Shown here piece by piece: positions 1-61,763 of a stretch of 61,763 nt of DNA. How positions within the stretch are numbered: the first letter of the stretch is position 1; every line of letters begins with the position of its first letter. This DNA comes from Gallionellaceae bacterium (GTDB taxonomy: Bacteria > Pseudomonadota > Gammaproteobacteria > Burkholderiales > Gallionellaceae). The translations under genes were made by a program, and so were the position numbers. The notes under the pieces are model-generated. The model saw only the letters and a list, made by a program, of their open reading frames with translations. It was not told the origin of the DNA and ran no database searches. The DNA is taken from NCBI GenBank assembly GCA_003445795.1, contig DMCN01000066.1, positions 23,294 to 85,056 on the forward strand, read 5' to 3'.

Positions 1-59
1 CGCACAGGGGAAGGAAAGTCAAAATCCAAAACCTCGGTGTGGGCACTTTGTGCCCACAC
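1..59 (+). repeat. Left arm of a ~59-bp inverted repeat bracketing a small ORF; contains the palindrome GTGTGGGCAC-TTT-GTGCCCACAC
   Basis: 1-59 matches the reverse complement of 341-399 at 50/59 positions by manual alignment. The repeat may extend beyond the window edge. Confidence 0.85.
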
Positions 60-86
60 CACCAAATAAATTTAGGAGGAATGCAA

Positions 87-329
87 ATGGTTAATAAGCA
101 TTTAGCAAAAGCCATCATTGATATTGCCGTCTTCTTAGAGTTCTCAAATGCGAACACATTGAATCCTGACGCTGCTGTTGCAGCCATGGAGCAGTTAGCA
201 AATGAATTGCAGCAAATGCCAACTGACGTTAAACAAAGTCTTATCCATCATTTTCAGGAGCTCGCGAACGAATATGGAGACAAGGCCAGATTCGTTGCAA
301 GCTTGGCAGATACATTCGACATCAATTGA
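87..329 (+). CDS. Small AT-rich helical protein resembling polymorphic-toxin (CdiI/Rhs-type) immunity proteins
   Basis: AGGAGG at 74-79, ATG at 87 (alternative 81). Sequence 'LAKAIIDIAVFLEFS...DAAVAAMEQLA..LQQM' resembles immunity proteins as I recall them. Function is inferred. Confidence 0.5.
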   Translation: MVNKHLAKAIIDIAVFLEFSNANTLNPDAAVAAMEQLANELQQMPTDVKQSLIHHFQELANEYGDKARFVASLADTFDIN

Positions 330-340
330 ATAGCCAAGTA

Positions 341-399
341 GGGTGGGCACGAAGTGCTCACCCTGTGGTTTTAGGTTTTGACTTTCCCTCCCCTGTGCG
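341..399 (-). repeat. Right arm of the ~59-bp inverted repeat
   Basis: Reverse complement of 1-59 with 9 mismatches; internal GTGGGCAC-GAA-GTGCTCAC hairpin. Confidence 0.85.
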
Positions 400-402
400 C
401 CG

Positions 403-554
403 CCTCGATATTTCACAAACAAGCGGAGGTTTAGGCGAGCACTGTTCGAGCTCCGCGGTGGGGCACGTTTTGTGTGCCCCGCTAGGGCGAGTTGCGCAGC
501 CCCGCTTGTTTGTGAAATATCGAGGGAACCCCGCAGGGGCGGCGCACCGGGGGC
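403..554. repeat. Host palindromic (REP/MITE-like) element, left part, interrupted by the prophage
   Basis: Perfect 24-bp inverted repeat CCTCGATATTTCACAAACAAGCGG (403-426) / 502-525, with a GGGGCAC...GTGCCCC hairpin (~460-480) inside. The element continues at 40411 after the prophage. Confidence 0.75.
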
Positions 555-600
555 TGAACCGGAGTGAGATAAATACAGGGGGAAAACTGAGATAAATATG
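555..600 (+). repeat. Left end with candidate transposase-binding repeats (TGAGATAAATA x2)
   Basis: GATAAAT at 568-574 and 591-597 (23-bp spacing), mirrored at the right end. Confidence 0.75.
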
Positions 601-685
601 GGATGAGGTGAAAAGAAACGGGACTAAGTGGGATGAGATATAAAAATAACTTTAAGCTGGTAAAACAAAAAACGAGCAGAAAAAT

Positions 686-1222
686 TTAAGATCCATCAAC
701 TGCATTTTGGAGGGCGATACGAAGAACGCCAAGAATATCCTGGCTCAACTCTTCGGGCAGACCGCGCTCAGGATCAGGGAAATAAGACCGCGCAGGGATA
801 TCGCCCCACAGATGCGGGAACTCGGCCTTGGTCCCGCCGAAATGCTGCATGGCGGCTTGCACGGCAATTGATGTAACGCTGACACTTTCGCCCAGTACGG
901 TAGAGTGAAACTGGGTGGACAGGGTCTTTGAATCGCCGATTAGAGGCTTCTTACCTGCCAGCACCAATTCACCCCGAGCGGATACATTTCCCTTCTTTGT
1001 GAAGTTCTTTTGGCTGCCATGCAGCACATTGCGCAACGTGGCGTCTGCGTTCGGTTCCCAAGGGGTGCCGTAAGGGTCGGCGCTCTCAACGAAGCGCTGC
1101 TTGGTGAACTCCGTCGCCACCTCACCGATACCCATCAACACGCCGCTGGGGTCTTCGCCCAGGGAGATCAGGCGGTTGAATGCCTCGACCGCGTTGGATT
1201 CGGTTATTTCAAAATTGAACAT
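686..1222 (-). CDS. Virion morphogenesis protein (Mu gpG family)
   Basis: Motifs 'RF..SADPYGTPWEP', 'AAMQHFGG' and 'DIPARSYF'; follows gpF. Confidence 0.9.
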   Translation of the reverse strand: MFNFEITESNAVEAFNRLISLGEDPSGVLMGIGEVATEFTKQRFVESADPYGTPWEPNADATLRNVLHGSQKNFTKKGNVSARGELVLAGKKPLIGDSKTLSTQFHSTVLGESVSVTSIAVQAAMQHFGGTKAEFPHLWGDIPARSYFPDPERGLPEELSQDILGVLRIALQNAVDGS

Positions 1223-1309
1223 ATGGTGCTATCCTTCACCCATAGGCGGTTACGTTTCGGACGTTCTAGGCTGGAGGGTGCGCAAGCACAACATCAGTCC
1301 CCGCCTGCT
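1223..1309 (-). ncRNA. Candidate structured RNA in the gpF-gpG spacer
   Basis: Minus-strand pairings: AGGCGG/CCGCCT, adjacent GGAC/GTCC, and a GTGC-TTGC-GCAC hairpin. No covariation evidence. Confidence 0.3.
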
Positions 1310-2500
1310 TCACATCAGTTTGATCACCAGCGACCACAGCGCCAGCGCGCGGTTGTTCTTCCCCGGCCTCACCTCAAACACACAGCGATACACCTCATCC
1401 CCGATCCGTTTCCACACAATAATCATTGGTTGCCCGTGCACCGATGACTTGTCGCTCATCTCCAGCCGATCATATTCGGCAAGTACCTGCCAAACATGTA
1501 TGTAATCATCAGGAGCAGATGGACGCTGGTCTCCTCCATCATGCCCGTGGCTGGTCTCGATGTGGCGTGGTGCTTCGGCGGGCAATAAAACCATGTAGCC
1601 CTTGGTATCGATCTGCGTTATCTCCTGCAACCGGTCGTAATTCTCGACGAAACCCAGCCACAGCGGATCGGTGCGTGAATGGTCAGCCATTACCTCACCA
1701 GCGAATGAGGAAGCGCCCTGTGATGCATTGATGTAACGGTTCACGTCGCGCGTCAGCGCCTTGGTGATCGCGGATGGATAGGTGATCAGCTTATCCTGGA
1801 TGACTTGGCGCAGTGAGGTATCTATTCCAGCACCCGGTGCGTAGTCGAAACCCTTGTCGATCCCGACCTGCACGCCCGTTTTTGGGTCGATAGCATCCCA
1901 TCCTTCTGGCGGCTGGCCTTTTCCGTTGGCGATGGCCAGCATGTATTTCTCTTTGGTCACCGCTGTCACCCAGCAATGGCAACCCCAGCCGTTGATCGGA
2001 AAGTGTGTTTTCCAGAAAGGATGCGTCCAATGCAGCACCAGGCCGTCCCAGCTTTCATGCAGTGGGCGCGGGTACAGCAGGCCATCCATGTGGTGGTATT
2101 GCCAGTACGGCATCACCTTGAGCAGCTCCGGATTGGTGAGCTGCTTCCAGCGGCCGGCTGAATAGCTAGTCGCCATGTTGGTCTGGTAAATCACCTTGGT
2201 GCGCCAAGCCTCGCCGCCCTTGGTGCCTTCGCCGGTCCATCCGGTCCATCCGTGCTTGGACACGAGCTGCCTGAAATCCTTGCGGAACTGCTCCAGTCCG
2301 GTGCCTTCATTGATCGCCTTATCCACGGCGGCCCGCAGGTCATACAGTAGATCACCACCCTGCGCACCAGCCACGATGAAGGCGCGATCATGCGCTGCGC
2401 GCTCGATGTCGTCCCACGCCTCGGTGGGAAGGTTGAGCTTATTCCGAAAGAAGTCGAGCTGCTCGGCGAAAGTCTGGCGGAAAGGCGGATAATTCGGCAC
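1310..2500 (-). CDS. MuF/gp30 head morphogenesis protein with a C-terminal PBECR-like nuclease domain
   Basis: N-terminal MuF motifs (HDRAFIVAGA, IYQTNMATSYSAGRW, HFPINGWGCHC). The extra ~120-aa C-terminus 'RHIETSHG...PDDY..V..VL..YD...VWKRIG..YRCVFEVR...LWSLVIK' resembles barnase/EndoU/ColE5/RelE-like folds. Confidence 0.85.
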   Translation of the reverse strand: MPNYPPFRQTFAEQLDFFRNKLNLPTEAWDDIERAAHDRAFIVAGAQGGDLLYDLRAAVDKAINEGTGLEQFRKDFRQLVSKHGWTGWTGEGTKGGEAWRTKVIYQTNMATSYSAGRWKQLTNPELLKVMPYWQYHHMDGLLYPRPLHESWDGLVLHWTHPFWKTHFPINGWGCHCWVTAVTKEKYMLAIANGKGQPPEGWDAIDPKTGVQVGIDKGFDYAPGAGIDTSLRQVIQDKLITYPSAITKALTRDVNRYINASQGASSFAGEVMADHSRTDPLWLGFVENYDRLQEITQIDTKGYMVLLPAEAPRHIETSHGHDGGDQRPSAPDDYIHVWQVLAEYDRLEMSDKSSVHGQPMIIVWKRIGDEVYRCVFEVRPGKNNRALALWSLVIKLM

Positions 2501-2502
2501 GT

Positions 2503-4038
2503 TTACTTACCGTATTGAACGTCCGCCATACCGGCCAGCGCGGCCAACTGAAAACCCTGCGCCATGATCTTGCGCAGATCCTCCAGTGGCAGATCGCCAT
2601 AGGCGGTCAACATCGCCTCCTGCAAGGAGTTCATGCTGTCCGCCTTACCCACCAGGTCATCGACGTGTGCCATCACCGCATCCCAAGCGGCAGCAGATTC
2701 GACGTCAAGATCAACGCCATCCTGAGAAGTGAGAGCAGCTAAATTATTTTTTAGCGCGCCCTTGCTGGGTTCTGGTTTTTCCGCTCCAAGCACCGCCGCG
2801 CCTTCCTCGGCCTGAGGAATACCAGCACGCTCGTGTGCCCACTCAACCGGGATGCGCATACCGATACCGACCAGCTTTGGCAGTGACTCAGCCAGCACGC
2901 CGAGATCCTCGGAGTCATCGAACATAAACTTGAAGCGCGGCAAGCGGCGGCGGTCATCCACACCGCCTTTATTAAGAGCCAGCAGCGGATACACCAGGTC
3001 GCGCGTCAGCGTGCCGCCGAGCTGGATGCCGTCCGACTCCATCAAGTCGTGACGCACTTCGTTGTGCACGTTACCCAGGGCATTGGTGCTGCTTTTACCG
3101 TCAGCCTGGCTGGTGAGCGTGCCGCCGAGGATGGCCTTGCTCTGGCTCTTCTCGCACCACTCAACCATCGCCATGAATGGGCCTTCACTGCCTTTAGCTG
3201 CTTCTTTAAAGTCGATCATCATGCCTTCGGGGATGATGCCGGCAGCATCGTGGCCGATGCTCATTACCGCGCGCAGCAGCGTGGCTTTCTCATCATCGGA
3301 TGCACCGGACTGATAGGTACCGAGTCGCAGCGGCAGGCCGTAGATCTCCAAGAACTCCGCCAGATCACCAACCGAGTAATTCTTGAACAGATACGGCCAC
3401 GACAGCGTGCGGTGCAGGCCGCAGCGCGCGATATAGCCACTCTTGGCCTTGTGCGTGTGGGTGATCCAACCGAACGGTTGCAGCGCTTGTCCATCCAGCG
3501 AATTATCGCGCAGTCGTATCTGCGTGCGCGTCTCGCGGTCAGTCTGGAACCAGCTTTGCGGGCGATGCGTGATCTCCTTCGGCACCCACTCGCTGCCGAG
3601 ACGTTCCCACTCAATCTCCTGGCAACTGAAGCCGTGGCCGATACCGTCCAGTGCATCGAGAATCACATCCTCGAAGTTCGGCACATCCTGCAGCAACTCC
3701 TTGGCGTAACCAGCCAGTTTCTTCTCGGCTGCGCTGGCATCTCGCGGCGGCACGATGTCCCAGTCCACCGTGAGCAGCGCACGCTTGCGCTTGCCCATCT
3801 CGGCGAATATGTGGGTGTCCTTCTCTTCCATATCAATGAACAAATCGTGCTGTGCACGGATGTCGCCTTGCTCGGCATCCCCAAGGATGCGCGCCAGCTT
3901 GAGCGGCGTTAAACCGCGCGATGGATGGCTGGCGAATTCACGGTGCAACTGCGCCAGCTTCGAGGTTTGCGGCTCGACCAGCTCCGCGCGCTTGATCGGG
4001 TTGCCCGATGCGTCCAGTATTGTTGATGTGGTTACCAT
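2503..4038 (-). CDS. Portal protein (Mu gp29, DUF935)
   Basis: 'HPSRGLTPLKLARIL', 'FLEIYGLPLRLGTY', 'SKAILGGTLTS', 'ALGNVHNEVR'. Confidence 0.95.
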   Translation of the reverse strand: MVTTSTILDASGNPIKRAELVEPQTSKLAQLHREFASHPSRGLTPLKLARILGDAEQGDIRAQHDLFIDMEEKDTHIFAEMGKRKRALLTVDWDIVPPRDASAAEKKLAGYAKELLQDVPNFEDVILDALDGIGHGFSCQEIEWERLGSEWVPKEITHRPQSWFQTDRETRTQIRLRDNSLDGQALQPFGWITHTHKAKSGYIARCGLHRTLSWPYLFKNYSVGDLAEFLEIYGLPLRLGTYQSGASDDEKATLLRAVMSIGHDAAGIIPEGMMIDFKEAAKGSEGPFMAMVEWCEKSQSKAILGGTLTSQADGKSSTNALGNVHNEVRHDLMESDGIQLGGTLTRDLVYPLLALNKGGVDDRRRLPRFKFMFDDSEDLGVLAESLPKLVGIGMRIPVEWAHERAGIPQAEEGAAVLGAEKPEPSKGALKNNLAALTSQDGVDLDVESAAAWDAVMAHVDDLVGKADSMNSLQEAMLTAYGDLPLEDLRKIMAQGFQLAALAGMADVQYGK

Positions 4039-5567
4039 GCTCTTCTCCCGCTGTAATTGTCATCGGTGCGCTTCGGCACGCTCTGGTATTCGATTGGAGC
4101 CACCTCGCGCTTCATCGCATAGTGTCCAAGGAAGAGGCTGATCGCCGAGTCGCCGTGGCGCTGTAACTGCGGACCGTCTCCCTTTTGGGTCTTCGATTTC
4201 GGAAGTTTTGGCACGCCGTCGATCAGTTTCAGCGCCCGTAGATCATCCCGAACCTGAACATCCTTGGGGATATCGTCCAGTGTTCCGTCCTGCAGGGCAG
4301 CCTTGAAGCGCGGCATGTTCGCCAGGTAGAACGAATCGCTCAGCATCACCTGCTCGATGCGTGCCTGGCCGAATTTCTGTGCAGCACGTTCCGCCAGGTA
4401 TTGACCGTTTCCGCGGGCATCAAAAGCAGCCGATCTGAAGCGCGGCAGACGGCTGAGAATGTAGAAAACGATCTGTTCCTGCTGGGTAAACGGACAATTT
4501 GCCAGCTCGATCTGCCCGCGCACGCGGATGGTCAGATCGCGGCCTTCTTCCATGATGTCAAAGGTGGTCAAGTCGCCAGAGCGCGCGAAATCCTCGCCAA
4601 AGCCGTGCGCCAGATCGATATTGAGCGCATCCAGCACCGGTTTCAGGTGTTCTTCGCACCAAGCCGCCACCTCGGCATAGCGCTCGCCGTCCGGCAGGTA
4701 GGCAAACTCCGATGTCCACTTGCCGCGCACCAGCGGCGTATCCGGGTTCATGCGCGCCTCGATCAGGCCCATCGTCAGGTAAGCACCGCCCGATTGAGAC
4801 GGCACCACGTCCAGCTCTTCTGCTGCGTCGTCGCCATAGAACGCATAAGCATCGGCCACCCAGGCCGCTTCGCCTTCTGCGGTCCAGTCGATACCGCGCC
4901 GCAGGCACACACGCTGATACAGCCCTTGCTCGACCGCCTCGCGGAAGGTGATGCGGTGCACGCTGCCCTTGCGCTTGCCGGCGCGCACTTCCTGGATGAG
5001 TTCGTTGAACGGGTTGTCCTGGCCGTCGTGGGTCGAGAAGATGCGCACCTTGTCGCCCCACAGCAGCATAGCCATCGCTGCCTTTAGCAGCGCGGCCAGA
5101 TCGTTGTGGAACGCGGCCTCGTCGATAACAATCACGCCCTGCTTGCCGCGCAGGTTGGTGGGGCGAGAGCTGAGCGCCACGATGCGGCGGCCGGTGGCAG
5201 GGAAGTCGATCTTGTAGGTTTTAATCTCCTTGTCGCCGTCGACGAAGATGCCTTCCTCGATCTCCGAGGCGGCATAGTCGAAGGCGCGCGCCCACATGGC
5301 GCATGCCTCGATGTATTCCAGCGCCATGTCCTGCGTGGGACCTATGTAGAACACGTTGGAGCTGAGCTCTTCCCGTGCCGCGATCAGCACGTCGTCGGCA
5401 GCCTCGCCCCATGTCCAGCCGACGCGGCGCGACTTCTCGCCGATCTTCAGCGGGCTGTCGTCGGCGATCCATCGCTGCTGATAGGGCAATAAAGCGGGAG
5501 GCGGCGCGTCCTTGCGCGCCGCATCACTGGGGAGACCGACCGGAACGGTTTTAACTGGGGATGCCAA
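4032..5567 (-). CDS. Terminase large subunit (Mu gp28)
   Basis: 'LLPYQQRW', 'EKSRRVGWTW', Walker B 'VIVIDEAAFH', 'GEDFARSGD', C-terminal 'HGDSA'. Confidence 0.95.
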   Translation of the reverse strand: MASPVKTVPVGLPSDAARKDAPPPALLPYQQRWIADDSPLKIGEKSRRVGWTWGEAADDVLIAAREELSSNVFYIGPTQDMALEYIEACAMWARAFDYAASEIEEGIFVDGDKEIKTYKIDFPATGRRIVALSSRPTNLRGKQGVIVIDEAAFHNDLAALLKAAMAMLLWGDKVRIFSTHDGQDNPFNELIQEVRAGKRKGSVHRITFREAVEQGLYQRVCLRRGIDWTAEGEAAWVADAYAFYGDDAAEELDVVPSQSGGAYLTMGLIEARMNPDTPLVRGKWTSEFAYLPDGERYAEVAAWCEEHLKPVLDALNIDLAHGFGEDFARSGDLTTFDIMEEGRDLTIRVRGQIELANCPFTQQEQIVFYILSRLPRFRSAAFDARGNGQYLAERAAQKFGQARIEQVMLSDSFYLANMPRFKAALQDGTLDDIPKDVQVRDDLRALKLIDGVPKLPKSKTQKGDGPQLQRHGDSAISLFLGHYAMKREVAPIEYQSVPKRTDDNYSGRRAW

Positions 5568-6063
5568 GGATCCGGCTCCTGATCTCTTTGACCGCCGAGG
5601 CGGACAGGCCGCCCTTCTTGGCGATCTTCTCGACGGCAGATGCCGCCGACTCAGCCTTGGCGCGCACCTCTGTGGCCCATTGTTTCTGCTTCACCGTAGC
5701 GTTGGAAAGGCGTGCGACCATGAGGCCGATCTCCTTCATCGGTGCGCCTTCTTCCATTTTTAGTAAAGTCTCGAACGCCTTTTGCTGCACTAGGCGGATC
5801 AAGGCATCGTTCATCGAGCCTTCATCGTCCGGTACCGATTCTGATATCGCCTTGGCCTGCTCGGTGGCCAGCTTGAGCGCACGCATGCGCTGCTCGAACT
5901 CTTGCCCGTAGCGGTTGATGCTGGACTTGCCGATCACAAAGCCGCGCCCGGCCAGCTCCTGCTCCAGCAGTTCGTACCCCGAGAAATTGCCTTGCACCAG
6001 CGCGCGGTCAAGCCACGCCTTAACCTCGGTCGGTAGTTGCTTGATCTTGGAACGTGGTGGCAT
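5551..6063 (-). CDS. Mu gp27-like (DUF3486) protein, probable terminase small subunit
   Basis: 'MPPRSKIKQLP..VKAWLDRAL', 'KSSINRYG'; directly upstream of the large subunit. Confidence 0.85.
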   Translation of the reverse strand: MPPRSKIKQLPTEVKAWLDRALVQGNFSGYELLEQELAGRGFVIGKSSINRYGQEFEQRMRALKLATEQAKAISESVPDDEGSMNDALIRLVQQKAFETLLKMEEGAPMKEIGLMVARLSNATVKQKQWATEVRAKAESAASAVEKIAKKGGLSASAVKEIRSRILGIPS

Positions 6064-6064
6064 A

Positions 6065-6376
6065 TCAGCCGCCCCAGTATTTCTTCGGGCGTGCGATGCC
6101 CGGATCGCACTCGACCGTATATTCAGCCAAATCCGTTCCGTAACGCGTCAGGTCGGCGAACCAGCGACCTGACGGTTGCTTATCCAGCAACACCAGCTCG
6201 CGGTCGGAGAGATAGTCCAGCACGCGCCGCACTTCGAGCGCTGTGGCATCTGGAAACATGCCCTGCACGGTGGCCAGGATCAATTCCTCGTATGCACCGA
6301 CTGGGCTAGCGTTGTACAACGTCAGGATAACGAGCCAGCGCATGGTCTCGCGGCGGACTTTTTCTTGGTCAATCAT
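6065..6376 (-). CDS. Mu gp26-like winged-helix protein
   Basis: 'LDYLSDRELV...LTRYGTDLAEY...PGIARP'; ATG at 6376 chosen for its overlap with the upstream stop. Confidence 0.75.
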   Translation of the reverse strand: MIDQEKVRRETMRWLVILTLYNASPVGAYEELILATVQGMFPDATALEVRRVLDYLSDRELVLLDKQPSGRWFADLTRYGTDLAEYTVECDPGIARPKKYWGG

Positions 6377-6728
6377 TTTTTCTTGCCCCCTGTATTTGAA
6401 CCACCTCAAGTTTGCTGTACAGCGCATCCAGCTTGGATTCGATCACCGTCTGCCCACGTATGTAGTCTTCGCGCCTGACATACAGCACCGGCAAGCTGAT
6501 TTGGAAGGCTGAAAAATCCTTTTCAAACTGGCGCAGTTGTTCGGCCACTTTGATGTCTTCGGCCGCGCGCTTGGTCAGATCGGAGTTGATCGATGTAAAA
6601 CGCTGGTCCAGCAGCGCCTTGAACTGTTTCACCAGAATCGTCCCGAATGCCCACACCACCAAGGCAAAGGCCACAATGCACGATGCAATGCCGGTGATCA
6701 GTTGCCACAATTCAATCTGCACTTGCAT
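6369..6728 (-). CDS. Membrane-anchored coiled-coil protein (Mu gp25-like)
   Basis: N-terminal transmembrane helix then 'LPVLYVRREDYIR...IESKLD'; conserved position before gp26. Confidence 0.65.
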   Translation of the reverse strand: MQVQIELWQLITGIASCIVAFALVVWAFGTILVKQFKALLDQRFTSINSDLTKRAAEDIKVAEQLRQFEKDFSAFQISLPVLYVRREDYIRGQTVIESKLDALYSKLEVVQIQGARKND

Positions 6729-6951
6729 ATCTGCCTTTCAATTTCTTCAATCGTTCATTCCGTTCCTGGCACTCCGCGCAGAACTGCACACCAGGGATAG
6801 CCTCGCGCCGCTTTTCCGGTATCGGCTCCCCGCAATGCGGATCCGTGCAAAACTCTGCCGATGCAACTGTGGGTGTGGGCATGATTGCCTGCTTCTGGCG
6901 GGCCTCCCACTCGTCCGCCTCGATTTCCTGTGCTCTATCTGCTGGTCTCAC
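6712..6951 (-). CDS. TraR/DksA-family C4 zinc-finger protein
   Basis: 'D.AQEIE', 'CTDPHCGEPIPEKRREAIPGVQFCAECQ'. Confidence 0.85.
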   Translation of the reverse strand: MRPADRAQEIEADEWEARQKQAIMPTPTVASAEFCTDPHCGEPIPEKRREAIPGVQFCAECQERNERLKKLKGRYASAD

Positions 6952-6960
6952 TGTGGATCC

Positions 6961-7245
6961 TTAAAGGTTGCTCGGTGACACAGACAGTTCGCCCTGGCAC
7001 GCGCCCTGATAAGGCGCATCCGTCTCCCAGCGATACTTCCAGGTGCCCTTCTCGGTCAGCGCCACATCGCACTGGAACGAGCCGACACCCAGCCGGGTTA
7101 CGGTGCCGGGGTAGGTGTAATTCGTGGTGACACCGGCGGGTGTCTTTACCTTCAGCGTCGCCGTGGCGGGGTCGGCAGCCGCGCCCGCCATATCCTTCAC
7201 CTGCATCGATATGCGCCCCATCTCGCCTACCAGCCAATTAGCCAT
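6961..7245 (-). CDS. Hypothetical all-beta (Ig-like) protein
   Basis: Beta pattern 'TLKVKTPAG...GVGSFQCDVALTEKGTWKYRWET'; start overlaps the upstream stop. Confidence 0.6.
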   Translation of the reverse strand: MANWLVGEMGRISMQVKDMAGAAADPATATLKVKTPAGVTTNYTYPGTVTRLGVGSFQCDVALTEKGTWKYRWETDAPYQGACQGELSVSPSNL

Positions 7246-8293
7246 GCGCCACCTCCGCAGTCAGGCTTGCCACACGGCTGAGTGAATCGCTCAACGTCCA
7301 CAAGCGCAGCGCCTGCGCGCTGTGGCTGCTTGTGCGGCCCACAGACGGCGTGATCGAGGCGAGTCGTGCAATGCCAGCCGACAGGGCCGCGATGCGCGCC
7401 ACAGCCCCGCTGAGGCGCACCGGGTGCATCAGCATGAAGACGGTCAGGCTGCCGCTGGCCAGCGCCTGCGCCAGGGCATCGGCGCTCAGCGCGATGCGGG
7501 CCGTCAGCTCACCGGCGGCACCAACCAATGCGGCGGCTGGGCCAGTCAAGTGGATCTGCGTGGTGAGGATCGCGGCGGCGCTGGCCTGCGCTTGCGCAGC
7601 GCCTTCCAGTTGCGCGGCAGGGCCGGTGAAAGCGCCGCTGGCGCTGGCTTGGGCCGATGCATCGCCCGCCAGCGGGATAGCGCTGGTCAGCCCGGCAGCG
7701 GCCACGGCCTGCGCCAGCGCACCGCCGCCCAGCGTTATCTGTGCGGTAAGTTGTCCGTTGACGGTGACCAGCGCGATGGCGGCCCCGGACAGCGAGATCT
7801 GCGCGGACAGGTCGCCCGATGCGCCAACGCTGGCGATAGCTGCGCCGCCGAGCGAGATGCCAGATGTCAGCGCGGCGCTGGCATTGGCTTGTGCGATGGA
7901 ATCGGCATACAGCTTGATGGCAGTAGTGAGAGCGCCGGTGGCCGCAGACACCGCAACAGCGGCACCGGCCAGTTCGGCAGCAGATCCGCCGACCGTCAGA
8001 TCGGCGGCGGCTGTAGCCTGCGCAACCGCATCGGCATTGAGCCTGATCGCAGCATCGAGCGCGCCGGTCGCCGTGGCCAGCGCGACGGCATCGGCGTTGA
8101 GTTGTATTGCAGATGACAGCGCGCCCGTGGCAGCGGCCAGCACTGCGGCATCACCCGCCAACGCGGCAGCGCCCGCAGAGACGGTGAACAGGTCGTCTTC
8201 AAGGACCAAGGCAGAATCGGGCGCATCCCAGGCGAACTCATCGCCTATCCATGCGCCTTCGTCCAGATCGTGCTGAAAGTTATCTCTCTGCAT
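7238..8293 (-). CDS. Ala/Gly-rich repeat protein, putative fibre shaft
   Basis: About 12 tandem ~20-aa repeats (I-x-L-x-G/A-x-A-x-A-x-A-x-A-x-G-x-L) followed by ~10-aa repeats. Confidence 0.7.
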   Translation of the reverse strand: MQRDNFQHDLDEGAWIGDEFAWDAPDSALVLEDDLFTVSAGAAALAGDAAVLAAATGALSSAIQLNADAVALATATGALDAAIRLNADAVAQATAAADLTVGGSAAELAGAAVAVSAATGALTTAIKLYADSIAQANASAALTSGISLGGAAIASVGASGDLSAQISLSGAAIALVTVNGQLTAQITLGGGALAQAVAAAGLTSAIPLAGDASAQASASGAFTGPAAQLEGAAQAQASAAAILTTQIHLTGPAAALVGAAGELTARIALSADALAQALASGSLTVFMLMHPVRLSGAVARIAALSAGIARLASITPSVGRTSSHSAQALRLWTLSDSLSRVASLTAEVAHG

Positions 8294-8296
8294 GGC

Positions 8297-9127
8297 TTAT
8301 CCGTGAAGGAGCTTGCCGCGCCCCTTTACCGTTCCGGTTGAAGTGGCCGTGCAAAGCATCAATCCCATCAAGCATGCATCGTTGCGAATCTTGGGGAAGC
8401 CGAGTTGCGCATAGGTGAATAGCGCCGTTTTGTTGGCTACGGCTTCTGTGGACATCTCGGTGCGGTGCCTTGTGCAGGTGATGCCGAAGTTGCCTGCCGT
8501 ACCTGTCGAAGCAGACAGGGTGACGCTGTTCACGCCACGGATGAACTTGCCGTTGGTCACCAGCGTATGCAGCGGAGTCATCCGGCCTGCAGGCATCGCT
8601 GTGCCGCCGATGGCGATGGCGGTAAGGTTGCCGGTAGTGCCGTCGCCATACGTGACGTTAACGGTAGCGTTGGAAGCCGTTGCGCCTGTCGCGGTGTACC
8701 ACTCCAACCACCAGGACAAATCGGAGTAATCTACATCGCCCAGGCGCTCTGCGGCCGGTGCAGTCACAGTTAGATCACAGCTCGTTGTGTTCTGCCCGGT
8801 GGTGACGTTGCCTACCAGTCCACCGAAATGAAGCAGTCGGTCGTGGATCTCAAGGTTGTTGTTCGCGTTGCCCGTTTGCAGCGTGTGCCAGCCGATGTAG
8901 GAGACCGCAGGGTCGGTCTGATTCGTGAACGGATGCGCGCCTGCCAAGGCGCTGGTGCAGACCGCAGAAGCTGCCGGGATAGCCGCCTGTGTCGGAATTC
9001 CCGTTGCTCTCCAGAGCGAGCAGTAAGTACCGGCCACCTGCGTGGCGATGGAAGCCTTGTCCCAGACCAGTTTTTCGTGCTGGTTTCCAAGCTTACTCAC
9101 CAGCGCATCGCGCGTATCGATGGTCAT
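8297..9127 (-). CDS. Hypothetical Thr/Gly-rich beta protein, probably structural
   Basis: 276-aa ORF translationally coupled to its neighbours; beta-rich composition. Confidence 0.65.
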   Translation of the reverse strand: MTIDTRDALVSKLGNQHEKLVWDKASIATQVAGTYCSLWRATGIPTQAAIPAASAVCTSALAGAHPFTNQTDPAVSYIGWHTLQTGNANNNLEIHDRLLHFGGLVGNVTTGQNTTSCDLTVTAPAAERLGDVDYSDLSWWLEWYTATGATASNATVNVTYGDGTTGNLTAIAIGGTAMPAGRMTPLHTLVTNGKFIRGVNSVTLSASTGTAGNFGITCTRHRTEMSTEAVANKTALFTYAQLGFPKIRNDACLMGLMLCTATSTGTVKGRGKLLHG

Positions 9128-9288
9128 ACGGCCTCCAGATAGGAAGCATCGAAGCCGCCCGCATCCTGATCGAGGATGAAGACGGTCGTTCCGTCCGGGT
9201 TATTCACGATGTCTGCGATGGTGTAGACGCCGGGAAAAGACTCGGCGAACACCCCGACAACGCGCACTGGCTGGCCGATTGCGAACAT
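9124..9288 (-). CDS. 54-aa hypothetical protein (below ORF-track cutoff)
   Basis: MFAIGQPVRVVGVFAESFPGVYTIADIVNNPDGTTVFILDQDAGGFDASYLEAV; fills the gap exactly and its stop overlaps the next ATG. Confidence 0.7.
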   Translation of the reverse strand: MFAIGQPVRVVGVFAESFPGVYTIADIVNNPDGTTVFILDQDAGGFDASYLEAV

Positions 9289-9291
9289 GGC

Positions 9292-9795
9292 TTAGTTGTC
9301 GAGCTGCAAGGTGGCTGCGCCCGCCGCAAAGCTGGGGGCGGCATCGCCGTTGTTGATCGTCTTGGGCGTGGTCAAGGCGGTGCGCCATAGCAGGTTGCCC
9401 GAGGTGGACGCATCGAACACGCAGTACTCGGTAACCAATCCCCAGCTCGCCGTGGGTGCCGGGAAGGTGATCGCGGCGTTGTTACTGGTGGTGCCGCCCG
9501 TACCGCTTGATGCGGCGGTGCTGCCAGCCGATTGCGTACCCGCCCAGTTAGCCAGGCTGGAGGTGACCGCCACCCTGGCATAGCTGCCGCCCGTGACCTC
9601 GGTGCCGCAGGCCGCATCCGACCCGGTGCTGGTCGCCAGCGCGACGTACACCGTGACGGGCATGGTGTACGCCTGGCCGCGCAGCAGTGCGTCGACGAGC
9701 TTGTTTTCGAGGTAGTCGGAAAGTGCACCGGCTTGCACCACAGCGGTGAAAGCCAGCAGCAACAGTCCGGTGATGAGGCGTTTAACTTTGTTCAT
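9292..9795 (-). CDS. Phage fibre-associated structural protein ('SDYLENKL' family) with an N-terminal signal-peptide-like extension
   Basis: AAGGA RBS; MNKVKR-LITGLLLLAFTAV-VQA/GALSDYLENKL; core 'GTEVTGGSYARVAV', 'ITFPAPTASWG', 'FDASTSGNLL'. Confidence 0.75.
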   Translation of the reverse strand: MNKVKRLITGLLLLAFTAVVQAGALSDYLENKLVDALLRGQAYTMPVTVYVALATSTGSDAACGTEVTGGSYARVAVTSSLANWAGTQSAGSTAASSGTGGTTSNNAAITFPAPTASWGLVTEYCVFDASTSGNLLWRTALTTPKTINNGDAAPSFAAGAATLQLDN

Positions 9796-9807
9796 GTCGT
9801 CGTCCTT

Positions 9808-10050
9808 TTAACGGTGAGAATCGCATTCGGCCAGCTTACGGAGCTGGTCGCGGCATTGGCTGTAAAGCTCCATCGACTCGATGTGGTTGTCGCGCAAGTC
9901 CGCCAACCTTCCCGACTTCGCCGGTGGCGGTGCTGGACAATCGGTAGTCAAGTTTGCCGAGCAGGGGCGCGGCTGTATTAGCGTTGGCTGCGTTCCAGAG
10001 GCGCAGGCTGTTAGCATCAAGGCTGCAATCAGCGGTAACAGGGTTTTCAT
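9808..10050 (-). CDS. o-spanin (Rz1-like lipoprotein)
   Basis: Lipobox LTAC, Pro-rich, second Cys; overlaps the 3' part of the i-spanin. Confidence 0.85.
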   Translation of the reverse strand: MKTLLPLIAALMLTACASGTQPTLIQPRPCSANLTTDCPAPPPAKSGRLADLRDNHIESMELYSQCRDQLRKLAECDSHR

Positions 10051-10291
10051 TGGCTTTCTCCTTGATCGTTCGGTACACCACACGGATCTGCTCGCGCGAG
10101 GTTTCGCGCGACTGGGCTACTTGTTCACGGCCTGTATTGGTTTCGTCCACCTTGGCTTGCGCGGCCTGCTGCGCTTGGGTTTGGTCGATGGCGCAGGCGG
10201 ACGACGCATGCTTGTCGCCATAGGCGTAACCGATACCGAACAGCGCGATAGATGACACAACCACGGCCAGCCAGTAGTTGAACGGGCTCAT
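9836..10291 (-). CDS. i-spanin (Rz-like)
   Basis: N-terminal TM, coiled coil, 'CSLDANSLRLWNAAN'; follows the holin. Confidence 0.8.
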   Translation of the reverse strand: MSPFNYWLAVVVSSIALFGIGYAYGDKHASSACAIDQTQAQQAAQAKVDETNTGREQVAQSRETSREQIRVVYRTIKEKANENPVTADCSLDANSLRLWNAANANTAAPLLGKLDYRLSSTATGEVGKVGGLARQPHRVDGALQPMPRPAP

Positions 10292-10524
10292 TCCATCCTC
10301 CCCAGACCAAACATCAGCGGGGCTGTGGTGACGACACGCAGCGCAGTGTTGGCGACCGGAATCAGGATCGCCAACCACTGGTAGATTTCAGGCGATACCA
10401 GCGGCTTGATGGCCTCGTACTTCACTTCCAGCACGATGCCGATGGCCGAGAGCAGGTTCACCCACAGGGTGCGGGACTTGTACCAGGGCTTGAGTTCGAC
10501 GACGCGCGCCACTTGAGTGTCCAT
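10288..10524 (-). CDS. Holin-like membrane protein
   Basis: Two hydrophobic segments, 'WYKSRTLWVN'; lies between endolysin and spanins. Confidence 0.75.
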   Translation of the reverse strand: MDTQVARVVELKPWYKSRTLWVNLLSAIGIVLEVKYEAIKPLVSPEIYQWLAILIPVANTALRVVTTAPLMFGLGRME

Positions 10525-10532
10525 GTGATTTC

Positions 10533-11003
10533 CTATGCGACGGTGTTGCGTGAGAGGGAAAGCCCGGCGGTATAGCTGACGCGGCCCTTGTCAAAATGGG
10601 CGGTCAACTCTTCGCAGCGATTGTTGTGGCGGGAAATAGCGAGATGCACCCACGCCCCTTCGTGGATGAGCTGGTCGTAATCGATCAGCGACCCGGCGAT
10701 CTTTTGTGCCACTTCCAGCGGGCTACCGAAGTCAGGGGCGATGAAGTCGACAGCCAAGCCATGCATGTGCGCACTGGTCTTCGCCCCGCCGATGGCCGCA
10801 TTGAGCGCCGGGCAGCGATAGCCGCTGCTGATGTAGATCGGAACGCCCAACTGCGCGCGCACACGCTCCATCGTGTCGGCAAGCAATCCAAGATTGCGCA
10901 CCACCTCGAAAGGCGGGTTGCTGTTGTTGATGCCCAAACGCAGCGCGGTGTCCGAGCGCAGCATTTCGTCCAGGGAAAAGTGATCAGTCAGGCGGAGTTT
11001 CAT
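10533..11003 (-). CDS. Endolysin, peptidase M15 family
   Basis: 'LTDHFSLDEM', 'ISSGYRCPALN..IGG...SAHMHGLAVDF', 'WVHLA'. Confidence 0.9.
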   Translation of the reverse strand: MKLRLTDHFSLDEMLRSDTALRLGINNSNPPFEVVRNLGLLADTMERVRAQLGVPIYISSGYRCPALNAAIGGAKTSAHMHGLAVDFIAPDFGSPLEVAQKIAGSLIDYDQLIHEGAWVHLAISRHNNRCEELTAHFDKGRVSYTAGLSLSRNTVA

Positions 11004-11161
11004 GCCTTGCTCCAGCGCGAAGGCTCAATCAGGCAAAGGGATCGCTCAACGGTGTAATGCCCCACCGGACGCTTTGCGCATGAGCCGTAGTAATCCATGC
11101 GCGGATCGGTATGGCGCGTCCAGTTGGCACAAGTGCCGCAGGTGTGTTGAGGTGTGTTCAT
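11000..11161 (-). CDS. 53-aa four-cysteine mini-protein, first gene of the left late arm
   Basis: MNTPQHTCGTCANW...GSCAKRP...CLIEPSRWSKA; stop overlaps the endolysin ATG; missed by the ORF track. Confidence 0.65.
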   Translation of the reverse strand: MNTPQHTCGTCANWTRHTDPRMDYYGSCAKRPVGHYTVERSLCLIEPSRWSKA

Positions 11162-11169
11162 GGCACGCG

Positions 11170-11217
11170 AGGTTACGCGCGCGCGGGGAGAGGGTTAAGC
11201 CGGAAACGTTTCCGCAA
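11170..11217 (-). promoter_or_regulatory. Late promoter (left arm): Mor/C-type dyad CGGAAACGTTTCCG + CTTAAC-N18-TAACCT
   Basis: 24 bp identical, inverted, to 24101-24124; palindrome at 11201-11214; same 18-nt spacing to a -10-like hexamer. Confidence 0.75.
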
Positions 11218-11244
11218 AAAAGAAAAACCCCGCACTGGGCGGGG
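11216..11244 (-). terminator. Intrinsic terminator of the repressor/accessory operon
   Basis: CCCCGC-N5-GCGGGG hairpin followed by a T-rich tract on the minus strand. Confidence 0.75.
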
Positions 11245-11277
11245 CTGGTTCAGTAGAGGGTGTGCGATTATTTATTT

Positions 11278-11727
11278 TTAGTAGAGCGTTCTCACTCGCA
11301 CGTATTTTTCAGTCATGCTTCGCGCGGAATCCTCTGGCAATTCATTGAAATCTGCTACGGTTGAAATGTCGTAATTGTAGAAATAGGACTTTCCAGCTTC
11401 GCATTTCACGAGCCTAGGGGTTGCATAAGGACCAGAAATCCAATGTTCTCCAGGAACAACATCCTTCACCACATAGCTACCTGGTGCAAGTCTCGAAATC
11501 TCTCGTCCATCAATAGAAAGTGGCCATGCACCTACCGCCCCGAGTAGCATCACCTCGCGAATAATTACCAAAGTGGCCTTTCCTTCGGTGGGTTTCGAGA
11601 TGAATTTCCCTTGTTCGTCATGTTTAAATTCAGGCGGGACAACTGCACATCCGGCAAGCAATATTGTCAACAAAGCAAATGGGATAAGCGCTCTTTTCAT
11701 GTATTTCTCCATGTCAAATCTTCTCAA
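11278..11727 (-). CDS. Accessory lipoprotein (DUF2846-like)
   Basis: Lipobox LAGC; 'KATLVIIR...LSIDG..I..LAPGSY...V.PGEH.I...CEAGKSYF'; the true start may be a downstream Met. Confidence 0.75.
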   Translation of the reverse strand: MRRFDMEKYMKRALIPFALLTILLAGCAVVPPEFKHDEQGKFISKPTEGKATLVIIREVMLLGAVGAWPLSIDGREISRLAPGSYVVKDVVPGEHWISGPYATPRLVKCEAGKSYFYNYDISTVADFNELPEDSARSMTEKYVRVRTLY

Positions 11728-12412
11728 CCACCACGGCTGTGCCGCTAGCCACGAGGAATAGCATACTCTTCCCGCCCCCGGATATCTCGCTGTAGTCCAG
11801 ATCCACGCCGATCACAGCATTGGCGCCGAGGCGGTCGGCTTCTGCCTTCAGGTTGACCAGGCAAGATTCACGCGCTTCGCGCAGTTCGTCTTGCAACGAT
11901 CCGCTGCGACCGCCGATCGCATCCGTAATGCTGGCAAAAAACTCCCGGATCACATTCACGCCGCCGACGTATTCGGCGGTGATGATCTCGCGGTGGTCAA
12001 CGATGCGATACCCTTCCAGTTGCGGCGCGGTGGTGGTTTTGATGCTGGATACGCGACGCATCCACTCTTCCAGCTTGGCCTGCTTTTGGGCTTCCCTTTC
12101 CTGCTCGGAAAGGATCTCTGATTCTTTTAGAAACCCGCTCAAAACCTCACCGACACCCTCGATCACTGTGTCCTGTATTGGGTATGTAACAAGCGAAATA
12201 CCCAACGACCCAGCTGCCACGCGATGGTTAATGACTTGCCTGTTGCGGATCACCACCAGGTCGTTTTCAGCGCCAACATTAGCGGGTGAAACTAAATCCC
12301 TGATCGTTTCGAGTTCGAGGCCGTTGTATTTGTACAGCACATCATGCACGCGAATACCCAGCTTTGCGGCTTTCCCAGTTGGATCGACATCGACAACAAC
12401 GAGACCTGGCAT
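11714..12412 (-). CDS. PDZ-like domain fused to a YbjQ/UPF0145 domain
   Basis: N-terminal 'VVVDVDPTGKAAKLGIRVHDVLYKYNG'; C-terminal 'TTAPQLEGYRI...GGRSGSLQDELREARE...GANAVIGVDLDY...LVASGTAV'. Confidence 0.8.
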   Translation of the reverse strand: MPGLVVVDVDPTGKAAKLGIRVHDVLYKYNGLELETIRDLVSPANVGAENDLVVIRNRQVINHRVAAGSLGISLVTYPIQDTVIEGVGEVLSGFLKESEILSEQEREAQKQAKLEEWMRRVSSIKTTTAPQLEGYRIVDHREIITAEYVGGVNVIREFFASITDAIGGRSGSLQDELREARESCLVNLKAEADRLGANAVIGVDLDYSEISGGGKSMLFLVASGTAVVVEKI

Positions 12413-12423
12413 AACAACCTCCC

Positions 12424-13008
12424 TCAGAAAAAACTAGATGCATATGGTGGCGGTGGCGGAAACCTCTTCGCCCACCCAAGTCGCATAAACACTTCCAGCA
12501 ACTTCTGCATGCCGTCCTTATCGAGGCGCTTCATATGCTCAAGCCCACCGCTCTGCGCACTCATCTTCACCGACAGGTTATACAGATCGGCGGCGTATCC
12601 AATCTGGACTGCGGCTGGTTGCGCCTCAAACTCGGCCCCGTGCACCTGCCTGCAAGCAGCGTGACAAGCCGCCAGGATATTCACCTCAATCGCCGAACCT
12701 GTCGCCTCTGATGATCCGCCAGCCATGTACACGTTTTCCAGTTGACGCAATCTTCTGGGAGATCCGGTAGTCACGGTTTGTGAATATTCTGGTGAAAATA
12801 CAGCATCGAGGGATATGCCGCGTCCGTTCGAGACGGCAACCACCTCGTCGTATGGAATCGACCCGCTCTTCTTGCGATTGGCGAATGTATTGGGCTTCAT
12901 GCCCAGTGCATCGGCCAGTTCGGCATCCGTTTTAACGGCTAGCAGAACCCGCAGCCGATCCATGACGGCGTCAAATAGTTCACGATTTGTGTTTTCCGTG
13001 CTTGACAT
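12424..13008 (-). CDS. Prophage repressor (CI-type HTH, no peptidase domain)
   Basis: 'TDAELADALGMKPNTFANRKKSGSIPY'; divergent from ner. Confidence 0.85.
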   Translation of the reverse strand: MSSTENTNRELFDAVMDRLRVLLAVKTDAELADALGMKPNTFANRKKSGSIPYDEVVAVSNGRGISLDAVFSPEYSQTVTTGSPRRLRQLENVYMAGGSSEATGSAIEVNILAACHAACRQVHGAEFEAQPAAVQIGYAADLYNLSVKMSAQSGGLEHMKRLDKDGMQKLLEVFMRLGWAKRFPPPPPYASSFF

Positions 13009-13044
13009 TCACGTTCCGTGTATTAAGATGCTCACAAATTGTGA
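12980..13044. promoter_or_regulatory. Immunity region: three operator-like dyads and the early promoter
   Basis: TCACGATTTGTGT (12980-12992), TCACGTTCCGTGT (13009-13021), TCACAAATTGTGA (13032-13044); TTGACA (13002-13007)-N16-TAAGAT (13024-13029). Confidence 0.65.
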
Positions 13045-13073
13045 ACATAATTGCATCACGAAAGGACACGAAC

Positions 13074-13268
13074 ATGTCTTCCGATCAGGTCAAAAAACGA
13101 TTCAGACAGCAAGGCACCACCTTTACCGACTGGGCCAAAAAGAACGGCTACACCAGGAACGAGGTGTATCGGGTACTCAACGGCCAAGCCAAGGGCAACT
13201 ACGGCAAGGCGCATGAGATCGCCGTCAAGCTCGGTCTGAAACAAGACCCCGAAAAACTCGCCGCCTAG
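13074..13268 (+). CDS. ner: Ner/BcepMu gp16-like transcriptional regulator
   Basis: AAAGGA RBS; 'FTDWAKKNGY....VYRVLNG..KGNYGKAHEIAVKLGLK'. Confidence 0.85.
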   Translation: MSSDQVKKRFRQQGTTFTDWAKKNGYTRNEVYRVLNGQAKGNYGKAHEIAVKLGLKQDPEKLAA

Positions 13269-13276
13269 GAGCCGCC

Positions 13277-13393
13277 ATGCGAATCGCTTTGTGTATAGCG
13301 GCATTTTACGCAATAAAAACTGCTTTCACTCATTCCAAGCGCCTATTTGTTTGGACGGCTGTTCAAGCACGTGAAGTGAGGTCATTCCAATGA
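13277..13393 (+). CDS. 38-aa hypothetical peptide
   Basis: AGGAG RBS; stop overlaps the next ATG (ATGA). Confidence 0.45.
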   Translation: MRIALCIAAFYAIKTAFTHSKRLFVWTAVQAREVRSFQ

Positions 13394-13866
13394 CACGACG
13401 CAATTGGAAGCGCATCCAGCCCACCAGCCTGCGCCAGGCATTGGAGCTGTGCAAAGACCACGCCCGCGAACGCCTAAACCTGTCGGTCGAACTCATTGCA
13501 GACCGCATGGGGGTGACCGATCACTGGACCCTCTACAAGTGGATCCAGAAGGGCAGCATCCCGGCCAACATGATCCGGCCATACGAGATCGTCTGCGGAA
13601 TCGATTACGTCACCCGCTGGCTGGCAGCAAGCGCAGGACGCTTGTTGATCGAAGTTCCTACCGGCCGCGCCGCCACCCCATCCGACATTCAAGCCCTGCA
13701 GGAGCTGCTCAATACAGCGGTCGGGCAGCTGCTCCAGTTCCACAGCGGCAAGGCGCAGGCGGATGACGCGCTGGCCGCGATCCAGCAGGGCATGGAGGGC
13801 TTGGCCTGGCACAAAGGCAACGTCGAGAAGCATCTGCAACCCGAGTTTCAATTCACTGAGGAATAG
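13390..13866 (+). CDS. Conserved early HTH-like protein of transposable phages
   Basis: 'PTSLRQALELCKDHARE..NLSVE.IAD.MG...WTLYKW'. Confidence 0.7.
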   Translation: MTRRNWKRIQPTSLRQALELCKDHARERLNLSVELIADRMGVTDHWTLYKWIQKGSIPANMIRPYEIVCGIDYVTRWLAASAGRLLIEVPTGRAATPSDIQALQELLNTAVGQLLQFHSGKAQADDALAAIQQGMEGLAWHKGNVEKHLQPEFQFTEE

Positions 13867-13868
13867 GC

Positions 13869-14171
13869 ATGGCAACGAAACCAAACCAATCCGCGACCAA
13901 GCTTTTCACCGTGCTGGACGTGCTGTGGCGCAACTTCGCCAATGGCTACACGCCGGGCGAATTGGCAAAGGCCACCGGACTCAGCGCCAGCAGCATCACC
14001 GTCTACGTCAAGACGCTGCAGGAGGCTGGATACGCCGAGCAGATACCAACCACAAACCGCATCCGCGTCTCCGTGCAGGCCGCGCGCAAGGCGCTGCAAG
14101 TGATGCAAAGCCTGGACGCCGAAGAGCGCCGCATCGGGGAAATTCGCAATCGCCTTTCAACATCAGCATAA
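13869..14171 (+). CDS. IclR-like winged-HTH protein
   Basis: 'KLFTVLDVL...GYTPGELAKATGLSASSITVYVKTLQEAGYA'. Confidence 0.7.
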   Translation: MATKPNQSATKLFTVLDVLWRNFANGYTPGELAKATGLSASSITVYVKTLQEAGYAEQIPTTNRIRVSVQAARKALQVMQSLDAEERRIGEIRNRLSTSA

Positions 14172-14183
14172 GGGAGCAACAAC

Positions 14184-15170
14184 ATGGCACGCAAAGCTAC
14201 AACCACAACAGCTGAGTCGCACGTAGTCACCAAAGAACAGACGCCTGCAATCGATGCGGCTTTTCTGGCCGCCAATCAATTGGCGGTAATGAAGGATCAG
14301 TACAGCGAAGATCGCGATCTGGCCAACCAGATGCTTGGTCAGATTCAAATGAGCATTTCAATATCAAAATTCACGACGGTCGTGGGTTTGTCAAAGCTCC
14401 GCGAAATCAAGGAAAGCAAGCTTTATAAGGCTTTGGCGGGCAAAACCATCGTTTTGGCTAACGGCGAAAATACCCGACTCGTCGGGACTTGGGCCGAATA
14501 TTGCGAGTTGCTCGGGACTTCCGCCAACAAGATCGATGAAGACCTGATGAACCTCCGCGTCTTCGGCGAGGATGCGATGGAAAGCCTCACCCGCATCGGT
14601 GCCGGATACCGTGAACTGCGCCAACTGCGCAAACTGCCAGAAGACCAACAGGCCGCGCTGATCGAGGTCGCCAAGCTGGGTGACAAGGATTCGTTCATCG
14701 AGTTGGCCGAAGAGATCATCGCCAAGCATGCCAAGGAAAAGGAAGAGCTGACCAAGGCCAAAGCCGAGCTGCAGGCCGACTACGAGGCCCAAGGCACGAT
14801 CATCAGGAAGAAAGACGAGAAGCTCAACAGCGTCGAGAAGCAGCTGCACAAGCTGCAAAACCGTGCCGGTGATTGGCATCCGCGCGCAACCGAGATCGCC
14901 ATCGAAACCACACGTCATGCGGCTGGAGCGCTCGAAGCGCTCGACAAGCTCGATGCCATGCGCGATGCGATCCTGACCGAAGAGTTCGGCGAAGAAGATC
15001 GCGATGCCGCCATTGAGGCAATGGCGGTCGTGTACTACGACGGCGTGAGCCAGATCGCGGGCAGGCTGGCCGAGGTGATGGCGGCCTGTGAAGAGGTGTT
15101 CATCGGCTACAAGGAAAAAGCCCGCCCGATGCTGGACGTTGAAGCCTTTCAACCCAAGGCTAGCAAGTAA
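14184..15170 (+). CDS. DUF3102-like coiled-coil early protein
   Basis: Usual position before the transposase; 'LRQLRKLPEDQQAALIE' and a long coiled coil. Confidence 0.65.
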   Translation: MARKATTTTAESHVVTKEQTPAIDAAFLAANQLAVMKDQYSEDRDLANQMLGQIQMSISISKFTTVVGLSKLREIKESKLYKALAGKTIVLANGENTRLVGTWAEYCELLGTSANKIDEDLMNLRVFGEDAMESLTRIGAGYRELRQLRKLPEDQQAALIEVAKLGDKDSFIELAEEIIAKHAKEKEELTKAKAELQADYEAQGTIIRKKDEKLNSVEKQLHKLQNRAGDWHPRATEIAIETTRHAAGALEALDKLDAMRDAILTEEFGEEDRDAAIEAMAVVYYDGVSQIAGRLAEVMAACEEVFIGYKEKARPMLDVEAFQPKASK

Positions 15171-15179
15171 GGGGCGATC

Positions 15180-16955
15180 ATGGCGATGAACGAGCCAGCA
15201 ACCCTCAAGGTACAGGACGCCCTGCGCGAACTCGCGTGCCTTCTGGACGCAGCGCCGCATGGCGAGCGTTCGGCCATGATCGATGCCTTCGCCGAGATGT
15301 ACCAATGGGGAAGAGGCCGGGTCTACAACCGCCTGAAAGAGGTGGGTTGGTCCAGCGGCCGCAAGACGCGCTCGGATTGCGGCACAACCTCGCAGGACAT
15401 GGCCGTGCTGACCGACGTGTGCGCCACGCTGCGCATCGGCCAGCGCAAGAACGGCAAGGCTACCATGCACACGCCAACCGCCGTCTCCCTGTTATCGCAG
15501 AACGGCCGCGAGATCACCGTCTCCAACAGCCGCGTCAACGCGCTGCTCAAGGCCAACCAGATGAACATGGCATCGCAGCGCCTGGACCGCGCCGCACAGT
15601 CCATGCGTTCGCTGCATCCCAACCATGTGCACCAGGTAGACCCGTCGCTGTGCCTGATCTACTACATGCCGGACGGCAAGCAACGCATCATCCAGGAAGA
15701 CGAGTTCTACAAGAACAAGCTGGAGAACGTTGCCAAGCTCAAACTCAAGGTGTGGCGCTACGTCCTCACCGACCATTTCAGCAACACCACCCTCGTGCGC
15801 TACTACCAGGCCAAGGGTGAGACGCAGGCCAACCTGTTCGACTTCCTGCTGTATTGCTGGAACAAGCAGGAAGGCCGCGTTATGCACGGAGTCCCGCAAA
15901 TGCTGTACTGGGACAAGGGCAGCGCCAACACAGCCGGTGCGATCAAGAACGCGCTGCGCGCCCTGCAGGTCGAGGCCATCGAACACAAGGCCAAGAACCC
16001 CCGCGCCAAGGGCTCCGTTGAGAACGGCAACAACCGTGTCGAATGCCTGTTTGAAAGCCGCCTGATGTACGAGCCGGTCGAGAACGTGGACCAGCTCAAC
16101 GCCGCCGCCGAGGGCTGGTACAACGCCTACAACGCCGACGCCATCCCCAACTACGACGCGCGCCTGCATCGCAAATACATGGCTGAGCCAACGGCGCGCT
16201 ATGCCCTGTGGCAGATGATCCGCCGCGAGCAGCTGCGCATCCTGCCGCAGGTAGACCTGTGCCGCCTGCTGCTCTCTGCCGACAACATCGAGCGCAAGGT
16301 AGACCAGGAACTGACCATCAGCTTCAAACACCCCGGCCCCAAGCAGCGCCTGCATTACGACGTGGGCCATATCCCCGGCGTATTCTTCGGCGCGATGGTT
16401 AAGGTATCGCCCCTGGTGTACGGCGAAAACCAAGTGCTGGTAACCGTTACGGACTACAAGAATGAAGAAACCACCCACATCGTTTCTCCCGTTGCTGCTG
16501 ATGCTGGTGGCTTCCGCGCCGACGGCGCCGTTTACGGTGAAGAATACAAATCTCGCCCCGATACCGTCATCGAGACGGCGGGCAAGGCCGCCGATCAGGC
16601 CGCCTATGCAGGGCTATCAATCGAAGAAATCGAAAAGGCCAAGAACAAGAACGCCGTCCCGTTTGGCGGCTTGGATGCTCACTCGCATCTGAAGGACGTA
16701 GCAGCGCCATCGTTCATGGATCGCCCTGGCGAACGCCTGAACGTGCCCAGCCCCATCCACGTCGAGATCAAGCCACTCACCCACACCCAAGCCTCAATGC
16801 GCCTGCGCAGCATGCTGGGAAGGCCGGTTACGGCTGAGGATCGGGCGCACCTGGTCGAGTGGTACCCGGACGGAATCATGGAAGAGAAGCTGCAGGAAGC
16901 GGCGGATCACCTGGATGGGAAGTTCGCGGCGCCGGTGCTGCGGTTGGTTGGCTGA
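15180..16955 (+). CDS. DDE transposase (MuA/B3-type)
   Basis: Catalytic triad context HQVDPS / LYWDKGSAN / RAKGSVENG; N-terminal 'RKTRSDCG' hook. Confidence 0.93.
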   Translation: MAMNEPATLKVQDALRELACLLDAAPHGERSAMIDAFAEMYQWGRGRVYNRLKEVGWSSGRKTRSDCGTTSQDMAVLTDVCATLRIGQRKNGKATMHTPTAVSLLSQNGREITVSNSRVNALLKANQMNMASQRLDRAAQSMRSLHPNHVHQVDPSLCLIYYMPDGKQRIIQEDEFYKNKLENVAKLKLKVWRYVLTDHFSNTTLVRYYQAKGETQANLFDFLLYCWNKQEGRVMHGVPQMLYWDKGSANTAGAIKNALRALQVEAIEHKAKNPRAKGSVENGNNRVECLFESRLMYEPVENVDQLNAAAEGWYNAYNADAIPNYDARLHRKYMAEPTARYALWQMIRREQLRILPQVDLCRLLLSADNIERKVDQELTISFKHPGPKQRLHYDVGHIPGVFFGAMVKVSPLVYGENQVLVTVTDYKNEETTHIVSPVAADAGGFRADGAVYGEEYKSRPDTVIETAGKAADQAAYAGLSIEEIEKAKNKNAVPFGGLDAHSHLKDVAAPSFMDRPGERLNVPSPIHVEIKPLTHTQASMRLRSMLGRPVTAEDRAHLVEWYPDGIMEEKLQEAADHLDGKFAAPVLRLVG

Positions 16956-16961
16956 AAAGAT

Positions 16962-17012
16962 TTATGGCCGGGTTGCAGCCCGGCCATAAGGGTGCCGCGA
17001 AAGCGGCTTTGT
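16962..17012 (+). terminator. Tandem hairpins between transposase and ATPase
   Basis: 11-bp stem 16962-16989 and GCCGC-GAAA-GCGGC-TTTGT (16994-17012). Confidence 0.5.
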
Positions 17013-17079
17013 AACGACGACGGAGGGATTGTAGCAATGAAAACCGGAAACGCAAACCACAGTGAGTCGGAGGTACGCC

Positions 17080-18321
17080 ATGCGCACCGCGACCATTCTT
17101 AAACCGCAGGAGGCCCAATACATGCCGCTCAAACTCAAAGGCGTCCTGGCACGCCTTGGTATCCGCCAGTCCGAATGGGCCGCCTCCATCAAGCAAGAGG
17201 GGCGCGGTGTCGACGGCAAGCCGCTGTCGCTCTCCGCAGCCACGCAGATCATGAACTGGGGCGTCTGGCCCAAGCTCACCTCTGCCGAAAGCATCAAGCG
17301 CCAGACCGAAGAACTGCTGCGCCGCCATGACGTGGACGAGGTGGATATCGCCTTGGTGTGGGAAGTGGATGATGCCGATTCCGCCCGCTGCGCCCACCCC
17401 GTCAACGTACACCTCGGCCAGCAGTCCGGCCACCTGAAACCTGAAATCGAACCATTGGAGATCGAAATGCTCAGTCCAAACGCCAAGAAACAATTTGCAA
17501 TCCTCCGCGACCCATTCATCGACGACGTGCAGTCCGCCGCCGACGTGTTCCTCAGCGCAGACCAGCGCTACATCCGCGAAGCCATGTACAGCACGGCCAA
17601 GCACGGCGGCATGCTGGCCGTGGTGGGCGAATCCGGCGCGGGCAAGACAGTACTGCGCCGCGATCTGATCGACCGCGTGCAGCGCGACAGCCAGCTGATC
17701 GTGCTGATCCAGCCGCGCCTGATCGACAAGGGCACCATGACTGCAGGCGGCATCTGCGAGGCCATCATCGGCGACCTGCGCGAAGGCGAGAAGATCCCGC
17801 GCAGTCTCGAAGCCAAGGCCCGCAAGGTCGAAAGCCTGCTCAAGGATTCCAGCCGCGCCGGTAACGTGCACTGCCTGCTTCTCGAAGAGGCCCACGACCT
17901 CAGCATCCAGACCCTCAAGTACCTCAAGCGCTTCTGGGAACTGGAAGACGGCTTCAAGAAACTGCTCAGCATCGTCATGGTCGGCCAGCCCGAGCTGAAG
18001 ATGAAGCTGGACGAGCGCGTGCACTACGAGGCGCGCGAAGTGATCCGCCGCTGCGAAGTGGCCGAATTGGCCCCGCTGGATCGCAACCTGGAAGAGTACC
18101 TGGCACTCAAGTTCAAGCGCATCGGCAAGAACGTGGACGAACTGATCGCCAAAGACGCCTACGACGCCATGCGCGCCCGCCTGACCCGCAACAAGGGCGC
18201 AGGCAAGGCCGTCTCGATGGTTTACCCGCTGACCGTGAACAACCTGGTGACCAGCGCCCTGAACCTTGCCGCCGAGATCGGCGCGGACAAGATCACCGCC
18301 GACGTCATCAAGGAACTCTGA
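17080..18321 (+). CDS. Transposition AAA+ ATPase (MuB/ExeA-like) with an N-terminal HTH
   Basis: Walker A GESGAGKT, Walker B 'LLLEEAHDL', 'VMVGQPEL'. Two in-frame ATGs with GGAGG RBS (17080, 17122). Confidence 0.9.
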   Translation: MRTATILKPQEAQYMPLKLKGVLARLGIRQSEWAASIKQEGRGVDGKPLSLSAATQIMNWGVWPKLTSAESIKRQTEELLRRHDVDEVDIALVWEVDDADSARCAHPVNVHLGQQSGHLKPEIEPLEIEMLSPNAKKQFAILRDPFIDDVQSAADVFLSADQRYIREAMYSTAKHGGMLAVVGESGAGKTVLRRDLIDRVQRDSQLIVLIQPRLIDKGTMTAGGICEAIIGDLREGEKIPRSLEAKARKVESLLKDSSRAGNVHCLLLEEAHDLSIQTLKYLKRFWELEDGFKKLLSIVMVGQPELKMKLDERVHYEAREVIRRCEVAELAPLDRNLEEYLALKFKRIGKNVDELIAKDAYDAMRARLTRNKGAGKAVSMVYPLTVNNLVTSALNLAAEIGADKITADVIKEL

Positions 18322-18331
18322 GGAGAACGCC

Positions 18332-18592
18332 ATGATCGCCTATTGCTACAGAAGCGGCCAGATTCGGTTTGGCCGAAAAGTTCCGGAGGGTGCGATTCAA
18401 GTCGCGGTCGGACCAGCGAAGCCACTGCGCGAACTGATCCGCAATGTTGCCCGGCACGCCTATGACGGAGTGACGTTGCTCGTCCCAGGCATTCCGGAGG
18501 CAGCATCGGATGAGGACGCTGGAGACGCTCTCCAGCGTTTCCTAGTCTGGATCGCGCCGCGCGTTGCTGAAATGCAGGGAGGTAAATCATGA
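18332..18592 (+). CDS. Small early protein (family often annotated host-nuclease inhibitor)
   Basis: AGGAG RBS; 'AYCYRSGQI.FG..VPEGAI', 'LLVPGIPEA'. Confidence 0.6.
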   Translation: MIAYCYRSGQIRFGRKVPEGAIQVAVGPAKPLRELIRNVARHAYDGVTLLVPGIPEAASDEDAGDALQRFLVWIAPRVAEMQGGKS

Positions 18593-18888
18593 TCGACCAC
18601 GCCCCCCGCATACGCGCACAGCAACAAGCAGCGCAGGAAAACGCCTTCATGGCCGACCTCGAACAGCGCAGCGCCCCGCTGCACTGGGCGCTGATCGCTG
18701 CCGTGGTTGTCCTGGTGCTGGCGGGCGCAGCAGACCAAGCCAGCACCTACGTCGCACACTACATGGACCTGTCACTCGCCAACGAAAAGCTGGTGCAGTG
18801 CATGAACGGCGGGCTGGTCAATGTCGGCGGCGTGTTCGTGACGTGCAACGAACACACCAGCACCATCATCGCGCAGGTGACGCCGTGA
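18589..18888 (+). CDS. Hypothetical single-TM protein
   Basis: GGAGG RBS; hydrophobic 'WALIAAVVVLVLAGAA'; coupled overlaps. Confidence 0.6.
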   Translation: MIDHAPRIRAQQQAAQENAFMADLEQRSAPLHWALIAAVVVLVLAGAADQASTYVAHYMDLSLANEKLVQCMNGGLVNVGGVFVTCNEHTSTIIAQVTP

Positions 18889-19166
18889 ACGCCGTGGAAC
18901 GCCTCCAACTCGCGCAGGTGGCCGACTACTGCGTGCGCTGGCTCAAGGTGAACGGCATCAAGGTGCAGCGCGTGGAAGGCGACACAGAGCAGCCGTGCAT
19001 CATCGTCAAGCACAACGCCATGTGCGACCTCTTCGAAGGCATCGTGCTGGCATACGAGCGCAGCCAGCACGGCGAACGTCGCTACGGATGGGTGTACCGT
19101 CACGGGTGCCAGATCAAGTGGGTGGTGCCTGCGCCGAATCCGCATCAGGTTGGGAGGATGGCATGA
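18885..19166 (+). CDS. Hypothetical early protein
   Basis: GTG start overlapping the previous stop; 'GCQIKW' C-terminal motif. Confidence 0.6.
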   Translation: MNAVERLQLAQVADYCVRWLKVNGIKVQRVEGDTEQPCIIVKHNAMCDLFEGIVLAYERSQHGERRYGWVYRHGCQIKWVVPAPNPHQVGRMA

Positions 19167-19408
19167 GCCGCCTTGTCCAATACGAGCAGTACGACATGAT
19201 GCTGAGCCTGCGCAACGGCATCAGCCAGGCTGTGGCAACCGGCAGCGAGGCAGAAGCCCACGCAGCGGTCGGACGCCTGCAGGGCTACCTGATCGGCCTG
19301 CACACGGCTGGCGAGATTGAGAAGGGCGACGTGGCCGTGCTTGAGGCCGACATGATGTCCGGCATCGCCTTCCTCTACAACGCAAGGAAGGCTGGCCATG
19401 CTCACTGA
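19163..19408 (+). CDS. Hypothetical early protein
   Basis: GGGAGG RBS, ATGA overlap; 'VGRLQGYLIGL'. Confidence 0.6.
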   Translation: MSRLVQYEQYDMMLSLRNGISQAVATGSEAEAHAAVGRLQGYLIGLHTAGEIEKGDVAVLEADMMSGIAFLYNARKAGHAH

Positions 19409-20276
19409 CCTTACCCACCAGAAGATCCTCGCCATGCTGGCCGGATGCGATTCGCAGAAGCCCATGCCCTTCGACACCCTTGTGGAAAAGACAGGCCTGC
19501 TGCCTGAAACGCTCAGCCTGGTGCTGGACCAGATGCAGCACAGCCTACCGGCCACCATCAACAGCTGCGCCATCACCAAGGGCGGAAGCAAACAGACCGT
19601 GTACTGGCCGACGGGCGCAGTGGGCAACCCGCTCTCGTTCCATCAGATCAACAACCGCAACTGGCAGCGCGCCCTGGACGAAAAGGCTTCGGTCCGCAGG
19701 GAAGAGGTGCGGCCGGCCGCTTCAACAGAACAGGAACAAACCATGACCAAATCCACTGGCGTAGGCAAAGGGGCGCAACCCAGCGCGCTGAATCAAACCC
19801 TCTACAACCTGATCCTCGCATCGCCCGGCATCAGCGAAGACGAACTGGTCAAGCGCGTGCTGAAAGATGACCCGGAAGAAACGGAAAAGCACATCCGCAA
19901 AACGCTGGCGAACATGCGCCTCATCGGCAAAAAGGTTCGCGGTGAAGGCAAGCGCGGAAACCGTCAATACCACCTCGACAGCCGGTGGAACACCTTGGTT
20001 GTTACACCGGCCGCACAGCAGACCGGCGACACGGTAGTCACAGGAAAAGAGACGGCCCTGCGCTGCGCTGCCGAAGCGACTGCGCATCATGTCGAAAGTG
20101 AAACAAAAGTCGCACATCTGGCATCTGTTGCGGGGGACGAAGTGTTCAGCATCGACATCGACGACCAGAACAATCTGTTCATCAGCGTCGGCGATCAGGA
20201 TCTGCGGCTCGCCCCCCCCCAAACCGCACGGCTGCATGCCTTCATGCGCCGCGTGCAGCTTGAGGTGCCTGCGTGA
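19398..20276 (+). CDS. Hypothetical protein with winged-helix-like segments
   Basis: 292-aa ORF with overlapping starts and stops; two HTH-like stretches. Confidence 0.6.
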   Translation: MLTDLTHQKILAMLAGCDSQKPMPFDTLVEKTGLLPETLSLVLDQMQHSLPATINSCAITKGGSKQTVYWPTGAVGNPLSFHQINNRNWQRALDEKASVRREEVRPAASTEQEQTMTKSTGVGKGAQPSALNQTLYNLILASPGISEDELVKRVLKDDPEETEKHIRKTLANMRLIGKKVRGEGKRGNRQYHLDSRWNTLVVTPAAQQTGDTVVTGKETALRCAAEATAHHVESETKVAHLASVAGDEVFSIDIDDQNNLFISVGDQDLRLAPPQTARLHAFMRRVQLEVPA

Positions 20277-20821
20277 AAACCTCCTGCCCAGCCTGCGGCG
20301 CTGCCTTCTCGCTCGATGTTCTCATCGGCAACGAAGGCGCGCGCGAGGCCGTCATGGCCGCGCTGGCCATCCCTGCGCCCCTTGGCAAGCTGCTCGTGCA
20401 GTACCTCGGCCTCTTCCGCCCCGCGCAGCGCCAGCTCTCGTTTGATCGCGTGGCGAACCTGCTGGGCGAACTGCTGCCGCTGATCGCCGAAGCCAAGATC
20501 GAGCGCAACGGCCGCATCTGGTCCGCCCCGCAGGACTACTGGGCGGCGGCGCTGAACGAGATGCTGGCAAAGCGAGACGCACTCACCCTGCCGTTAAAAA
20601 GCCACGGTTACCTGCTGGCGATCATCGAAGGCTACAGCAGCAAGGCCGAAGCCAAGCAGGAGGCAGGCACCGAGGCGCGGCGCGGCGGATACACGCAGGT
20701 GGGCAGTGCAGCGACAAAGCCCGTCGACCAGGTGTTGGGGCCAGTCACAAACAAACCGCGCAGCACCCCGCCGAATCTCAGGGCAGCCCTACGAAAAGGA
20801 GAAAACGATGGCATCCAGTGA
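20273..20821 (+). CDS. Conserved transposable-phage early protein with N-terminal CxxC
   Basis: 'CPACGAAFSLD', 'YLGLFRP..RQLS.DRVA.LL.EL', 'LPLKSHGYL'. Confidence 0.7.
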   Translation: MKTSCPACGAAFSLDVLIGNEGAREAVMAALAIPAPLGKLLVQYLGLFRPAQRQLSFDRVANLLGELLPLIAEAKIERNGRIWSAPQDYWAAALNEMLAKRDALTLPLKSHGYLLAIIEGYSSKAEAKQEAGTEARRGGYTQVGSAATKPVDQVLGPVTNKPRSTPPNLRAALRKGENDGIQ

Positions 20822-21125
20822 CCAGCTTCTCAACCTGCTCAGCCGCCACATCGGCAAGGGCAACGGCATCGGCGTCAAGCAGCTCGCGGAGCAGCTTGGT
20901 ACACCAGAGCGCCACGTCCGCACCCTGGTGAGCGACCTACGCGACGAAGGCCACGCCATCTGCGGCACGCCGAAGCACGGCTACTACATCGCCGCCACCT
21001 CGGAAGAGCTGACGCAGACCTGCGAATTCCTGCGCAACCGCGCCATGCATAGCTTGGGGCTGGAAGCCAAGCTGCGCCGTATCCCGCTGCCCGATCTGCT
21101 CGGGCAGCTTCACCTACCAACTTAG
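20808..21125 (+). CDS. HTH_11-like protein
   Basis: 'HIGKGNGIGVKQLAEQLG..ERHVRTLVSDLRDEGHAIC....GYYIA'. Confidence 0.7.
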   Translation: MASSDQLLNLLSRHIGKGNGIGVKQLAEQLGTPERHVRTLVSDLRDEGHAICGTPKHGYYIAATSEELTQTCEFLRNRAMHSLGLEAKLRRIPLPDLLGQLHLPT

Positions 21126-21183
21126 CGAAACTATTTCGCACTCAATTCCCGTTAAACGAAATCGACCCACAAAGGAGACACAC

Positions 21184-21705
21184 ATGGCAACCATGCAAGA
21201 GATCGAAACCAAGGCCAAGGCACACGCCCAGGCACGCGAGAAGCTGAGCGAGATCGTCACCGAGCTGCAGAGCGAGATCGACGCCGCCAGCCATCGCCAC
21301 ATGAAGAACATCAAGGCCGCCGTGAGCAAGGCCGCGACCACCGGCGACGAGCTGCTGCGCCTGGTCAGGGATTCGCAGAAGCTGTTCACCAAGCCCAAGA
21401 GCGTGGTACTGCACGGCATCAAGCTGGGCTACAAGAAACAGAAGGGCAAGATCGAGTTCGACGATCCGGACCAGGTGATCAAGCTGATCCGCAAGCACTG
21501 CCCGGATCTGGAAGACACGCTGATCGCGACCACCGAGACGCCGTCGAAGGAAGCGCTGAACAACCTGACCGCAGACGTACTCAAGAAACTGGGCGTCAAA
21601 GTCACCAGCGACACCGACGTGGTGTTTATCGCGCCGGCCGACAGCGATGTGGACAAGATGGTCAATGCCTTGGTGAAGGGCGCAGATGATCAGGAGGCGG
21701 TATGA
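21184..21705 (+). CDS. gam: Gam-family host-nuclease inhibitor
   Basis: AAGGAG RBS; coiled-coil N-terminus, 'LFTKPKSVVLHGIKLGY.K.KGKI', 'TPSKEAL'. Confidence 0.75.
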   Translation: MATMQEIETKAKAHAQAREKLSEIVTELQSEIDAASHRHMKNIKAAVSKAATTGDELLRLVRDSQKLFTKPKSVVLHGIKLGYKKQKGKIEFDDPDQVIKLIRKHCPDLEDTLIATTETPSKEALNNLTADVLKKLGVKVTSDTDVVFIAPADSDVDKMVNALVKGADDQEAV

Positions 21706-21824
21706 ACCTGTTCATCCTGGCATTGATCATGGCCGGTCTGTTCGCCGCTGCCGTCTCCCTCATCCTGTGGGCGCTGGGCGTGCTGGAGTTTGAGTGCAAG
21801 CGTGTCGAGGGGGATGAGCAATGA
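21702..21824 (+). CDS. 40-aa single-TM peptide
   Basis: MNLFILALIMAGLFAAAVSLILWALGVLEFECKRVEGDEQ; ATGA overlaps at both ends. Confidence 0.6.
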   Translation: MNLFILALIMAGLFAAAVSLILWALGVLEFECKRVEGDEQ

Positions 21825-22645
21825 ACGTCGTCCAGAAACTGAGCCCTAACACATTCGAGAACGAATACATCCTGGGCATCCTGAACCACCTGGTGGCTGA
21901 AATGCACACAGCCAAGCCGCCCGCCCAGATTCTGGACAAGTACGCGGTAGAGCTGACGGCGTACATGAACGGCAAGAACCCGCCCGCAATGAAGTTCAGC
22001 GTGCAGGAACTGCGGCCGGAGGTGATGGGGTTCGCGCTGCTGATGGAGGCACGGCTACGCATCAAAGACGCGGACAAGGGCCAGAGCTGGAAATCGATGG
22101 CATTGCACGATCTGTGCGTCCCGATGACTTGCAAGGCCGTCATGCTGGAACGCGAGCTGGACGGGGTTCAACACGGCCGCCCGCTCAGCGTAGCCGTGAC
22201 CAAGCACTCCGTCGACCTCGCCAACTTCTGCATGATGATCGCGGATGTGGCGGGGGCGCTGGAAGATACGAACGATAACGGTGGTGCTGGCTGGCCCGGC
22301 CTCAACCAGGTGCAGGGCATGAAGACATACGACCTGATCGATCACCTCCAGCGCCAGCAGGACTTCTCCCTGCGCACGTTTGGCCCAGGCATGCGGACTG
22401 ACGGCCTGATCGATCACGTCAAGAAAGAGCTTGCCGAAATCAAGGAAGACCCGACCGATGTCACCGAGTGGATCGACGTGATGCTGTTGGCAATGGACGG
22501 CGCATGGCGTGCCGGATACGACGCCGAGAGTATCTGCCAGGCGCTGAGGGCGAAGCTGGAAAAGAACATCGCCCGCACTTGGCCGGACTGGCGCGCGGTC
22601 GACCCAAACAAAGCAATCGAACACGTCTCAAAGAGTCACGGCTAA
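21821..22645 (+). CDS. DUF550 (dATP/dGTP pyrophosphohydrolase-type) protein with a second MazG-like domain
   Basis: C-terminal 'RTFGPG.RTDGLIDHVKKELAEI..DPTDVTEWIDVMLLAMDGAWRAG...KLEKNIARTWPDWR'; middle 'FALLMEARL..KD..KG..W...HSVDLANFCMMIAD'. Confidence 0.8.
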   Translation: MNVVQKLSPNTFENEYILGILNHLVAEMHTAKPPAQILDKYAVELTAYMNGKNPPAMKFSVQELRPEVMGFALLMEARLRIKDADKGQSWKSMALHDLCVPMTCKAVMLERELDGVQHGRPLSVAVTKHSVDLANFCMMIADVAGALEDTNDNGGAGWPGLNQVQGMKTYDLIDHLQRQQDFSLRTFGPGMRTDGLIDHVKKELAEIKEDPTDVTEWIDVMLLAMDGAWRAGYDAESICQALRAKLEKNIARTWPDWRAVDPNKAIEHVSKSHG

Positions 22646-22711
22646 GGGCGCGCCGTGGTTCGCATTACCCGCCCATGTTTCAGACTTACCGTTAACTACA
22701 AGGAGTATCAA

Positions 22712-22993
22712 ATGAACCAAGCTGAACTGATCAACAAGATTTCCTCCAACGCCACGAATGAAGGCATTTCCAAGACCACGATCAAGTGGGTGCTGGATCA
22801 ACAAGGTCTCGCCGCCCAGGACGAGTTGGCAAACGGTGGCGAAGTCACGCTAATCGGCATCGGCAAGCTGACCGTCAAGCAAAGCGCAGCGCGCAAGGGC
22901 CGCAACCCCGCCACCGGCGCTGAGATGCAGATCGCGGCCAAGAAAGCGCCGAAGTTCAGCGCAGCCAAGGCGCTGAAGGACGCGGTGGCCTAG
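22712..22993 (+). CDS. HU-family DNA-binding protein
   Basis: AAGGAG RBS; 'GGEVTLIGIGKL.V....ARKGRNPATGAEMQIAAK..PKF.A.KALKDAV'. Confidence 0.9.
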   Translation: MNQAELINKISSNATNEGISKTTIKWVLDQQGLAAQDELANGGEVTLIGIGKLTVKQSAARKGRNPATGAEMQIAAKKAPKFSAAKALKDAVA

Positions 22994-23008
22994 CCAATCG
23001 CCTAAAGC

Positions 23009-23080
23009 CCGTTCGTGGTGAGCTTGTCGAACCATGAGCGGACTTTGGGAGATGTGCTTCGACAGGCTCAGCACGAACGG
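23009..23080. repeat. Host-type REP doublet inside the prophage
   Basis: CCGTTCGTGGTGAGCTTGTCGAA (23009-23031) inverted to TTCGACAGGCTCAGCACGAACGG (23058-23080), 21/23 complementary; same family as host copies at 40531-40555 and 40594-40619. Confidence 0.85.
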
Positions 23081-23087
23081 AGGAAAA

Positions 23088-23522
23088 GTGAAATCGAGTC
23101 GCCCCAACAAATACCCAGCCCGCTACGCCGAGCAGAAACGCGAGATCCAGCTGATCAAGATCGCGCAGAAGCAGCTCGGCATGGATGACGACGCGTACCG
23201 TGACATCCTGTTCACGCTCACGCGCAAGCGTTCGTCGACGGAGCTGGACTTTGCGGAGCGTAAAAAGGTTTTGGAACATTTCGAAGCGTGCGGCTTCAAG
23301 CGCACGCCCAAGCAACCGCGCAAGCTGGCCGACGATCCGCAGAGCAAGCTGATCCGTTCGCTGTGGCTGCAGCTGCACGAGGCGGGCAAGGTGCGTAACC
23401 CTTCCGAGTCTGCGCTGGCCGCGTTCGTGAAGCGCCAGGTGGGCCGTGACGATCTGCACTGGCTGAATGCCCGCGAGGCGTCGTCGGTGATCGAGGATCT
23501 GAAAAAATGGCTGGCACGCTAG
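23088..23522 (+). CDS. gemA: GemA/DUF1018 regulatory protein
   Basis: 'IKIAQKQLGMDDDAYRDIL....KRSSTEL', 'KLIRSLW..L...G.VRNPSE.AL.AFVKRQ'. GTG 23088 has a GGAGG RBS. Confidence 0.85.
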   Translation: MKSSRPNKYPARYAEQKREIQLIKIAQKQLGMDDDAYRDILFTLTRKRSSTELDFAERKKVLEHFEACGFKRTPKQPRKLADDPQSKLIRSLWLQLHEAGKVRNPSESALAAFVKRQVGRDDLHWLNAREASSVIEDLKKWLAR

Positions 23523-23911
23523 TCCTGGACGAATCCGATCTGGATCTGCTGCCGCCCAGCATGCGGCAGTTTGCGCTGGAGTACGGGCTGCCGGCGTTGT
23601 TGTGCCTGGTGGAGGCTTACGCCGGGACCCGTGTGCGGGTGCCGGTAAATCCGAACACCGAGTCGGATCTGTTCCGGGTGCTTGGGGGCGAGGTATATCT
23701 CGCCCTGGTGAAGGCGCACCCCGGCGAGACGTACGAGGTGGCGCGCTGCCTGCGCGCAGCGCGGCACCTGGTGTATCGGCAGATCCAGAAGGACAGCCTG
23801 GAGCTGTCGCAGCGCGAGCTGGCGCTGAAGTACAAATACACCGAGCGGCACATCCGCAACATCGAGATGCTGGGTGAGGTTCCCCCGGATCGGAACGGGA
23901 GCCTTTTTTAG
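23507..23911 (+). CDS. mor: Mor/C-family transcription activator
   Basis: 'LVEAYAGTRVRVP', C-terminal 'SQRELALKYKYTERHIRNI'; last gene of the early operon. Confidence 0.8.
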   Translation: MAGTLVLDESDLDLLPPSMRQFALEYGLPALLCLVEAYAGTRVRVPVNPNTESDLFRVLGGEVYLALVKAHPGETYEVARCLRAARHLVYRQIQKDSLELSQRELALKYKYTERHIRNIEMLGEVPPDRNGSLF

Positions 23912-24074
23912 GCTCTAGGACGGGGCGGGTGCGGCGGATGTACGGATTTGCACCCACTGAGCGCGCCAAGGACTTTATAAAGCGTTTTATAGGCGAGTTG
24001 AGATTGATGCCGGGGTGCGTTTTTTGCATTTGCTTTTGATCCGTACTCTGCTACTCTAAAAAAAGCACCTCACC

Positions 24075-24102
24075 AGCCCCGCACTCGCGGGGCTTTCTTA
24101 TT
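24075..24102 (+). terminator. Intrinsic terminator of the early operon
   Basis: AGCCCCGC-ACTC-GCGGGGCT followed by TTCTTATT. Confidence 0.75.
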
Positions 24103-24148
24103 GCGGAAACGTTTCCGGCTTAACTGCATCGGTCGCCATCGCCAGAAT
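24101..24148 (+). promoter_or_regulatory. Late promoter (right arm): dyad CGGAAACGTTTCCG + CTTAAC-N18-CAGAAT
   Basis: Identical 24-mer to 11194-11217 (inverted). Confidence 0.75.
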
Positions 24149-24155
24149 GGCAACC

Positions 24156-25265
24156 ATGAAACGCAAACCCAAATCCCCTGCTCTTGGCTTCGCCGTCGCC
24201 GCCTGTTCGGTGGCGATGAATGCTGCAGGCGAGATCCAGCTCACACCCGCAGGCGTCTTTCGTGGCAACGATGGCCGCCCGAAGGATGCGCCGCACTGGG
24301 TGATGGATGCGCAGGCCGCCCAGGATGTAATCGCATTCTGCTCTGCGCGCCAGAACGAATTCGTCATCGACTACGAACACCAGACCCTGCTGGCCGAAAA
24401 GAACGGCCAGCCCGCTCCTGCGGCGGGCTGGTTCTCCGGTGCTGCGCTGCGCTGGGAGGAAGGCGTCGGCCTGTTCGTCAAATCCCGCTGGACATCCCGC
24501 GCTCAGGAATTCATCTCCAACGATGAATACAAGTACATCTCGCCGGTGATCCTCTACGAGAAGGTCACCGGTCGCATCAAAGGCATCATCAGTGCCGCCC
24601 TCACCAATACCGCTTGCATCGACGGCATGGACGAAGTGCTGTCCCGTGCCGCCGCCAGTTTCATGTTGGACGAATCAACCTCAAAGGAGAATGGAATGGA
24701 TGAACTGCTCGAACAGCTGCGCTGGTTTTTCAACATGCCGACGCTGGCAACCGCCGAAGATATCCTCGCGGAACTGAAAAAAGCCGTCGACAAGATCAAG
24801 ACAGCCGCGCCGGAAGCAACTGCCGCTGCCGGCTTCCGTGTCGACAACCTGGTCGCCTCGCTCGGCACCGAAGTCGCCGCGCTGAAGTCTGCATCGCCAG
24901 ATCCTGCCAAGTTTGTGCCGGTGGACACCATGCAGGCGCTTCAGACCGAACTGGCAGCGCTGCGCAGCGAGAAGACCGAGCGTGAAGTCGGCGAGGTGGT
25001 CACCGCCGCGCTGTCGTCCGGCAAGCTGCTGCCGCCCCAGGAGAAGTGGGCGCGCGATCTGGGCATGAAGGATCTCGATGCGCTGAATGGCTACGTCGAG
25101 AGCGCGCAAGGTGTGGCCGCACTGACATCCACTCAGACCAAAGGCAAGCAGCCCCAGGGCACGGCTGATGCAAACGGCCTCGACGAAACCCAGCTCGCAG
25201 CATGCAAGTTGCTGGGGGTCGATCCGGCCGATTACGCCAAGACTTTGTCCGGCGTAGACGACTAA
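24156..25265 (+). CDS. Prohead protease I with internal scaffolding protein Z
   Basis: 'IQLTPAG.F...DGRP', 'VIDYEHQT', 'APAAGW', 'YKYISPV', 'SAALTN'. Internal AAGGAG + in-frame ATG at 24696 as in Mu I/Z. ORF-track start 24147 overlaps the -10. Confidence 0.9.
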   Translation: MKRKPKSPALGFAVAACSVAMNAAGEIQLTPAGVFRGNDGRPKDAPHWVMDAQAAQDVIAFCSARQNEFVIDYEHQTLLAEKNGQPAPAAGWFSGAALRWEEGVGLFVKSRWTSRAQEFISNDEYKYISPVILYEKVTGRIKGIISAALTNTACIDGMDEVLSRAAASFMLDESTSKENGMDELLEQLRWFFNMPTLATAEDILAELKKAVDKIKTAAPEATAAAGFRVDNLVASLGTEVAALKSASPDPAKFVPVDTMQALQTELAALRSEKTEREVGEVVTAALSSGKLLPPQEKWARDLGMKDLDALNGYVESAQGVAALTSTQTKGKQPQGTADANGLDETQLAACKLLGVDPADYAKTLSGVDD

Positions 25266-25285
25266 CCAACCAACGGGAGAACAAC

Positions 25286-25687
25286 ATGGCTTTAGCAGCT
25301 GATCGCGATACACATATGCAGGATGGCGAGCTGATCTCGGCGCCCATCGCTGCCAACGTCAAGGCATTTGCGGGCGGCCTCGCTGCTGCGAACGCCACCG
25401 GCTACGCCACCCCCGGCGCAGTCGCCACCACGCTGACCTACCTGGGGCGCTTCGAAGAGACCGTGGACAACACGGGCGGTGCCGCCGGTGCAAAGAACGT
25501 TCAGATTCGCCGCAAGAAAGCGTTCAAGTTTAAAAACTCCGGCGCGGATGCGGTGACTCAGGCCAGCCTCGGCAAGGTCTGCTACATCGTGGACGACGAA
25601 ACCGTTGCTTTGACGAACGGCGGCAACACGCGTTCTGCGGCTGGCACCGTCATTGGCTTGGACGCTGATGGCGTCTGGGTGCAGTAA
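25286..25687 (+). CDS. DUF2190-like head decoration/cement protein
   Basis: GGGAGA RBS; 'ALAADRDT', 'VTQASLGKVCYIVDDETVA', 'RSAAGTV...D.DGVWV'. Confidence 0.75.
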   Translation: MALAADRDTHMQDGELISAPIAANVKAFAGGLAAANATGYATPGAVATTLTYLGRFEETVDNTGGAAGAKNVQIRRKKAFKFKNSGADAVTQASLGKVCYIVDDETVALTNGGNTRSAAGTVIGLDADGVWVQ

Positions 25688-25726
25688 TCCGTCGACCACA
25701 TCCCTCTACCAATTAGGAGATATCAC

Positions 25727-26764
25727 ATGAGACTCACCAAACCCCTGTTCTGGATCTTCGGCACGATTGTGCTGGCCGCGATCTGTCTGATCGTCGGCGC
25801 GCCTTCCGCGCCCGCCGCACATTCGTTCGATGTTCCCGCCATCGGCATGGCTGGCATGCTGGTCAACAAAGACACGCTGGCCAGCATCTTCACCGGCCTG
25901 AAAACCATCTTCAACAACACGCTGAAGGCAGCGCCGGGCAATTGGTCGGCGACGGCGATGGAAGTGCAGTCCGATGCCGAGGGCGAAGACTACATGTGGC
26001 TCAGCCGCTTCCCGAAGCTGCGCAAGTGGTTGGGTGACAAGGTCGTCAAGAACCTCAAGGCCGGTAAGTACTACAAGGTCAACGAAGATTGGGAAACCAC
26101 CATCGCCGTCAAGCGCAATCATATCGACGACGACCGCCTGGGGATCTACAACACGCAGGCTCAACAGGCTGGCGAAGCGGCCTCCGAACTGCATGACATC
26201 ATCGTTGACGATCTGAAGAACAAGGCGTTCACCGAAGCCTGCTTCGACGGTCAGTTCTACTACGACACCGATCACCCGGTGAAAGATGCCAGCGTGAGCA
26301 ACAAGGGCACGATGGCGCTGTCTTGCGCAACCAAGGCGGCCGCAGTGGCAAGTTACGGCGCGGCGCGCACCACGGTCATGAGCTTCAAGGATGAAGAAGG
26401 CATGCCGCTGCGCCTGATCCCGGACACGCTGGAAGTTCCGCCCGCGCTGGAAGCCACGGCCCGCACGCTGTGCGAGTCGGACAAGCTGGATGACAACTCA
26501 CCCAACCCGTACAAGGGTTCCGCGACTGTGCTGGTGAACCCGGCGCTGACCAGTGCCACCGGCTGGATGCTGCACGTTACCAAGAAAGCTTCGGTGAAGC
26601 CGTTCATCGTGCAGATGCGCAAGAAGCCGATCTTTGTGTCGCAGACCAGCGCAGACAACGACGACGTGTTCAACCGTGCCGAGTACAAGTTCGGCGCCGA
26701 AGCGCGCGCAACCGGTCTGTATGGCTACTGGCAGCTGTCTTACGGCAGCACCGGCGCGGCTTAA
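25727..26764 (+). CDS. Major capsid protein (Mu gpT family) with a ~43-aa hydrophobic N-terminal extension
   Basis: AGGAG RBS; 'EDYMWL..FPKLRKWLGD', 'CFDGQFYYDTDHPV', 'VPPALEATA'; extension MRLTKPLFWIFGTIVLAAICLIVGA... Confidence 0.92.
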   Translation: MRLTKPLFWIFGTIVLAAICLIVGAPSAPAAHSFDVPAIGMAGMLVNKDTLASIFTGLKTIFNNTLKAAPGNWSATAMEVQSDAEGEDYMWLSRFPKLRKWLGDKVVKNLKAGKYYKVNEDWETTIAVKRNHIDDDRLGIYNTQAQQAGEAASELHDIIVDDLKNKAFTEACFDGQFYYDTDHPVKDASVSNKGTMALSCATKAAAVASYGAARTTVMSFKDEEGMPLRLIPDTLEVPPALEATARTLCESDKLDDNSPNPYKGSATVLVNPALTSATGWMLHVTKKASVKPFIVQMRKKPIFVSQTSADNDDVFNRAEYKFGAEARATGLYGYWQLSYGSTGAA

Positions 26765-26797
26765 GGAATACACCCAGCCCGCGAGGTAACACGCTAA

Positions 26798-26824
26798 CCG
26801 GAGCCGCTGTGAGTGCGGCTCCGG
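26798..26824 (+). other. Strong hairpin after the capsid gene (stabiliser or partial terminator)
   Basis: CCGGAGCCGC-N7-GCGGCTCCGG; no U-tract. Confidence 0.5.
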
Positions 26825-26856
26825 GGTGTGCAGAGTGAACGGTCAAGGAGACAGAC

Positions 26857-27222
26857 ATGGCAAACAAGAACAAACCCAGCGGCGGCAAGCCGACAGCGCC
26901 CGGCGCTGATCCTGCGGCCAAGGCTGCGGCGGCAGCAGAGGCCAAAGCTAAGGTAAAGGCTGAAGCAGAAGCCAAGGCAGCAGCAGAGGCCAAGGCCAAA
27001 GAGGAAGCAGAAGGCGCGAAAGGCAAGACGAAAACCATCAAGGTGCCTGCGCTGAGCGTGACATCGAGTGTGGAAGGCTTCCGTCGTGGGGGTCGCTCCT
27101 GGAGCAAGGTGGGGGTGGTGGTCAAACTCTCCGAGTTGAACAAGGTGCAGATCGCGCTGATCAAGGACGAAGGCATGCTGACAGTCGAAGAGGTCGAGGT
27201 CGACGAAGAGGTGGCCGAGTAA
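26857..27222 (+). CDS. Mu gp35/HI1506-like protein with an Ala/Lys/Glu-rich N-terminus
   Basis: 'EGFRRGGRSWS...LSEL...QIALIKDEGMLTV'; (AEAKA)n tract. Confidence 0.7.
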   Translation: MANKNKPSGGKPTAPGADPAAKAAAAAEAKAKVKAEAEAKAAAEAKAKEEAEGAKGKTKTIKVPALSVTSSVEGFRRGGRSWSKVGVVVKLSELNKVQIALIKDEGMLTVEEVEVDEEVAE

Positions 27223-27596
27223 TGAGCCGCGACCAGATCGAGCAGGAGATCCAGGGCAAAGGATTGACCGCCCCGCGCATCACGCCTGCGGACATCGAGG
27301 CGAACATTGCCAGCGAGCACTATTTCACTGCTGCCGACGGCGTTTCCGGCGCTCACGTCAATGTGGACGGCGGGAAATGCGTGGTTGCCGTGCACGAATG
27401 TCCGCACGAGCTGGAGCTGCTGACCTTCTGCGTCCTGATCCTGCGTAACGGCTTTACCGTCACCGGCGAATCGGCCTGCGCCAGCCCAGAGAACTTCGAC
27501 GCCGAACTGGGCCGCAAGATCGCCCGCAAGAATGCGATCGAGAAGATCTGGCCGCTGATGGGCTATGAACTTCGCAGCAAGTTGGACGGACGATGA
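27222..27596 (+). CDS. N4 gp49/Sf6 gp66-family protein (probable Acb4-type nucleotide sponge)
   Basis: 'APRITPADIE..I', 'LTFCVLILRNGFTVTGESACASPENFDAELGRKIA..NA..KIWPLMGY.LR'. Confidence 0.8.
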   Translation: MSRDQIEQEIQGKGLTAPRITPADIEANIASEHYFTAADGVSGAHVNVDGGKCVVAVHECPHELELLTFCVLILRNGFTVTGESACASPENFDAELGRKIARKNAIEKIWPLMGYELRSKLDGR

Positions 27597-28012
27597 CCTA
27601 CGCCACTCAAGTCGACCTCGAAACCCGCTTCAAGCAGCAGGAGCTGATCGAGCTGACCGACGAAGCCGGTATCGGTGAGATCGATGCGGCTGCTGTTGCA
27701 GTGGCTCTGGCCGATACGGACGCGGAGATCAACGGTTTCCTTTCCGGCCGCTATTCGTTGCCGCTGACGCAGACATCGCCCGAGCTGGTGCGCCTGGCAT
27801 GCGACATTGCCCGGTACCGGCTGTACGACACCAAGGCGACGGAGCAGGTAAAGGCGCGCTACGACGATGCGATCAGGAAGCTTCGCGAGGTATCCAACGG
27901 CAAGGCTTCCCTTGGCATCGATCAGGCCAGTGCGCCGGTGAAGGTGGCTGGCGGTGCGGAGATCAGTTCCGGCGGGCGTGACTTTTCGCGCACCGATCGC
28001 GGGCGCTGGTAA
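27593..28012 (+). CDS. Mu gp36 (DUF1320) head-tail adaptor
   Basis: 'MTYATQVDL..RF', 'INGFLSGRY.LPL', 'ACDIARYRL', 'RYDDAIRKL..V..GKASLG'. Confidence 0.9.
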   Translation: MTYATQVDLETRFKQQELIELTDEAGIGEIDAAAVAVALADTDAEINGFLSGRYSLPLTQTSPELVRLACDIARYRLYDTKATEQVKARYDDAIRKLREVSNGKASLGIDQASAPVKVAGGAEISSGGRDFSRTDRGRW

Positions 28013-28452
28013 TGCTGCTCGCCCCTGTCGTCGATACGCTCAAGCTGATCGTCACCCCGGGCGGCGCGCAGGAATTCCGCAAGGTGGCCACGGCGGCGAA
28101 CTTCGCCGCCGCCCGCGACGACCTGAAGACCCCGCCCGCTGCTTACGTGATCCCGGCGCGGGACACGGCCGGTGCGAACAAGTTGGGCGGTGGCGGAGCG
28201 ATCATCCAGCCGGTGGCCGAGCAGTTCGGGGTGGTGCTGGCGGTGAGTAATTTGCGTGACGCATCCGGCGTGGCGGCACAGGTCGAATTTGAGCGGTTGC
28301 GCCGCCTGGTGATCGACCAGATGCTCGGCTTCGTGCCCGGCGATGGCTACGAGCCGTGCGAGTACGGCGGCGGGGCGCTGCTGGCGCTGGATGCTTCGGT
28401 GCTGTGGTGGCAATTGGTCTTTAGGACCGGATACACGGAAAGGAACTACTGA
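28012..28452 (+). CDS. Mu gp37-like tail terminator
   Basis: 'PAAYVIP.RD.AG', 'QFGVVLAV.N.RDASG', 'LLALD...LWWQ..F'. Confidence 0.8.
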   Translation: MLLAPVVDTLKLIVTPGGAQEFRKVATAANFAAARDDLKTPPAAYVIPARDTAGANKLGGGGAIIQPVAEQFGVVLAVSNLRDASGVAAQVEFERLRRLVIDQMLGFVPGDGYEPCEYGGGALLALDASVLWWQLVFRTGYTERNY

Positions 28453-28628
28453 TGAGCGATGAATTTAAAGACGAACACAGCGGCAAGGGCGGCTCCTATG
28501 TGATTGATGCTGACGGCAAGCGCGTGTTGCAGGAGCGCACTGTGCCCGCCGCCGAACAAAACAAAGCCGCATCGACCATTGCTGGAAAATCCACTGTGAA
28601 GGGAGCAACCAATGCCAAGTCCAACTAA
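28452..28628 (+). CDS. 58-aa hypothetical protein
   Basis: MSDEFKDEHSGKGGSYVIDADGKRVL...; overlaps both neighbours. Confidence 0.6.
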   Translation: MSDEFKDEHSGKGGSYVIDADGKRVLQERTVPAAEQNKAASTIAGKSTVKGATNAKSN

Positions 28629-29553
28629 TGTCCGATTTTGGAAGAAGAAGGCCGTCTTGTTCGGCATGGAAGCCACCTACGCACTCGATCCGGTGCTGGT
28701 TGGTACTGACTGGTTCGAGGCGCGAAATGTGTCGCTGACGCCGTTTGAAGTGGAAAGCGGCGACCGTAATATCGCGATGCCGTGGATGGGGAATAGCGGC
28801 AAGCTGATCGTTGCTATGCGTCAGAAATTGGCGTTCGAGGTGGCACTGGCCGGTAGCGGTGCGCTCGGGACCGTGCCCAAGATCGGCAAGTTGCTGCGTG
28901 CGTGCGGATTCGCCGAGACCATCACTGCCGGCGTCAAGGTAGAGTACACGCTGATCAGCGAGGCATTCGAGTCCGGTGCGTTCTACATCAACATCGACGG
29001 CGTGCTGCACAAAGGTATGGGTGTACGCGGATCGGCATCGATCACGCTGGATGCCAAGGGCGTCCCGCTGCTGAAAGTCGAGATGACTGCGCTCTACACC
29101 GCGCCGGTGGATGCGGCGCCTCCGGTTGTGGACCGCAGCGGCTGGCCTATCGAGAAAGCGGTCAATGCCGCAAATACCCTGGTGTGCAAGGTAAATGCCG
29201 TCGATAGCTTCTATTCGAAGTTCGGTGTCAACCTGGCAAGCCAGGTGTCGCACGACATCTACGGCGGCGGCCACGAGCAGATCAAGATCGGAGATCGTCA
29301 GCCGACCGCCAACCTCACCATACTTGCCGAGCTGCTGGCGACGTTCGACCCGTATGCGCTGGCCACCGCCACGACCAACGTGCCGGTGCAGGTGGTGCAT
29401 GGCACTACCGCAGGATCAAAGGTGCAGGTCGATCTCAAGACCAATATAACCGGCGCGAACGAGGTGGACCTGAATGGCTCGGTCGGCTACGACCTATCGC
29501 TGTCTCCGATACCCGTCACCGGCAACGACGAAGTCAAACTGACTTTCCTGTGA
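28612..29553 (+). CDS. Tail tube (major tail) protein
   Basis: 'LLRACGFAET...VEYTLISEAFES..FY...DG..HK..G.RG'; position before the chaperones. Confidence 0.8.
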   Translation: MPSPTNVRFWKKKAVLFGMEATYALDPVLVGTDWFEARNVSLTPFEVESGDRNIAMPWMGNSGKLIVAMRQKLAFEVALAGSGALGTVPKIGKLLRACGFAETITAGVKVEYTLISEAFESGAFYINIDGVLHKGMGVRGSASITLDAKGVPLLKVEMTALYTAPVDAAPPVVDRSGWPIEKAVNAANTLVCKVNAVDSFYSKFGVNLASQVSHDIYGGGHEQIKIGDRQPTANLTILAELLATFDPYALATATTNVPVQVVHGTTAGSKVQVDLKTNITGANEVDLNGSVGYDLSLSPIPVTGNDEVKLTFL

Positions 29554-29560
29554 GAACGAT

Positions 29561-29995
29561 ATGACAGACAAGAAAACCAATCCCATGTTCGTCATCGACC
29601 AGTCCGGCACCGTCAAGTGGCCGGTGGTCGTGAAGATCCCGACAGACGGCGGCGAGTTCGCCGCATTTCAATTCTCCGGTGTGTTCAAACGCTTGGCTGA
29701 AGATGAATACGACGCGATATTGAACCCGAAGAAGGTAGAGGCGAAGCCAGACGATGTGGTGCTGGTCGATGTCGTGCCGGGCAAGAGTCGCGCCGACATC
29801 CTCGCCGACAACGCCGTGCTGTTCCCGCAACTGATGGTCGGCTGGGATGGCCCGAAGGATGCCAAGGGCGAATCTGTGCCGTTCAGCGTCGAGACGCTTC
29901 AACGGCAGATCCAGGGTGTAAACGGACAGCACTTATCCATCGGGCTGTGGCAGGCGATCTTCGAGATCCGCAGCGGGGCCCGCCTGGGAAACTGA
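29561..29995 (+). CDS. Tail assembly chaperone (gpG-like)
   Basis: Ends in the slippery heptamer G-GGA-AAC (29986-29992) just before TGA. Confidence 0.8.
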   Translation: MTDKKTNPMFVIDQSGTVKWPVVVKIPTDGGEFAAFQFSGVFKRLAEDEYDAILNPKKVEAKPDDVVLVDVVPGKSRADILADNAVLFPQLMVGWDGPKDAKGESVPFSVETLQRQIQGVNGQHLSIGLWQAIFEIRSGARLGN

Positions 29996-30342
29996 AGGCT
30001 GCCGCCAGGCGCTGGGCAACCGGGCGCTTCGGCGGCAGCGACGAGCTGGACGAAGACCTTGCCGCCTTCGGGCTGGCAGACCAGATCAAAGCCGACCGGA
30101 ATGCGCCGTTCGGCATCTGGCCGGAGAACGAGACCGCGGTGCGCACATTCCTTGAACTGGAGGCGCACTGGGTCATCGGCAAGACGGCAGACGGCACTTC
30201 GCGCCTGGTGCTGGACAACCGGCAGATCAAAGACACGTTGGAGTTGATGGGCGTTAAGCGGCGGGCGTGGCCCGATCTGTTTAACGGCCTGAAAGTCATG
30301 GAAACGGCAGCATTGCTGGAATTGCACGGAGAGACTGAGTGA
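29986..30342 (+). CDS. -1 frameshift extension of the chaperone (gpGT-like, DUF1799-like)
   Basis: -1 frame open from the slippery site (GKLKAAARRW...IWPENETAVRTFLELEAHW...LKVMETAAL). Confidence 0.8.
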   Translation, partial: GKLKAAARRWATGRFGGSDELDEDLAAFGLADQIKADRNAPFGIWPENETAVRTFLELEAHWVIGKTADGTSRLVLDNRQIKDTLELMGVKRRAWPDLFNGLKVMETAALLELHGETE

Positions 30343-32312
30343 GCGAGCTGACCTTTGGAATGCGCCTGACCTATGACGGCAAGTCTGCAAATGCCGACAT
30401 GGAGGAAACGCGCGCCAGGATGGAGCGCCTGACCAGCACTGGCGGCAAGATGGCGACGCAGTACTCGTACATCGATTCGGCGATGCGCAAGCACGTCGAG
30501 ACCAACGTGCAGACCGCTTCCAGCGTCAACAAGCTGCTCGACCGCTACGATCCGCTGGGCGCGAAGTTGCGCCAGCTGCAGGAAGACTTCAAGAAACTGG
30601 ACTCGGCCGCAGCGGGCGGGCAGATCGGCACGGGCAGCGATGCGCGGGTCGACCAGGCGTATGCCGCCATGCAGCAGCAGATGGTGATGCTGAAGAACGG
30701 CACCACAGCATCCTCTACTTCAATGTCTTCTCTCGGCCTCAACACGCAGTATGCCCGGCGCGAGCTGATGCAGCTTGGCAAGGAAGCGCTGACGGGCGAC
30801 TTCTCCCAAATGCCGCGCACCTTTGCTACGTTGGCTACCCACTCCAATATCCTGCCTGCGCTGATCTCTCCAATCGGACTGGCGATCGCCGGTGTGACCG
30901 CTGCAGCAGTGGCCGGTGGTGCGGCTTGGTACTACTGGGGACATGAGGCGGAGAGTGCCGCCGACAGAGCGATCACTGCTTCAAAGAGAGCAACTGAAGA
31001 TATGCGTGCCTCAGACGCGGTGTATCTGTTGAACCGCGAACGCGAACAGATCGCAAAGAAGATCCCGGTTCAGTGGCTTTCCTACGACGAAAAAGACCTG
31101 AAGAAGCTGGACGATGACTCACAGAAGCTCATTGCAGAATACCGGCGTCTCAGCAAGGAACTGAAGCAGGAGACTGCGCGGAGCGACGCATCTTGGGACT
31201 CGTTGCATTCAACCCCGCAAGAAAAGCACACCTCTGAATTGCAAAATCTAAAACAGCGTTTTGAAGAGCAAAAGGTAATCCATAAGAGCAACCAGCAAGA
31301 ACTTTTAGCACTTGAAAAACAATATCAACAGAAGAAAGCCGAGATCGAAAAACAGTATTCCAAGAAAGCCAACGCCGACCAAGACAAAGGCGACTCCATC
31401 GTCAACGGCCTGATCGCCGACTACGACCGCGAAATTGCCAAGCGTCAGCGCGATATCCAATCGCCGCTGTTGTCTGCTGCGGACAAGCAGCACGCCGACA
31501 ACCTTGCCCTGGTCGGCGAAAAAGCAGACCGCGCCCGCGAGAGCCTGGACAAACTGAATCTCAGCAAGGAAGAAGCAAAGTCCAAGACGGCGCAGATCAA
31601 TGCCGGCGAAAGAGATGCGATCGCCGCGATGGAAGCATTGCGCATGCAAGTCGAGAAGAACAACGCCAGTTGGGAATACGGCGCTGCCATCGCCATGCGC
31701 AAGTACCAGGACGAAGCCGCCAACACTGCCGCACTGAGCGAGCGGTTCTTCACTTCATCGTTCAAGAGCATGGAGGCGCAGGAGGTCAGCTTTATCCGCA
31801 AGGGTAAGGCCGACTGGCGCAGCTTCGGCGACACCATCATCAACGAGCTGGTCCGCATTCAGGTGGCCAAGGCGAATGCGCAGCTCATCGGCACTGTTGC
31901 TGGCTGGTTCAGTGGTGGTTCTGGCTCTGGGGCAACATCCACCGGCAGCGACTGGAACCCGGATTATTCCTTGGGATCTGCCACCCCGCGCGCCAGCGGC
32001 GGCCCTGTGGCTGCAAACAGTCTGTACCGAGTGAATGAGATGGGGCCCGAGCTGTTCCACCAAGACGGCAGCGACTACCTGATGATGGGTGGGCGTGGTG
32101 GCTACGTCAAACCGCTTGGTTCTGAGGTTGGCGTGAACGGCGGCGGCAACGTCTTCTCCATCCAGGTGAACGTCGACGCCAAGAGCGGCGATACGCAGAC
32201 ACAGTCGAACAACGACGCCCTTGCCAAGCTTGGAAACAGGATTGCCACCGTGTCGCGTAGCGTGATCCTGGAAGAGATGCGTCCGGGCGGTTTGCTGGCG
32301 AGGGCTGCCTGA
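30339..32312 (+). CDS. Tape measure protein (lambda-type C-terminus), 657 aa
   Basis: 'LLDRYDPL', 'GKADWRSFGDTIINELVRIQ', 'RASGGPV..NSLYRVNEMGPELF'. Confidence 0.9.
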   Translation: MSELTFGMRLTYDGKSANADMEETRARMERLTSTGGKMATQYSYIDSAMRKHVETNVQTASSVNKLLDRYDPLGAKLRQLQEDFKKLDSAAAGGQIGTGSDARVDQAYAAMQQQMVMLKNGTTASSTSMSSLGLNTQYARRELMQLGKEALTGDFSQMPRTFATLATHSNILPALISPIGLAIAGVTAAAVAGGAAWYYWGHEAESAADRAITASKRATEDMRASDAVYLLNREREQIAKKIPVQWLSYDEKDLKKLDDDSQKLIAEYRRLSKELKQETARSDASWDSLHSTPQEKHTSELQNLKQRFEEQKVIHKSNQQELLALEKQYQQKKAEIEKQYSKKANADQDKGDSIVNGLIADYDREIAKRQRDIQSPLLSAADKQHADNLALVGEKADRARESLDKLNLSKEEAKSKTAQINAGERDAIAAMEALRMQVEKNNASWEYGAAIAMRKYQDEAANTAALSERFFTSSFKSMEAQEVSFIRKGKADWRSFGDTIINELVRIQVAKANAQLIGTVAGWFSGGSGSGATSTGSDWNPDYSLGSATPRASGGPVAANSLYRVNEMGPELFHQDGSDYLMMGGRGGYVKPLGSEVGVNGGGNVFSIQVNVDAKSGDTQTQSNNDALAKLGNRIATVSRSVILEEMRPGGLLARAA

Positions 32313-32653
32313 TGGCTATTTTCATCTGGCTGGTCAGCAAGGACGGTACCAAGACCGTTAAACCGCGCGTGCTGAAGGCGCAATTCGGCGACGGCTACGC
32401 TCAGCGCGGGCCGGACGGCATCAATTCGTTGCTGCGCCGCTGGACCGTGGCGCTGAACAACCGCGAGGCCGCCGAACTGGATGCGGCCGAGGCATTCCTG
32501 GTCGAGCATGGCGGGTACATCAAGTTCGACTGGACGCCGCCGCATGGCGCGGCTGGCAAGTGGATCTGCGACGCCGAGACCGGCTGGGAGCGCATCCAGG
32601 GCGGTGGGCCGAACGGCAGCCTCCGCTGCACCTTTGTCGAGGTGCCAGCATGA
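32312..32653 (+). CDS. Minor tail protein M (lambda gpM-like)
   Basis: 'PRVLKAQFGDGYAQR.PDGIN', 'FL..HGG...FDWTPP'. Confidence 0.9.
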   Translation: MAIFIWLVSKDGTKTVKPRVLKAQFGDGYAQRGPDGINSLLRRWTVALNNREAAELDAAEAFLVEHGGYIKFDWTPPHGAAGKWICDAETGWERIQGGGPNGSLRCTFVEVPA

Positions 32654-33360
32654 TCCGCGCCGAGATCCAATCCCTCGAACACAGCGCCATCATCGAGCTG
32701 TTCGAGCTGGACGCCACCATTCTGGGCGCGCCGCAAAAGCTCTACTTCCACGCCGGTACCAACGAGATCGCCGCGCCCATCGTGTGGCAGACCAACACCT
32801 ATGCGCCGATGCCGATCGAGGCGTCTGGCTTCGAGTGGTCCGGCAAGGGTCAGTTGCCGCGCCCGAAGATGAAAATCTCCAACGTGCTGGGCGAGGTGGG
32901 TGCGTATGCGGCGCTGTACGATGCGCTGAGCGGCGCCAAGATCACCCGCCGCAAGACGCTGGCCAAGTACCTGGACGGCGTTAACTTCCCCAGCGGCAAC
33001 CCCTATGCCGACCCGTCCCAGGCATTCCCGGACGAAATCTGGTTCATCGACCGCATGGCGTCCGAGAACCCTATCTTCATGGAATTCGAACTGGCGTGCC
33101 CGTTCGACGTGGCGGGCATCAACCTGCCTTCGCGGCAGTACATCGCCAACTGCTGCGCCTGGGTGTATCGCTCGTCGGAATGTTCCTACGCGGGTGGCCC
33201 CGTCGCCGACACCAACGACAACGTGCTGGACGAGACCGGCAACCCGATCACCTCGCTCAACGACATGTGCGGCGGCAAACTCGCTTCCTGCAAGCTGCGC
33301 TTCGGCGAATTTGCCACCCTGCCCTATGGCGGGTTTCCCGGTGTGGGGTTGGTGCGATGA
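32650..33360 (+). CDS. Minor tail protein L (lambda gpL-like)
   Basis: 'IELFELD', 'PIEASGFE', 'CAWVYRSSECSY', 'CGGKLASCKLRFG....YGGFPG'. Confidence 0.92.
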   Translation: MIRAEIQSLEHSAIIELFELDATILGAPQKLYFHAGTNEIAAPIVWQTNTYAPMPIEASGFEWSGKGQLPRPKMKISNVLGEVGAYAALYDALSGAKITRRKTLAKYLDGVNFPSGNPYADPSQAFPDEIWFIDRMASENPIFMEFELACPFDVAGINLPSRQYIANCCAWVYRSSECSYAGGPVADTNDNVLDETGNPITSLNDMCGGKLASCKLRFGEFATLPYGGFPGVGLVR

Positions 33361-34076
33361 TCATCCTGTCCGAATCGCTCAAGGCCGCCATCCTCGCCCA
33401 CGCGCAGGCCGAATCTCCGCGAGAATGTTGCGGCGTCATCGTCAATGTCGGGCGCGATCGCGGCTACGTCGCCTGCCGCAACCTGGCCGACGATCCGCGC
33501 CAGCACTTCCAGATCCACCACGAAGACTTCGCCCGCGCCGAAGATCAGGGCGAGATCATCGCCATCGTCCACTCGCATCCGTTCGCCAACGTGCAGCCGT
33601 CTGAGGCCGACAAGGTCGCCTGTGAAGACAGCGGCCTGCCCTGGGTGATCGTCAACCCGCAGACCGAGGCGTTCGGCATCTTCGAACCCAGCGGCTACGA
33701 GGCGCAGCTGATCGGCCGCCAGTTCGTGTATGGCGTGCTGGACTGCTACACCCTGGTGCTGGACTACTACCGACGCGAGCTGGGCATCATGTTGCCGTAC
33801 TACGTGCGCGACGACTCATGGGGCTGGTGGGAGCGCGGGCAGAACCTTTACGCCGATCGCTTCGCCGAGGCGGGCTTTGTGGCCGTGCACACGCCGCAGC
33901 CGGGCGACGTGATCCTGATGCAGGTGCAGAGCGATGTCGCCAACCATGCGGCGGTCTACCTGGGCGACAACGTCATCCTGCACCACCTGGTGAAACAGCT
34001 CTCGCGCCGCGACATGTACGGCGGCTACTGGCAGAAGCACACGCTGCACATTCTGAGGCACCGTTCCAGATGCTGA
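33357..34076 (+). CDS. Tail assembly protein K (JAB + NlpC/P60)
   Basis: 'ECCG', 'IVHSHP...PSEAD', 'GVLDCY', 'NHAAVYLG'. Confidence 0.92.
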   Translation: MIILSESLKAAILAHAQAESPRECCGVIVNVGRDRGYVACRNLADDPRQHFQIHHEDFARAEDQGEIIAIVHSHPFANVQPSEADKVACEDSGLPWVIVNPQTEAFGIFEPSGYEAQLIGRQFVYGVLDCYTLVLDYYRRELGIMLPYYVRDDSWGWWERGQNLYADRFAEAGFVAVHTPQPGDVILMQVQSDVANHAAVYLGDNVILHHLVKQLSRRDMYGGYWQKHTLHILRHRSRC

Positions 34077-34663
34077 CCCAAGTCATCCTATCCGGCTTCC
34101 TCGCCAAGCGCTTCGGCAAGCGTTTTGAGCTCGATGTTGCCAGCCCGCGTGAGGCCGTGCAGGCGCTGTGCATTCAGCTCAAGGGCTTCGAGCAGGCGCT
34201 GCTGGAATACAAGCCCGGCTTTCGTGTCTGGCTCGACCGCGAGCTTCAACCCAATGCCGACAAACTCGACTACCCGCACGGCGGCGCGCCTATTCGTATC
34301 GTTCCGGTGATCGCGGGTTCCAAGGACGCGGCGGTCAACATCATCGTCGGCGCGGTGTTGATCTGGGCGTCTGGCGGTACGGTTGGTTGGGAATGGCTGG
34401 GAAACATCGGTTACGCAATGGTGATCTCCGGCGTCGGCCAGCTCCTGCTCGGCGCGCCCAAGCCGCCCGACATGAACGCCTCCCCCGACAACAAACCCAA
34501 CTTCGTCTACGACGGCGCAGTCAACACCACCGCCCAGGGCAACTCGGTGCCGATCTGCTACGGCGAGATGGAGATCGGTTCGCAGGTGCTGTCGGCCAGT
34601 ATTTACTCGGAGCAGGTCGTGAGCGGCGATGCCGTCAACGACCCGGTGCACTATGCGCTCTAA
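34070..34663 (+). CDS. Tail assembly protein I (lambda gpI-like)
   Basis: 'LDVASPREAVQAL', 'IRIVPVIAGS', 'NTTAQGNSVPICYGE..IGSQV'. Confidence 0.9.
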   Translation: MLTQVILSGFLAKRFGKRFELDVASPREAVQALCIQLKGFEQALLEYKPGFRVWLDRELQPNADKLDYPHGGAPIRIVPVIAGSKDAAVNIIVGAVLIWASGGTVGWEWLGNIGYAMVISGVGQLLLGAPKPPDMNASPDNKPNFVYDGAVNTTAQGNSVPICYGEMEIGSQVLSASIYSEQVVSGDAVNDPVHYAL

Positions 34664-37600
34664 GCACATTAAATCCGACATCATCCGGGGCGCTGGCGGC
34701 GACGAAGGCGGGCAGAGTTCCACGCCGGTAGAGCAGCCGGACAGCCTGCACAGCCGCGACACGGCCTATCTGCTGGATGGCCTGTGCGAGGGCGAGATCG
34801 AGGGCTTGGTGGACGGCCTCAAGTCTATCTATCTGGACGGCACGCCGATTCAGAACCCGAACGGCACCTACAATTTCAAGAACCTCACGGTGTACAGCAC
34901 CAAGGGAACGCAGGGGCAGCCGTACATCCCGATGTTCTCATCGATCGAGAGCGAGACACCCTACAGCGTCAAGGTTTCCAACGGCTCGCCGGTCGTGCGC
35001 AGCCTGGTGAACGCCAATGCCAATGCGTTGCGGGTGCGCCTTTCCACGCTCGCCATGTTCGCCCAGGATTCCGGCGGTAATACCGGCGGTACTACCATCG
35101 CCTTCAAGATCGAAGTGCAGAACAACGGCGGCGGCTATGTGGTGAAGGTAAACGATGCGTTCAGCGGCAAAACCACCACCAAGTACGACCGCGCCTATCG
35201 CATCCCGCTCACCGGCACCGGCCCGTGGGATGTGCGCGTTACCAAGACCACGGCGGACAGCACATCGTCCACCATGCGCAACGACCTGTATCTGGAATCC
35301 ATCGCGGGCATCATCGACCAGAAGTTGAGCATGCCCAACACGGCAGCCATCGGCTTGAGCATCGATGCGCGCGTGTTCCCCAGCATTCCGCGCCGTGCCT
35401 ACCGAGTGCGCGGAATGCGCGTGAAGATCCCGACCAACTACGACCCGGTGCTGCGCACCTATTCCGGCGTGTGGGACGGCACGTTCCGAATCGCCTACAC
35501 CAACAACCCGGCCTGGTGTTATTACGACCTGTGTACCAGCGGCCGCTATGGCTTGGGCCGCTACATCGATGCGGCGCTGGTGAACAAGTGGTGGTTGTAT
35601 GGCATCGCCCAGTATTGCGACGTGATGGTGCCGGATGGCTACGGAAGTACCGAGCCGCGTTTTACCCTCAACTGCCATTTGCAGACGCGGGCCGAGGCGT
35701 TCAACGTGCTCAACAGCCTGGCGTCGTCCTTCCGTGGCATGACGTACTGGGAGAGCGGGCAGATCTCCGCCGTGCAGGATGCGCCCAGCGACCCGGTGGC
35801 CCTTTTTACCCGCGCCAATGTGATCAATGGCGAGTTCAGCTATTCCGGTGTATCGCGCCGCGCGCGGCACACCGTGGCGCTGGTGACCTGGAACGATCCG
35901 GAGGATGCCTATCGCCAAAAGGTCGAGTACGTGCAGGACGAATATATGGTGGCGCGCTACGGCGTCATCCAGGCCGATGTGGTCGCCTTCGGCTGCACCT
36001 CGCGCGGGCAGGCGAACCGCGTCGGCAAATGGCTGCTCTATACCGAGCGTTTCGAGAGCGAGACGGTCGGCTTCAAGGCCGCGCTGGATTCCGCCTACTT
36101 GCGCCCCGGCAAGGTCATCGCCATTCAGGATGCCCACCGGGCGGGCAAGCGTTTCAGCGGCAGGTTGGCCAGCGCGGGCAGCACGGCCTCGTCGCTGGTG
36201 ATCGATGCGGCCATCGACATCGAGGCAGGCAAAACCTACCTCGCATCGGTCGTGCTTCCGGATGGTACGGTTGCCAGCGCCGACGTGGTCAACGCGCCGG
36301 GCAGCACCGCCGTGCTGGCACTGGCCGCGCCGCTGGCCGCTGTGCCGCAGGCCAATGCCGTCTGGGCGGTCTCCGCCTCCGATCTCGCCACGCAGACCTA
36401 TCGCGTGCTGTCGGTGGCCGAGACGGGCAAGAACGAATTCAGCATCACCGCGCTCAAGCACTACGCTGGAAAATACGACCTGGTCGAGAACAACCTGGCG
36501 CTGCGCATCCCCCCGGTGAGCAGCATCGACACCACCGCCCCCGCCATGCCCGGCAATCTGGCGCTAGCCGAAGACCTGGTGCGCATGCAGGGCATCGTGC
36601 GCGTGCGCATGTCGGTGTCGTGGGATGCCGTGTTGCGCGCCAGCAGCTACCGCGTCTCCTGGCGCTCGCGCACCGGCAACTGGAACCTGCTGCCGGACGT
36701 GCTGGCCACCGGCACTGAGATCATCGATCCGCCCAATGGCAAGGTCGAAGTGCGCGTGCAGGCCATCGGCGTGATGGGCCAGCCCAGCGCACCAGCCACG
36801 GCCACCATCATCCTGCTGGGCAAGACCGCGCCGCCTGCAGACGTGACGGGGTTCATCGTCTCGCGCAAGGGCAATGACATTTACTTTGCATGGAACCCAG
36901 TCGCCGATCTGGATGTGCACCATTACGAGATCAGGCTGGGCGGCGTGTGGGAAACCGCGCTCAACATCGCCACCACCGCACGCACCGCGCTGACGCACGT
37001 CTCCCCGCATGGCGGCACCTTCCTGATCAAGGCCGTTGACACCAGCGGAAACTTCTCGCGCGTTGCCACCTCGTTCTATCTGGCCGCGAACACTGATGTC
37101 AACGTGGTGCTGGTGGACGATGATGGCACCTACGGCTGGCCCGGCACGCTGACTGATATGGTGCACGACGGTGCCGCGCTAACACTGGCCTATGCCAATA
37201 GCTGGGCCAGCCTGACCCAGCTCTGGAGCAGCTACACCGGCTCGTGGATGTCGGAGAGCCTGCCGCTCACCAGCGGCAACTATGTGACCGATGTGGAAGA
37301 CCTCGGCCGCGTGCTCGATGCGCACTTCGGCGTGGCACCTCAGCTCGATGTGATTCCGTTGGGCACGAGCTGGTCGACGTGGAACATGCCCTGGTCTTCC
37401 TATGGCAACAACTGGACGTGGTTTGGCCCAAGCGGCGCGGTCTCGGCCATATTCGAGATCGACACCTCGGCGGACAACATCGTCTGGACCGGTTGGCAGC
37501 CTTTCGTGCCCGGCCTGCGCACGTGCCGCTATTACAAGATGCGCGCCAGCTTTGTGGTGCAGACCAACTTCCAGATCCGCTTCAACAGCTTCCCCATCAC

Positions 37601-37841
37601 GGTGGACGTACCGGACCGCCTGGAACGCTTCCCCAACGAAGCCATCCCGCTGGCGGGCAAGACCATCACCTTCAACCCGCCGTTCACGGCGCTGGATGCC
37701 GTGAGCGTCACGCTTCTCAATGGCGCGGCCGGTGACACCGTGACCGTGGCCAAGACCGTCAACGACATCACCGTGAACATTTACGATTCGACCAACGCAG
37801 CCAAAGCCGGGACGGCGGATATCGTCGTGCCTGGATATTAG
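34653..37841 (+). CDS. Central tail-tip/host-specificity protein J
   Basis: 'EGEIEGL', 'PNTAAIGL', 'YTNNPAWCYYDL', 'GCTSRGQANRVGKW'; FN3-like repeats. Confidence 0.92.
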   Translation: MRSKHIKSDIIRGAGGDEGGQSSTPVEQPDSLHSRDTAYLLDGLCEGEIEGLVDGLKSIYLDGTPIQNPNGTYNFKNLTVYSTKGTQGQPYIPMFSSIESETPYSVKVSNGSPVVRSLVNANANALRVRLSTLAMFAQDSGGNTGGTTIAFKIEVQNNGGGYVVKVNDAFSGKTTTKYDRAYRIPLTGTGPWDVRVTKTTADSTSSTMRNDLYLESIAGIIDQKLSMPNTAAIGLSIDARVFPSIPRRAYRVRGMRVKIPTNYDPVLRTYSGVWDGTFRIAYTNNPAWCYYDLCTSGRYGLGRYIDAALVNKWWLYGIAQYCDVMVPDGYGSTEPRFTLNCHLQTRAEAFNVLNSLASSFRGMTYWESGQISAVQDAPSDPVALFTRANVINGEFSYSGVSRRARHTVALVTWNDPEDAYRQKVEYVQDEYMVARYGVIQADVVAFGCTSRGQANRVGKWLLYTERFESETVGFKAALDSAYLRPGKVIAIQDAHRAGKRFSGRLASAGSTASSLVIDAAIDIEAGKTYLASVVLPDGTVASADVVNAPGSTAVLALAAPLAAVPQANAVWAVSASDLATQTYRVLSVAETGKNEFSITALKHYAGKYDLVENNLALRIPPVSSIDTTAPAMPGNLALAEDLVRMQGIVRVRMSVSWDAVLRASSYRVSWRSRTGNWNLLPDVLATGTEIIDPPNGKVEVRVQAIGVMGQPSAPATATIILLGKTAPPADVTGFIVSRKGNDIYFAWNPVADLDVHHYEIRLGGVWETALNIATTARTALTHVSPHGGTFLIKAVDTSGNFSRVATSFYLAANTDVNVVLVDDDGTYGWPGTLTDMVHDGAALTLAYANSWASLTQLWSSYTGSWMSESLPLTSGNYVTDVEDLGRVLDAHFGVAPQLDVIPLGTSWSTWNMPWSSYGNNWTWFGPSGAVSAIFEIDTSADNIVWTGWQPFVPGLRTCRYYKMRASFVVQTNFQIRFNSFPITVDVPDRLERFPNEAIPLAGKTITFNPPFTALDAVSVTLLNGAAGDTVTVAKTVNDITVNIYDSTNAAKAGTADIVVPGY

Positions 37842-37853
37842 AGAGGAAAGACC

Positions 37854-38855
37854 ATGAGCCAAGTTTGGACCATCCCCGAAATCGACCCGGCAGTCACATC
37901 GCCCGCCGTCGATATCCAGAAGATGCTGGACGGACTGAATGCGTTAAAAACAGTATTCAGCGGCGCCGCGTTGCCCACCACCAACCTGGTCGGCGGAATG
38001 CTCGCACTCGAAACCACCAACAACCTGTACTGGCGGCGCGATGCAGCCAATACCAAGTGGATGATCTACGCCAGCGCAGATGCGGTGTCGGTGGTAGCCA
38101 AGGCAGCGGCCTACACCGTGCTGCTGGGGGATCACGGCAAGACGTTCTCCTGCGCGGGCACCTTCGCACTTGACTTCACCGCAGCCGCCACGCTGACGGA
38201 TGGCTGGTGGTGCAACGTGCGCAACGACGGTGCGGGCAACATCACCCTAGACCCGAATCTGGCCGAGCTGATCGACGGTGCGGCAACGGTGGTGCTGCTG
38301 CCGGGGCAGAGCTGTCTGGTGAAGTGCGATGGTGCAGGGTTGATCACGGTGGGCAAGCCGTCTTCCGAGTTCGCTGCCGGCACGCGCATGACATTCCAGC
38401 AGACCACCGCACCGACGGGGTGGACCAAGGACACGACGGCCGCGCTGAACGACAGCATCATGCGCATCGTCACCGGCGCGGTGGTGGGTGGAGGGTCGAC
38501 GGCTTTCAGCACCTTCAATGGGCAGACGGCGACGGCGGCTTATACATTGACGACGAGCAATATTCCGGCGCATGCGCATGGCGTGACTGATGCAGGCCAT
38601 AACCATTCGCAAAATAGCCACGCACACACGACAGTAGCTGGTGCATCGGTGCAGGTGGACCTTAGTTCTGGCGGTGGAACTACTTACAGCGTTCCGTTGT
38701 ATAGCGCAGGAAGCGGGACAAGTGGCACGACCGCCACAAACAACTCTGCCGCGACCGGGATATCTACCAACAACGCTGGCGGTGGCGCATCCCACTCCCA
38801 CGGCATCACCACGGCCATTAAATACAACGACTTCATCATCGCGTCGAAGAACTAG
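37854..38855 (+). CDS. Tail fibre with collar-like domain and His-x-His needle motifs
   Basis: 'F.QTTAPTGWTK', 'NIPAHAHG', 'HNHSQNSHAH', 'SHSHG'. Confidence 0.8.
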   Translation: MSQVWTIPEIDPAVTSPAVDIQKMLDGLNALKTVFSGAALPTTNLVGGMLALETTNNLYWRRDAANTKWMIYASADAVSVVAKAAAYTVLLGDHGKTFSCAGTFALDFTAAATLTDGWWCNVRNDGAGNITLDPNLAELIDGAATVVLLPGQSCLVKCDGAGLITVGKPSSEFAAGTRMTFQQTTAPTGWTKDTTAALNDSIMRIVTGAVVGGGSTAFSTFNGQTATAAYTLTTSNIPAHAHGVTDAGHNHSQNSHAHTTVAGASVQVDLSSGGGTTYSVPLYSAGSGTSGTTATNNSAATGISTNNAGGGASHSHGITTAIKYNDFIIASKN

Positions 38856-38864
38856 GAGCTGAGC

Positions 38865-39296
38865 ATGGCTGAAAACGCAAAAATTATCTGCCCGATGATG
38901 GGCGGCCAGGAGTGCATCGGAGACGGCGCGATCCGTATGGTGGAAGGCAAGCCGGAGATGGTGAAGTGCCGCTTCTGGGTGGTGGTGCAGGGCAAAAACC
39001 CGCAGGACGGCACGGTGACGAACAACGGCGACTGCGCTTTCTGCTGGACGCCGGTGCTGCTGATCGAGAACAGCAAGGTGAATCGCGAAACGGGGGCTGC
39101 AGTCGAGAGTCTGCGCAACGAGGCAGCGACGGCACAGCAGTTAACCCAATCGCTGATGGGCGGCATCGTGCAGGCCATCGGGCAGGTGCAGCAGAGCCGT
39201 ATCGCTGGGCCGGGTGAAGTTGAGTGGAAGGCAGCCGGTCCGAATGGATCGGCTGTGCACGGCGGATTTGTACAAATTGAAGGAGACAAGACATGA
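38865..39296 (+). CDS. Cys-containing tail-fibre-associated hypothetical protein
   Basis: 'CAFCWTPVLLIENS...RETGAAVESLRNE'. Confidence 0.65.
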   Translation: MAENAKIICPMMGGQECIGDGAIRMVEGKPEMVKCRFWVVVQGKNPQDGTVTNNGDCAFCWTPVLLIENSKVNRETGAAVESLRNEAATAQQLTQSLMGGIVQAIGQVQQSRIAGPGEVEWKAAGPNGSAVHGGFVQIEGDKT

Positions 39297-39940
39297 AAAT
39301 CACGATCATCGACGGACAGGTAGGTTTTAACGGGGTATTCCGCCCGGTGCAGGACGCTGGCGGGTTGCTCACCGGAATTCACGCCGTGCAGTTCGACACA
39401 GTCGCTGCTCAGGGTCACATCGAGAAGAACGACCTCTCGAACGTGAAGATCACCGACATGACCCAGTTCCAGCCGCTGCTGGATGCCTGGCTGGCCAACG
39501 CGCCAACCACCGCCCCGGTCGCGCCCAAGACCTTCGACGAGCTGAAGGCGGACAAGAGCAAGGTGATCGTGGACCACTGCGATGCGGCCTGCGTGATGGG
39601 CTTCATCAGCAACGCCCTCGGCACGGCTCACCTGTACCCCAGCAAGGTGCTGGACCAGCAGAACCTGAATGCCAGCGTGGTGGATAGCCTGCTGAACCAT
39701 CCCACCGACTGGACCACGCCACACATGTGCCAGGACGTGGCCACCGGAGTCTGGGCCTACCGCCCGCACGCCGCCGCGCAGATCCAGCAAGCAGGCAGCG
39801 ACGTGAAGGCTGGCATCCTGGGGCACCTGGTGCGCAACGCCATGCTGCAGGCGCAGATCGCCGCCATCGTCCCGGCCAGTGCTGGTGCCGCCGATGTGGA
39901 AGCAGCCACGGCAGCACTTGATGCGGTGGTGTGGGCATGA
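39293..39940 (+). CDS. Tail fibre assembly-like protein (DUF4376-like C-terminus)
   Basis: 'IHAVQF...GHIE', 'GF.SNALG..H.YPS...DQQNL', 'H.A.QIQQ'. Confidence 0.7.
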   Translation: MKITIIDGQVGFNGVFRPVQDAGGLLTGIHAVQFDTVAAQGHIEKNDLSNVKITDMTQFQPLLDAWLANAPTTAPVAPKTFDELKADKSKVIVDHCDAACVMGFISNALGTAHLYPSKVLDQQNLNASVVDSLLNHPTDWTTPHMCQDVATGVWAYRPHAAAQIQQAGSDVKAGILGHLVRNAMLQAQIAAIVPASAGAADVEAATAALDAVVWA

Positions 39941-40299
39941 GCACCTTCACCACTCCCGCCAACCTGCGCATGCTGGATAACTTCAAGTGGGAGCTGCTGA
40001 CCCCGTTCCAGTACCACATCGGCAACCTGCCCAGCGACGACGTGATCGAAGTCCCCGCAGGCTTCGTCACCGATCTGGCCAGCACCCCGCGCCTACTCTG
40101 GACCATCCTCCCACCCCACGGCCAATACGCCAAAGCCGCGATCCTGCACGACTACCTCTACGACAACGCCACCGGCAGCAAACGCTACGCAGATGATGTG
40201 TATCTGGAGGCGATGGAAGTGCTCGGCGTGGCTACGTGGCGGCGCAGGGTGATGTATTGGGCGGTAAGGTGGTTTGGGAAGGGGAATTACAGCAGTTGA
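39937..40299 (+). CDS. DUF1353-family protein
   Basis: 'VPAGFVTDLASTPRLLW', 'KAAILHDYLY', 'ADDVYLEAM'. Confidence 0.85.
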   Translation: MSTFTTPANLRMLDNFKWELLTPFQYHIGNLPSDDVIEVPAGFVTDLASTPRLLWTILPPHGQYAKAAILHDYLYDNATGSKRYADDVYLEAMEVLGVATWRRRVMYWAVRWFGKGNYSS

Positions 40300-40369
40300 A
40301 GTAGAGCGCTTCTCTATCTTTTACCAGTAACAATTCTATTGCGCCTGATAAAATGAAAAGCAGCTATCA

Positions 40370-40410
40370 GTTATCGCGCAAATTGCTTTGATTTATCGCG
40401 CGCCGCATCA
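40370..40410 (-). repeat. Right end with candidate transposase-binding repeats
   Basis: On the minus strand GCGCGATAAAT and GCGCGATAACT, 22 bp apart, starting 5'-TGATGCGG. Confidence 0.75.
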
Positions 40411-40480
40411 GGGGGCGCCTTCTTTTGGTTACTTTTCTTGGCAAGACAAGAAAAGTGACTAGCTGTCGGGCTACCCCCGA
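40411..40480. repeat. Right part of the interrupted host palindromic element
   Basis: GTTACTTTTCTTG-N6-CAAGAAAAGTGAC and GTCGGG-N5-CCCGAC hairpins. Confidence 0.7.
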
Positions 40481-40530
40481 CGGTTTTGCTTTTGAATTTG
40501 AAGTAAAACAAACCAGCGGGCTTCGCCCAT

Positions 40531-40619
40531 CCTTCGACAGGCTCAGGACGAACGGCCAGAGGAGTCCGCAGGTTGCACGCCGCTTCGCGGCGACCCTTCG
40601 ACAGGCTCAGGGCGAACGG
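40531..40619 (+). repeat. Two host REP units overlapping the mutY 3' end
   Basis: CCTTCGACAGGCTCAGGACGAACGG (40531-40555), CCCTTCGACAGGCTCAGGGCGAACGG (40594-40619). Confidence 0.85.
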
Positions 40620-41646
40620 TCTGGAGTTGGTTCAATAGCGTCCTCACCGGCGTCGGTATCGCCCCCCCCAACGCCTCCCCCACCTCCAACCAAACCCTCC
40701 CGGGCTCCGCAGCACGCAAAGGCTTGCGCGCCAACTCAACCTTCAACGGCGTGATATGCAATCTGAAATGCGTAAAGGTATGCGTGAACTCTTCCAACCT
40801 TTCACCGCCTCTCGCTTCCATCCCACTACGCAAGAACCAATCCCGCGCCGCATCCTCATCATCAAATTGTGGCGGACACCACAACCCACCCCAGATACCG
40901 CTGCCGGGCCGCTTCTCCAGCAGGATGTCGTTGCCGTGCGTGAGCAACAGAAAGACCGCCGACCGTTCCGGCACTGCCTTCTTCGGACGCGGCGTGGGAA
41001 GTTCGGCTGTGCGCTCGGTCTGCACGGCAACGCAATCCGCCTGCACCGGGCATGCTGCGCATCGGGGTCGGCTGCGCACGCAGACGGTTGCGCCCATGTC
41101 CATCAGGGCCTGGGTGTAGATGGCGACATCGCCTGGCGGCAGCAAGGCTTCAGCCTGCTGCCACAGTCTCTCCTCGACTTTTTTCTCACCCCCCCAACCT
41201 TCAATGCCGCAGTAACGGGCGAGCACGCGTTTGACGTTGCCATCGAGTATCGCGCGGTGTTCGTGATACGCCAGTGCGCAGACAGCGGCTGCGGTGGAGC
41301 GGCCGATGCCGGGGAGTTCAACGATGTCTTCGAATTTGCGCGGAAATACGCCGTTGAATCTTTCGGCGATGATGCGTGCTGCCTTGTGCAGGTTGCGGCC
41401 TCTGGCGTAGTAGCCGAGGCCGCTCCAGTGGGCGAGAACTTCGTCCTCGCTGGCGGCGGCGAGTGCGGCGATGTTGGGGAAGGAGGCGACGAAACGCCGG
41501 TAGTACGGAATAACGGTGGCGACCTGTGTCTGTTGCAGCATGATCTCGGACAGCCACACGCGATAGGCATCCTGCCCCTGCCAGGGCAGGTCATGGCGAC
41601 CGTGGCTGCGCTGCCAGGTGATGAGGCGCTGGGCAAAGAATGGCAT
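40543..41646 (-). CDS. mutY: A/G-specific adenine glycosylase MutY
   Basis: 'SEIMLQQTQVATV', 'WSGLGYYARGRNLH', HhH 'LPGIGRSTA', 4Fe-4S 'CVRSRPRCAACPVQADC', NUDIX-like tail. Confidence 0.97.
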   Translation of the reverse strand: MPFFAQRLITWQRSHGRHDLPWQGQDAYRVWLSEIMLQQTQVATVIPYYRRFVASFPNIAALAAASEDEVLAHWSGLGYYARGRNLHKAARIIAERFNGVFPRKFEDIVELPGIGRSTAAAVCALAYHEHRAILDGNVKRVLARYCGIEGWGGEKKVEERLWQQAEALLPPGDVAIYTQALMDMGATVCVRSRPRCAACPVQADCVAVQTERTAELPTPRPKKAVPERSAVFLLLTHGNDILLEKRPGSGIWGGLWCPPQFDDEDAARDWFLRSGMEARGGERLEEFTHTFTHFRLHITPLKVELARKPLRAAEPGRVWLEVGEALGGAIPTPVRTLLNQLQTVRPEPVEGSPRSGVQPADSSGRSS

Positions 41647-41674
41647 GAGCGGTCTCAGATACGTCGCGAACCGC

Positions 41675-43924
41675 TCACTTGAACAAGCCCTTCAGCCCCT
41701 TTTTCAGCTCTTCGCGCGCTTTGGTCTTGGCGTCTTCTTTCAGTTGATCTTTTTTCTCGTCGAACTTTTGCTTCGTCACGTCCTTCAACAGGGCGGCGTA
41801 GTCGACCTTGAACCTGAGGTCGTCGAAGGCACCGCTGACGTTGACCGGCAGGGTCGCCGTCTTGCCCTGCGCGGTTTTGGCGAAGATGGCCTTGGCGTTG
41901 TAGTTCATATTGTCGCGGCCGATGTCGATGTCGCCGTTGCCGGCAATGCGCAGCACGGTGGACTTCACAGCGAGGTCGTCGTTGTGGGCGATGCCGTTCC
42001 TGATCTTGAAGCTGGCCTTGAACTCGCTGAAGGCGGTCTTTTCGTTCTTGTCGACGCCGAGTGTCTGCGTGGTGGTCTCTTTGCTCAGGTTCTGTATACC
42101 CTGCACCAGCTTGCCCAGATCGATTCCCTTGACAGCGCCGTTGGCCAGATCGACTGTCGCTTTGCCGTTGAGCGCTTTTTTCAGCGCGCCCACGGTGTTG
42201 CCCTTGCTGGTGAGATCGAGCGCGATATTGCCCTTCCCTTCGACCAGTTCCAGATCGGCGGCGTCCTTCAACAGTGGGGCGATGTCGATGCCGCTCAGTT
42301 TCGCGTTTGCGGCGAAGCCATTGGTCGCGGCGTTGATGCTGACCTTGCTGTCTATGTTGCCCTGATACATCCTGGCCGAAAGCGGCGCGACGTTGACGAT
42401 GCCGTTCTTCGCTTTCACATCCACGCGCAGTTGCGCGACCTTGATGTTGGCCGCCTTGAGTGAGCCGATGCGCACGCTGCCTTCCAGGTTCAGTGTCTTC
42501 AATGCCGATAGATCGAACGGTTGTTCGGGTTCCGCCTTCTTGTCCTTGCCCTTCTCCTTGGCTTCCGCCGTCTTCTTCGGCATGTAGGGGTCGGCATCGA
42601 ACTGATCGATCTCGAGGTCGTAGCGGATCACCGGCACGTTGAAGTTCTTCAGCGCGAACTTGGCCTTGATCTGGCTCTGCAGCAAGCCGCCCGCCAGCTT
42701 GGCCTCGATATTCTGCCTGCCGAAGTCGGCCTGCACTTCGCCTTTCAGTTCGCTGTCTATGCTCTTGCCCGGCAGTTTCTCGCCGGTGGCGTTGAGCGCC
42801 AGCCTGAGGTCGGACAGGTTGAACTGCTGCGCTTCGATGCTGCCGGTAACGGGAGAGGAGAACTTCAATTTGAAGGCCTGCTCGGGCTGTTTCAGATCGA
42901 TATCCAGCGACAGCGAGCTGACCTTGAAGGTACGCGCAGTGCCCTCGACATCGGGCAGCAACAGCGCAGCGACGACATTGCCCGCCGCGCCGTCCAGTTT
43001 GCCGCTGACCGCGATGCGGGCGCCGCTGAACTTGTCTTGGGTCAGAGACAGGGCGGGTGCATCCAGCCTGGCTTCGAAGCGGTCTTTTCCTTTCACTCCG
43101 CTGGCCGTAAGCGCGAAATTGTTCAGCGCGAATTCCTGGGTGGCCGGCTGCGCACTGGCATCGCCGCCCGCCTTCACGGCGAAATTGGTGATGTCGAGCG
43201 CCGCCCCATTGGCTTGCAGGTCAAGGGCTTGTGCCCGGTACAGACCCTTCTCCAGATCGAAGGTCAAAGTGGTTTTGATCTGCGCTGCGATATCCAGTTT
43301 GGGTTTGTTGGACGTGATGTGCGCGGCGAAATCGATGTTGGTCGGCACACCGTTGGCGATGCGTCCGGATTTGAGACTCAGATCCTTCACGCTGTAGCGT
43401 GCGCCCGATGTCTCGTCGCTGTAGCTCAGCGAGGTCTTGTCGATCTGTACCGCGGCGATGTCGAACACCATCGGCACGCTTGGCCCGGCTGCGGGCGCGA
43501 CATCCGGCGCGGCGGGGACCGCTTCTTTGCCCATCAGGTCGTCGAGGTTGGTCTTGCCGTTCCGGTATCTGATGAATTGCGCCTTGACGCCGCTGACCGC
43601 GATCTCGTCCACCACGAGCCGCTTGGTGAGCAGGGGCAGCAGTTTGAGCGAGACGCTGGCGCTGTCGACCGCGACGAATTCCTGCTCGCTCTGGAATTCG
43701 GACAGCGAGACGCCGCCTAGACTGACGCCGATGCTGGGGAAGAAATGCAGCTTAATCTCGCCATCCAGCCTGAGGGTGCGCTGCTTGCTGTCCTTGACCG
43801 CTTGGATGATCTGCGGCTTGTAGCTGTTGGGATCGAAGGTCAGCGCGATGAAGGCGACCGCTGCAGCGACCAATGCCACAATGCCGCCGAGCGCCCACAG
43901 GCTGTACTTGAGATACTTGTTCAT
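41675..43924 (-). CDS. asmA: AsmA-family protein
   Basis: N-terminal anchor, 'FDPNSYKPQI', long beta-rich body, 'GNGDIDI'; usual neighbour of mutY. Confidence 0.9.
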   Translation of the reverse strand: MNKYLKYSLWALGGIVALVAAAVAFIALTFDPNSYKPQIIQAVKDSKQRTLRLDGEIKLHFFPSIGVSLGGVSLSEFQSEQEFVAVDSASVSLKLLPLLTKRLVVDEIAVSGVKAQFIRYRNGKTNLDDLMGKEAVPAAPDVAPAAGPSVPMVFDIAAVQIDKTSLSYSDETSGARYSVKDLSLKSGRIANGVPTNIDFAAHITSNKPKLDIAAQIKTTLTFDLEKGLYRAQALDLQANGAALDITNFAVKAGGDASAQPATQEFALNNFALTASGVKGKDRFEARLDAPALSLTQDKFSGARIAVSGKLDGAAGNVVAALLLPDVEGTARTFKVSSLSLDIDLKQPEQAFKLKFSSPVTGSIEAQQFNLSDLRLALNATGEKLPGKSIDSELKGEVQADFGRQNIEAKLAGGLLQSQIKAKFALKNFNVPVIRYDLEIDQFDADPYMPKKTAEAKEKGKDKKAEPEQPFDLSALKTLNLEGSVRIGSLKAANIKVAQLRVDVKAKNGIVNVAPLSARMYQGNIDSKVSINAATNGFAANAKLSGIDIAPLLKDAADLELVEGKGNIALDLTSKGNTVGALKKALNGKATVDLANGAVKGIDLGKLVQGIQNLSKETTTQTLGVDKNEKTAFSEFKASFKIRNGIAHNDDLAVKSTVLRIAGNGDIDIGRDNMNYNAKAIFAKTAQGKTATLPVNVSGAFDDLRFKVDYAALLKDVTKQKFDEKKDQLKEDAKTKAREELKKGLKGLFK

Positions 43925-43974
43925 ATCACCACCCAGCGAGAAACGATGGGTGGATTATAAACCATTGAAAACCC

Positions 43975-45222
43975 TCAATCCGGCAGCGCGACCTTGTTGT
44001 CGGTGCTGAACTGGTAGTCCTTGAAGATGTGTTCCGCGCTCAGGATCTGATATTTCCCATCCTCCGCCTTGCGCGTTGTGTCCTTGAGACGGTAAGTGAG
44101 CTGGCCGCAGGTCCAGCATTTGAAGTTACGCATGTGCGTGCACAGGCAGGTCTTGTCGAACACCGCGATCTTCTTCTCGCCCGGATGCAGCGCAACTTCG
44201 CGGTTGTAGGAGTCGATGTAATCGCAATGGCCGTTAGCATCGAGCAGGTAGCCGTAGGATTCGCAGCCGGGACGGATGCCGGAACCGATGGACGGGCTGT
44301 TCTTCAACATGCGCATCGGGTAGCCGGTGGGCGAGGTGGTGTTCACTTCGATGTCGTTCTCGCTGGCCTTGAAGTATTCCTGCTGCACTTCGGCGGGCAG
44401 ACCGCATTCCTCGGCGACGGTGAAACGCGTCGCCACCTGCACGGCGGCGGCGCCCTCTTCCAGGAACGCGGTGGCGTCGCTGCCGGTAAAGATACCGCCG
44501 GCCGGGATCACCGGGATGTCGAGCTTCTCATCACGCAGGTACTGGTGGATCTCATTCGTGATCGTACGCAGATCGTACTTCATCCAGTCGTCAAGACCGA
44601 AGCCGAGGTGGCCGCCGGCCAGCGGGCCTTCGACCACGATGTAGTCGGGCAGACGGTTGGTGCGCGCGTTCTTGCGCAGGAACAGCTGCAACGCGCGCAG
44701 CGAGGAGACGATGATGCCGAGCTTCACGTCGCGGAAACGCGGATGATCCTCGATCAGGCCGAACGAGCCCAGATGCAGACCGGCCGCCAGCGTGATGCCG
44801 TCGATGCCCGCCGACATGGCTTCCCACAGGCGCACCTTGAGTGTCTCCTTGGGCGCGTTCATGGTCAGCTTTTCCATGCAGTTGATGAAGATCGCACCGG
44901 AGCCGCGTTTGGCTTCCATGGTCTTGCTCACGTGCAGGCGGGTGGATTCGGCGATATGACCAAGGTCGAACTTGACCTCGGACTTGTTGGAATTGTCGAT
45001 GTTGTACTTGAACTGCTGCAGCTTGGTCTTGACGAAGTCGGTGTCGTAGCGGCGGTCCGTTACGGTAGGCAGCATGGCATCGGAGATATGACCGACACCG
45101 CCCAGACGCGCCGCTTCCAGCGCGAGTTCCGCCGTGGAGATGTCCACGCCCATGCCCCCGATCATGATCGGGACCAGCTCTTGTTTGCCGAACTTCAGGC
45201 GGAAGTCATCTACACGTTTCAT
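43975..45222 (-). CDS. Nitronate monooxygenase/2-nitropropane dioxygenase-family flavoprotein with a Cys-rich C-terminus
   Basis: 'IMIGGMGVDIS', 'VEGPLAGGHLG', 'IPAGGIF', 'VQVATRF'. Confidence 0.85.
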   Translation of the reverse strand: MKRVDDFRLKFGKQELVPIMIGGMGVDISTAELALEAARLGGVGHISDAMLPTVTDRRYDTDFVKTKLQQFKYNIDNSNKSEVKFDLGHIAESTRLHVSKTMEAKRGSGAIFINCMEKLTMNAPKETLKVRLWEAMSAGIDGITLAAGLHLGSFGLIEDHPRFRDVKLGIIVSSLRALQLFLRKNARTNRLPDYIVVEGPLAGGHLGFGLDDWMKYDLRTITNEIHQYLRDEKLDIPVIPAGGIFTGSDATAFLEEGAAAVQVATRFTVAEECGLPAEVQQEYFKASENDIEVNTTSPTGYPMRMLKNSPSIGSGIRPGCESYGYLLDANGHCDYIDSYNREVALHPGEKKIAVFDKTCLCTHMRNFKCWTCGQLTYRLKDTTRKAEDGKYQILSAEHIFKDYQFSTDNKVALPD

Positions 45223-45264
45223 TGTTTCTCTCGCTCCGGATGCTTGTTGTTCTGTCTCCAGGTT

Positions 45265-46668
45265 CTAGATGACCTTGGAGTAATGCGCACGCTCCTGCTT
45301 TTCGCGCAGGTATTTGTCGAAGACCATGCAGATGTTGCGGATGAGCATGCGGCCCTTGGGTGTGACGTTGAGCCATTTCGGCGACATCACCAGCAACCCC
45401 TCCTTTTCGTAGTCGGCCAGCTCTTTGAGCTCGGCGGCGAAGTACTGATCGAAATCGATCTGCCAGGCGGTATTGAAGGACTCTTTGGAAATCTCGAAAT
45501 GGCACATCAGCGCCTGGATGATGGCACGGCGTATCTCGTCGTCACGATTCAGTTCCATGCCGCGCATGATGGGCAGGACATCCTTGTCCAGCGCGTCGTA
45601 ATACGGTTCCAACTCGCGGAAGTTCTGGCTGTAGGTCGGGCCGACCTTGCCGATGGAGCTGACGCCGACGGCGATGAGGTCGCAATCGGAGTGGGTGGAG
45701 TAGCCCTGGAAGTTGCGGTGCAGGCGGCCTTCGCGCTGCGCCACGGCCAGCTCGTCGTCCGGCTTGGCAAAGTGGTCCATGCCGATGTACACATAGCCCG
45801 CATCGGTGAGCGTATTTACCGCCAGCTTGAGGATATCGAGCTTGGTTTGCGCTGCCGGCAGGTCTTCGTCATGGATGCGGCGCTGCGGCTTGAACAGCTT
45901 GGGCATGTGCGCGTAGTTGTAGATGGAGAGGCGATCGGGATTCACCGCGATGACCTTGTCCAGCGTAGTCTTGAAGCCTGCGATGGTCTGCTTGGGCAGG
46001 CCGTAGATGAGGTCGATGCTCACCGACTGGAAGCCGTTGGCGCGCGCAGCCTTGATGACCTGCAGCGTCTCTTCCTCGCTCTGGATGCGGTTGACCGCCT
46101 TTTGCACTTCGGGGTCGAAGTCCTGCACGCCGATGCTGATGCGGTTGAAGCCCATGCCGCCGAGCAGGGCGACGGTGGCGTCGCTGACCTTGCGCGGGTC
46201 GATCTCGATGGAATATTCACCATCCTTCACCAGCTCGAAGTTCTTGCGGATGGCATCCATCACGGTGCGCAGCTCGGCATCACTCAGGAAGGTCGGAGTG
46301 CCGCCGCCGAAGTGCAGTTGCTCGACGCGGCGATCCTTGCCCAGCAGAGCGGCCTGCATCCCGATCTCTTTGGTCAGGTACTGGACGTACTGGTCGGCTT
46401 TGCTGAAATCCTTGGTGACGACCTTGTTGCAGGCGCAATAAAAGCAGAGGGTGTTGCAGAACGGGATGTGGACGTACAGCGAGAGGGCGCGGGAGCTGCC
46501 GACGGTCTCGCGCTTGCGCACCCACTGGATGTAAGTTTCGGCATTGAACGCCTCGGCGAAACGGTCCGCCGTGGGGTAGGAAGTGTAGCGCGGGCCGTTC
46601 TTGTCCAGACGGCGGATCAGGTCCAGATCGACCTCGAGCTGAGAGCTTATTTCTCTAATGGCTGACAT
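45265..46668 (-). CDS. hemN: Oxygen-independent coproporphyrinogen III oxidase
   Basis: 'GPRYTSYPTA', 'HIPFCNTLCFYCAC', 'FGGGTPT', 'RNFQGYST'. Confidence 0.97.
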   Translation of the reverse strand: MSAIREISSQLEVDLDLIRRLDKNGPRYTSYPTADRFAEAFNAETYIQWVRKRETVGSSRALSLYVHIPFCNTLCFYCACNKVVTKDFSKADQYVQYLTKEIGMQAALLGKDRRVEQLHFGGGTPTFLSDAELRTVMDAIRKNFELVKDGEYSIEIDPRKVSDATVALLGGMGFNRISIGVQDFDPEVQKAVNRIQSEEETLQVIKAARANGFQSVSIDLIYGLPKQTIAGFKTTLDKVIAVNPDRLSIYNYAHMPKLFKPQRRIHDEDLPAAQTKLDILKLAVNTLTDAGYVYIGMDHFAKPDDELAVAQREGRLHRNFQGYSTHSDCDLIAVGVSSIGKVGPTYSQNFRELEPYYDALDKDVLPIMRGMELNRDDEIRRAIIQALMCHFEISKESFNTAWQIDFDQYFAAELKELADYEKEGLLVMSPKWLNVTPKGRMLIRNICMVFDKYLREKQERAHYSKVI

Positions 46669-46725
46669 GGTAAAGCTTGAATCTCATCGGTTTCTTGGAA
46701 AGTCGCAGGATACCGCAAAATGGGT

Positions 46726-46739
46726 TTGATATAGGTCAA
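46726..46739. promoter_or_regulatory. FNR box between hemN and fnr
   Basis: TTGAT-ATAG-GTCAA (1 mismatch to TTGAT-N4-ATCAA). Confidence 0.75.
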
Positions 46740-46792
46740 ATTCCATGTCATATTCCGGCCCCCTTGACGTGCAATAACCTCATAGATCACAA

Positions 46793-47512
46793 GTGCAATC
46801 GACCTCTCATTCCTGCCCGCGCACCGCCTGCTCCGGCTGCTCCCTGCGCAAATTGTGCCTACCCGTTGATCTGAGCGACGAGGACACGGGGCGTCTGGAC
46901 GCACTGACCAGCCTCAAGCGTCCGGTACAGCGCGGTGACTACCTGTTCCGGCGCGGCGAAGATTTCCGCTCCCTGTTCGCCATCCGCACCGGCTTCTTCA
47001 AGACCCAGGTGCTGCACAAGGACGGGCGCGAGCAGGTGACCGGTTTCCAGATGTCGGGCGAGATCATCGGCCTGGATGCGATCAGTTCGGACGTGCACGC
47101 CTGCGATGCGGTCGCACTGGAGGACGGCGAGATCTGCGAGATCCCCTTTGATCGCCTGGAAGCACTGAGCCGCGAGGTGCCGGGACTACAGCGCCACCTG
47201 CACAAGCTGATGAGCCGCGAGATCGTGCGCGACCACAACATCATGATGCTGCTCGGCTCGATGCGTGCGGAAGAACGCTTGGCCGCCTTTCTGCTCAACC
47301 TGTCGCAGCGTTTCGGCGCGCGCGGCCATTCACCCACCGCGCTCTACCTGCGCATGACCCGGCAGGAGATCGGCAACTATCTCGGACTGAAACTGGAGAC
47401 GGTCAGCCGCACCCTTTCCCAGTTCCAGGAACATGGTTTACTCAACGTGCGTCTGCGCGAGGTGGAGATCATGGACATGCTGCGGCTGCGCAGCTTCGTC
47501 GGCGGCACCTGA
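46793..47512 (+). CDS. fnr: FNR/Anr O2-sensing regulator
   Basis: 'CSGCSLRKLCLP', 'CEIP', HTH 'MTRQEIGNYLGLKLETVSR'. Confidence 0.93.
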   Translation: MQSTSHSCPRTACSGCSLRKLCLPVDLSDEDTGRLDALTSLKRPVQRGDYLFRRGEDFRSLFAIRTGFFKTQVLHKDGREQVTGFQMSGEIIGLDAISSDVHACDAVALEDGEICEIPFDRLEALSREVPGLQRHLHKLMSREIVRDHNIMMLLGSMRAEERLAAFLLNLSQRFGARGHSPTALYLRMTRQEIGNYLGLKLETVSRTLSQFQEHGLLNVRLREVEIMDMLRLRSFVGGT

Positions 47513-47613
47513 CACGCCCGAATGCGTCGATTCGCAGCATCCCAAGGCTCTGGAGAAACTGGTATCCTATTGCGGATAACAAGCTTCTATAACGAGGATC
47601 GAGGGAGACCAGC

Positions 47614-48135
47614 ATGCATGAGCGTTTTGAGATATCAAAGGAAGAGAGTTTCCGCGCCAAATGGCCGCACGAGATATTCCTGATCAACCTGGTCTTCAAC
47701 CATATCCTGGTGTTCGCTTCCACCTTCGGCGTGTTCAGCACCTTTCCGCTGATGGTGCTGATCGTGCCGATCACTTCCTTCGCCATCACCGGCTACATCC
47801 TGATCAAAGCCAGACAGATTGCCAAGGGCAACGAGACCTGGTTCGTCAAATCGCACTGGGCAATTGCCGACAAACGCAACAAACACTTCATGTGGCTGCT
47901 GGTCATCACCTGCATCATCGTCGGCGGCGGGTTGCTTATCTCCAAGTTGATGGGCTGGTCCAAAATCGCCACCATCGCGCTGATCGGCGGGTTCGGCCTG
48001 CTACCGTTCATGGTGTCGTTGCTGGTCCTGATCGTGCTGGGCAACGATTCGATGTATCAGGCGCGCCATGGCAAACTGCCCAAGCGTTTTGTCGAGCAAA
48101 ATCCGGATTCCTCAAATCCAAACACTTCCACTTAA
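47614..48135 (+). CDS. Hypothetical multi-pass membrane protein
   Basis: Four hydrophobic segments; GGGAGA RBS. Confidence 0.7.
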   Translation: MHERFEISKEESFRAKWPHEIFLINLVFNHILVFASTFGVFSTFPLMVLIVPITSFAITGYILIKARQIAKGNETWFVKSHWAIADKRNKHFMWLLVITCIIVGGGLLISKLMGWSKIATIALIGGFGLLPFMVSLLVLIVLGNDSMYQARHGKLPKRFVEQNPDSSNPNTST

Positions 48136-48153
48136 CCAACCTTCTGTTCAATC

Positions 48154-48828
48154 ATGTCAACTGAAAGCAAGATCTATTGGGGCGTCGGCATCGTGTCGGT
48201 GCTGCTGCTCGTCGGCACCTACTTCCTCCCGGGCAAACCCAGCCGTGCTGACGATGTGCCATGGCATATCGAACACCCCGCACCCGATTCCGTGCGCGTC
48301 TTCGGACTGACGCTGGGCGAGGCGACAGCCGGCGAGGCCGAGGAGCGTTTCAGGGAGGAAGGCAAACCCAGTATGTTCAAGAGTCCCGATGGGACGCTGG
48401 TCGCCGAGATGTTCTTCGAACAGGTCGATATGGCCGGTCTGCGCTCCAAGGTCGTGGTGACCATCGCCGTACCCGAGACCGAATTGAAGGAGATGTACGA
48501 ACGCGGCTTGCGCATGGCCGCAACCGGAAGCGGCAAGAAGATCACGATGACCACGGACGATGTGGCCAGACTGCGCATTTCACCGATCAGCAGCCTGACC
48601 TATATGCCCGGGGTGCGGGTGGAAGAGGCGATGTTCCTAAAACGTTTCGGCGAGCCGGCCATGCGCATCCAGGAGAAAAAGAACAGCGCGGTACACTGGC
48701 TGTATCCGCAGAACGGTCTGGACATCACGCTGGGCGGCGGCGAGAAGCCGTTATTGCAGTACGTACCGCCCAAGGATTTCGATCGCTTGCTGGCCCCGCT
48801 GAAAGCGGAAGGCGAAGCACTGAAGTAA
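48154..48828 (+). CDS. Hypothetical membrane-anchored periplasmic protein
   Basis: N-terminal TM then soluble domain 'VPWHI...VFGLTLG'. Confidence 0.7.
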   Translation: MSTESKIYWGVGIVSVLLLVGTYFLPGKPSRADDVPWHIEHPAPDSVRVFGLTLGEATAGEAEERFREEGKPSMFKSPDGTLVAEMFFEQVDMAGLRSKVVVTIAVPETELKEMYERGLRMAATGSGKKITMTTDDVARLRISPISSLTYMPGVRVEEAMFLKRFGEPAMRIQEKKNSAVHWLYPQNGLDITLGGGEKPLLQYVPPKDFDRLLAPLKAEGEALK

Positions 48829-48844
48829 CGCGACTCGCGGACGC

Positions 48845-49042
48845 CTACTTCTTGTTGGCATCCGGCGCTTTCGTCTCGTCCGGACGGCGCACGGAAACTT
48901 CGTCGTCGTCATCCAGCAGGATGCGGTTGGCGCTGCCTTCCATATCCTCGTACTGCCCCTTCTTCACCGCCCACACCAGCACGACGACGAACAGCACGCC
49001 GAAGAACATCATGCCGGGTATCAAGCTGTAGATCACTTCCAT
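48845..49042 (-). CDS. ccoS: cbb3 assembly protein CcoS
   Basis: 'WAVKKGQYEDMEGSANRILLDDD'. Confidence 0.92.
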   Translation of the reverse strand: MEVIYSLIPGMMFFGVLFVVVLVWAVKKGQYEDMEGSANRILLDDDDEVSVRRPDETKAPDANKK

Positions 49043-49050
49043 CGTTCACC

Positions 49051-51513
<2,463 letters not shown>

Positions 51514-51529
51514 GCTGACTACCCGTTAA

Positions 51530-52042
51530 TTACGATGCAACATCAACCATGAACTTGTCGGTATTGACCCCGAATCGCTCCTCGCCGCGCTGCACGCGGA
51601 GATGCAATTCCCAATAGCCCTTGAGCGGGAAATTGATGTAACCCTGGTAACGGCCGGCCGCCACTTCTTTGAAGGAAGTGGTGAAGTCCTTGCTGGAGTC
51701 GGAGGCGCGATACGCATCCACATCCAGCGTACCGCTCACCGGTTTGCCGTCGCGATCGGTGATGCTGATCTCATAGACCACCGGGGTTCCCATGACGATG
51801 GATTTCGGTTTCTTGATCTCCGTCTGCCATGCCAGTGCCTGCTTGGTCCTGAGCTCGCTCAACAACAGATCGTTCGACTTGCGATCCTTGGTCTTGTAGT
51901 CGCGTTCGACCAGCTCCGATTTGCCGTCCTTCATGGTGAACCAAATGAAGGTGGCGTTCACGGCCAACACCACGGTGATCAGCGCCATCATGCCGAGCAC
52001 CCAGGGATTGCGCAGTCCGGACTTGTTGCTTTGCGAGATCAT
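51530..52042 (-). CDS. ccoH: FixH/CcoH protein
   Basis: 'NPWV', TM, 'LVERDY', 'GRYQG....PLKGYWEL'. Confidence 0.85.
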   Translation of the reverse strand: MISQSNKSGLRNPWVLGMMALITVVLAVNATFIWFTMKDGKSELVERDYKTKDRKSNDLLLSELRTKQALAWQTEIKKPKSIVMGTPVVYEISITDRDGKPVSGTLDVDAYRASDSSKDFTTSFKEVAAGRYQGYINFPLKGYWELHLRVQRGEERFGVNTDKFMVDVAS

Positions 52043-52054
52043 ATTTCTCTCCTC

Positions 52055-53491
52055 TTACGGCTTCGGGCCGTTGAAATTGCTGGTGTATTCGGCGAATACG
52101 GTCGGATCTTCCACACCTTCCACCCGGAAGTGGATCGGCGTGATCTCCTGCTTGAGACTCTTGCTGGGCACCTTCACGAAGACCGTAAAGGAGGTGCCGC
52201 GGCCATGATGCGTCAGCGGGGCATTCTCGGCACCGATGAGCACTTGCCCCTCGATTCCGCTCTCTGCGGTGACCTTCACATGGATATCCTTGTCGGTCTT
52301 GTTGAGTACCTTGAACGCGTATTTGTTCTGGATCGAACCGTCGCTCATCTGCACGAACAGCGGCTGCCGCTCCGGCAACACCTTCAGCGACATCGCGCCC
52401 AGATGGGTCAGGCCGTAGATGATGCCGGACATCGCGATGAGGATGATGGTGACATATACCAGTGTGCGGGGATGCTGGTACAACTTGTGTACCGGCTTGC
52501 CCGACATCTCGTCCAGTGAGGCGTAACGGATCAGTCCGCGCGGCTTGCCGACCTTGTCCATGATGGCATCACAGGCGTCCAGACACAGACCGCAGGTGAT
52601 GCAACCCAGCTGTTGGCCGTGACGGATATCCACCCCTGTCGGACAGACCTGCACGCACTGGAAGCAATCGATGCAATCACCCTGCGGCGGCCCGGCTTCA
52701 CCGCCTTTGCGCAGCTTGCCGCGCGGCTCGCCGCGATTGACGTCATAGGTCGGCAGAATAGTCTGCGAATCGCCCATCACACCCTGGATACGGGCATAGG
52801 GACACAGCCAGATGCACGCCTGCTCGCGCAGAAACCCGGCAAGGAGATACGTGCCGACACCAAACAGGGCCAGCACCACCCAGCCCACTTTGGGCAGGTT
52901 GAGATGGATCAGGTTGTTCCAGTATTCGAAAGCGTCAACGAACCAGATGGAGAAACTGATACCGGTCAACAGTGCCAGCAGCAACCACAGCGCATGTTTG
53001 ATCGTTTTTTTCTTGATCTTGTCCAGACTCAGCGGCGCGTCGTCCAATTTGCGGCGGGCGGCCGGATTACCCTCGATCTTGTCCTCCAGCCAGGTATACC
53101 AGTCGGTCCAGGCGGTCTGGAAGCAGAAATAGCCACACCAAACGCGCGAGGCCACGGAAGTCACGGCGAACAGCGTCATCGCCGCGATCAGCAGCAGCAG
53201 CGACAGCATCCAGATATCCTGCGGCAACACCATGATGTCGAAGAAATGGAACTGGCGGTTTTGGATGTCGAACAGGATGGCCTGTTTGTCGTTCCAGCGC
53301 AGATAAGGCACCAGGAAGAAGGGAAGCCAGAGGGCCAGTTGGGTATAGTTCTTGATGGTGCGGAAAAAACCAGGCATGCGCTTGGCATGGATGGTCTTCT
53401 CGCCGCGGTTCACCTGCCATGCTTCGAACTCGTGGTAGATGGTCGTGACCGTCCCCATCTCCTTGTTTTCATTTGCATCACTCACACTCAT
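52055..53491 (-). CDS. ccoG: cbb3 accessory protein CcoG
   Basis: AAGGAG RBS at 53491; 'RVWCGYFCFQT', 'CIWLCPYARIQ', 'CIDCFQCVQVCPTG', 'CITCGLCLDAC'. Confidence 0.95.
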   Translation of the reverse strand: MSVSDANENKEMGTVTTIYHEFEAWQVNRGEKTIHAKRMPGFFRTIKNYTQLALWLPFFLVPYLRWNDKQAILFDIQNRQFHFFDIMVLPQDIWMLSLLLLIAAMTLFAVTSVASRVWCGYFCFQTAWTDWYTWLEDKIEGNPAARRKLDDAPLSLDKIKKKTIKHALWLLLALLTGISFSIWFVDAFEYWNNLIHLNLPKVGWVVLALFGVGTYLLAGFLREQACIWLCPYARIQGVMGDSQTILPTYDVNRGEPRGKLRKGGEAGPPQGDCIDCFQCVQVCPTGVDIRHGQQLGCITCGLCLDACDAIMDKVGKPRGLIRYASLDEMSGKPVHKLYQHPRTLVYVTIILIAMSGIIYGLTHLGAMSLKVLPERQPLFVQMSDGSIQNKYAFKVLNKTDKDIHVKVTAESGIEGQVLIGAENAPLTHHGRGTSFTVFVKVPSKSLKQEITPIHFRVEGVEDPTVFAEYTSNFNGPKP

Positions 53492-53643
53492 TCTCCTTAA
53501 TTTTTTTGGTCCAGAATATCTGACTTCGCCCAAGATACTTCCCAATCTGCTCGATAACCCCACAAGCAGATGCGCAAATACCTTGCCCCATATGAAAAAG
53601 GGAGGAGAGTATAGCTCTCCTCCCTTTCGCAGTGACCAAAAAC

Positions 53644-53769
53644 TTACTTCTTGTCCTGATCCTTGTCTTTGATAGCGTTGCGGTATGCCCTGAAGAGCAG
53701 CCATGCAGGTACTATAATCGAGCCGGCCAAAGAAATAATCACACTCCAAAAAACCATATCTTGATTCAT
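53644..53769 (-). CDS. 41-aa single-TM protein after ccoP
   Basis: MNQDMVFWSVIISLAGSIIVPAWLLFRAYRNAIKDKDQDKK; AAGGAG upstream. Confidence 0.65.
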   Translation of the reverse strand: MNQDMVFWSVIISLAGSIIVPAWLLFRAYRNAIKDKDQDKK

Positions 53770-53823
53770 CTCATTTCTCCTTCTGGTAAAGGTCTGCACG
53801 ACATGCGCCGTGCAGACTGAGAC

Positions 53824-54675
53824 TTACTTGCCGAACTTGTACACGTAGACGGCCAGTTTCTTCATCTCGGCATCGCTCAACTTACCCGCGGCCTGGAAGG
53901 ACGGCATGATGGCAACGCGTGCACCCGGACCGGCATTGACGCCGTTCTCGATGGTGTACTTGATGCCTTCGACAGAACCGTCAAAACGCCAGATGCCGTC
54001 GGTCAGGTTGGCAGAGCCCAGAGCTTGCATACCCTTGCCGTCCGCGCCGTGGCAGGCTGTGCAGCCCTTCTCGGCGAACAGTGGGGTCGAGGTCGGTGTA
54101 CCGGCCGCGATTGCATTGGCCAATGTATCGATCTCGGCAGCAGACAGAATCTCCTTGTGCGCAACCATCACAGCCTGACGACCGCCAACGATGGACGTAT
54201 GGACGTCTTCGATCTTGCCGCCGAACAGCCAGTCATCGTCGTTCAGCTTGGGAGCGATCAGACCTTGTGCATCCGCTGCGCCCACACCATTGGTGCCGTG
54301 GCAAGCTGCGCAGTTGTCACCGAACAGAACCTTGCCGGAACGGGTCACGTACTCGGTCAGCTCGCTGTCAGCCAGGATCGCCGCGGGCGTCATGTCCTTC
54401 AGCTTGGCTTCGTACTTGCCGCGCACTTCGTCCACGATGCTCTTGTCGGCTTCCATCTCGGAGATGGCTGTCCAGCCACCGATACCCTTGAAGAAGCTTT
54501 GCGTATTGGAAACTGGAATGGACGGGTAGTACAGGAAGTACACCACACACCAGATCGCACTGGCGGTCAGTCCCAGCATCCACCACTTGGGCGGTTGATT
54601 GGCGAAGTCAGCCAAGTCGCCGTCCCAGACGTGCCCTGTTGTAGGCACGTCACCTGCATTGTGTTTATCACTCAT
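53824..54675 (-). CDS. ccoP: cbb3 oxidase subunit III (dihaem)
   Basis: 'TTGHVWDG', 'PPKWW', CAACH, CTACH. Confidence 0.95.
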   Translation of the reverse strand: MSDKHNAGDVPTTGHVWDGDLADFANQPPKWWMLGLTASAIWCVVYFLYYPSIPVSNTQSFFKGIGGWTAISEMEADKSIVDEVRGKYEAKLKDMTPAAILADSELTEYVTRSGKVLFGDNCAACHGTNGVGAADAQGLIAPKLNDDDWLFGGKIEDVHTSIVGGRQAVMVAHKEILSAAEIDTLANAIAAGTPTSTPLFAEKGCTACHGADGKGMQALGSANLTDGIWRFDGSVEGIKYTIENGVNAGPGARVAIMPSFQAAGKLSDAEMKKLAVYVYKFGK

Positions 54676-54881
54676 CTTTTTTCTCCCACATTTATATGGT
54701 CTTCGTCATCCAGCGCCATGGAGCGCTGGGACTCGAACGTGGCCTTGTTAGCAGGACGGAATACCATGAAATAGACCGCCACCATACCGACCGCAGAGAC
54801 CAGGACGAAAAACACGCCCAGCCAGTCGTTCGTGGTCATGGCCGCTACATCCATGCCAAGGTACCCCATCAGCTTAGTCAC
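54672..54881 (-). CDS. ccoQ: cbb3 oxidase subunit IV
   Basis: Single TM and 'FRPANKATFESQRSMALDDED'. Confidence 0.85.
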   Translation of the reverse strand: MTKLMGYLGMDVAAMTTNDWLGVFFVLVSAVGMVAVYFMVFRPANKATFESQRSMALDDEDHINVGEKR

Positions 54882-55671
54882 GGTAGTTCACGCCCTCTTC
54901 GAACTTGATGTGGTTACCCATGCCCTGCAGGTAAGCAACCAAGGCTTCCATCTCGGTCTTGCCTTCCAACTGCGCAGCTGCGCCGTCGATGTAGGCATCC
55001 GTGTAGATGGTCTTCGGAATCGGGTTGAACGGCATGATGGTCAGGACCTTCATCGTTTGCACGGTCTCTTCCACATTCACCTTACCGTTTGCCAGCCAGA
55101 AGTAGTTCGGCATGACAGACTCGGGCACCACTTGGCGCGGATAGCTCAGATGGCGGATATGCCATTCATCCGAGTACTTGCCGCCGACGCGGGCCAGATC
55201 AGGACCGGTACGCTTGGAGCCCCACTGATAAGTGTGGTCATACATGGACTCTTCTGCGATCGAATAGTGGCCATAACGGTCTTTTTCGTCACGGAACGGA
55301 CGGATCATCTGCGAGTGGCACAGGTAGCAACCTTCGCGGATGTAGACGTTACGACCGGCCAACTCCAGAGGCTTGTACGGACGCACGCCGTCACCGGCTT
55401 GCCATTCGTCCAGCGTCTTGTGGGCAGAGGTCGCCGGATTCCAGACGATCTTGTCCATCGAGATGACGTTGCCATCCTTGTCCTTGTGGGCCGTACCGTT
55501 GTAGGTGCCGTCGCCGCCGGTAACGGCAGTGTTCGGTAGATAGAACAACGGGACGATTTCCACGATACCGCCGATCGCCACAGCGATCGCGGTTACCACA
55601 AACATCAGGACTGTGCTGCGTTCGATCTTGTCCTGAAATTTGGTCGAATAGATTTTGTCGTGATCAGACAT
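54874..55671 (-). CDS. ccoO: cbb3 oxidase subunit II (monohaem)
   Basis: 'YIREGCYLCHSQMIRP', 'WGSKRTGPDLARVGGKYS', 'SVMPNY'. Confidence 0.96.
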   Translation of the reverse strand: MSDHDKIYSTKFQDKIERSTVLMFVVTAIAVAIGGIVEIVPLFYLPNTAVTGGDGTYNGTAHKDKDGNVISMDKIVWNPATSAHKTLDEWQAGDGVRPYKPLELAGRNVYIREGCYLCHSQMIRPFRDEKDRYGHYSIAEESMYDHTYQWGSKRTGPDLARVGGKYSDEWHIRHLSYPRQVVPESVMPNYFWLANGKVNVEETVQTMKVLTIMPFNPIPKTIYTDAYIDGAAAQLEGKTEMEALVAYLQGMGNHIKFEEGVNYRD

Positions 55672-55681
55672 GTCTCACTCC

Positions 55682-57115
55682 TTATGCTTTAGCGGGAACG
55701 GAACCGGCAGAGCGCGTAGCGCCTGCACGACTCACGGTCATCACGATGTTGTAGAGAGCAATCAGGGTACCGACGTGGAAGATCAGGCCGCCGACTGCAC
55801 GCATCGCGTAGTACGGATGCATCGCGGAAACCGATTCAACGAAGGTATAGGTCAGAGTGCCGTACTCGTCATAATCACGCCACATCAGACCCTGCATGAT
55901 GCCGGAAACCCACATCGCCACGACATACACCACGGTACCGATAGTCGCCAACCAGAAGTGGACGTTCACCAGGCTCTCGGAGTACATCTTTTCCACGCCC
56001 CACAGTTTCTTGATCATGTGGTACATCGCGCCGTAGGCAACCATCGCCATCCAGCCCAGAGCGCCGGAGTGCACGTGACCAACTGTCCAGTCGGTGTAGT
56101 GCGACAGAGCGTTAACGGACTTGATGGACATCACCGGGCCTTCAAAGGTGGACATCGCGTAGAACGCCAGAGCCACAACCAGGAAGCGCAGGATGTAGTC
56201 GGTACGCAGCTTGTCCCATGCGCCGGACAAAGTCATCATACCGTTCATCGCACCGCCCCAAGACGGGATAATCATCGCCAGAGAGACAGCGGCACCGAGG
56301 GAGCCGGTCCAGTCAGGCAAAGCAGTGTATTGCAGGTGGTGCGCGCCCAGCCAGACATAGCCGAACGTCAGCGCCCAGAAGTGCAACACGGACAGACGAT
56401 AGGAGAACACCGGACGTTGAGCTTGCTTAGGCACGAAGTAGTACATGATGCCCAGGAAGCCGCCAGTCAGGTAGAAACCCACCGCGTTGTGCCCCCACCA
56501 CCATTGCACCATAGCGTCTTGAACGCCGGTGAACACGGAGAAGGAGTTGGTCATGCTGACCGGGATTGCCAAGCTGTTGACCACGTGCAGATAAGTGATC
56601 ATCACGATCATGCCCATGGTGAACCAGTTGGAAACATAGATATGCGAAGTCTTGCGGATCGCCACGGTCATCAGATGGTTCAGGCCGAAGGACAACCAGA
56701 CTACTGCAATCGCGATATCGATCGGCCATTCCAGTTCGGCGTATTCCTTGCCGGTAGTCAGACCCAGCGGCAAAGTGACAACTGCCGAGACGATGATCAG
56801 GTTCCAGCCCCAGAATGTGAACCAAGCCAGACCATTGCTCCACAGCTTGGTGCTACCGGTGCGCTGCACCATGTAGAAACCGGTCGCCATCAGGACACAG
56901 CCGCCGAACGCGAAGATCACTGCGTTGGTATGCAACGGACGCAGACGCCCGAAAGTGATGTATTCAAGGTCAAAGTTCAAAAACGGCCAAGCCAATTCCG
57001 ATGCGATATACACACCGATCAGCGTACCTACCACTGCATAGATGGCAGCCGCGATGGTGAACCATCGGACGACTTCCATATCGTACTTTACTGGTGTCGC
57101 TTGCGTAGCTTCCAC
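55682..57115 (-). CDS. ccoN: cbb3 oxidase subunit I
   Basis: GTG at 57115 after GAGGAG; 'FGRLRPLHT', '[11 protein letters not shown]', 'GAHHLQY', '[10 protein letters not shown]'. Confidence 0.97.
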
Positions 57116-57357
57116 AGTAGTCTCCTCCTCGAGCAAGTTAACAATAAATGCGCTGAAACACCCACGGTTGTCGGGCATTCCCACCGCACCCTTCCCTTAC
57201 AGCTTTCTTACAGTCTTCAAAACGCGGCAAATTGTCGCAGGGGTTCCGCGACAAGTAAAGGCAAACTTGGTTCCGAAACCCTGCATACCCAAGCTTTTGG
57301 CTCGGGTTAGCCGATCGCCGAGTGCGGCGATCTTAGTTAAAACCCACAAGTTCAAGA

Positions 57358-57371
57358 TTGATATGAATCAA
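57358..57371. promoter_or_regulatory. Perfect FNR box upstream of ccoN
   Basis: TTGAT-ATGA-ATCAA. Confidence 0.85.
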
Positions 57372-57646
57372 CTCTTGCGCATGCATGTATCGAGTCTGGT
57401 TAGGCACCGAATTTTAGTGCGGTCGCAGAGTGCGAAGATGCGTTCAGATGGCATCAATTGAAAGAAGACTCCGCTTGTGTTCTGCTTCAGGCTCATGCTT
57501 TTATGAACAAAAATGTCGTCGCGCGCCAGACCTCCCCCTGCTAGATCCGGCTCTCCACATCCGGTTGCGCATGCCAACCGAACGGCCAAGCGAGGGCCCT
57601 GTTTCGACCGAACCGCGCCCTCTTCACTTGCGCCGCCCTGACGACA

Positions 57647-57661
57647 CTGCCATGATGGCAG
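57647..57661. promoter_or_regulatory. Dyad CTGCCA-N3-TGGCAG upstream of the sigma54 activator (autoregulatory site)
   Basis: Same dyad as 59016-59030. Confidence 0.6.
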
Positions 57662-57687
57662 CGTTTGTCACTTTTGCAGATGCCGTC

Positions 57688-58989
57688 ATGAAATTCCCGC
57701 TGCTTCCCGAACTGGTTTCATTCATCGACACGCTTCCGGAACCCCATATCCTGTGCGACCGCCAATATCGGGTTCTGGCGGCGAACACGGCTTACAGGCG
57801 CAGCTTCGGGGAGAACCAGGTCTTCACCGGTCGTACCTGTTTCGATATCTCCCACCACTTCAAGGTGCCTTGTGATCAGGCAGGCGAGACCTGCCCGGTC
57901 AAGCAGAGCCTGCGTTCAGGCCAGCGGGAGCGCGTACTGCACCTGCACCAGACTCCGCAAGGTGAAGCCTACGTCAACATCGAGCTGTCCCCGATACGCG
58001 ACGGCAAAGGCGATATCGTCTACTTCATCGAGAAGATGGAGCCCGTTGCAGTAGCGCGCGGCTTGTCATATGCCCAGGGGCTGGTCGGGCGTGCGCCTGC
58101 TTTCCAGCACATGCTGGAGATGGTGGCGCGGGTGGCCCCTTCGGAAGCCACCGTATTGTTGCTGGGGGAATCGGGCACAGGCAAGGAACTCGTGGCGAAA
58201 GCGATACATGACGCCAGCCGGCGGGCGGAGAAGCCGTTCGTGGCGCTGGACTGTTCCGGCCTCACCGAGACGCTGTTCGAAAGCGAATTGTTCGGTCATG
58301 AGCGCGGCGCTTTCACCGGCGCCACCTCCAGAAGCGTCGGCCTGGTCGAAGCGGCCAGAGGCGGGACCTTATTCCTTGATGAGGTGGGCGACATCCCGCT
58401 GGCGATGCAGGTCAAGCTTCTGCGCCTGCTGGAAACCGGAACCTACCGGCGAGTCGGCTCGGCCGATCCGCACAAGGCCGATATCAGACTGGTCTCGGCG
58501 ACACACCGCAACCTGCGCAAAATGGTGACTGATGGCAGCTTCCGGCAAGACCTCTACTTCCGTCTCAGCACCTTCCCCGTCGAACTTCCACCCCTGCGCG
58601 AGCGGCCGACCGACATCCCGTTGCTGGCAAAATCCCTGCTCTCTCGTGTCGCGGCAGACCGGAACCTGGTCATTTCCGCCGATGCGCTCAAATTGCTCGG
58701 GCACTACGACTATCCCGGCAATGTGCGCGAACTGCGCAACATCATCGAGCGCGCCAGCCTGCTATGCGACGGCGAAGAGATCCAGCCCATGCACTTGCCC
58801 GAGGAAGTGCGCAGCGGGCGCATCTGGCGCGAAACCCCGGTCGGCCTGTCGCCCAACCTGAGAGAACTGGAACACCAGACCCTGGAGATCCGGCTCGCAC
58901 AGCATCGTGGCAGCCGCAAGATGCTGGCTGCCGAACTCGGTATCAGCGAGAGAACGCTCTACCGCAGATTGAAGCTGCGCAGGGAATAA
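57688..58989 (+). CDS. PAS-AAA-HTH sigma54-dependent activator
   Basis: PAS with 'TCFDISH...[10 protein letters not shown]', [24 protein letters not shown]-terminal HTH; start uncertain (57652/57688). Confidence 0.92.
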
Positions 58990-58995
58990 CCCCAT

Positions 58996-59036
58996 CTGCC
59001 AGCATGTCGATTTATCTGCCAGAATGGCAGATAAAT
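58996..59036. promoter_or_regulatory. Upstream activator sequence candidate
   Basis: ATTTATCTGCCA-GAA-TGGCAGATAAAT (59010-59036) plus half-site CTGCCA at 58996; ~100 bp before the -24. Confidence 0.65.
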
Positions 59037-59131
59037 CCGACTTTTCAATCCAGCCCGCGCTGCGGCATTTCGCCACAGCCGCTCCGGTAAACAGCAACGT
59101 AGATAAGCCTTTACAACTTAATCGTGCCGCA

Positions 59132-59147
59132 TGGCATGCGCCTTGCA
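59132..59147 (+). promoter_or_regulatory. sigma54 -24/-12 promoter
   Basis: TGGCAT-GCGCC-TTGCA; GG and GC exactly 12 nt apart. Confidence 0.8.
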
Positions 59148-59274
59148 ATGCAGAGTGCAAGGAAGCGGCCACATCGTTGCCGCCGGAATGGTCAGTGTGA
59201 CTCCTCTCGCCAGCAGTACCTGCCCGCAGCTTCGAAATCCCCGCTTCCGCCCATTACCCACTCCGGAGGATGTC

Positions 59275-59688
59275 ATGCGTATCGCAGTCACCAGTCAGAA
59301 CTACCGCACCGTCACCGGCCATGCCGGACGCGCACGCCGTTTCATCGTATTCGAAACCGAAGGACAAGAACCGCCGCGGGAGATCAATCGGCTCGATCTG
59401 GACGCCAACATGGCCATCCACGGCTTCGACCATACTGCCGGCCACCCTCTGGACAGCATGAATGTGCTGATCACCGGCGGCGCCGGTGATGGCTTTGTCC
59501 GCCACCTTGCCGCACGCGGCGTACTGGTGGTGGCAACCGACGAGAGCGACCCCATCCTTGCGGTGCAGGCCTTTCTTGCCGGACGCATGAGATCGGCCAG
59601 CGACGGCTGCAACCACGACCACAGCGATCTTGAAGGCGGCGCCCACTCACACGATGCGCGGGGACAAACATGCGACTGCCATGGCTGA
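59275..59688 (+). CDS. NifB/NifX-family protein with a His/Cys-rich tail
   Basis: GGAGG RBS; 'IAVTSQN..TVTGHAGRARRFIVF', 'VLITGGAGDGF...L..RG'. Confidence 0.85.
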   Translation: MRIAVTSQNYRTVTGHAGRARRFIVFETEGQEPPREINRLDLDANMAIHGFDHTAGHPLDSMNVLITGGAGDGFVRHLAARGVLVVATDESDPILAVQAFLAGRMRSASDGCNHDHSDLEGGAHSHDARGQTCDCHG

Positions 59689-59879
59689 AACGCGGCCCCG
59701 CCGCTAGCCGCAAGATGCTGGGGCGCGAGATCGCGCTCACGCTGGCGATCAAGCTGTTGCTGCTCTATGGCATCTGGCATGTCTTCTTCAGCCATCCCGT
59801 TCTGCACAGCATGATCGAAGGCATGGAACCAGACCGGGTCGCAGCCAGGCTGGTCACGGCATCTGACGCCGCAAAATAA
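59670..59879 (+). CDS. Putative cytochrome bd small subunit (CydP-like)
   Basis: '[25 protein letters not shown]' directly before cydA. Confidence 0.75.
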
Positions 59880-59907
59880 ATACCTAACCTCACCAGGAGA
59901 ACATCTG

Positions 59908-61479
59908 ATGATCACCGAACAAATCGTGGACCTGTCACGGCTGCAATTCGCCGCCACGGCCTTCTATCACTTCCTGTTCGTGCCCCTGACGCTGGGCCTT
60001 TCATTCCTGCTGGCCATCATGGAGACCGTGTATGTGATGACCGGCAAAGAGATCTACCGCGACATGACCAAGTTCTGGGGCAAGCTGTTCGGCATCAACT
60101 TCGCCCTCGGCGTCACCACCGGCATCACCATGGAATTCCAGTTCGGCACCAACTGGGCCTACTACTCGCACTACGTCGGCGACGTGTTCGGCGCGCCGCT
60201 GGCCATTGAGGGCCTGATGGCGTTCTTCCTCGAATCCACCTTCATCGGCCTGTTCTTCTTCGGCTGGGACAAACTGTCCAAGCGCAGGCATCTGCTGATC
60301 ACCTACCTCACCGCCATCGGTTCCAACCTGTCAGCGGTATGGATCCTCATCGCCAACGGCTGGATGCAGAATCCGGTCGGTTCCGAATTCAGCTGGGTGA
60401 CCATGCGCATGGAAATGACCTCGTTCTGGGACTTGGTGTTCAATCCGGCAGCGCAGGCCAAGTTCGTGCACACCGTCTCCGCCGGTTACGTCACCGGCTC
60501 CATGTTCGTGCTCGGCATCAGCTCCTGGTACCTGCTCAAGGGTCGCGACATCGAGTTCGCCAAACGTTCCTTCCGCATCGCCGCTGCCTTCGGCTTCGCC
60601 TCGGCCTTGTCGGTGATCGTACTGGGAGACGAATCCGGCTACGCCGTGACCGAGCACCAGCAGACCAAACTCGCCGCCATGGAAGGCATGTGGAAGACCG
60701 AGGAAGCCCCGGCGCCCTTCACCCTGTTTGCCATTCCGGACGACGAAAAACGCGAGAACACAGCCGAGATCAAGATCCCCTACGCCCTCGGCCTGATCGC
60801 CACGCGCACGGCAACCAAGGTGCTGCCGGGCATAGACGAACTTGAAGCCCAGGCCGCCGAGCGCATCGCCAGCGGCATCATCGCGGTCAAGGCGCTCGAA
60901 CAATTGCGCGCCAGAACGGCCGACGAGGAAACCAAAGCGGTCTTCGAGGCACACAAGGCCGACCTCGGCTATGGACTGCTGCTGAAGAAATACACAAGCG
61001 ACGTGTCGCAGGCGACACCGGAGATGATCGCGCTGGCGGCACGCAGCACCATCCCCAAGGTCGCCCCCATGTTCTGGACTTTTCGCATAATGGTGGCACT
61101 GGGCTTCTCCTTCGCACTGCTGTTCGCACTGTCGTTCTGGTACTCGGCCAAGAACACCTTCCACGAAAAACGCTGGCTGTTGCGCTGGGCCTTGTGGTCC
61201 ATTCCGTTGCCGTGGATCGCCTCTGAGATGGGCTGGTTCGTGGCGGAATACGGTCGCCAGCCGTGGACCATCTTCGGCATTCTGCCCACGCACTTGTCCA
61301 CCTCGACGCTGACGGCCAACAGCCTGTACGGCTCCATCGCCGGTTTCCTGTTCTTCTATACCGGGCTGCTGATCGTGGAGATGTACCTGATGTTCAAGTA
61401 CGCGCGCCTGGGACCGGCCAGCCTCGGCACCGGCCGTTATAACGGCGAAACCGCGCCCGCCCTGAAACCCGCACATTGA
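59908..61479 (+). CDS. cydA: Cytochrome bd ubiquinol oxidase subunit I
   Basis: '[20 protein letters not shown]', 'MEFQFGTNW', 'KLAAMEG', 'EYGRQPW'. Confidence 0.97.
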
Positions 61480-61488
61480 GGAAAAATC

Positions 61489-61763
61489 ATGCTCGATTAT
61501 GAAACCCTGAAAATCATCTGGTGGCTGCTGGTCGGTGTGCTGCTGCTCGGCTTCGCCGTCATGGACGGCCACGACATGGGCGTCGGCACACTGCTGCCCT
61601 TCGTCGGCAAGAACGACGTGGAACGCCGCGTGGTCATCAACACCGTCGGCCCGCACTGGGACGGCAACCAGGTCTGGTTCATCACCGCGGGTGGCGCCAT
61701 ATTCGCCGCTTGGCCGCTGGTGTATGCGACAGCCTTCTCCGGCTTTTACTGGGCCATGCTGGC
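61489..61763 (+). CDS. cydB: Cytochrome bd subunit II (truncated by the window end)
   Basis: '[12 protein letters not shown]', 'MDGHDMGVG', '[11 protein letters not shown]'. Confidence 0.95.

What the first reader, a model, noticed from the sequence alone, without database searches (positions are those of the whole stretch)
6961..9795. Five-gene fibre-like structural module embedded in the lysis-packaging arm
Seen: tightly coupled genes (167-aa 'SDYLENKL' protein, 54-aa peptide, 276-aa beta protein, 351-aa repeat protein, 94-aa Ig-like protein) lie between the spanins and TraR, far from the tail operon, which already has J and a fibre. Mu has no equivalent here. Inference: a second appendage (head fibre, collar whisker or spike) for adsorption, or an exported surface structure.
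Basis: partly seen in the sequence, partly recalled or inferred. Interest (0 to 1): 0.65.

Follow-up and report, generated by a model that had tools for sequence, protein, structure and literature searches.

The report
Beads-on-a-rope phage neck fibre module
Five tightly packed late genes in a Mu-like prophage most likely build a "beads-on-a-string" accessory fibre of a kind recently seen by cryo-EM in a few phages. The oddity is that its only bead protein carries a classic secretion signal, so it should be made outside the compartment where virions assemble.

Summary
The five minus-strand genes exist exactly as described (6961-9795). They are translationally coupled and sit inside a late lysis-packaging operon, where BcepMu-type relatives have nothing.

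- **p167** is a Gp80-family protein (Pfam E 7e-45; PDB 8JOU chain a, E 8e-16). This is the dimeric "bead" of the chain-like fibres of GP4, VP1, A1002, Bas63 and Sf14.
- **p351** has about 13 twenty-residue repeats. They are homologous to repeat proteins that lie between Gp80 and Gp77 genes in other prophages, so it is the candidate "rope".
- **p94** is a confident Ig-like sandwich in the collar-adaptor position, but it is not a Gp77 family member.
- **p276** is a two-jelly-roll protein from a large unannotated family. It is always followed by a gene whose product starts with one conserved motif (46 of 46). It is sometimes fused to SGNH esterases, so it is probably the distal head.

Surprise: p167 and 116 of its 120 closest homologues carry a variable Sec-type signal peptide plus a fixed cysteine pair, which leaderless homologues lack.

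Verdict: a real virion-appendage module and a new variant of a known kind. How an exported bead reaches the virion is unexplained.

The parts
9292..9795 (-). p167: Gp80-family bead (whisker / Fiber-I subunit). The mature domain is encoded by 9295-9729.
   Evidence: Pfam PF23140 E 7e-45, 152.9 bits against a cut-off of 27. PDB 8JOU chain a E 8e-16 over residues 24-164. phrog_240. It is the only Gp80 gene in the genome.
9730..9795 (-). Sec-type signal peptide of p167 (residues 1-22, MNKVKRLITGLLLLAFTAVVQA, then GALSDYLENK).
   Evidence: It has the n-h-c layout with A-x-A. 116 of the 120 best homologues have such a leader: Ala at -4 in 106/116, 2-3 K/R in the first 10 residues in 110/116, no D/E in 109/116. 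Leaders are 23% identical, against 80% for the first 60 mature residues. Two Cys (C63, C125) sit at fixed positions in 115/116 and are absent from leaderless homologues. The RBS AAGGA lies 7 nt before the ATG.
9124..9288 (-). p54: small partner encoded just upstream of p276.
   Evidence: Homologues occupy the same position in 16 of 52 p276 loci. In L003 and L015 it forms the C-terminal part of a 121-131 aa protein. No family match.
8297..9127 (-). p276: two-jelly-roll protein, proposed distal head or adaptor that binds the rope N-terminus.
   Evidence: AF2 pLDDT 88.5, pTM 0.88. BFVD matches only uncharacterised Caudovirales proteins at TM 0.75-0.81. The PDB best hit is birnavirus VP2, E 3e-6 but TM 0.17. 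2409 representative clusters. C-terminal fusions to GDSL/SGNH esterase domains exist. It is always followed by an N-motif gene.
8186..8293 (-). p351 N-terminal motif (residues 1-36): a degenerate copy of the consensus P-x-x-D-x-P...R-G-G-x-D-x-W-D...L-x-x-D-x-F.
   Evidence: An HMM of this motif hits 46 of 4608 ORFs in 56 loci. All 46 are the gene immediately after (or overlapping the end of) a p276 gene.
7409..8194 (-). p351 repeat region (residues 34-295): about 13 units of 20 residues (…G-x-L-T-x-x-I-x-L-x-G-x-A-x-A…), the proposed rope.
   Evidence: Period-20 autocorrelation and register. 38% identity, E 9e-18, to the 310-aa repeat protein that lies between an SP-Gp80 gene and a Gp77 gene in L062; E 9e-10 to the L063 rope. 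Partner ropes in other loci have periods of 20-24 and lengths of 188-879 aa.
7241..7408 (-). p351 C-terminal tail (residues 296-351) with 5-6 Arg-hydrophobic units about 10 residues apart, proposed to dock on the Ig-like protein.
   Evidence: Read from the sequence. Similar Arg-periodic tails end the ropes of L007, L010 and L053, which are followed by 93-98 aa Ig-like or Gp77 proteins. The docking role is inference.
6961..7245 (-). p94: Ig-like beta-sandwich, candidate collar or fibre adaptor.
   Evidence: AF2 pLDDT 87.2 with 7 strands. Foldseek finds only generic Ig/filamin folds. It sits where Gp77 sits in L010, L053, L062, L064, Itty13 and Bcep22. It is not Gp77 by Pfam or hhalign.
11194..11217 (-). 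24-mer shared with the start of the other late arm (24101-24124), following a hairpin terminator; the presumed late activator/promoter element that drives the arm holding the module.
   Evidence: Identical sequence TTGCGGAAACGTTTCCGGCTTAAC on both arms. Terminator at 11246-11226.

Best explanation
The five genes encode an accessory virion fibre of the beads-on-a-rope type, made late together with the lysis and packaging proteins.

- **Rope.** p351 is a single extended chain. Each of its roughly 13 twenty-residue repeats offers short beta-strands that complete the open beta-sandwiches of p167 dimers, so the repeat number sets the fibre length (roughly 6 to 13 dimers).
- **Distal end.** The conserved N-terminal motif of p351 is held by the jelly-roll protein p276, with the small p54. 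This forms a distal head that probably contacts cell-surface glycans.
- **Proximal end.** The Arg-periodic C-terminal tail of p351 plugs into a ring of the Ig-like p94 at the head-tail junction, playing the part of GP4 gp77 or the Bas63 collar.
- **Bead.** p167 is predicted to be exported by Sec, cut by signal peptidase to give the same N-terminus as leaderless homologues, and oxidised to one disulfide.

Shown: family membership of p167, the repeat structure and homology of p351, the folds of p276 and p94, the synteny, the late-operon layout and the signal-peptide signature.

Inferred: all contacts, the attachment site, the function in adsorption, and how exported beads meet the rope.
For: - p167 matches PF23140 at E 7e-45 and the solved GP4 Fiber-I chain.
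- Published cryo-EM shows Gp80-fold dimers threaded on a rope in GP4, A1002 and VP1 (PMC13730344) and in Bas63 and Sf14 (PMC12609058, PMC11821841).
- p351 has about 13 x 20-aa repeats. They are homologous to ropes flanked by Gp80 and Gp77 genes.
- In A1002, about 268 rope residues carry 11 dimers, about 24 per dimer. That is the same scale as the repeat here.
- The order bead, head, rope, small Ig-like protein recurs in an HK97-like siphophage between capsid and connector genes (L003, L063), in a myophage (L005) and in Mu-like prophages (L007, L062, L064).
- The proteins upstream of p276 in other loci belong to bead families. They match KPP25 ORF006 and ORF007, the length-exact counterparts of A1002 gp40 and gp41, at E 1e-14 and 3e-19.
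- The rope N-motif occurs only next to p276, 46 of 46.
- p276 is fused to SGNH esterases in some phages.
- Bcep22's bead, rope-position and Gp77-position proteins are annotated as virion-associated.
- The module has no internal signals and sits in an arm headed by the same 24-mer as the head-tail arm.
- BcepMu and YPCBV-1 lack the block.
Against: - The only bead gene in the genome has a conserved Sec signal peptide and a Cys pair. That places it in the periplasm, whereas virions assemble in the cytoplasm. No precedent was found: the missing N-terminus of A1002 gp41 is not signal-like in KPP25 ORF007.
- p94 is not Gp77 by Pfam, hhalign or Foldseek, so its collar role rests on position and fold alone.
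- p276 is unusually conserved for a receptor-binding tip (62% mean column identity). In Rhodobacter Casjensviridae phages it lies among replication genes.
- No complex was modelled, and there are no virion proteomics for this phage.
Confidence: 0.62

Rival explanations
1. The module, or at least p167, is not a virion part. p167 would be a secreted periplasmic or surface lectin-like protein made late. It might mask the phage's receptor on lysing cells and debris, or exclude superinfecting phages. The other four proteins would have a separate or supporting role.
For: Canonical, conserved signal peptide and periplasm-type Cys pair in 116 of 120 homologues. The gene directly follows the lysis genes here and in L062. 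Only p167 has a leader.
Against: Genes for signal-peptide-bearing beads always sit beside a repeat rope and an Ig-like or Gp77 gene inside head-neck-tail clusters of three different phage types. The rope repeats have no known partner other than the bead. The mature protein starts exactly where virion beads start. Family members are structurally proven virion parts.
Confidence: 0.13
2. It is a virion fibre, but it is anchored on the capsid (a head fibre or decoration) rather than on a neck collar. p94 would act as a capsid-binding Ig-like decoration domain.
For: In L003 and L063 the module lies directly after the major capsid gene. Ig-like proteins often decorate capsids (Hoc-like). GP4 Fiber I and the Bas63 up-whiskers touch the capsid. 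p94 is not Gp77.
Against: In every solved case the rope is rooted at the neck or tail. In L064 the module lies between Mu gp36 and the tail terminator. In L003 and L063 it is followed by the gp6-like connector gene.
Confidence: 0.12
3. p54 and p276 are not structural. They would be an enzyme or an assembly factor acting on the rope N-terminus, for example threading or capping during assembly or modifying a glycan, and would be absent from the finished fibre.
For: p276 is very conserved, with invariant polar residues (K24, D96, R97, Q112, D136, E142, and the E93-x-H-D-R-x-x-H100 motif). It occurs with very short partners of 71-84 aa and among replication genes in some phages.
Against: No enzyme fold was found; the matches are jelly-roll capsid and lectin-like folds. 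Fusion to SGNH esterase domains and tandem 2-3 copy forms look like fibre-head architecture. Assembly chaperones are usually encoded after, not before, the fibre gene (established knowledge).
Confidence: 0.15
4. The block is decaying cargo with no current function.
For: It is an insertion relative to BcepMu-type relatives. p276 occurs in only 1 of 201 genomes of the host's order.
Against: All five frames are intact and coupled, with 82-89% identical counterparts in the same order elsewhere (L007, P0002, P0121, P0126).
Confidence: 0.03

Closest known systems
Fiber I complex of Ralstonia podophage GP4 (gp80 dimers on a separately encoded rope, docked on the 15-mer Ig-like fibre-tail adaptor gp77; PDB 8JOU; Zheng et al. 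2023, cited through PMC13730344, PMC11445570 and PMC12609058)
   Same: p167 is a clear gp80 homologue. The rope is a separate gene product, and a protein of about 93 aa with an Ig-like fold follows the rope gene. The same bead, rope, adaptor order is seen in Bcep22 and Itty13.
   Different: The host phage is a Mu-like transposable siphophage, not a podophage. The rope has about 13 repeats; GP4 carries five dimers. p94 is not in the Gp77 family. An extra p54+p276 pair lies between bead and rope, and there is no Fiber II or tailspike gene. The bead has a signal peptide and a Cys pair that gp80 lacks.
Collar-whisker assembly of myophages Bas63 and Sf14 (PMC12609058, PMC11821841)
   Same: Gp80-fold whisker dimers are strung on a rope rooted in an Ig-like collar at the head-tail junction of a long-tailed phage. 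This shows the system is not confined to podophages.
   Different: In Bas63 the rope is the N-terminal extension of the collar protein and carries only two dimers. Here rope and Ig-like protein are separate, and the rope is far longer.
Chain-like fibres of Pseudomonas podophage A1002 / KPP25 (gp39 nozzle-rope, gp40 and gp41 dimers; PMC13730344)
   Same: Many dimers (11) sit on a long rope by beta-sheet augmentation, at about 24 rope residues per dimer. The rope's extension ends in an Ig-like domain of the rope protein itself, comparable to a head. Bead families that match KPP25 ORF006 and ORF007, the counterparts of gp40 and gp41, accompany p276 in other loci.
   Different: The A1002 rope is fused to the tail nozzle, two bead proteins are used, and there is no p276 and no signal peptide.
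Bead-chain neck fibres of Anabaena myophage A-1(L) (gp80-gp82 on a gp5 pentadecamer; PMC10966104)
   Same: A long beaded neck fibre encoded away from the other structural genes, with a larger carbohydrate-binding-type terminal bead.
   Different: The beads are trimers joined head to tail without a rope. No sequence relation was found, so the resemblance is analogy only.

Membership tests
Pfam PF23140 Gp80 (GP4 Fiber I / whisker bead) | Profile match above the curated cut-off over the whole domain | tested here: met
   152.9 bits against a cut-off of 27, profile positions 1-128 of 128. 8JOU_a E 8e-16.
Pfam PF23140 Gp80 (GP4 Fiber I / whisker bead) | Forms dimers that wrap a rope strand in the virion | not testable with these tools
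   No multimer modelling or proteomics was available. Inferred from homology.
Bead-on-rope collar fibre system (GP4 / Bas63 / A1002 type) | Adjacent gene (or domain) with tandem repeats of about 20-24 residues that serves as the rope | tested here: met
   About 13 x 20-aa units. Homologous to ropes flanked by Gp80 and Gp77 genes, E 9e-18. That it functions as a rope is inferred.
Bead-on-rope collar fibre system (GP4 / Bas63 / A1002 type) | Ig-like collar or adaptor that roots the rope on the virion | tested here: inconclusive
   p94 is Ig-like and sits in the Gp77 gene position. No specific similarity to gp77 or the Bas63 collar was found.
Bead-on-rope collar fibre system (GP4 / Bas63 / A1002 type) | Encoded within, and expressed with, the virion structural genes | tested here: met
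   The block is coupled inside the late arm. The same module lies in head-neck clusters elsewhere. Expression itself was not measured.
Pfam PF23148 Gp77 (fibre-tail adaptor) | Profile match; failing that, profile-profile or fold similarity | tested here: not met
   No Pfam hit at E<=1. hhalign probability 0.6% against a Gp77 alignment. 8JOU is not among the top 50 Foldseek hits. p94 is therefore not filed as Gp77.
Sec / signal peptidase I secreted proteins (p167 leader) | Basic n-region, hydrophobic h-region, small residues at -3 and -1; conserved in features but not in sequence | tested here: met
   116 of 120 homologues; statistics. No dedicated predictor was available.
Sec / signal peptidase I secreted proteins (p167 leader) | Actual export and cleavage | not testable with these tools
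   Needs PhoA or BlaM fusions, or N-terminal sequencing.
Birnavirus VP2-like / nodavirus-like jelly-roll capsid proteins (p276) | Global fold superposition | tested here: not met
   Foldseek E 3e-6 but TM 0.15-0.19 and rmsd about 19 Å. Only a general jelly-roll resemblance.

The most novel reading that the evidence does not exclude
A large subfamily of phage fibre beads is exported to the periplasm, signal-cleaved and disulfide-bonded there. The beads would be loaded onto ropes of cytoplasmically built virions only when holin and lysis merge the compartments. That would be a final virion maturation step gated by lysis. It would use the cell's oxidising compartment to harden an external virion part, and no such step is known to me for tailed phages.
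Probability: 0.3. Interest if true: 0.85.

Novelty: new variant of a known kind. Interest (0 to 1): 0.62.

Why it matters
Bead-on-rope fibres have been solved in only a handful of phages since 2023. This module shows the same construction kit in a transposable Mu-like siphophage, and it exposes two unannotated parts of the kit.

- **The p276 / N-motif pair.** It spans about 2400 diverse protein clusters with no name. It appears to be the exchangeable head-to-rope joint, sometimes carrying a sugar esterase.
- **A signal-peptide-bearing bead subfamily.** It has over a hundred close members and a conserved cysteine pair.

The second point raises a directly testable question about where and when virion appendages are finished. 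Practically, it gives names to thousands of hypothetical phage proteins. It also points to a length-programmable, modular adhesin that could affect host range.

Tried and rejected
- **p94 as a Gp77 member:** rejected. Pfam, hhalign and Foldseek were all negative.
- **p276 as a relative of any 8JOU chain or other solved phage protein:** no sequence hit. Foldseek against PDB gives only low-TM jelly-roll capsid matches.
- **p351 against PDB chains:** only spurious antibody hits. The Itty13 rope-position protein finds nothing beyond itself in phage records, so ropes are too divergent for sequence searches.
- **A1002 gp41's missing N-terminal 30 residues as a precedent for a cleaved signal peptide:** rejected. 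KPP25 ORF007 begins with a polar beta-hairpin-like segment.
- **hhalign of the other bead-position families against the p167 family:** inconclusive with shallow alignments. This was resolved instead through PHROGs and the KPP25 matches. Family F0 (phrog_644) remains unlinked.
- **PF23140 scan of 46 records:** hit only 6, so most p276 loci use other bead families.
- **NCBIfam:** nothing.
- **"Two adjacent prophages" reading of the window:** rejected in favour of one prophage with an inverted arm. The plus strand has no terminase or portal, the left flank looks like host DNA, and both arms share a promoter element.
- **GP4 primary paper:** not held, so its facts are cited second-hand.
Full report
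**Observation.** Junctions range from an 8-nt overlap to a 12-nt gap. The coding strand has no promoter-like or terminator-like site inside the block. Upstream lie an M15-type endolysin, a small membrane ORF and nested spanin ORFs. Downstream lie TraR/DksA, homologues of BcepMu gp25 and gp26, the Mu gp27-type small terminase, the large terminase, the portal, MuF and a Neck1/gpG protein.

**Context.** The window holds one transposable prophage of about 40 kb. The repressor is at 12424-13008. Transposase A and B, head protease, major capsid protein, tape measure, a lambda-J-like central fibre and fibre genes are on the plus strand. The lysis-packaging arm is inverted to the left of the repressor. 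The DNA further left looks like host DNA.

Both arms start after a hairpin terminator followed by the identical 24-mer TTGCGGAAACGTTTCCGGCTTAAC. The module therefore belongs to a co-regulated late transcript; that is a layout argument, and expression was not measured. The nearest terminases (about 56% identity) are in BcepMu-like phages. In BcepMu and YPCBV-1 the spanin genes are followed directly by the gp25/gp26-like genes. The block, together with TraR, is therefore an insertion. p276 occurs in only 1 of 201 genomes of the host's order.

**The bead.** p167 matches Pfam PF23140 "Podophage GP4 fiber I protein gp80" at E 7e-45. It matches chain a of PDB 8JOU at E 8e-16. Published cryo-EM work shows that proteins of this fold form dimers strung on an extended rope:
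- GP4 has five dimers on a separate rope protein, docked on a 15-mer of the 93-aa Ig-like gp77.
- A1002 has 11 dimers on the nozzle-rope gp39, joined by beta-sheet augmentation.
- VP1 has a similar chain-like fibre (PMC13730344, PMC11445570).
- The myophages Bas63 and Sf14 have an Ig-like collar whose N-terminal rope carries whisker dimers "like beads on a string" (PMC12609058, PMC11821841).

**The rope.** p351 has three parts: an acidic N-terminal segment, about 13 units of 20 residues (…G-x-L-T-x-x-I-x-L-x-G-x-A-x-A…), and a 56-residue tail with Arg-hydrophobic units about 10 residues apart.

Its repeats are 38% identical (E 9e-18) to a 310-aa repeat protein in a Nitrosospira Mu-like prophage. 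That protein lies between a Gp80 gene and a bona fide Gp77 gene. The repeats are also similar to a 470-aa repeat protein in an HK97-like prophage.

The A1002 rope uses about 268 residues for 11 dimers, which is the same scale as one repeat per dimer here. Whether one or two repeats serve a dimer is open, which gives 6-13 dimers. Bcep22 gp61 and Itty13 gp15 sit between the bead gene and the Gp77 gene. Both show weaker repeats of about 20 aa. Bcep22's bead, rope-position and Gp77-position proteins are annotated as virion-associated.

**The Ig-like protein.** p94 folds confidently (pLDDT 87) as a seven-strand sandwich that matches only generic Ig and filamin domains. It occupies the gene position held by Gp77-family proteins in L010, L053 (which follows a p351 homologue), L062, L064, Itty13 and Bcep22. 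It is not detectably Gp77 by Pfam (no hit), hhalign (probability 0.6%) or Foldseek (8JOU absent from the top 50). I therefore treat it as a functional stand-in by position and fold only.

**The head pair.** p276 belongs to a large family without any annotation. It has 3649 clusters at 90% identity and 2409 representatives at 50% identity. AF2 gives a confident two-jelly-roll model. In the viral library that model matches only uncharacterised Caudovirales proteins, at TM about 0.8. Among solved structures it matches jelly-roll capsid proteins only loosely, at TM 0.17.

In 50 viral contigs and several prophages, the gene right after p276 encodes a protein that begins with one conserved motif: P-x-x-D-x-P…R-G-G-x-D-x-W-D…L-x-x-D-x-F. 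The copy in p351 is degenerate. An HMM of this motif hits 46 of 4608 ORFs, and every hit is the ORF adjacent to p276. After the motif come repeats with periods of 20-24 and total lengths of 188-879 aa. In one group of phages there is only a short tail of 71-84 aa.

Upstream of p276 lie p54-like small ORFs (16 loci) and one of four families of 130-190 aa proteins:
- The Gp80 family itself.
- A family that matches KPP25 ORF007 at E 3e-19.
- A family that matches KPP25 ORF006 at E 1e-14.
- phrog_644, which remains unlinked.

KPP25 ORF005-008 have exactly the lengths reported for A1002 gp39-42. Two of these families are therefore counterparts of beads seen in a cryo-EM map.

Some p276 domains are fused behind GDSL/SGNH esterase domains or occur as tandem copies, which is an architecture typical of fibre heads. 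I conclude, as inference, that p276 with p54 caps the distal N-terminus of the rope. A role as assembly factor or enzyme is not excluded. p276 is unusually conserved, and in Rhodobacter Casjensviridae phages it lies among replication genes.

**The anomaly.** p167 begins MNKVKRLITGLLLLAFTAVVQA, then GALSDYLENK. Of its 120 best homologues (71-100% identical, mostly from betaproteobacterial assemblies), 116 have a leader of 17-54 residues with these features:
- 2-3 basic residues at the start.
- No acidic residues.
- A hydrophobic core.
- Ala at -1 (106 of 116) and a small residue at -3 of the predicted cleavage site.
- Leaders only 23% identical to each other, against 80% for the first 60 residues of the mature part.
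- Exactly two cysteines at fixed positions (115 of 116).

Leaderless relatives lack that cysteine pair: L012, L003, Mvi-JY20, Itty13 and Bcep22, and GP4 gp80 over the 136 of its 140 residues seen in the alignment. Cleavage would produce the same N-terminus with which the leaderless beads start. In Bas63 the first residues and the N-terminal helix make the dimer.

This is the signature of a Sec-exported, disulfide-bonded periplasmic protein. Yet these genes always sit in head-neck-tail clusters next to a rope and an Ig-like or Gp77 gene. p167 is the only Gp80 gene in the genome, and none of the other four proteins has a leader.

I could find no precedent for this. The unseen N-terminus of A1002 gp41 is not signal-like in KPP25 ORF007. 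The least strained reading is that the beads mature in the periplasm and meet the rope when holin and lysis join the compartments. This is speculation and is given separately as the novel case.

**Comparison and novelty.** The module works like the GP4 Fiber I and Bas63 collar-whisker systems, and p167 is a member of the Gp80 family. It differs in five respects:
- The host phage is a Mu-like siphophage.
- The rope is longer.
- The Ig-like protein is not Gp77.
- A p54/p276 head pair with its N-motif joint is added.
- The bead is exported.

It is a new variant of a known kind. Earlier AI notes from this scan describe similar rope and bead modules elsewhere. I did not use them as evidence, but they indicate that the basic kit is widespread.

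**Verdict.** Confidence in the bead-on-rope virion fibre explanation is 0.62, and interest is 0.62.

Noticed in passing
window 555-40400; 11194-11217 and 24101-24124: This is one prophage whose lysis-packaging arm is inverted relative to the BcepMu/YPCBV-1 gene order. Both late arms start after a hairpin terminator followed by the identical 24-mer TTGCGGAAACGTTTCCGGCTTAAC, which looks like a shared late-activator site.
   Followed up: partly
window 25727-25855: The major capsid protein starts with a signal-like or transmembrane-like segment (MRLTKPLFWIFGTIVLAAICLIVGAPSAPAAH). It is the second structural protein of this phage with such a leader, after p167.
   Followed up: no
window 11278-12412: Two minus-strand genes lie between the repressor and a strong terminator (11246-11226): a lipoprotein-like gene (phrog_890) and a 232-aa protein (phrog_15412). 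They look like lysogen-expressed cargo.
   Followed up: no
L001 (Rhodobacter phage RcPutin 12103-12942) and L002 (Microcystis phage Mvi-JY20): p276 homologues (53-55% identical) lie among DNA polymerase, nuclease, RNR and dCMP deaminase genes rather than structural genes. Their partners are short (63-82 aa).
   Followed up: partly
P0260, P0269 (representative library): The p276 domain is fused C-terminally to a GDSL/SGNH esterase domain. Other members carry two or three tandem p276 domains (P0264, P0297, P0277).
   Followed up: partly
L064 6435-6986: A sigma-70/ECF-like ORF (183 aa) sits inside a Mu-like head-tail module, directly upstream of the signal-peptide-bearing bead gene.
   Followed up: no
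L067 (KPP25 7852-11869): KPP25 ORF005-008 have exactly the lengths given for A1002 gp39-42 (620, 147, 171 and 398 aa). The KPP25 record annotates them only as structural or hypothetical proteins.
   Followed up: partly
window 6961-7245: p94 has two cysteines (C59, C83) that are conserved in 4 of 6 family members. This is a possible intradomain or inter-subunit disulfide, like those reported in the Bas63 collar.
   Followed up: no
window 6712-6951: The TraR/DksA zinc-finger gene next to the module is also absent from the equivalent position in BcepMu and YPCBV-1, so it may have arrived with, or next to, the fibre block.
   Followed up: no

What the first reader, a model, noticed from the sequence alone, without database searches (positions are those of the whole stretch)
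9730..9795. Sec-type signal peptide on a phage structural-family protein
Seen: MNKVKR (basic) - LITGLLLLAFTAV (hydrophobic) - VQA/G (cleavage motif), with a good RBS. Cleavage would expose GALSDYLENKL, which is where I recall homologues normally begin. Virion proteins usually assemble in the cytoplasm, so export or membrane tethering is unexpected.
Basis: partly seen in the sequence, partly recalled or inferred. Interest (0 to 1): 0.7.

Follow-up and report, generated by a model that had tools for sequence, protein, structure and literature searches.

The report
Phage fibre subunit with export signal
A small fibre-building protein of a Mu-like prophage carries a genuine, conserved secretion signal and a matching cysteine pair, so it probably folds in the host periplasm, not in the cytoplasm where tailed-phage particles are built.

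Summary
It lies on the minus strand: ORF 9292..9795, 167 aa, signal peptide encoded at 9730..9795.

- **Family.** Residues 24-164 are a full-length PF23140 domain, the fibre I subunit gp80 of podophage GP4 (PDB 8JOU). Solved and cultured-phage homologues start exactly where cleavage after Ala22 would leave the protein.
- **The presequence is selected.** All 120 closest protein clusters keep a basic / hydrophobic / AxA layout. Sequence identity there is about 26%, against about 83% in the mature part.
- **Cysteines track the signal.** Signal-bearing members almost always have exactly two cysteines, in fixed pairs (63+125 here, 58+138 elsewhere). Signal-less members have none or one.
- **Same gene cassette.** Both forms sit in one cassette: Gp80, variable proteins, a 20-residue-repeat "rope-like" protein, then a small Ig-like or Gp77 adaptor. 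The signal-bearing gene is the only Gp80 copy in the ten phage records searched whole.
- **Operon.** The gene is tightly coupled to the lysis genes in a late operon.

Best reading (about 0.45): the subunit is exported by Sec, cleaved and oxidised. It then joins the cytoplasmically built virion when lysis merges the compartments. An envelope role outside the virion is the main rival. No trained signal-peptide predictor, 3D distance check or experiment was available.

The parts
9796..9807 (-). 12-nt spacer between the Rz1-like stop (TAA, 9808-9810) and the start codon; it holds an AAGGA ribosome-binding site 7 nt before the ATG
   Evidence: Sequence read directly
9730..9795 (-). Signal peptide, residues 1-22: n-region MNKVKR, h-region LITGLLLLAFTAVV, c-region ending VQA. 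Predicted signal peptidase I cut between Ala22 and Gly23
   Evidence: Layout conserved in 120/120 closest clusters, with about 26% identity against about 83% in the mature part. AF2 predicts a helix at residues 2-17
9295..9729 (-). Mature Gp80-family domain, residues 23-167 (stop codon at 9292-9294)
   Evidence: PF23140 E 7e-45, residues 24-164 = profile 1-128/128. PDB 8JOU_a phmmer E 7.6e-16. Foldseek E 4e-6, prob 1.0
9607..9609 (-). Cys63 codon (TGC), first half of the signal-linked cysteine pair
   Evidence: Invariant in 103 aligned signal-bearing homologues. Absent from signal-less members
9421..9423 (-). Cys125 codon (TGC), second half of the pair
   Evidence: Invariant in 103 homologues. 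Always co-occurs with Cys63
9124..9288 (-). 54-aa ORF starting 3 nt after the Gp80 stop; no family match
8297..9127 (-). 276-aa protein of the cassette (ATGA overlap with the 54-aa ORF). It directly follows Gp80 in loci L027, L028, L030 and L036; no family match
7238..8293 (-). 351-aa Ala-rich 'rope-like' protein with about 11-12 units of a 20-residue repeat (A-x-G-x-L-T-x-x-I-x-L-x-G-x-A...). Candidate docking strand for Gp80 dimers
   Evidence: Repeat mapping. Homologues sit downstream of Gp80 in 41/46 signal-bearing and 26/40 signal-less loci. The rope role is inferred by analogy with GP4 and A1002
6961..7245 (-). 94-aa Ig-like protein closing the cassette. It takes the position held by the GP4 gp77 fibre-tail adaptor family in relatives
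   Evidence: AF2 pLDDT 92, seven-strand sandwich; generic Ig/filamin fold hits. L007 has a true PF23148 Gp77 at this position. No sequence link between the two
10533..11003 (-). Endolysin (Peptidase_M15_3), without a signal
10288..10524 (-). 78-aa holin-like membrane protein. In blastp against my reference proteins, ORFs at this position in L018 and L036 best match the DUF7940 protein of L007
9836..10291 (-). Rz-like inner-membrane spanin (probable start MSPFNYW at 10291)
   Evidence: PHROG 8821 and 1152
9808..10050 (-). Rz1-like outer-membrane spanin lipoprotein (MKTLLPLIAALMLTAC...), embedded in the Rz gene
   Evidence: PF23793 LysC and PHROG 456
11226..11246 (-). Strong terminator-like hairpin that separates the repressor-side genes from the leftward late operon. 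No further strong hairpin and no promoter-like site on this strand through the Gp80 cassette; the only other minus-strand match is a weak 5-pair hairpin at 6601-6613

Best explanation
The gene encodes the dimer-forming 'bead' subunit (Gp80 family) of a chain-like accessory fibre of a Mu-like transposable siphophage. Here it is made as a Sec preprotein.

Proposed course:
1. Late in infection it is co-transcribed with the endolysin, holin and spanin genes just upstream.
2. It is exported through SecYEG.
3. Host signal peptidase I cuts it after Ala22. This leaves GALSDYLEN..., the same N-terminal length as cytoplasmic family members.
4. The Dsb system oxidises Cys63-Cys125 in the periplasm.
5. 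The other fibre-module proteins lack signals and stay with the virion in the cytoplasm. These are the 351-aa rope-like protein with 20-residue repeats, the 276-aa protein and the 94-aa Ig-like protein.
6. The exported dimers therefore meet and decorate the rope only when the holin and endolysin merge cytoplasm and periplasm, that is, at or after lysis.

Status of the steps:
- Shown: family membership, the signal-peptide architecture and its conservation, the signal-cysteine coupling, the shared cassette, the single gene copy and the operon layout.
- Inferred: export, cleavage, the disulfide, the rope partnership and the late joining.

My odds for sub-claims: exported and cleaved about 0.85; disulfide about 0.7; ends up on virions about 0.5.
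For: **Family**
- PF23140 at 152.9 bits against a cut-off of 27, covering the whole profile.
- 8JOU_a by sequence and by fold.

**Signal peptide**
- Rule-based features are met and conserved in 120/120 close clusters.
- It diverges about three times faster than the mature part while keeping its hydrophobicity.
- No twin-arginine motif and no lipobox here.
- The cut site leaves three residues before the SDY motif, as in Met-initiated homologues.

**Cysteine coupling**
- 39/39 signal-bearing domains have at least 2 Cys, against 1/46 signal-less ones (Fisher p 1.6e-23).
- In 112 further loci, 59/62 signal-bearing genes have exactly two Cys, against 0/50 signal-less.
- The cysteines come in fixed partner sets: 63+125, 58+138, a few at 57+123 or nearby, never the crossed combinations 63+138 or 58+125.
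- C63 and C125 are invariant in 103 sequences.

**Same module as cytoplasmic forms**
- A rope-like gene lies downstream in 41/46 signal-bearing and 26/40 signal-less loci; adaptor-like genes occur in both.
- Signal-less orthologues reach 69% identity in the same cassette (L019, L020).
- There is one Gp80 homologue in the host genome. There is also one in each of the 10 phage records searched whole, 7 of them at least 90% complete. No cytoplasmic paralogue could therefore supply the fibre.

**Repeated switching**
- The best tree needs 11 state changes, and at least 3 on well-supported branches.

**Late operon**
- Intergenic gaps are 12, 3, -4, 3 and -8 nt.
- There is no promoter-like site and no strong terminator between 11226 and the end of the cassette at 6961.

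**Host machinery**
- The host genome encodes DsbA-family and signal peptidase I proteins.

**Host range of the trait**
- Signal-bearing forms were seen only in contigs assigned to diderm bacteria. The Gram-positive phage homologues (Psychrobacillus, Sporosarcina) show no sign of a presequence in tblastn, but their starts were not inspected.
Against: - No experiment or trained predictor supports export.
- No solved or proteomically characterised virion contains a signal-bearing member. All cultured-phage homologues listed lack the signal.
- The Cys-Cys distance could not be measured because model coordinates are not exposed. The AF2 model is also only moderate, pLDDT 68.
- The rope assignment rests on repeat architecture and synteny. 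It has no similarity to a solved rope.
- The window's 94-aa protein is not detectably Gp77.
- Some relatives would stay membrane-bound, which fits an envelope role better than virion attachment. P0013 and P0118 have a signal-anchor plus linker; P0143 has a clear lipobox and a Pro-rich linker.
- Assembly in the seconds around lysis has no precedent for tailed phages.
- The phylogeny-aware test of the signal-cysteine link is underpowered: 3 independent pairs on supported branches.
- Similar bold readings elsewhere in this scan were later priced low.
Confidence: 0.45

Rival explanations
1. Exported, but not a virion part. The periplasmic or membrane-bound Gp80 domain acts in the cell envelope during the lytic cycle. 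For example, it might bind host surface glycan or receptor material so that released progeny are not trapped on debris. It might also interfere with superinfecting phage, loosely as T5 Llp or Cor do. In this case the rope-like protein keeps a fibre role of its own.
For: - Membrane-tethered variants exist inside the same cassette: the lipoprotein-type P0143 and the signal-anchor types P0013 and P0118.
- In L004 the rope repeats are fused to LamG and beta-helix-like domains, so the rope could be a fibre in its own right.
- The gene often sits beside lysis and envelope genes.
- An earlier first-reader note, not checked, describes a look-alike 167-aa protein in another genome between a small membrane protein and a lipoprotein.
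Against: - The window protein has no lipobox and no own promoter. It sits in the late operon, so it is not positioned for expression in the lysogen.
- It is the only Gp80 copy, while rope-like genes are kept in 41/46 signal-bearing loci.
- The mature domain stays 60-75% identical to signal-less orthologues whose ropes are homologous. It should therefore still bind the rope once the compartments mix.
- A soluble periplasmic protein cannot reach the cell surface before lysis.
Confidence: 0.25
2. The hydrophobic N-terminus does not lead to productive export of the functional pool. A fraction stays cytoplasmic and assembles on the rope in the usual way. This could happen through inefficient targeting, an internal start, or an uncleaved flexible tail. 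Any disulfide would then form by air oxidation after release, as in some RNA-phage capsids (from my own knowledge).
For: - Textbook tailed-phage assembly is cytoplasmic.
- GTG codons at V19 and V20 could in principle start a MQAGALSDY... product.
- Relatives with long linkers show that N-terminal extensions occur in the family.
Against: - No RBS precedes the internal GTGs, and homologues keep no conserved internal start.
- The h-region is Leu-rich and strongly hydrophobic, with a canonical AxA site at a fixed register.
- The near-perfect coupling of the signal with a cysteine pair is unexplained if folding is cytoplasmic.
- Repeated gain of such a signal would be deleterious noise if it had no function.
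Confidence: 0.12
3. It is a lysis-cassette accessory: a periplasmic regulator or effector of the holin, endolysin or spanin. It would have been recruited from a fibre domain.
For: It lies 12 nt downstream of Rz/Rz1 and is co-transcribed with the lysis genes. The same position after lysis genes is seen in L004, L007, L008 and L017.
Against: - Signal-less orthologues occupy the same cassette, and in L020 the cassette lies after the portal gene, away from lysis genes.
- Lysis adjacency is the normal Mu-type layout for everything between lysis and terminase.
- The protein has no similarity to known lysis regulators.
Confidence: 0.05

Closest known systems
Ralstonia podophage GP4 fibre I protein gp80 (Pfam PF23140; PDB 8JOU; Zheng et al. 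2023 J Mol Biol 435:168258, as cited in PMC11445570 and PMC13730344)
   Same: Same domain over its full length and same fold. In GP4, gp80 dimers are strung on a separately encoded rope protein and attached through the gp77 adaptor. Here the gene likewise lies next to a repeat-bearing rope-like protein. In relatives it also lies next to a true Gp77-family gene.
   Different: GP4 gp80 is 140 aa, starts at the domain and has no cysteines at the paired positions. The window protein adds a 22-residue Sec signal and the Cys63/Cys125 pair. The phage is a Mu-like siphophage with a J-type central fibre, not a podophage.
Chain-like fibre dimers of Pseudomonas podophage A1002 (gp40/gp41) and Vibrio phage VP1 gp11 (PMC13730344)
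   Same: Small Gp80-fold subunits form dimers that dock by beta-sheet augmentation on up to 11 sites of a rope-type protein. The window's rope-like protein has about 11-12 repeats.
   Different: There is no detectable sequence similarity. The unseen ~30 N-terminal residues of A1002 gp41 are not a signal peptide. The KPP25 orthologue (ORF007) starts MTSSAVILDGFIHRLVICDKDG....
Exported phage proteins beside receptor-binding genes: T5 Llp, Cor of phi80/N15/HK022, lambda Lom and Bor (from my own knowledge)
   Same: All are phage-encoded proteins sent to the envelope by the host secretion machinery and encoded near tail-fibre genes.
   Different: Those are lipoproteins or outer-membrane proteins with their own expression, and are unrelated to virion subunits. 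This protein has a signal peptidase I type signal, sits in the late operon, and is the orthologous, sole copy of a virion fibre subunit.
SAR (signal-arrest-release) endolysins and secreted endolysins (PMC7143992; PMC6116005)
   Same: They are late phage proteins that use Sec to reach the periplasm ahead of lysis.
   Different: SAR domains are weakly hydrophobic, Gly/Ala-rich and uncleaved. This signal is Leu-rich with an AxA site, and the cargo is structural, not enzymatic.
Signal-peptide-bearing phage genes of unknown function in Porphyromonas phages (Matrishin et al. 2023, PMC10367356)
   Same: That paper gives published notice that tailed phages encode signal peptidase I substrates adapted to the host's secretion rules.
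   Different: Those genes have unknown function and were read as host-physiology modifiers. No fibre family, cysteine coupling or comparison of signal-bearing with signal-less orthologues was reported.

Membership tests
Pfam PF23140 (Gp80, GP4 fibre I subunit) | Matches the family HMM above the gathering score over the whole profile | tested here: met
   152.9 bits against a cut-off of 27; residues 24-164 = profile 1-128/128
Pfam PF23140 (Gp80, GP4 fibre I subunit) | Fold of the solved member (8JOU chain a) | tested here: met
   Foldseek top hit 8jou_a, E 4.1e-6, prob 1.0, TM 0.48/0.58. The AF2 model is only moderate, pLDDT 68
Pfam PF23140 (Gp80, GP4 fibre I subunit) | Protein of about 140-150 aa that begins at the domain (cytoplasmic product) | tested here: not met
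   A 22-residue presequence precedes the domain. This is the variant feature
Pfam PF23140 (Gp80, GP4 fibre I subunit) | Encoded with a rope protein and a gp77-type fibre-tail adaptor | tested here: inconclusive
   A rope-like repeat protein is present, but its role is inferred. True PF23148 Gp77 is found in relatives such as L007. The window's 94-aa protein is Ig-like but not detectably Gp77
Pfam PF23140 (Gp80, GP4 fibre I subunit) | Present in virions as dimers bound to the rope | not testable with these tools
   Needs virion proteomics or cryo-EM
Sec-type signal peptide cleaved by signal peptidase I | Positively charged n-region, 10-20-residue hydrophobic h-region, small residues at -3 and -1 | tested here: met
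   MNKVKR / LITGLLLLAFTAVV / VQA|G. Same layout in 120/120 close clusters: -1 is A/S/G in 119, and -3 is A/V/S/T/G/L/I in all 120
Sec-type signal peptide cleaved by signal peptidase I | No lipobox (signal peptidase II) and no twin-arginine (Tat) motif | tested here: met
   None in the window protein. Lipobox-like strings occur in 5/120 relatives and twin-arginine motifs in 0/120
Sec-type signal peptide cleaved by signal peptidase I | Positive call by a trained predictor (SignalP, DeepTMHMM) | not testable with these tools
Sec-type signal peptide cleaved by signal peptidase I | Experimental export and cleavage | not testable with these tools
   The host encodes signal peptidase I. The test needs PhoA fusions or N-terminal sequencing
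Periplasmic disulfide-bonded protein | Conserved even number of cysteines, coupled to export | tested here: met
   39/39 against 1/46 and 59/62 against 0/50. Fixed partner sets. C63 and C125 invariant. DsbA family present in the host
Periplasmic disulfide-bonded protein | The paired cysteines are within bonding distance in 3D | not tested
   Model coordinates are not exposed to the Python box
Receptor-masking or exclusion lipoproteins (Llp / Cor type) | Lipoprotein signal, and expression independent of the late structural operon | tested here: not met
   No lipobox. No promoter-like site; the gene is packed tightly inside the late operon
SAR (signal-arrest-release) domain | Weakly hydrophobic Gly/Ala/Ser-rich transmembrane segment without a cleavage site | tested here: not met
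   The h-region is Leu/Phe/Val-rich, and an AxA site sits at a fixed register

The most novel reading that the evidence does not exclude
Tailed phages can build one virion in two compartments. Head, tail and the rope of the accessory fibre assemble in the cytoplasm. The bead subunits of that fibre are exported by Sec, trimmed by signal peptidase I and disulfide-locked in the periplasm. They snap onto the rope only when the phage's own lysis cassette merges the compartments. Within one structurally solved family (GP4 gp80), lineages have switched several times between the cytoplasmic and periplasmic routes, and each switch to the periplasm picked up a cysteine pair.
Probability: 0.35. Interest if true: 0.9.

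Novelty: new variant of a known kind. Interest (0 to 1): 0.72.

Why it matters
Tailed-phage virions are taken to be completed in the cytoplasm. Known Sec-dependent phage proteins are lysis enzymes, spanins, exclusion lipoproteins or filamentous-phage coat proteins.

This case offers a clean natural experiment inside a family with a solved structure:
- orthologous fibre subunits occur with and without a signal peptide;
- both occur in the same gene cassette;
- a cysteine pair appears only with the signal.

If the exported form decorates virions, several things follow:
- there is a late, lysis-coupled assembly step;
- phages have a route to disulfide-stabilised outer parts;
- some fibre proteins may fail to fold or assemble when expressed in the cytoplasm for structural or engineering work.

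If it does not decorate virions, this is a new kind of envelope-acting phage protein derived from a fibre subunit. Either outcome can be tested with ordinary fusions, fractionation and virion proteomics.

Tried and rejected
1. **A1002 gp41 lead.** The A1002 paper reports that fibre II gp41 (171 aa) lacks its first ~30 residues in the virion, and I suspected a cleaved signal peptide. A1002 is a Kochitakasuvirus. The KPP25 orthologue ORF007 (171 aa) starts MTSSAVILDGFIHRLVICDKDG..., which is not a signal. Rejected.
2. **Signal-bearing member in a cultured phage, to find proteomic data.** tblastn against 50,697 phage records gave 46 records. The 40 listed all match from about residue 24, apart from four that start between 11 and 21. 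The two of those that I inspected (H11, H19) have annotated starts without a presequence. None found.
3. **Megablast of the cassette against phage records.** No match.
4. **Gp77 membership of the window's 94-aa protein.** There is no BLAST, Pfam or hhalign link. Its confident AF2 model gives only generic Ig/filamin hits, and 8JOU is not in the top 50. It is kept as a positional and fold-class analogue only.
5. **PDB sequence searches with the 351-aa, 276-aa and 94-aa proteins.** Only chance hits.
6. **Weak profile hits to the CsuA/B chaperone-usher pilin (E 0.7-2.4).** An attractive analogy, since those are exported, disulfide-bonded and assemble by strand complementation. The hits are not significant, so I did not use them.
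7. **Cys-Cys distance.** The model files are not exposed to the Python box, so this was not measured.
8. **Phylogenetically independent test of the signal-cysteine link.** Only 3 supported pairs: 2 concordant, 0 discordant. Underpowered.
9. **Lipoprotein reading for the close family.** Lipobox-like strings occur in 5/120, but Cys is common in these h-regions (28/120) and each of the five keeps the AxA site. Not taken as evidence. P0143 does look like a true lipoprotein variant.
10. **Literature searches for Sec-exported virion parts of tailed phages.** Nothing found.
11. **NCBIfam.** No named family for any cassette protein.
Full report
**1. What is there**

The finding's coordinates hold the first 22 codons of a minus-strand ORF, 9292..9795, 167 aa.
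- The ATG at 9793-9795 is the first start codon of the open frame.
- It lies 12 nt after the TAA of the Rz1-like gene and 7 nt after an AAGGA ribosome-binding site.
- The peptide reads MNKVKR / LITGLLLLAFTAVV / (V)QA | GALSDYLENKL...

**2. Family**

- Residues 24-164 match Pfam PF23140 ('Podophage GP4 fiber I protein gp80') over the whole profile, 152.9 bits, E 7e-45.
- PHROG 240 also matches.
- The only PDB sequence match is 8JOU chain a, GP4 gp80, 140 aa. Its residues 3-138 align to query residues 24-164.
- An AF2 model (pLDDT 68) finds 8jou_a as its single significant fold match: E 4e-6, prob 1.0.
- All 40 listed tblastn matches in 50,697 cultured-phage records start at query residues 11-26, mostly 24-26. 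The two long-looking ones that I inspected have no presequence.

**3. Is the signal peptide real?**

No trained predictor was available, so I used rules and evolution.
- All 120 closest 90%-identity clusters (70-89% identical to the query) carry an N-terminal presequence.
- Placing the cut three residues before the S-D-Y motif gives the following:
  - n-region charge +2 or +3 in 114/120;
  - an uncharged run of 12-23 residues;
  - position -1 A/S/G in 119/120, and position -3 A/V/S/T/G/L/I in all 120 (A, V or S in 111);
  - no twin-arginine motif.
- In a 103-sequence alignment the presequence columns are 26% identical to the query, against 83% for the mature part. Mean hydropathy of the h-region columns stays at 2.1.
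- This is the signature of a translated, functionally constrained signal peptide. It argues against a mis-called start.
- The internal GTG codons (V19, V20) have no RBS.
- The host genome encodes signal peptidase I and a DsbA-family protein.

**4. A second, independent mark of export**

I scored the mature domain against 1.84 billion cluster representatives. The best 150 fall into three groups:
- single-domain proteins that start at the domain;
- tandem two- or three-domain proteins;
- about 23 single-domain proteins with an N-terminal hydrophobic extension.

Cysteine content differs sharply between them.
- 39/39 signal-bearing domains have at least two Cys: 37 have exactly two and 2 have four.
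- Only 1/46 signal-less domains does. Fisher p is 1.6e-23, not corrected for phylogeny.
- The cysteines come in fixed partner sets: 63+125 (the window's type), 58+138, and a few at 57+123 or nearby. The crossed combinations 63+138 and 58+125 never occur.
- C63 and C125 are invariant in the 103 close homologues.
- In 112 further loci from GTDB genomes and IMG/VR, 59/62 signal-bearing genes have exactly two Cys, and 0/50 signal-less genes do.

I read this as a periplasmic disulfide acquired after export evolved. Two caveats apply. I could not measure the 3D distance, because coordinates are not exposed. The phylogeny-aware test has too few supported contrasts.

**5. Context in the window**

The window holds a Mu-like transposable siphophage.
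- On the plus strand: DDE transposase 15180-16955, head protease, major head protein, tape measure and a J-type central fibre.
- On the minus strand, left of the repressor region: lysis genes, the five-gene block, small and large terminase, portal and a Mu-F-like protein.
- On the minus strand, a strong terminator-like hairpin at 11226-11246 precedes this order of genes:
  - a 53-aa ORF;
  - the M15 endolysin;
  - a holin-like protein;
  - Rz and Rz1;
  - signal-bearing Gp80;
  - a 54-aa ORF;
  - a 276-aa protein;
  - the 351-aa repeat protein;
  - a 94-aa protein.
- Gaps from Rz1 through the 94-aa gene are 12, 3, -4, 3 and -8 nt. No promoter-like site and no strong terminator lie on this strand through the cassette; the only other match is a weak hairpin at 6601-6613.

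The gene is therefore a late-operon gene, not an independently expressed moron.

**6. The cassette is a fibre module, shared by signal-bearing and signal-less forms**

- The 351-aa protein has about 11-12 units of a 20-residue repeat.
- Homologous repeat proteins follow Gp80 in L007 (310 aa), L055 (311 aa, 60% identical) and as the C-terminus of an 895-aa LamG protein in L004.
- The cassette ends with a protein of about 95-100 aa.
  - In L007, L018, L019, L022, L026 and others this is a true PF23148 'GP4 fiber-tail adaptor gp77' or a BLAST relative of one.
  - In the window, L004, L017, L020 and L055 it is a different 94-aa protein. That protein models confidently as an Ig-like sandwich but shows no link to Gp77.
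- In GP4 and A1002, Gp80-fold dimers dock by strand augmentation on a rope protein held by an adaptor (PMC13730344, PMC11445570). The gene set here mirrors that arrangement.
- Signal-less orthologues up to 69% identical sit in the same cassette (L019, L020, L026).
- Rope-like genes follow 41/46 signal-bearing and 26/40 signal-less genes.
- The best tree needs 11 changes of signal state, at least 3 on well-supported branches.
- The signal-bearing gene is the only Gp80 homologue in the host genome. It is also the only one in each of the ten phage records searched whole, seven of them at least 90% complete.

**7. Mechanism**

The robust part is this: the orthologue of a virion fibre subunit has been re-routed to the periplasm and has adapted to it with a cleavage site at the native N-terminus and a cysteine pair.

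Where it then acts is inferred.
- The mature domain and its rope stay close to those of signal-less relatives. The two should therefore bind whenever they meet, and they first meet when holin and endolysin breach the inner membrane and wall.
- I therefore favour lysis-coupled decoration of rope-bearing virions (about 0.45 for the whole chain of steps).
- The main rival (0.25) is an envelope-located role outside the virion. Relatives that look membrane-tethered support it: P0143, a lipoprotein with a Pro-rich linker, and P0013 and P0118, with a signal-anchor plus linker.
- Non-productive export (0.12) and a lysis-accessory role (0.05) fit the data poorly.

**8. Comparison and novelty**

- It is a member of PF23140 by sequence and fold, but fails the family's usual 'starts at the domain' architecture. 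It is a new variant of a known kind.
- I found no publication describing a Sec-exported fibre or decoration subunit of a tailed phage.
- The nearest in print is a note of signal-peptide genes of unknown function in Porphyromonas phages (PMC10367356).
- Earlier notes of this scan describe signal-plus-cysteine patterns on other phage fibres. Later checks kept the observations but priced the two-compartment reading low. I treated these as leads and tempered my odds.
- This case adds a solved reference structure, an internal comparison of signal-bearing and signal-less forms within one cassette, and single-copy evidence.

**9. Limits**

- No SignalP run, no coordinates and no experiment were available.
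- The AF2 model of Gp80 is moderate.
- The rope role is inferred.
- The locus counts are not de-replicated.
- Neighbour detection used BLAST against a small reference set, so absences are weak evidence.

Noticed in passing
window 686-40300: The Mu-like prophage has a split late region. Lysis, fibre, terminase, portal, Mu-F and a 178-aa protein (PHROG 26) run leftward on the minus strand, left of the repressor region. Early genes run straight into head protease, capsid and tail on the plus strand. Each module is present once, so this looks like one phage with a non-canonical layout. Relative L007 has yet another arrangement, with early genes leftward and all late genes rightward. Misassembly of the MAG contig was not excluded.
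   Followed up: partly
window 7238-8293 (-): The 351-aa Ala-rich protein has a very regular 20-residue repeat (A-x-G-x-L-T-x-x-I-x-L-x-G-x-A-x-A), about 11-12 units. It has no Pfam, PHROG, NCBIfam or PDB match. Homologues are fused to LamG and beta-helix-like domains in L004.
   Followed up: partly
window 11000-11161 (-): A 53-aa Cys-rich ORF (CGTC...C...C) is the first gene after the terminator-like hairpin, at the head of the late operon. It might be a small zinc-binding late regulator. No family match.
   Followed up: no
window 11278-12412 (-): Two genes lie between the repressor-like gene and the terminator. One is a 232-aa protein with a PDZ-like N-terminus (weak DegS/DegP hits) and a YbjQ-type 'heavy metal-binding' C-terminal domain. 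The other is a 149-aa lipoprotein. They are placed like lysogeny-expressed accessory genes.
   Followed up: partly
Representatives P0121-P0270: Tandem two-domain proteins (about 270-290 aa) are the most frequent architecture among the 150 listed Gp80-family representatives; three-domain ones (about 350 aa) also occur. They would be single-chain versions of the Gp80 dimer. Apart from the partial case P0157, none of them carries a signal peptide.
   Followed up: no
L055 91-588 and L053 6347-6739: Two genes next to membrane-tethered Gp80 variants are themselves exported proteins. One is a 165-aa Cys-rich protein with a signal peptide, upstream in L055. The other is a 130-aa lipoprotein (LLCVLAAC), downstream in L053.
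   Followed up: no
L136 (Pseudomonas phage KPP25) 9714-10683: KPP25 ORF006 (147 aa) and ORF007 (171 aa) correspond to A1002 fibre I and fibre II. ORF007 is annotated 'hypothetical protein' and ORF006 'structural protein'. The N-terminus of ORF007 is acidic, not a signal peptide.
   Followed up: yes
window 6369-6728 (-): A 119-aa protein matches PHROG 462 ('lipoprotein'). It sits where relatives have DUF2730 (Mu gp25-like), just before the small terminase. This is another envelope-type protein inside the packaging block.
   Followed up: no

What the first reader, a model, noticed from the sequence alone, without database searches (positions are those of the whole stretch)
25727..25855. Major capsid protein begins with a membrane/signal-like segment
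Seen: strong AGGAG RBS, then MRLTK-PLFWIFGTIVLAAICLIVGA-PSAPAA, ~43 aa ahead of the Mu-T-like 'MLVNK', which has no evident RBS. Together with the signal peptide at 9795, two structural proteins of this phage carry export-like leaders. Inference: membrane-tethered head assembly with release by signal peptidase or protease I, which would be an undescribed morphogenesis route.
Basis: partly seen in the sequence, partly recalled or inferred. Interest (0 to 1): 0.7.

Follow-up and report, generated by a model that had tools for sequence, protein, structure and literature searches.

The report
Signal-peptide-like leader on phage capsid protein
The only major capsid gene of this Mu-like prophage is made with a 43-residue, secretion-signal-like N-terminal leader; related phages carry or lack this leader as a swappable cassette, which is unexpected for a protein that must build capsids in the cytoplasm.

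Summary
The gpT capsid gene (PF10124) starts at 25727, behind AGGAG and a 7-nt spacer. It does not start at the internal Met at 25856, which has no ribosome-binding site.

About 150 distinct relatives carry an equivalent leader:
- a basic N-terminus (K/R 316, D/E 1);
- a hydrophobic core of about 20 residues;
- an AxA motif;
- an acidic linker with almost no K/R;
- a conserved junction, [LM]-P-x-[ILVF]-x-[FLM]-[GA]-G, directly before [M/L/I]LVN.

In many relatives the canonical Met codon is CTG, ATA or ATC, so only the long form can be made there. Every leaderless relative has its Shine-Dalgarno sequence (SD) directly at the canonical ATG.

The leader is a discrete in-frame cassette. A relative whose core is 97% identical lacks it, and a 59-sequence tree needs at least 11 gains or losses. 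No other phage gene tracks it: not the five-gene Gp80 module, and no rhomboid protease is present.

My reading is an optional, removable, Sec-type targeting propeptide. The mechanism is untested (membrane staging, LepB or protease I cleavage). I found no description in the literature or in cultured phages, and public gene calls often truncate it. This is a new variant of a known kind, of moderately high interest.

The parts
25715..25719 (+). Shine-Dalgarno AGGAG, 7 nt before the leader ATG
   Evidence: The homologous AGGAGATA in leaderless L081 sits directly before ATG-CTC-ATC.
25727..25741 (+). Leader n-region MRLTK (net charge +2), including the true start codon
   Evidence: Across 150 leaders the n-region has K/R 316 against D/E 1.
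25742..25801 (+). Leader h-region, residues 6-25: PLFWIFGTIVLAAICLIVGA
   Evidence: mean Kyte-Doolittle (KD) hydropathy 2.57 over 19 residues. AF2 predicts a helix at 7-23.
25802..25816 (+). Leader c-region, residues 26-30 (PSAPA). The candidate signal-peptidase-I site is A28-P29-A30 | A31.
   Evidence: Read from the sequence. AxA followed by a non-Pro residue occurs in 108 of 118 leaders, against a shuffle mean of 93 and maximum of 104. The site is rule-based; SignalP was not run.
25817..25855 (+). Linker and conserved junction, residues 31-43: AHSFDVPAIGMAG. It ends in the near-invariant Gly (-1) before the canonical N-terminus.
   Evidence: Gly at -1 in 115 of 118 leaders, Pro at -7 in 73, I/L/V/F at -5 in 116. 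AF2 predicts disorder, with pLDDT below 50 for residues 29-44.
25856..26764 (+). Mu-like gpT major capsid core (302 aa plus stop). It equals the whole protein of leaderless relatives and of the public 302-aa gene call.
   Evidence: PF10124, E = 4e-72. Matches the JBD30 capsid protein 8rkc at E = 2.5e-41 and 9jod. P0001 is the 302-aa call.
24147..25265 (+). Mu-like protease I / scaffold gene, the candidate enzyme for trimming at the junction
   Evidence: PF10123, E = 3e-114. Present in both leader-bearing and leaderless loci. Its N-terminus is not signal-peptide-like.
25286..25687 (+). Conserved 133-aa head-module gene between protease I and gpT
   Evidence: Present in all compared loci of both classes. 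No Pfam hit.

Best explanation
The capsid gene starts at 25727 and encodes a pre-capsid protein. This is the canonical 302-residue Mu-like gpT preceded by a 43-residue leader built like a Sec-type signal peptide:
- a basic tip;
- a hydrophobic helix of about 20 residues;
- Pro and A-x-A;
- a short acidic, disordered linker;
- a conserved hydrophobic-Gly-Gly junction abutting the canonical first residue.

Shown:
- The leader is translated.
- It is under purifying but relaxed selection for signal-peptide properties.
- It is a discrete in-frame cassette inserted directly after the start codon.
- It has been gained, lost or exchanged many times among otherwise near-identical transposable phages.
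- It needs no dedicated phage partner gene.

Inferred:
- The leader takes newly made capsid subunits to the inner membrane or the Sec/SRP machinery.
- It is removed before the lattice matures, because in solved gpT-family capsids the native N-terminus packs at capsomer interfaces.
- Removal would be by host signal peptidase at A-x-A, by prohead protease I at the invariant Gly | [M/L/I] junction, or by both. Cutting at the junction would recreate exactly the N-terminus of leaderless relatives.
- Its benefit is accessory. Candidates are control of when and where free capsid protein accumulates, or shielding it from cytosolic sensors. It is not an essential assembly step.
For: - **Start site.** There is an SD before 25727 and none before 25856. 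In 20+ genome loci and 80 viral loci every leaderless gene has an AGGAG-type SD 5-10 nt before the canonical ATG. Every leader-bearing gene lacks an SD there and has one before the leader ATG. The canonical codon in leader-bearing genes is ATG, CTG, TTG, ATA, ATC, CTC or CTT.
- **Signal-peptide properties.** Over 118 leaders the n-region net charge is +2 or +3 in 112, and the median best 15-residue KD hydropathy is 2.49. AxA followed by non-Pro occurs in 108 of 118, above all 200 shuffles. Gly is at -1 in 115 of 118. Over the enlarged set of 150 leaders, the region after the h-core has K/R 18 against D/E 249, and 134 of 150 have no K/R there.
- **Coding signal.** GC3 is 0.74. Pooled pN/pS is 0.53 for the leader and 0.17 for the core.
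- **Cassette nature.** The window differs from L081 by 129 nt inserted after the ATG, with a shared RBS. Their cores are 97% identical. L013 and L015 differ in the same way. The tree needs at least 11 changes, at least 6 of them forced by strongly supported branches.
- **Only capsid gene.** There is one gpT gene per phage record.
- **Structure.** AF2 predicts a helix at 7-23, disorder at 24-47, and the core from residue 48. In JBD30 the capsid protein is resolved from residue 2, with N-termini at pseudo-twofold contacts (PMC11445458).
- **Likely active relatives.** Many CheckV-complete records carry the leader. Methylophaga thiooxydans DMS010 holds 12 or more identical copies at scaffold ends, and its canonical codon is ATC.
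Against: - There are no experimental data of any kind.
- A Sec signal with N-in topology would export the whole capsid domain to the periplasm. Portal, protease and terminase carry no such signal, and DNA packaging cannot occur there. Membrane engagement must therefore be transient or abortive, and I cannot show that.
- AxA enrichment over shuffles is modest because the leaders are Ala-rich.
- The invariant junction points to a cytoplasmic cut that needs no membrane step.
- The h-region is long (about 20 residues) for a cleaved signal peptide.
- No dedicated predictor (SignalP, DeepTMHMM) was available.
Confidence: 0.55

Rival explanations
1. The leader is a purely cytoplasmic propeptide. Its hydrophobic helix acts inside the procapsid or on free subunits. 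It could be a mini delta-domain, an assembly brake, a chaperone handle or a mask against capsid-sensing defences. Protease I cuts it off at Gly | [M/L/I]. The resemblance to a signal peptide is a by-product, and the membrane is never involved.
For: - The junction is the best-conserved part of the leader (Gly at -1 in 115 of 118).
- Cutting there would recreate the N-terminus of leaderless relatives.
- Protease I is present and conserved in both classes, so a cassette could work immediately after transfer.
- In the main clade, protease I itself carries a conserved A-[IL]-[DE]-G-[ML] stretch after its protease domain, of the same phi-x-G | [ML] form.
- N-terminal fusions on gpT domains that need removal exist elsewhere, such as the ClpP-gpT fusions in Paracoccus phages (PMC6536676).
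- This reading removes the topological problem of exporting a capsid protein.
Against: - It does not explain the strict charge dipole: K/R 316 against D/E 1 before the hydrophobic core, and K/R 18 against D/E 249 after it.
- It does not explain the Pro plus A-x-A c-region. Both are hallmarks of membrane-inserted, signal-peptidase-cut leaders.
- The protease-I DG[ML] stretch is missing in the distant clade, which still has leaders ending FGG | L.
- No second copy of the junction motif occurs in the other head proteins of the window.
Confidence: 0.25
2. The leader is a fully functional secretion signal, and a substantial share of the capsid protein is really exported to the periplasm. There it has a second, non-structural role, or it saturates the Sec translocon and signal peptidase late in infection. 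Capsids are built from the fraction that stays in the cytoplasm.
For: All the rule-based signal-peptide features are present, including depletion of basic residues in the early mature region, which favours translocation. The hydrophobic cores are strong enough for SRP-type targeting (median KD 2.49).
Against: - There is a single gpT gene per phage, and in about 40% of leaders there is no internal start codon. Export would therefore drain the only capsid supply.
- No other head protein carries a leader.
- No periplasmic function of an HK97-fold capsid protein is known (my own knowledge).
- Near-identical phages do without the leader.
Confidence: 0.1
3. The extension is an annotation artefact. 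Translation starts at Met44 (25856) as in public gene calls, and the upstream open frame is untranslated spacer.
For: The protein collection holds this gene as a 302-aa call (P0001). In a 60% G+C genome, 43 stop-free codons can occur by chance. The closest relative has no leader.
Against: - There is no SD before 25856 and a strong one before 25727.
- About 150 relatives keep the frame open with conserved signal-peptide properties and pN/pS below 1.
- In many relatives the canonical codon is CTG, ATA, ATC or CTC.
- Leaderless relatives have a stop a few codons upstream and an SD at the ATG.
- The NCBI 302-aa call P0014 is the same gene as L001, whose DNA carries a full leader, so short calls are start-site miscalls.
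Confidence: 0.05

Closest known systems
Mu-like major head subunit gpT (Pfam PF10124), e.g. the Pseudomonas phage JBD30/D3112 capsid protein (PDB 8rkc) and 9jod (305 aa; I take it to be phage Mu gpT from the length, not checked)
   Same: Residues 44-345 are a full-length family member. The gene sits after protease I in a Mu-like head module.
   Different: Solved and cultured members start at the canonical Met and are not N-terminally processed (JBD30 is resolved from residue 2). This gene has 43 extra N-terminal residues.
Sec-type signal peptides cut by signal peptidase I (LepB), including the leader of the filamentous-phage M13 procoat
   Same: The n/h/c architecture, the Pro plus A-x-A, and an acidic, K/R-free early mature region. 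M13 shows that a phage coat protein can be made with a cleavable leader (my own knowledge).
   Different: The cargo is an HK97-fold capsid protein of a tailed phage, which must assemble with cytoplasmic portal, scaffold and terminase. There is no second transmembrane segment as in procoat. Export and cleavage are untested.
N-terminal propeptides of tailed-phage capsid proteins removed at maturation (HK97 delta domain, T4 gp23 N-terminal 65 residues, P2 gpN 31 residues); my own knowledge
   Same: An N-terminal extension ahead of the N-arm, most likely removed. A prohead protease gene lies two genes upstream.
   Different: The leader is short, strongly hydrophobic and shaped like a signal peptide. 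It is optional among near-identical phages, whereas those propeptides are fixed and essential in their lineages.
Staphylococcal phage 80alpha capsid and scaffold leaders cut by the host protease Prp (my own knowledge; also raised in earlier scan notes)
   Same: It is a precedent for a short capsid-protein leader processed by a host enzyme rather than a phage enzyme.
   Different: The 80alpha leaders are 13-14 residues long, mimic ribosomal protein L27 and are cytosolic. No such motif is present here, and the scaffold protein here has no leader.
Membrane-associated initiation of T4 prohead assembly (portal gp20 with membrane protein gp40); my own knowledge
   Same: It is a precedent for a membrane stage in tailed-phage head assembly, ended by proteolytic maturation.
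   Different: In T4 the portal vertex contacts the membrane, not each capsid subunit. No signal peptide is involved.

Membership tests
Mu-like gpT major capsid protein (PF10124) | Profile match above the curated cut-off over the whole domain | tested here: met
   243 bits against a 20.1-bit cut-off, from residue 51. E = 2.5e-41 to the JBD30 capsid protein 8rkc.
Mu-like gpT major capsid protein (PF10124) | Position in a Mu-like head module next to protease I / scaffold | tested here: met
   Protease I (PF10123) at 24147-25265. The order I, 133-aa gene, gpT is conserved in 40 loci.
Mu-like gpT major capsid protein (PF10124) | Only capsid gene of an otherwise complete phage | tested here: met
   One gpT match per record in 21 records. 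Portal, TerL, gp27, MuF, protein G and tail genes are all in the window.
Sec-type signal peptide (signal peptidase I class) | Positively charged n-region | tested here: met
   MRLTK, charge +2. 112 of 118 leaders are +2 or +3.
Sec-type signal peptide (signal peptidase I class) | Uninterrupted hydrophobic h-region | tested here: met
   Residues 6-25, mean KD 2.57. AF2 helix at 7-23. At about 20 residues it is at the long end for cleaved signals.
Sec-type signal peptide (signal peptidase I class) | c-region with small residues at -3/-1, no Pro at +1, helix breaker upstream | tested here: met
   P26 ... A28-P29-A30 | A31. AxA followed by non-Pro in 108 of 118 leaders against a shuffle maximum of 104. 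This is rule-based only.
Sec-type signal peptide (signal peptidase I class) | Early mature region free of basic residues | tested here: met
   K/R 18 against D/E 249 after the h-core. 134 of 150 leaders have none.
Sec-type signal peptide (signal peptidase I class) | Actual translocation and cleavage by LepB | not testable with these tools
   Needs reporter fusions, fractionation and N-terminal mass spectrometry. SignalP was not available either.
Lipoprotein signal peptide (signal peptidase II) | Lipobox [LVI][ASTVI][GAS]C at the end of the h-region | tested here: not met
   The only Cys is in A-A-I-C, with Ile at -1. Most relatives have no Cys in the leader.
Tat signal peptide | Twin-arginine motif in the n-region | tested here: not met
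   The n-region is MRLTK. Relatives have MKK or MKS.
HK97-type delta domain / prohead-protease-removed propeptide | N-terminal extension ahead of the N-arm in a phage that encodes a prohead protease | tested here: met
   The leader precedes the N-arm helix at 48-68. Protease I is encoded two genes upstream.
HK97-type delta domain / prohead-protease-removed propeptide | Long (about 100 residues) helical or coiled-coil scaffold-like domain, fixed in the lineage | tested here: not met
   43 residues with one hydrophobic helix. Present or absent among near-identical phages.
HK97-type delta domain / prohead-protease-removed propeptide | Cleavage by the prohead protease | not testable with these tools
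   There are only indirect leads: the invariant Gly at -1 and the similar phi-x-G-[ML] stretch in protease I of the main clade.
80alpha-type Prp-processed leader | Short leader mimicking the L27 N-terminus, shared by capsid and scaffold proteins | tested here: not met
   No such motif in the leader. The protease I / scaffold N-termini show no shared leader.
Rhomboid-coupled capsid leader (earlier AI notes on Bacteroidales phages) | Phage-encoded rhomboid protease travelling with the leader | tested here: not met
   PF01694 was found in 0 of 28 related phage records, while all 14 control genomes were positive.

The most novel reading that the evidence does not exclude
A horizontally exchanged signal-peptide cassette on the major capsid protein defines a membrane-staged branch of tailed-phage head assembly. 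Capsid subunits would be parked at the inner membrane or Sec machinery as precursors. They would be released by host signal peptidase and/or the prohead protease only when assembly proceeds. Its patchy, arms-race-like distribution would reflect a pay-off such as hiding free capsid protein from cytosolic capsid-sensing defence systems. Unverified notes from this scan report similar leaders on unrelated capsid proteins, so this may be a recurrent, overlooked strategy that routine start-codon calling hides.
Probability: 0.25. Interest if true: 0.85.

Novelty: new variant of a known kind. Interest (0 to 1): 0.66.

Why it matters
Capsid proteins of tailed phages are textbook cytoplasmic proteins. 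A conserved secretion-type leader on the sole capsid gene of many transposable phages means one of two things. Either there is an unrecognised membrane or Sec-linked step in head morphogenesis, or signal-peptide architecture has been co-opted for a cytoplasmic job.

The cassette is optional between phages that are 97% identical in the capsid core. Natural with/without pairs therefore exist for clean experiments.

There is also a practical point. Homology-guided gene callers truncate the leader: the 302-aa calls for this gene and for L001 are examples. The feature is therefore systematically hidden in databases.

If the leader affects recognition of the capsid protein by bacterial immune sensors, it would be a new type of counter-defence.

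Tried and rejected
- **Co-occurrence with the five-gene Gp80 fibre module.** Rejected: PF23140 was found in 2 of 17 leader-bearing records and 0 of 11 leaderless records.
- **Any partner gene.** I clustered the ORFs of 11 leader-bearing and 10 leaderless complete records. No cluster tracked the leader; the best uncorrected p was 0.03 among 102 clusters.
- **Phage-encoded rhomboid,** as in earlier notes on Bacteroidales phages. Found in 0 of 28 records.
- **Signal-peptide-like leaders on protease I or the 133-aa protein.** None in either class. Portal, terminase and MuF were not flagged by the window scan.
- **A second copy of the junction motif in other head proteins of the window.** None found apart from a weak portal match.
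- **Dual initiation at the internal Met.** Rejected as a general mechanism: there is no SD there, and many relatives have non-start codons at that position.
- **Lipoprotein or Tat signal.** The motifs are absent.
- **Leader in cultured phages.** None of the 100 rows listed of the 319 matching phage records aligns before residue 37. Three checked by hand (Mx4, FP_Mushu, Ralstonia YO381_1) have none.
- **Literature.** Six full-text searches gave nothing on signal peptides on Mu-like or other tailed-phage capsid proteins.

Full report
**What is there.**
- The ORF at 25727-26764 (+) encodes 345 residues.
- Residues 51-345 match Pfam Mu-like_gpT at 243 bits. Residues 44-345 align to the solved capsid proteins of Pseudomonas phage JBD30 (8rkc, 304 aa) and to 9jod (305 aa), both of which begin at the canonical Met.
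- Upstream lie Mu-like protease I (24147-25265, PF10123) and a conserved 133-aa gene (25286-25687).
- The upstream gene stops at 25685-25687. AGGAG lies at 25715-25719, and the ATG at 25727 follows after 7 nt.
- The 43 extra residues are MRLTK, then PLFWIFGTIVLAAICLIVGA, then PSAPA, then AHSFDVPAIGMAG, followed by MLVNK. No SD-like word precedes the internal ATG at 25856.

**Is the extension translated?** A search of 5.8 billion proteins gave 1816 relatives at E ≤ 1e-10. About 100 of the best 120 are 333-358 residues long and start with MKK, a hydrophobic run, AxA, a variable linker, and then GG[M/L/I]LVN. At the canonical first position, 65 have Met, 37 Leu and 3 Ile.

I fetched DNA for 80 genome loci and 80 viral-contig loci and read the upstream frame of each. 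The result is a clean dichotomy:
- Every leaderless gene has a stop a few codons upstream and an AGGAG-type SD 5-10 nt before the canonical ATG.
- Every leader-bearing gene has no SD there and has its SD before the leader ATG. Its canonical codon is ATG, CTG, TTG, ATA, ATC, CTC or CTT.

The leader in the window has coding-like GC3 (0.74, against 0.58 and 0.51 at codon positions 1 and 2). Across 14 close pairs the pooled pN/pS is 0.53 for the leader and 0.17 for the core. This is relaxed but purifying selection, as expected for signal peptides.

Each of 21 full phage records has exactly one gpT gene. The long form is therefore the capsid protein precursor.

The protein collection's 302-aa call for this gene (P0001) is a start-site miscall. 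So is the NCBI 302-aa call P0014, which is the same gene as locus L001, whose DNA holds a full leader.

**What kind of leader is it?**
- Over 118 distinct leaders, the n-region net charge is +2 or +3 in 112.
- The best 15-residue KD hydropathy has a median of 2.49.
- AxA followed by a non-Pro residue lies at residues 15-36 in 108 of 118. Shuffles give a mean of 93 and a maximum of 104 in 200 trials.
- The last positions form a motif D-x-[LM]-P-x-[ILVF]-x-[FLM]-[GA]-G, with Gly at -1 in 115 of 118.
- Over 150 leaders, K/R against D/E is 316:1 before the hydrophobic core and 18:249 after it. In 134 of 150 there is no basic residue after the core.
- AF2 with a 108-sequence alignment predicts a helix at 7-23, a disordered stretch at 24-47 (pLDDT below 50 at 29-44), and the core from helix 48-68.

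These are the rule-based hallmarks of a signal peptide of the Sec / signal peptidase I class. There is no lipobox and no twin arginine. No dedicated predictor was available.

**The leader is an optional cassette.**
- The closest relative, L081 (a 39.2-kb provirus record), has a core 97% identical to the window's and the same AGGAGATA ribosome-binding site. It runs ATG-CTC-ATC-AAC directly. The window has 129 extra nucleotides inserted after the ATG.
- The Methylobacter pair L013/L015 is 96% and 91% identical in the flanks and differs by the same kind of indel, about 165 nt. L013 also retains a duplicated remnant of the end of an upstream gene, which points to import by recombination.
- On a tree of 59 cores whose leader status I verified from the DNA, the leader needs at least 11 changes, at least 6 of them forced by strongly supported branches. 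In the window's strongly supported clade, 15 sequences have it and 11 do not.
- One Methylobacter contig holds two prophages, one with the leader and one without (L014 and L022).
- The I, 133-aa, gpT gene order is the same in both classes.

**Does anything travel with it?**
Gp80 (PF23140) is in 2 of 17 leader-bearing records and 0 of 11 leaderless records.
- ORF clustering of 11 against 10 complete records found no associated gene.
- No record encodes a rhomboid protease.
- Protease I and the 133-aa protein have no leader in either class. Portal, terminase and MuF were not flagged by the window scan.
- Any processing must therefore use host enzymes or the conserved protease I.

**How it most likely works.** In JBD30 the capsid protein is resolved from residue 2. 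Its N-termini meet at pseudo-twofold capsomer contacts, and the N-arm refolds during maturation (PMC11445458). The window's core is 97% identical to a leaderless one, so the mature lattice must be the same. A 43-residue hydrophobic appendage on every subunit is therefore most likely removed; this is an inference.

Two candidate cuts exist:
- A28-P29-A30 | A31, by host signal peptidase.
- G43 | M44, at the near-invariant junction. This would recreate exactly the leaderless N-terminus, and protease I is the obvious candidate.

Main-clade protease I proteins carry a conserved A-[IL]-[DE]-G-[ML] stretch of the same form. The distant clade lacks it yet still has leaders, so this is only a lead.

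The charge dipole and c-region argue that the leader really engages the membrane or the Sec machinery. The difficulty is topology. Normal N-in insertion would export the capsid domain, away from portal, scaffold and terminase. I therefore favour transient or abortive engagement, meaning precursor parking followed by release. I rate the full mechanism at only moderate confidence.

The rivals are:
- a purely cytoplasmic propeptide cut by protease I (0.25);
- genuine export with a second function or Sec saturation (0.10);
- an annotation artefact (0.05).

**Comparison with what is known and novelty.**
- Capsid-protein propeptides are known: the HK97 delta domain, T4 gp23, P2 gpN, and the 80alpha leaders cut by host Prp. 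M13 procoat has a cleavable leader, and T4 proheads start on the membrane.
- A Sec-type leader on an HK97-fold capsid protein of a tailed phage did not turn up in six literature searches.
- None of the 100 rows listed of the 319 matching phage records aligns before residue 37, and three checked by hand have no leader.
- Earlier unverified AI notes of this scan report signal-peptide-like leaders on unrelated capsid proteins: Bacteroidales phages with a rhomboid protease, and a 45.8-kb phage. Those notes suggest a wider phenomenon, but they are not independent evidence.
- I class this as a new variant of a known kind.

**Limits.** The signal-peptide calls rest on simple rules. The gene-content comparison is small and phylogenetically structured. 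Activity of leader-bearing phages is inferred from intact, CheckV-complete records and from 12 or more identical copies at scaffold ends in Methylophaga thiooxydans DMS010, not shown directly.

Noticed in passing
window 555-24050 compared with L183+L184 (record of L081): The lysis-packaging arm (MuF, portal, TerL, gp27, endolysin; about 1300-11200, minus strand) is inverted and lies left of the repressor. In the closest relative's record the same genes follow the early region in the standard B3/BcepMu order. This could be a real inversion or an assembly issue; I did not resolve which.
   Followed up: partly
window 25856-26764; L001 6001-6927: Public gene calls start this gene and its L001 homologue (NCBI, 302 aa) at the internal Met. 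Homology-guided start selection therefore systematically hides the leader.
   Followed up: partly
L025-L035, L050 (Methylophaga thiooxydans DMS010): Twelve or more identical copies of a leader-bearing Mu-like prophage sit at fixed distances from scaffold ends. This looks like an actively transposing phage in the sequenced culture. Its capsid gene has ATC (Ile) at the canonical start position. The strain is cultured and could serve as an experimental system.
   Followed up: no
L013 2440-2485: Directly upstream of the leader cassette there is a roughly 20-nt duplicated remnant (CTTATTAC.CAGCGCTTAATT) of the 3' end of the upstream gene. The leaderless sister L015 lacks it. It looks like a recombination scar from import of the cassette.
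   Followed up: partly
window 9292-9795 (-): A Gp80-family protein (PF23140, 'podophage GP4 fibre I') has a classical signal-peptide-like N-terminus, MNKVKRLITGLLLLAFTAVVQAGA|LS. The Pfam domain starts only at residue 24. The family is present in only 2 of 28 related phage records.
   Followed up: partly
window 1310-2500 (-): The MuF-like protein carries a C-terminal PBECR3 (barnase/EndoU/colicin-like) nuclease match. The match is below the curated cut-off (23.4 bits against 30).
   Followed up: no
L014 and L022 (same Methylobacter contig JAGXGY010000027.1): Two Mu-like prophages lie about 19 kb apart in one host contig, one with the capsid leader and one without. The same host can therefore harbour both forms.
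   Followed up: no
window 24147-25265; gpI alignment: In the main clade, protease I proteins share a conserved ALTN-x-P-A-[IL]-[DE]-G-[ML] stretch at the protease/scaffold boundary. This stretch is deleted in the Desulfobacterota-type clade. It may be an autoprocessing site.
   Followed up: no
G000:C47:43584-44204 (-), locus L204: The same genome holds a second, distant gpT homologue (27% identity, 354-aa open frame) on another contig. I did not examine it.
   Followed up: no
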